DNA of 64,000 nucleotides from the NCBI RefSeq assembly GCF_006345805.1, contig NW_021832834.1:1-64000 (forward strand). Direction: 5' to 3'. The translations under genes were made by a program, and so were the position numbers. The first letter of the stretch is position 1. Each line of letters begins with the position of its first letter. Of this stretch, positions 1 through 64,000 are shown in pieces. The stretch comes from Octopus sinensis. Taxonomy: Eukaryota. A model generated the notes under the pieces. It was not told the DNA's origin and did not search any database. It saw nothing but the letters and a program-made list of their open reading frames with translations.

Positions 1-2500
1 TCTCAGCACCCTCTCAAATACCTTGATGATATGAGAGGTGAGTGAGATTGGACGGTACTTCACGGCAAGCGATTTGTTTCCTTTTTGAAAATGGGACAAC
101 AGACTGGGATAGAAGGTCCTCTGGTATATATCCAGCATCCAGTGAGTTCCGCCACAGATTGGCTAGAGGGAGTGCAAGTTGGTTTGACACATCTTCAAGA
201 CACAAGCAGGGAACCTATCGGGACCTACTGCTGAATTATGCTTCATTTCCTTTATTGCTGCTAAGACATCAGGAGCGCCAATGTTAGTCCGATAAAGTGT
301 ATTGGGGAGTAACATCACTGATACAGCCCAGATCAGTCATATCAGGATTGCTGGAAAACAGAGCAATATTGTTTCTGCAATATCTCTCCCATGGTTTTGG
401 CATTGTCTTGAAGAGTACCATTTTCATCAATCAGAGGGCCACACAGTAGAACCAGTGACTCTGTGTTTTTTTTGCAAATGAAAAGAACACTTTGGATTGA
501 GTTTGATCTTCTCAATGGCCCAGGCTCTTCAGCTCTTCGCTGACTATTGATGATAGACATCATGTTGTTTTGGAGTTTATGTTTTTTAATCTCTAGCGAC
601 GAGATGGCAGTCAGGTTGGTGTGTTGCTGTTGACAGTATTTCAGCATGTTGATCTTTTTGTTGATTCTTTTAATTTTCCTTATGAGAGATTTTCTATTTC
701 TAGGGATTCGACACTTAGATTTGTTGCAGATCTTAATGGGTGTGTCTTGCACATATGTTCGTGATGGTGTCTACAAGTGACTGCCAGGACTTTTTGTGTA
801 GTGGGTGTGTATGTGTGCGTGAAGGACCAATCGACTTGTGCAAGATCATTATTGATCGCTTCCCAGTTTGCATTGTGGAAATCCATAGTGTCAAATGGAT
901 GAACAGGAGAGATGACATTTGTTTTGCATTTTGGCCAGTGAAATCTCAGATCACAGAGAACCATGTCATGGTCGGAGAGTAGGGTTTTCTCCACTGCAAT
1001 ATGTGGATAGTATCAGTGTGATTGCTGAAAATTAAGTCTAAGGCGTTTTTATGACATCTCTTGGTTCGAGTACCAGTTGGGACAGGAAGAAATCATCCAT
1101 GAAGTCAAGAAGCGATTCCACTGCCTCCCTGTCAGGGGTTGAGAGAGAAGAACCTGGCGGCAGACTGTTTGTAGACCGTCAACCCCGGGAAGGTTGAAGT
1201 CTCCCATCATTAAAATGTGTCAGGTTGACACTGCCGAATGAAACACTTTATGCTGTTGAGGCATTCCTTGAAGCATGGTAGGGGCGTTTGGGGTGGTCTG
1301 TAGAGCCCAACTACTGTTAAGTTGTTGGTTTGACTGAATACAGCGACTGCTTCGCAGTATCCATTGGAAAATATGTTCATGGCTTCTGTTGAGAATGATC
1401 ATGGAATAAATGGCAGTCCCACCCTTTCTTCTGCCAGCACGATCAGCACGAATGTTTTGAATTTTGACTTTCACCTCGGCTTCCAAGTGGAGGTCACTAA
1501 GATGGGTTTCAGTGAGGACGAAGAAAGGGATGTGGTTTGGATGGGCCTCGACCCAGTCCTCCAGGAATCTTATCTTCCATTTTTGTGTATGGTGGAAGGG
1601 CTGATGCCTTGGGCATTAAGCAGAAATGTTGAGGCGAGAGTGGATGGTTTTAATTGTTTTGGTGATTTGTTTATTTGATTGCTTTTTAATGGCATGTGCA
1701 GTGGGGTAATTTGGGGTGGTGGTGGTGGGTGATAGCTCGATGTTTTTTTCCAGTTCTTTTGCTAGATTCATCATAGCTAAAAAAGAGAAGAAGAGGTGGT
1801 TTCCTGTCTAGGGAACCACAGGTGACTGTGGCCGCGGCTATTTTTATGTGACTTGTTATCTTTAAATGTCCGACGAGTCCCCGGGAGATGGGTAAAGGGG
1901 CAATCCCTGTGCAAACACAATCTGTCTCGCTGGGAATAGCGGCAGATTTGGGGATTCCTTGTTTGAGATATTGGTGGTTGTGGTGATGTTGTATTATGGT
2001 GGTTGCTGTTGTAGTTTGTGGGGATAGAGCGTTTTGTTCCAGGTAAATGGGTGAATTTGCAGTCTCTATCTGCACAGACTATGGCGAAGAGAATATCGGC
2101 AAATGATGGGGTTTCGAGTGGGTGTGTAGGTGCGCGTGTGTGTGGAGCTGTGAAAGGTGTAGATGATAGTTTGTTGAAGTTTTGGCGACCTTTGTGACCT
2201 GTAGGAGGTAAATTCCTTGAGATAGCATTAGTAGTAGTAGTTGTAGTAGTAGTAGTAGGTAGAAAAGATGTTGACAGTGGTAATGATTGAGGAGGTCGAT
2301 TCCAAGACAAATATGTTTGTCGATACATAGTGGGTGTAGTACTAGTAGTAGTAAGCAGAGGAGATGGTGTTGACAATGATGATGATTGAGCTGCTGGGGC
2401 AGTGAAAGGAAGGGGTGGTGCTTCCTGCTGTGTGACCCTGATGACTGGGGTGTCAATCGTTTCGTTTAGCAAATCGGCCATGTAGATGATAAATCGCCAC
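1..2500 (-). mobile_element. CR1/Jockey-superfamily LINE, 5' half (ORF1 with CCCH fingers, APE endonuclease, start of ORF2); frameshifted, continues off the left edge
   Basis: Minus-strand ORF fragments contain APE motifs (TFLLNAQGI, RADRAGRRKGGTAIY, EKTLLSDHDMVLC) and LANLWRNSLDAGYIP, homologous to the + strand element at 56531-60251. ORF1 ATG at 2481, only 19 nt from the flanking (TA)n. Confidence 0.9.
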
Positions 2501-2574
2501 ATATATATATATACATATATAATATATATATACATATATATATACATATATATATATATACATATATACATATA

Positions 2575-2616
<42 letters not shown>

Positions 2617-2963
2617 TAATATAATAATATACATATATATATATAATAATATATATATATACATATATATCTATAATATATACATATATATATCTATATA
2701 TATATTATTACATATATATATACATATATATAATATATATATATATATATATACATATATCATATATATATAATATATACATATATATATATACATCTAT
2801 AATATATATATATAACATATATATATACTATATATATATATATATATATATTATTATATATATATACATATATATATATATACATATATATAATATATAT
2901 ACATATATATTATATATACATATATATATTATACATATATTATATATATACATATATATATAC

Positions 2964-2996
<33 letters not shown>

Positions 2997-2997
2997 C

Positions 2998-3045
<48 letters not shown>

Positions 3046-3217
3046 TTATATATATATATATACTTTATATATATATATATACATTTATATATATATATAT
3101 ACATTTATATATATATATATACCATTTATATATATATATATACATTTATATATATATACATTTTATAATATATATATTATATATATATATATATACATTT
3201 ATATTATATATATATAC

Positions 3218-3252
<35 letters not shown>

Positions 3253-3383
3253 TTATATATATATATATATATATATATACAACATTTATATATATATATA
3301 TATACATTATAATATATATATATATATATACACATTTATATATATATATATACACATTTATATATATATATATATATATATAC

Positions 3384-3419
<36 letters not shown>

Positions 3420-3590
3420 TTATATGATTGATTGATTGATTGATTCTAGTTTCAGCTTATGAGCTGTGGCCATGCTGGGGCACCGCCATTTGGTGTTGCT
3501 ACTTGGTTTCACTTCATGGAGGCTTTCTAGCAACTGCTATTTGGTGCATGAGAGAGTTCGATGCAGCTGCCCTCATCTGCCCCTCCTGCC

Positions 3591-3634
<44 letters not shown>

Positions 3635-3749
3635 TACATTATATATATATATATACACATTTATATATATATATATATATATATATACATTTATATATAT
3701 CTATATATATATATATACAGATTATAATATATATATATATATATACATT

Positions 3750-3782
<33 letters not shown>

Positions 3783-4398
3783 GATATAATTTATATATAT
3801 ATATATATATATACATTTGTATATATTATATATATATATACATTTATATATATATATATATACATTATATATATATATATAACATTTATATATTATATAT
3901 ATATATATATATATAGATATATATATATATATATATATATATACATTTATAACTTAGAAAGGTTTTGGCCAGTATTGGCCCAGGCCATGTCTAACTTAAT
4001 AGCACCACCTGGTGAAGTCTTTCAGTTCAGGATTTGGGCACCAAGGCCATTCGAGCAGAGAGTTATTGTTGCGGAGACATATCCGGGTGTGGGTGGTTTG
4101 TCCGGTACTGTTTGAAGGAATTTGTCCAAAGACTTCTTGAATTTTGTGTGGTCAGTTTCTTTTGTGACGTGCCCTGGTGTAATGTTGAAGAGAGCAGGTC
4201 CAATTGAGGTGAAATAGTTGTGCCGTATTGTCGTTATGTGATGCGATTTAGATTTTTGTTGTGGACGGATGGCACGTGGTCCAAGCTTGTGCATTTGAGG
4301 TGATGCCAACATCATCGGACTTGATACATTTATTATATATATATATATATATATATATCTATATATATCGTAATATATATATATATACATTTACATTA

Positions 4399-4433
<35 letters not shown>

Positions 4434-4442
4434 TATATATAT

Positions 4443-4478
<36 letters not shown>

Positions 4479-4511
4479 TTATATATATATATATTATATA
4501 TATATATATAC

Positions 4512-4545
<34 letters not shown>

Positions 4546-4636
4546 TTATATATATGTATATATATACATATATATATATTATATATTATATATATATCTA
4601 TATATATTATATATATTATATATATATATATCTATA

Positions 4637-4728
<92 letters not shown>

Positions 4729-4747
4729 AGTATATACATATATATAT

Positions 4748-4783
<36 letters not shown>

Positions 4784-4850
4784 TATATATATATATATAT
4801 ATAATATAATATACATTTATATATATGTATATATATGTGTGTGTGTGTGT
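2501..4850. repeat. Large interrupted (TA)n microsatellite field with embedded retroelement fragments
   Basis: Directly visible (TA)n with TACA/TACATT interruptions. Confidence 0.97.
3951..4325 (-). mobile_element. 5'-truncated 3' end of the same CR1-like LINE family, embedded in (TA)n
   Basis: Encodes [31 protein letters not shown], matching the C-terminus at 59633-60142; shares the 3' UTR motif CAGGTGGTGCTATTAAGTTAGACATG. Confidence 0.9.
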
Positions 4851-5342
4851 GTATGTAGTTTCTCCTGATGACCCAACCGCCTAGCAAGTTTCCACTATTA
4901 TCAGTGACTTTTTGCGAACCGCTAGGTTATGGCGAGGTAAACACAGCAACATCAGTCGTCAGAAAATTTTAATGACATTCACAGATTTTATAAAGGAGTT
5001 CATTCTGCAAAAGCATAAATCACCAGTTCAGAATTATTTCCCTTTATTTGAGTTCTTCCACAATTTTCGCACTTTTTTGTGAGTGCAAAATACAAATAGA
5101 AAAGGCCATCAAATAGCTTCCATAATAATCTCAGTTGAATTTCTAACGACTGAAATAATTGTAAATGAAAGTCGTAACATGCTCTTATAGTCTTCAGTAA
5201 TAATTTTCTTTAAATATCTCACATGTATTGATTCCAACCTTAACACTTTTACATTTGGTTTACACCACAAAGTGTTTATTTCCTCTTATTCTTATACATT
5301 ACATATTTGGTTCCTAAGTACGGATATTTTTGTATTGTATAG

Positions 5343-53678
<48,336 letters not shown>

Positions 53679-55029
53679 CTAAAAATATGAAAAACAAATG
53701 GCTTTGAAAACCTCATTTTCCTCTATACATATTTCTATACAAAAGAACTTTATTTTTATCTATCAATACAACACTATGAAACTGAGAGACTGTATAAAGC
53801 ACAATGTGATTTAAACACGGTTTAGTACCCTTTCCTTTATGTTTAACACGCAAAATCTAAAATCATATGGTTTGATTTGTAATTCTATAGATGTTTTCTA
53901 GCTGCCAATTTCACTTTTAATTTTCAGTATAATCTTCAGTTTTTCTTAATGAAGTAGTAAATGTGTTTTGTTTGTACAATCTATTTTTCTTTTAGTTGAA
54001 GCATCGCAATATTGCAATCTTAGTTCAAATCGTGTCTGAGTAAGGGAGAGGGAGAGAGAGAGAGAGACATTGATTATTTGATCAGTTACTAATTACTCCT
54101 CTAAAAATGTGCATTATGGTTATTAGCTGATTAGATTTATAATCCGTTATCTAATTATTATTATTATTATTATCAGGTCTCTCACTTGTCATTGTCTTAC
54201 TTAATCTGATAATAAACATTTCACAAACCACTGCGTTTACAACCAGAGAAATGTATGTATTTCTGCCTCTTAACTTGTATTCTCTTTAAACATTAACACA
54301 AACATTTGTATTCGCATCCCGGACTGACTACATTGAATCAATCAGGAGTTTGGTACCAAATAATTTCAAAAACTTACATAACATCTAATTACCATTGATG
54401 ATTCGTTGAGAGAAATAAACAAAAGTTTATAATAAATTGCTTATGTTTACACATCCTGTTGCTTATAATTATATCCGTACAAGTGTGGGTTAGAATTTCT
54501 CCATATAACATGATAGGGCAATAATTGAAAATTCAACCACCTTTACCTTATTTTCGTTTCATTAAGAATATTCACAAAGATGGATGAGATGGGAACTCAG
54601 AAATCTGTGACTTGAAAGTGATATGAAATATATGACATACACATCCAGCCCATACCAGTTTGGAGAATTAACATAAAACACTTTGATGATACTAATAATG
54701 ATGACACGCAACTTAACATTCACCTCAAATACAAAAAACATAAATGGATCATGATTATAAAAGAAAGAAATGATAAAATTAGATAAATTAAGAAAACTTA
54801 GTGGAAATTCCATAGGTTTCGCAACTGAACATAACTTATAAACATCTTTTTCAATTCAAACTCTTTCTTCCCAAATATAACTTACTTAGCATAATATGCC
54901 CAGTAATTTTTAAAAAGGCTCAATATAAATTTTCTTTGATGAATAAGTATTGTTTAAGTTAAAATACACAAAGATAAATAATTAATGAAAAAACTTATTC
55001 AGACTTCACAGGGCTAAACTATCATTTAT

Positions 55030-55215
55030 TACATCCGCCTTAGCGAAGGCGGAGACATTGTTTTCAGATGTAGTTGTTTGTCCGTGGACAAGATATCACA
55101 AGAACCATGGGATGGATTCGACGAAAGGTTCAGGTATGTTTGTCCTGACAAGCACTAACTGATTAGATCTTGGAAGTTACCCGGTACCGGACAAGAATTC
55201 TGGGTTATTCGTTAC
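55030..55215. mobile_element. Helentron/HINE-like non-autonomous element
   Basis: Terminal hairpin tccgcctt-agcg-aaggcgga followed by tgtttgtccgt..ggatggatt pattern (family call from recollection). Confidence 0.45.
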
Positions 55216-55394
55216 ATTTACTTTACATAATTACGATCTTAAGTCAACATTCAACTGTTTCCTAATTATCTCCCTTTAGGCTGTAACTATTTTCAATGGT
55301 GAATTTGGTAACTTAGGCTTGTATTAGTTAAGCACCTTTACTGATATAAATGTCAATATGGTTATATAAAATACAATGTTAAACGGTTAAATCG

Positions 55395-56030
55395 TCTTTG
55401 CTGTGTGGGATCCTTTATTCTTATATAAGATATTTCTATCATCAAATGATCTTTGACACTGAAACAGTAACTTTTCTGTACAATTAGATCCACGTATAGT
55501 TGTCTTTTTTTAATAAGCCACAATATCAGTGAGATGCCTCAGTAATATGCTTTCTCTTCTGAATGAAAAGAACCATTTTGAGAGAATAATTTACCACAGA
55601 TATAACAGTGATATGTTTTTTTTTCTCCAGTATGAATATGTTTGTGTAAAGTTACTTTACTACTTGTTGGGAACGATTTCGCATAAACATCGTATTGGAA
55701 TGGTCTCTCTCCTGTATCAATTCCTTTTGAATAGTTAAAATAGTCATTTGTTAGAATGATTTACCACATACATCATAGAGATATTGGTTTCTTTCCGCTG
55801 TATGAGTGCATTTGTGTTTAGTCAGGCCACAATTTCTAGAGAAAGATTTCCCAGAGACACCACAATGGTATGGTTTCGCTCTCCGATGAATGAATTTATT
55901 CTTAGTTAAATGGCTTCTTACAGAGAAAGGTTTACCACAAACAGAACACTAATATCGTTTCTCGTCTGTAAACGGATTTACCACAGATATTAAAATGATA
56001 AGGCTTCTCTCCCGTATGAATCTATGTGTA
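55395..56030 (-). pseudogene. Decayed C2H2 zinc-finger array
   Basis: Minus-strand HTGEKPYH..ICGK and HIHTGEK linkers at roughly 84-nt spacing, with stops and frameshifts. Confidence 0.8.
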
Positions 56031-56360
56031 TTAACTTAGTGCCCTGAGTTTCAAACTGGTATGAGCCCATACGTAAACTTAGCAACGACGAGAAAGTTTT
56101 AGTAAGTACGAATGAAGATATATAATAAATCTCTGAGCGAGGTATAAACAGTAGCTGCACGACATCGTGAAGTATATTTGTCACATAAATATGGCTAACC
56201 CTTAAAGATGGCTTCCCTTTGCAAATACAGATAGGGCACAGAAAGTGCGTCAATAGCCAGCTGGAGGAGGTGTCCTCCTAGGGCTACAAGCTACAGTAGC
56301 ATCCACCCTTAAGGGTTAGGCACATTTAAGTGACAAATATACTTCACGATACATATATTT

Positions 56361-56436
<76 letters not shown>

Positions 56437-56530
56437 TTGTATGTATAAAAATAAATATATATATATACATAAATATACATATGTACATAGATATATATAT
56501 ACATATATAAACATATATATATATATATAT

Positions 56531-59500
56531 CACTACTGCCAGAATAGAAAAACCACTACTACAACCAAATAAAATCCCCTGCCGTTACTATTCTAAAGGC
56601 AATTGTAGATTTGGCCCCAGCGGCACAAACAACAATGGACGCTGTGCTTTTTCCCATCCGACCTTATGTCGTAGACTTGTTATGGGCACCTGTCCATACG
56701 GGATAACAGGAAAAAATTGCCCCCACCTCCACCCCAAATACTGTCCTAAATACAGAATCTATGGTTCTGATCCTAAATACGGATGCATAAAAGGCAATGG
56801 ATGCACCTTATTCCATCCTAAACTGTGCCAAACTTCTGTCTCACAAAGGATGTGCCTGAACCCAGAATGCAACCACCACCATCTGAAGGGCACAAAACGA
56901 TCACAGAATAAATATAAACAGGAACAGAGGAAATCTAGGACAACAACAAGAACAAAATACAACCACGTCTCCCCTCCTACAATCAAACAACGTAGACAGA
57001 ACCATGAAAAAACACCAAATAACGCCAACATGAAATATGTATCCTCTGACCAAGTGGCAAACCAAACAAGTAACTCTTTTTTACTGACATACCTAGAAAA
57101 TATGAAGGCCGACCTAAGCCAGGAGATCCAGCGAGCTATCACCAACCATCTATGCAAATCACAAGGACCACTCACCCATTACCAACTTCCCTTACCTCGA
57201 CATTCCTGTTAAATGTACGTGGCATCAACCCATCAATTATTGCCCAAAAATGGAAGATCCCATATATAGAGAGTTGGCTTGCCGAAATGGCACATTGCTT
57301 CCCTTTCTTTATCCTTACCGAGACTCACCTGAACAACACCCATATGGACGCAGAGGTGAAAATAAAAGATTTCACCATTGTTCGTGCGGATCGCACAGAC
57401 CGAAATAAGGGAGGGACAGCCATCTTTATCCATGACTCCTTTTCACTTGATGCCAAGGACATATTTTCCAATTGCTACTGTGAATCGGTATCACTATACA
57501 ACAAAGCCAAGGACATAACCATTGTTGGTCTTTACAGGCCTCCCCAGGCACCTCTAAAGTACTTTGAAGAGTGCCTTAGCAAAGTCAAGTCTTTCCTTCG
57601 GAAGTACCACTCCGGAAACATAATAGTGATGGGTGATTTTAACCTCCCTCATGTGAACTGGCCCACAAATACTCTGAAGTTAGGCAAGTGCTCTACATCA
57701 GATAGAGCAGCAGCAGAACTGCTCTTTAATCTGATGGATGAGTATTTCCTGACTCAGCTAGTGCTTGAACCAACGATACAGAATAAAACGATCTTGGATC
57801 TGGTATTGACCAACCACTCTAGCTACGTTCACAGTATTTCAGTCGAAAAAACTCTCCTCTCAGACCACGACATGGTACTCTGCAATCTTAATTCCCGACA
57901 TATAAGAACCAAACCAGCCAATCCCACTCCATAGCACCCATTTGACAACATAAACTTCCACAAAGCGGACTGGGGAACAATCAGAAAGAATCTGTCTTCC
58001 ATTGACTGGTCTTTTACTCTCAATTCCCCTCATATTGAGACCGCGTGGCAGCACTTTGAAAACATTGTCACCTATACATGCTCTAAACACGCTCCCAAGA
58101 AATCTAGTAACACAAACAGAAACCGGCTCCCTAAAAAGAAAAAAAACACTCATCAGGCGCATCAAAAGACTCAACAAAAAAATCAACCAATTAAAATATT
58201 CCCACACACAACATCCACATTCAACAACAATGAAAAGACTAGAGCTGGAAAAACTTCATCTGCAGACCAACATGAAAACCTCCATTGAAAGGAACAATGG
58301 GTAATCAAAAACATCAAACAGAACCCAAAAGTGTTCTATTCTTATGCAAATAAGCATAGAACCACTGTCTCACCCATTGGGCCATTGATTGATGAAAACG
58401 GCATTCCCCAACACGATGCTAAAGAAATGGCAGAAATACTGCAGAAACGATCCTGCTCTGTCTTCAGTGTTCCCACTGATATTGACGTAAGGGAAACGAA
58501 CGAAGTTGACTCCCAACACAAAATCTCAGACATAACCTTCACTGCCACCGACATCGTAGCAGCAATAAATGAGGTCAAACATTACTCTGCTGTAGGCCCT
58601 GATAGATTTCCCGCTAGTCTCCTGAAGGAATGTAGATACCAACTTGCAGTCCCTCTAACCAACCTCTGGAGAAATTCGTTAGACGCAGGTTATATACCGG
58701 AACAGTTTCCATCCCAGTTGGTCATCCCGGTTTTCAAACAGGGAAACTGATCCCTCGCAGTCAACTATCGCCCAATCTCACTCACCTCCCACATCATTAA
58801 AATGTTTGAAAGAGTGTTAAGATCAAGGATAGCTGACTTCCTGGAGACCCACAAACTCCTAAATGCAAATCAGCATGGCTTTCGCTGTGGCAGGGACTGT
58901 CTAACACAGCTCTTACACCACATTGAAGATGTACTCAAAGCCTTGGGAACAGGTTCGAACTCTAACGTCATATATCTTGACTTCAGTAAAGCGTTCGACA
59001 GGGTAGACCATAACAGCCTACTCTCAAAATTGGCAAACGTTGGAATCCGTGGGAAAGTTCTACACTGGATTCAGTATTTCCTGGCGAATAGAACACAACA
59101 TTGTAGTTTATGGAGTCCACTCAAACCCAGCAAAAGTCACCAGCGGTGTTCCCCAGGGAACTGTTTTGGGTCCGCTACTCTTCATAATTTACGTAAACGA
59201 CCTTTCCAGTGTCGTACATTACTGCAAAGTGAAAATATTTGCTGATGACACTAAGCTCCAGCAAATCGTCAATGAAGAAGCAGACCGAACTCAACTCCAG
59301 TCTGATCTATATGCTGTGAGTCAATGGGCAGACAGAAACAAAATGCAACTGAATGAGGGAAAATTTGAGCTGATGCATTTTGGAAGAAATTCCTCACTAA
59401 AACAACCATACTCTCTTCCTTCAGGGGAACCGCTCACAGCCTCTAACAATATCAGAGACCTGGGTGTAATTGTTGATGACGATCTCAGTTGGAGTGCACA

Positions 59501-60251
59501 CATCAACAAGAAGGTCGATATAGCTCGTAGGATGAGTTCCTGGATCTTAAGAACTTTCCGGTCCAGAGAACAAGGTGTCATCATACCACTTTTTTCCTCC
59601 TTTGTCCGGCCACACCTTGAATACTGCTGCCCATGTGGTCTCCTCACACAAGACAAAACATCTCCAGAATTGAGTCACCCCAGAGGGCACCCACTAAACA
59701 AATTGAAGGCATGGCTGCTCTCGATTATTGGGATCGCCTTAAAGCCTTGAAACTTTACTCCCTCCAGCGTCGCCGTGAGCGGTACATCATTTGTACGATG
59801 TGGAAAATATACCGCCAACTTTGCCCAAACGACCTAAACATTAGCTTCAAGGTTCATCCAAGACTTGGACCACGGGCTATACGTCCCCTGCCCAATTCAA
59901 GATCACAACATACATGTACACTGCAACATAATTTCTTTTCCTCAACAGGCCCTGCCCTATTTAACATTGTCCTGAGGGAGATCAAAGAGGAAAAGGATCC
60001 CACCAACTTTAAACAGAGTCTGGATAGATTCCTTCAAAGAATACCAGATAAGCCACCCATAATTGGATACAACTCACCCAACAAGAACTCACTACTTGAA
60101 CAAAACTGGATACAACTCACCCAACAAGAACTCACTACTTGAACAAAACTTGACTTAAACAGGATTCGAATAATCCTATCAGGTGGTGCTATTAAGTTAG
60201 ACATGGCCTGGACCAATCTTTGGTCGAAACATATCTAAGTTTATCTAAGTT
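56531..60251 (+). mobile_element. Nearly full-length CR1-like LINE (ORF1 with 4 CCCH fingers; ORF2 APE+RT, frameshifted) between (TA)n tracts
   Basis: APE (LLNVRGI, TETHL, GDFN, LDLVLTN, SDH) and RT (QHGF, YLDFSKAFD, GVPQGTVLGP, FADD) motifs; 43-bp tandem duplication at 60064-60149; (TATCTAAGTT)2 tail. Confidence 0.96.
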
Positions 60252-60440
60252 TATATATATATATATAATTCTTAGGAAATATATATAACTGCTAAAAAGA
60301 AGTGCTATGGTCGAATCTGATACAAAAGATAGGAATTAAGATATAAACTGAACTTAGGCAATCATATTCATGCATTATAAATTCGACTTAAAATGCGTAT
60401 ATATTTTTTAATACATATCGAAACATATTTCATGTATGTT

Positions 60441-60535
<95 letters not shown>

Positions 60536-60729
60536 CTGTGTGTGTGTGTGTCTGTGTGTCTGTGTGTGTGAATTATGACTATTATAATTTAATAATGTAT
60601 ATATAGAACTCCCTTGTTGACCACGTATCAGACGGGTTTCACATACTAATGTAGCACAATCAACGGTAGTGTCCCAGCATGGCCACAGCTTTCGGGATGA
60701 AACAATTTTAAGGATTTATATATATATAT

Positions 60730-61010
60730 ATATAGGGAGATGAGAATGTCTGTCTGTCTGTGTGAATCCGTAAAACTTGAGAACTACACAACAAAATTCA
60801 TTCACATTTTACACATGCCTTATTTAGAGTCCATGTAGTATCATAGGCCCAAAAATGTTTAACTTCTTGGCTAGTGCGCGCCCACATGAAAAGCATATAT
60901 TCTCCACTATTTAAGTATTACGTTTCAAAAGTGTAACATCTCTCTATTGTAAGGTCAGATATATTAACTGTAATAGTTTCACTTCAATACTGAACCTATT
61001 AAAGCGAATC
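60730..61010. mobile_element. Helitron-like non-autonomous repeat
   Basis: tatatata..aatgtctgtctgtctgtgtg..aaaactt..aaattcattc 5' pattern; family call uncertain. Confidence 0.35.
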
Positions 61011-61065
61011 TATTATCTCACATATATACAGGAATACATACATATACACATACATACTTATATAC

Positions 61066-61135
<70 letters not shown>

Positions 61136-61185
61136 TACACATATATATTATGTATATATATATATATATATGACTGTGTGTGTGA

Positions 61186-61270
<85 letters not shown>

Positions 61271-61552
61271 CTGTGTGTGTGAATATATATATATAATATA
61301 TAAATAGATGCATATATATATACATGTATATCTATGTATATATATAGATGTATATGTATATATATATATGTATGTATGTACAGATGTATATGTATACATG
61401 TATATGTTTATATGTATATATGTATGTATATATATATATATGTAATGTAATATGTACACATGTATATATATATAAATACACATATATACATGCATAGATA
61501 TATACACCCATGCACACATACATACACACAAAAATATATATACATAAGTGCA

Positions 61553-61695
61553 GGTGTGGCAGTGTGGTAACAAATTTGATTCCAAAACACAGGGTCCTGG
61601 GCTCAGTCCCACTGTGTGGTGAGTTGGCATGTGTCTTCTGTTATAGCCTGAGACCAACCAAAGCCTTGTCAGTGAATTTTGTAGACAGAAACTGA
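61553..61695 (+). mobile_element. tRNA-derived SINE
   Basis: gtggcagtgtggtaa..gggctcagtcccactg head; homologous to 10098-10245 (-). Confidence 0.75.
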
Positions 61696-62320
61696 TATCC
61701 AGCAATCGTATATATATACACATACATATATATATTAAAAGCGAAGGTGACATACGAATGGGTATATATTTATAAAATAGAAGTTTAAAAACGCCACTAT
61801 ATGAGATAAATTTTTATTTTCTTAGAGATATTACATGTATCGGTTCTTCTTGAAGAAACGAACCTCATCAAAAATATTTTAATAAAATTAAGTGTAATAA
61901 AAAGTTCATAATTATTTCTTACTAGTCTCAACAAAGTCCACGTGGTGGTGTTTTGTGTGGGTGGGGAGTATACCGGCTGTCTTTTGAGTTGACTAGATTC
62001 GTTGGCTGTAATTTTTCACAATTACATCCAACGAATCTAGTCAACGCACAATAAGAACATGATACTTTGACAAGAAGAAACTGATAGAATCAGTACCAGA
62101 CTTATCAAAATTTAAAAAAAGGCACAAGGCAGCGTCTCATATTTTTCTTTGCCCACTCAGTTGTATACATCTTTTTATCTTTTTGTGTATATATATATAT
62201 ATATATTGTGTGTTTCTTAAATGGCTTATAAACACCTTCCACGCTGCAATTGTTTTCGTTTCAGCACACGATCTCAGATCAAATTACTTGCTATGCGAGT
62301 ACATCTCCGTAATATATATA

Positions 62321-62396
<76 letters not shown>

Positions 62397-62400
62397 TATA

Positions 62401-62458
<58 letters not shown>

Positions 62459-63316
62459 TATATATATATATATAGGGGCAGATGACGGATATTTAACCCA
62501 ACACTCCCACTTTTCTTGTGAAATACGTAGAAATGTTTGGACATGATGATTCTAAAGACAAAAAAACCTTGTAAAATTCCAGTTAGTCAAGAGAAAAAAT
62601 ACCGTCGCCTTCCGATTTTAGGGTTTTCAACCAGGCTATCCACATGCTAGAAATAGAAGCCATATCTCACGCTAACTTTTTTGGGCACATACGCAGATAC
62701 TCTTATTTGACATTACTCCAGTTCACTCAGCTGTTGAAATGAGTTGTGACATCACTGCGCCGAAGCTGTATCAGTCTTTGACTTGCCATTGGATAACATT
62801 GTTGGCATGGAGACGGTATTCTGTTATGCATGGGTGACTGCCGGTCATCCATAAACAAACTTGCCCGGATATGTACCTTGTTGGGGAACTCTCTAGGTGC
62901 AATCTCCTGGTCATTCATTACGAAAGAGGATCTACAAAAACCTGCACGATCCTCCCTCCTTCTATTAGATCGATCCTCTTATCCACTAGCGTGAAACGGA
63001 TCCCCCCACCCCCGAGGATTTGTAGTTCTGCGACCTGCATGGCAACCTCATTAATCGGATAGAATGATAAAAGGCACTGAGCCCATGCTGTAAATTGGTT
63101 GATGTTAGGAAGGTCATCTGACCAGAAATAGGAGACCAAAACAGACATTTGAGCGCAGTGCAGTCCTTGTATCCTATCCAGCCCATGCCAGAAAGGAACA
63201 TGGACGTTAGATGATGATGACAATGATGATGATGTTAAATACTCTGTTGATGATGACATTCAAGGAAATGATGAACATGATTATAAGCAACTTAGAATTG
63301 TTTTGTATATGATTAT

Positions 63317-63423
<107 letters not shown>

Positions 63424-63424
63424 T

Positions 63425-63484
63425 TTGATAGGTTTCGGCCATTATTGGCCCAGGACATGTCTAACTTAATAGCACCACCTGGTG
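63425..63484 (-). mobile_element. ~60-nt 3' terminus of the (TA)n-associated CR1-like LINE
   Basis: Reverse complement of caggtggtgctattaagttagacatgtcctgggccaataatggccgaaacc within (TA)n. Confidence 0.85.
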
Positions 63485-63492
63485 CTATATAC

Positions 63493-63572
<80 letters not shown>

Positions 63573-64000
63573 ATAATATATATAAATATATATATAATAT
63601 ATATATATAATATAATATATATATATATATATAATATATATATATTATATATATATATACATATATATATATATGTATATAGCACCAGGTGCTATAATCA
63701 TGTTCATCATTTCCTGGTTTGCCATTAAAAAACGCCGAAACAATGCATTGTCTAAAGAAGAACAGGGTAAATGTTTTTTTAATTTTTCCTCTGATTTCGG
63801 AATTACTACTATTTGCGGTTAGAGCCCTGGCTGCTATTTCTAGTGGGTCGAACGGCCTATTGTAGCCGTTCCTCAATTGTTGTTGAATTTATTCATAGTC
63901 TCTGACTATTTCCTCTTTCTCACTAGACCGCTGGTGGCAAAATAATTTCTATTGAATTTTTTGCTACCCTAAATTGATTAATTGATAATTCTCTGATTAA

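What the first reader, a model, noticed from the sequence alone, without database searches (positions are those of the whole stretch)
56531..57212. CR1-like LINE whose ORF1 is a tandem CCCH zinc-finger protein
Seen: in frame from 56580 are four fingers, C-x7-C-x12-C-x3-H, C-x7-C-x8-C-x3-H, C-x13-C-x5-C-x3-H and C-x8-C-x4-C-x3-H+LKGTKR, then a short helical segment overlapping ORF2. The divergent relative at 1777-2481 (-) has two C-x8-C-x4-C-x3-H+LPGT(K/R)R fingers (the first split by a frameshift) after an S/T/P-rich tract. Established: Jockey-superfamily ORF1s typically use RRM+CCHC, PHD or esterase modules, while CCCH fingers are RNA-binding modules (TTP, Nab2 type). Inference: a distinct ORF1 class with variable finger number, perhaps binding AU-rich RNA.
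Basis: partly seen in the sequence, partly recalled or inferred. Interest (0 to 1): 0.7.

Follow-up and report, generated by a model that had tools for sequence, protein, structure and literature searches.

The report
CCCH-finger LINE with Gag-Pol-like frameshift
This is a broken copy of a CR1-like LINE retrotransposon whose first protein carries CCCH zinc fingers, a type absent from the ORF1 classification we read, and whose two genes overlap from a U_UUU_UUA site that likely makes ribosomes slip one base back, retrovirus-style, to produce the reverse transcriptase.

Summary
In detail: four CCCH fingers with the stated spacings lie at 56580-56882, upstream of a decayed endonuclease/RT ORF2. 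The module is not local: 1,691 protein clusters match. The core is three fingers (7-8-3, 13-5-3, 8-4-3). 89 of 90 hits long enough to judge carry an N-terminal PHD, so the window copy, which has no start codon, is probably 5'-truncated. 'CCCH instead of PHD' is likely wrong: it is PHD plus CCCH. AU-rich RNA binding is untested. New lead: the near-invariant Phe-Leu that starts ORF1's last helix is encoded U_UUU_UUA in both window elements. In the main copy the -1 frame is open from there into the endonuclease. Across 125 homologues, only 1 has a residue before Phe-Leu that cannot end in U, and dipeptides that risk -1 stops are depleted only downstream (123 vs 190±11). This predicts -1 ribosomal frameshifting into an ORF1-ORF2 fusion. 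No stimulatory RNA structure was found and nothing was measured. Ten paper searches found neither feature; Repbase/Dfam were not searchable. Verdict: new variant of a known kind.

The parts
56531..60251 (+). Element E1: decayed, probably 5'-truncated CR1-like LINE between two (TA)n tracts
56580..56657 (+). Extra N-terminal CCCH finger (7-12-3), resembling core finger 1; shared only with P0002 among 150 hits
56667..56900 (+). Core three-finger module (7-8-3, 13-5-3, 8-4-3) plus LKGTKR; basic (17 K/R vs 2 D/E over all four fingers); pLDDT 93-98
57077..57083 (+). U_UUU_UUA heptamer encoding ORF1 Phe-Leu; predicted -1 frameshift site; last -1-frame stop at 57071-57073
57068..57161 (+). C-terminal helix of ORF1, overlapping the open -1 (ORF2) frame; in-frame ORF2 AUG at 57152
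57210..57212 (+). ORF1 stop (TAA), formed inside the Leu-Asn codons of the endonuclease's first motif
57203..57880 (+). APE endonuclease of ORF2 (PF14529 E 2e-15; PF03372 E 9e-7)
58751..59471 (+). Reverse transcriptase of ORF2 in two frames (PF00078 E 1e-16 and 1e-11); ORF2 has several stops and frameshifts
60180..60251 (+). Conserved 3' box with two hairpins (fold z -3.66; one compensatory pair among 3 copies), then two copies of a 10-nt tail unit
1..2500 (-). Element E2: divergent relative with S/T/P tract, duplicated last finger (2116-2029, 1959-1870), U_UUU_UUA at 1784-1778 and APE from 1626; runs off the window
3926..4326 (-). Element E3: 3' fragment of the family inside the same (TA)n tract as E2
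63395..63487 (-). Element E4: about 90-nt 3' end of the family inside a (TA)n tract

Best explanation
This is a dead, likely 5'-truncated copy of a CR1-like LINE whose ORF1 in full-length relatives is predicted to read helical domain + PHD + three CCCH fingers + helix, with the fingers likely binding the element's RNA and ORF2 likely made by a -1 ribosomal frameshift at a U_UUU_UUA site. Proposed working, step by step: (1) Most ribosomes would make ORF1p (frame shown; translation inferred). Its basic, aromatic-bearing CCCH module would take the RNA-packaging role that RRM and CCHC domains play in other ORF1 types (inferred), and its C-terminal helix may oligomerise (untested). (2) A minority would slip back one base at the Phe-Leu codons and run into APE and RT, giving a PHD-CCCH-APE-RT fusion that lacks the helix, at a fixed low ratio as in Gag-Pol. 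The site and the open frame are shown in E1; the family-wide constraint is inferred from protein statistics; slippage itself is untested. (3) ORF2p would recognise the conserved 3' hairpins and prime reverse transcription at the target (from general LINE biology), here apparently with a preference for (TA)n tracts (4 insertions only). The PHD would read chromatin near the target (proposal in PMC4120745, untested).
For: Family: 1,691 representatives at E<=0.001 and 648 at E<=1e-10. The PHD C4HC3 ligands are invariant or nearly so in 74 long hits; the profile hits the MLL PHD at E 2e-7; PHD is present in 89 of 90 hits with at least 150 aa upstream. LINE context of the homologues: P0123 runs from the fingers into an APE start (38% identity to E1, E 5e-11); 10 of 157 carry a 2A-like GxExNPGP leader, a feature reported for non-LTR elements (PMC3708506); many full-length members have longest contigs of about 5.0-5.7 kb, about one element long; the last residue is an NNY-codon residue in 66 of 125 vs 17% in the tails, as expected if the stop overlaps the APE Leu-Asn as in E1. 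RNA binding: K/R exceeds D/E in the finger region in 138 of 138; aromatics are conserved after Cys2 and before His; the weak best fold matches are CPSF30, MBNL and ZAP. Frameshift: the heptamer is in the ORF1 frame in 2 of 2 window elements. In E1 the -1 frame has 16 stops in 179 codons upstream and none from the site to the APE. Of 125 Phe-Leu rows, 1 has Q/E/K/M/W before Phe; leaving out helix-cap residues it is 1 of 32 vs 664 of 1,208 in the linker (p 5e-10). Dipeptides that risk a -1 stop number 123 vs 189.7±10.9 after Phe-Leu, the reversed order 198 vs 194.5, and the linker 394 vs 394.7; the depletion is strongest in the first 25 residues (50 vs 89). In 86 de-duplicated rows: 0 with Q/E/K/M/W before Phe, and 85 vs 122±9 dipeptides. 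The +1 frame is necessarily closed in 97 of 125.
Against: No stimulatory structure 3' of the site: fold z +1.42 in E1 and -1.24 in E2. In E2 the -1 frame from the site stops after 32 codons and misses the APE frame by one base, so an indel must be assumed. DNA is in hand for only two elements; for the homologues the codons are inferred from residues. S/D/T/N before a helix and E at the third position also fit a helix capping box (recalled), which explains part of the signal. Both elements have an ORF2-frame AUG just ahead of the APE (57152 in E1), so reinitiation is possible. An open run of 43 codons has p about 0.02 in E1 alone. The three closest hits (P0002-P0004, 209-237 aa) lack a PHD and begin with Met, so this sub-lineage may have truly lost it. 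Fold searches gave no match at E<=0.001. Only 1 of 231 fetched proteins shows direct APE linkage. No locus with the whole element was found elsewhere.
Confidence: 0.6

Rival explanations
1. Same element and ORF1, but ORF2 is made by termination-reinitiation at an AUG in the overlap, and Phe-Leu is only a capped-helix protein motif.
For: There is an ORF2-frame AUG 17 codons before the APE motif in E1 (57152) and 23 codons before it in E2. Reinitiation is described for SART1 and discussed for L1 (PMC3894237; PMC5009743). The commonest residues before Phe are S, D, H, N and T, mostly helix caps. No stimulator was found.
Against: It does not explain why non-cap residues before Phe avoid Q/E/K/M/W (1 of 32). 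It does not explain why -1-stop-prone dipeptides are most depleted in the first 25 residues after the site, upstream of where the AUGs lie in E1 and E2. It does not explain Val/Ala/Gly enrichment after Phe-Leu (30 of 64 vs 154 of 1,197 non-acidic residues).
Confidence: 0.2
2. The conserved U-run is a 3' splice acceptor (pyrimidine run + AG), and ORF2 is translated from a spliced RNA.
For: A G-starting codon follows Phe-Leu in 91 of 125 rows, which would give U-run-AG, and E2 has exactly that. It also predicts an open -1 frame from the site.
Against: An acceptor needs AG every time, but 34 of 125 rows cannot have it, and E1 and its three closest hits read Phe-Leu-Leu.
Confidence: 0.12
3. One reading: a PHD-less, CCCH-only ORF1 class, complete in this copy, that binds AU-rich RNA as TTP or Nab2 do.
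For: P0002-P0004 are short, start with Met and have no PHD. No PHD or N-helix profile match above 5 bits was found anywhere in the window's six frames. E2 has an ATG at 2481 followed by an S/T/P tract.
Against: E1 has no start codon and abuts a (TA)n tract. Gene callers also print alternative starts as Met (general knowledge). PHD is present in 89 of 90 long hits, and low-complexity linkers like E2's tract separate PHD from fingers in them. The spacings differ from TTP and Nab2 (recalled). PHD loss in this sub-lineage is not excluded.
Confidence: 0.15
4. Most of the 1,691 homologues are a host PHD-CCCH gene family, and this LINE lineage captured a fragment of it.
For: The hits have no genomic context or names, and no ORF1-ORF2 fusion over 1,030 aa was found.
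Against: P0123 links fingers to an APE, and 2A leaders occur. There is a -1 overlap signature and terminal residue bias. One cluster has 33 members, many of them fragments on long contigs. The proteins are called as intact intronless ORFs.
Confidence: 0.05

Closest known systems
CR1-lineage LINEs with PHD-bearing ORF1 (types IC, IIC, IIIA, IIIB and V in Metcalfe and Casane 2014, PMC4120745)
   Same: APE-RT ORF2, CR1-like RT by eye, N-terminal PHD in full-length relatives, modular ORF1.
   Different: No RRM, transposase-22, CCHC knuckle or esterase match in 74 members. It has three CCCH fingers, a helical domain in front of the PHD with no clear fold match (best Z 5.5) and a C-terminal helix. 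'CCCH' is absent from that paper's main text.
Retroviral/LTR Gag-Pol -1 frameshift (HIV-1 U_UUU_UUA; site named in PMC5009743)
   Same: Same heptamer near the end of the first ORF, open -1 frame into the enzyme ORF, often followed by a G.
   Different: This is a non-LTR element; no 3' stimulatory hairpin was found; frameshifting was not measured. In the passages read, recoding in non-LTR elements covered HeT-A gag frameshifting, SART1 stop-start, 2A skipping and a suggested +1 shift in Paramecium.
Cellular tandem CCCH RNA-binding modules
   Same: C3H ligand pattern, basic surface, aromatics at the usual stacking positions (positions recalled); these top the weak sequence and fold lists.
   Different: Own spacing set and a G-x2-G insert in finger 1; all matches are non-significant (best E 0.03 by sequence, 0.35 by fold); Pfam scores below cut-off.
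2A-bearing non-LTR elements (Odon et al. 2013, PMC3708506)
   Same: 10 of 157 relatives have a 2A-like motif ahead of the PHD region; the predicted fusion resembles their 2A-PHD-APE single ORFs.
   Different: There 2A sits in ORF2 in all but one element; here it sits at the ORF1 N-terminus, and the window copies lack that part.

Membership tests
CR1 clade LINE | ORF2 with N-terminal APE endonuclease followed by RT | tested here: met
   PF14529 E 2e-15, PF00078 E 1e-16 and 1e-11
CR1 clade LINE | Non-LTR ends: shared 3' end with short tandem tail, variable 5' truncation | tested here: met
   Three 3' ends at 85% identity over 88 nt, with different 5' lengths
CR1 clade LINE | RT groups with CR1 references in a phylogeny (RTclass1) | tested here: inconclusive
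   No tree was built. By eye the RT resembles the CR1 entries (Hydra, leech, amphioxus, urchin, turtle) more than the four L2/L2A entries in part 7 of 51 of the PMC3708506 supplement; Crack, Daphne, Kiri and Rex1 were not compared
ORF1 type III (PHD, optional RRM) | PHD finger | tested here: inconclusive
   Absent from the window copies, which look truncated; present in 89 of 90 long homologues
ORF1 type III (PHD, optional RRM) | RRM behind the PHD (type IIIB) | tested here: not met
   No RRM family among the 18 Pfam families matched by 74 members; the model shows fingers and disordered linkers there
ORF1 type I (RRM + CCHC) | Gag-like CCHC knuckles after RRM | tested here: not met
   Ligand order is C-C-C-H in all three core fingers; no zf-CCHC or RRM match
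ORF1 types II and IV | Transposase-22 (coiled coil-RRM-CTD) or esterase domain | tested here: not met
   No such Pfam match in 74 members; none among the best 60 of 117 PDB sequence hits shown
TTP/ZFP36 tandem CCCH | Two C-x8-C-x5-C-x3-H fingers with a conserved lead-in (recalled) | tested here: not met
   Spacings are 7-8-3, 13-5-3 and 8-4-3; PF00642 below cut-off
TTP/ZFP36 tandem CCCH | Binding to AU-rich elements | not testable with these tools
   Needs SELEX, CLIP or EMSA
Nab2-type CCCH | Short C-x5-C-x4-6-C-x3-H fingers (recalled) | tested here: not met
   First spacer is 7, 13 or 8; PF14608 E 0.05, below cut-off
-1 programmed ribosomal frameshift signal | X_XXY_YYZ heptamer in the upstream frame | tested here: met
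   U_UUU_UUA in 2 of 2 window elements; compatible residues in 124 of 125 Phe-Leu rows
-1 programmed ribosomal frameshift signal | Open -1 frame from the site into the downstream ORF | tested here: met
   Met in E1; off by one base in decayed E2; statistical support across homologues
-1 programmed ribosomal frameshift signal | 3' stimulatory hairpin or pseudoknot | tested here: inconclusive
   None seen in two decayed copies, z +1.42 and -1.24; pseudoknots are not modelled and no homologue DNA was available
-1 programmed ribosomal frameshift signal | Measured frameshifting | not testable with these tools
   Needs a reporter or ribosome profiling

The most novel reading that the evidence does not exclude
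A large, unrecognised CR1 lineage runs a retrovirus-like expression programme. Its ORF1 is a new type (optional 2A leader, novel helical domain, PHD, triple CCCH, helix), and its ORF2 exists only as a -1-frameshifted PHD-CCCH-APE-RT fusion made at a family-wide U_UUU_UUA site, with the branch in this window targeting (TA)n microsatellites.
Probability: 0.45. Interest if true: 0.82.

Novelty: new variant of a known kind. Interest (0 to 1): 0.66.

Why it matters
How LINEs translate ORF2 is still open; the passages read describe reinitiation, stop-start coupling and 2A skipping, and call the L1 mechanism unknown. A conserved HIV-type slippery site gives a seven-base target for a direct test, and would show Gag-Pol logic in a non-LTR element. 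A fusion product would also bridge two-ORF CR1s and the single-ORF PHD-APE-RT forms. The ORF1 adds an RNA-binding solution with no RRM or CCHC to the five-type scheme and explains over a thousand unnamed 'CCCH proteins' as likely transposon products, which matters for genome annotation.

Tried and rejected
Searches that gave nothing: the word-index search with the finger region; the search for 1,030-2,940 aa fusions, 0 of 2,214 candidates. The 442-2,000 aa search gave 7 hits, none with RT or APE Pfam domains; two long ones carry a doubled helical-PHD unit. ESM Atlas gave only leads under 0.9 (zf-CCCH clusters). Foldseek found no match at E<=0.001 for either model, and the VIA lists were filled by generic helices, so no fold is assigned to the N-terminal helical domain. 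An idea that the module derives from ZAP/PARP12 rests on similar spacing (recalled) and got only E 1.7: not adopted. Prokaryotic genome scans: 0 of 16 pattern matches were ORF1 relatives, and 0 of 55 RT-bearing loci had the ORF1 profile. Plasmids and phages: no match. Rfam gave only two mir-297 hits on the (TA)n flank, far below the gathering score. The RT C-terminal half had no PDB sequence hit. Thirty cluster look-ups gave no organism names, so the taxonomic range is unknown. A second slippery-type heptamer in E1 ORF1 (56711) was rejected because -1 stops follow it. Rows dropped before counts: of 149 hits in alignment A3 (P0151 was not aligned), 138 had Phe in the column and 125 had Phe-Leu with at least 16 following residues; the frameshift statistics use those 125, which favours rows that fit. 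The strict finger regex undercounts (111 with 3, 37 with 2, 2 with 1) because it forbids extra Cys. Not run: RT tree with named references, HHpred, Repbase/Dfam search, complex prediction for the helix.

Full report
Observation. No residue shuffle in 20,000 gave three or more. Downstream lie an APE endonuclease (PF14529, E 2e-15) and an RT (PF00078, E 1e-16 and 1e-11), broken by stops and frameshifts, and a 3' end at about 60251 with a twice-repeated 10-nt unit. There is no start codon before the fingers; the element begins at a (TA)n tract. The relative E2 (2500 to 1, minus strand) is 66% identical over ORF2 and has two copies of the last finger. These differ by 16 synonymous and 7 non-synonymous codons of 29, so the duplication is old and was under selection. 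Two more 3' ends lie at 3926-4326 and 63395-63487.

The family. A phmmer search of 1.84 billion representatives found 1,691 at E<=0.001 and 648 at E<=1e-10; the best 150 were returned. The core is three fingers, 7-8-3, 13-5-3 and 8-4-3, ending in a KGTKR-like motif. Its 12 ligands are kept in 148-150 of 149-150 rows at a median pairwise identity of 44%. 131 of 150 hits show exactly these three fingers; only the window copy and P0002 have a fourth. Of 90 hits with at least 150 residues before the fingers, 89 match a PHD profile built from the family and 73 also match the helical domain before it. The profile of 74 long members finds solved PHD fingers (MLL, E 2e-7). AlphaFold models give high confidence to the helical+PHD part, the three-finger unit and a C-terminal helix, with disordered linkers between. 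No RRM, CCHC, transposase-22 or esterase was matched. So the typical ORF1 is helical domain, PHD, linker, three CCCH fingers, linker, helix, Q/P tail. E1 most likely lost the front by 5' truncation, although its three closest hits are also short and PHD-less, so loss in this sub-lineage remains possible.

Are the homologues LINE proteins? No DNA was available for them. Indirect evidence: P0123 continues from the fingers into an APE start (E 5e-11), the only such case among 231 fetched proteins. Ten of 157 carry a 2A-like motif, which PMC3708506 reports in non-LTR elements. Many full-length members have longest contigs of about 5.0-5.7 kb. Their last residue is F/Y/H/N/D/C in 66 of 125 against 17% in the tails, as expected if the stop overlaps the APE's Leu-Asn codons as it does in E1. 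Organisms are not given.

The junction. The helix opens with Phe-Leu (Phe in 139 of 145 rows, Leu in 131 of 138). In both window elements these codons, with the base before them, read U_UUU_UUA (57077-57083; 1784-1778 minus). In E1 the -1 frame has 16 stops in the 179 codons upstream, the last at 57071-57073, and none between the site and the APE motif 126 nt on. In E2 the -1 frame runs 32 codons and misses the APE frame by one base; a single indel, plausibly in a CCA run, would reconcile it, and that copy has other indels. The homologues were tested from their residues. Of 125 Phe-Leu rows, 1 has a preceding residue with no U-ending codon, against 46 of 125 one position earlier. Without helix-cap residues it is 1 of 32 against 664 of 1,208 in the linker. 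A G-starting codon follows in 91 of 125, and Val/Ala/Gly are enriched beyond Glu/Asp (30 of 64 vs 154 of 1,197). Dipeptides that give a -1 stop when the first codon ends in U number 123 after the site against 189.7±10.9 in local shuffles; the reversed order gives 198 vs 194.5 and the linker 394 vs 394.7. The effect is strongest in the first 25 residues (50 vs 89) and holds in 86 de-duplicated rows (85 vs 122). The +1 frame is forced shut in 97 of 125. Against this reading: no stimulatory structure, ORF2-frame AUGs in the overlap of both elements, a capping-box reading of part of the pattern, rows pre-selected for Phe-Leu, relatedness only roughly controlled, and a splice-acceptor reading that fits 91 rows but not the other 34 or E1.

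Mechanism. Shown: the fingers, the domain order, the heptamer and open frame in E1, and the 3' hairpins (fold z -3.66, one compensatory pair in three copies). Inferred: RNA binding by the fingers (basic in 138 of 138, conserved aromatics, weak resemblance to CPSF30, MBNL and ZAP), -1 frameshifting to a PHD-CCCH-APE-RT fusion, and chromatin reading by the PHD. Six of seven visible element ends have flanks with at least 65% TA/AT steps (the seventh 59%), a level reached by 5.8% of 30-nt windows. This suggests (TA)n targeting, but there are only four insertions in three tracts, the ends were set by eye, and another LINE at 50.5 kb also has a TA tract near its start.

Comparison. The RT looks like the CR1 entries and unlike the L2/L2A entries in the part of the RTclass1 file read; this is by eye, not a tree. 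The ORF1 fits none of types I, II, IIIB or IV; it shares only the PHD with type III. The fingers work like cellular tandem CCCH modules but fail the TTP and Nab2 spacings (recalled).

Literature seen. PMC4120745: parts 1-3 of 6 of the text, passages, and part 2 of 2 plus a search of supplement 1; supplements 2-3 not read. PMC3708506: part 2 of 6, passages, a search and part 7 of 51 of supplement 2; file 1 could not be searched. Passages only: PMC10294476, PMC13405545, PMC5009743 (first 300,000 of 449,034 characters held), PMC3894237, PMC9115989, PMC1947958, PMC5405496, PMC1965478. Not held: Kapitonov and Jurka 2003 and a Kojima review. Khazina and Weichenrieder 2009 is known only through PMC4120745. 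Ten full-text searches listed no paper whose title or abstract start describes a CCCH ORF1 or a -1 slippery site in CR1; most listed papers were seen as listings only. Repbase, Dfam, subscription journals and preprint supplements were out of reach. I recall that frameshifting was suggested for some overlapping-ORF LINEs in older papers (no call), so prior mention is possible.

Verdict. A real feature, partly as interpreted. It is a new variant of a known kind: a PHD + triple-CCCH ORF1 in a large CR1-like family, with a predicted -1 frameshift junction. Interest 0.66.

Noticed in passing
window 2500-4850, 56400-56530, 60252-60270, 63340-63660: All four insertions of this family sit in (TA)n tracts, two in the same tract: possible microsatellite targeting.
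   Followed up: partly
window 60180-60251 (+), 63395-63482 (-), 3926-4012 (-): Conserved 3' box with two hairpins and one compensatory pair, a candidate ORF2p recognition signal.
   Followed up: partly
proteins P0047, P0063, P0066, P0068, P0081, P0117, P0125, P0127, P0137, P0173: 2A-like GxExNPGP motif in an N-terminal leader of ORF1; 7 proteins share an MG(I/V)xxxxYRxxIG start. Activity untested.
   Followed up: partly
proteins P0174, P0175: 1,046-1,172 aa relatives with an acidic N-terminal region and a doubled helical+PHD unit before the fingers.
   Followed up: no
window 30233-30667 and 42577-43272 (+): Exons of an adhesion GPCR (GPS E 1e-14, 7tm_2 E 1e-8). AT-rich invertebrate-type DNA with long (TA)n tracts; a cephalopod source is a guess from recall.
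   Followed up: no
window 15826-16561 and about 18350-18800: A duplicated segment: near-identical minus-strand ORF translations at 16115-16561 and 18354-18794.
   Followed up: no
window 50517-52470 (+): A second, unrelated CR1-like LINE remnant (RT E 3e-31) ending in (ATT)n, with no ORF1 left.
   Followed up: partly
window 26821-28000 (+) and 43671-44174 (-): Mariner-type and Tc1-type transposase remnants.
   Followed up: no
window 31432-31566 (+) and 40763-41170 (-): Short LINE fragments similar to E1's endonuclease (46%) and C-terminus (38%).
   Followed up: no
window about 37700-38530 and 48900-49100: Three copies of a short interspersed repeat, seen as similar ORF translations; possibly a SINE.
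   Followed up: no
loci L002-L053: Head-to-tail arrays of about 6.5-kb two-ORF LINEs (ORF1 with a CCHC knuckle; Tx1-like by recall) in a record titled as a bacterial MAG; likely eukaryotic contamination. L001, L054 and L055 also look like animal LINE DNA in MAGs.
   Followed up: partly
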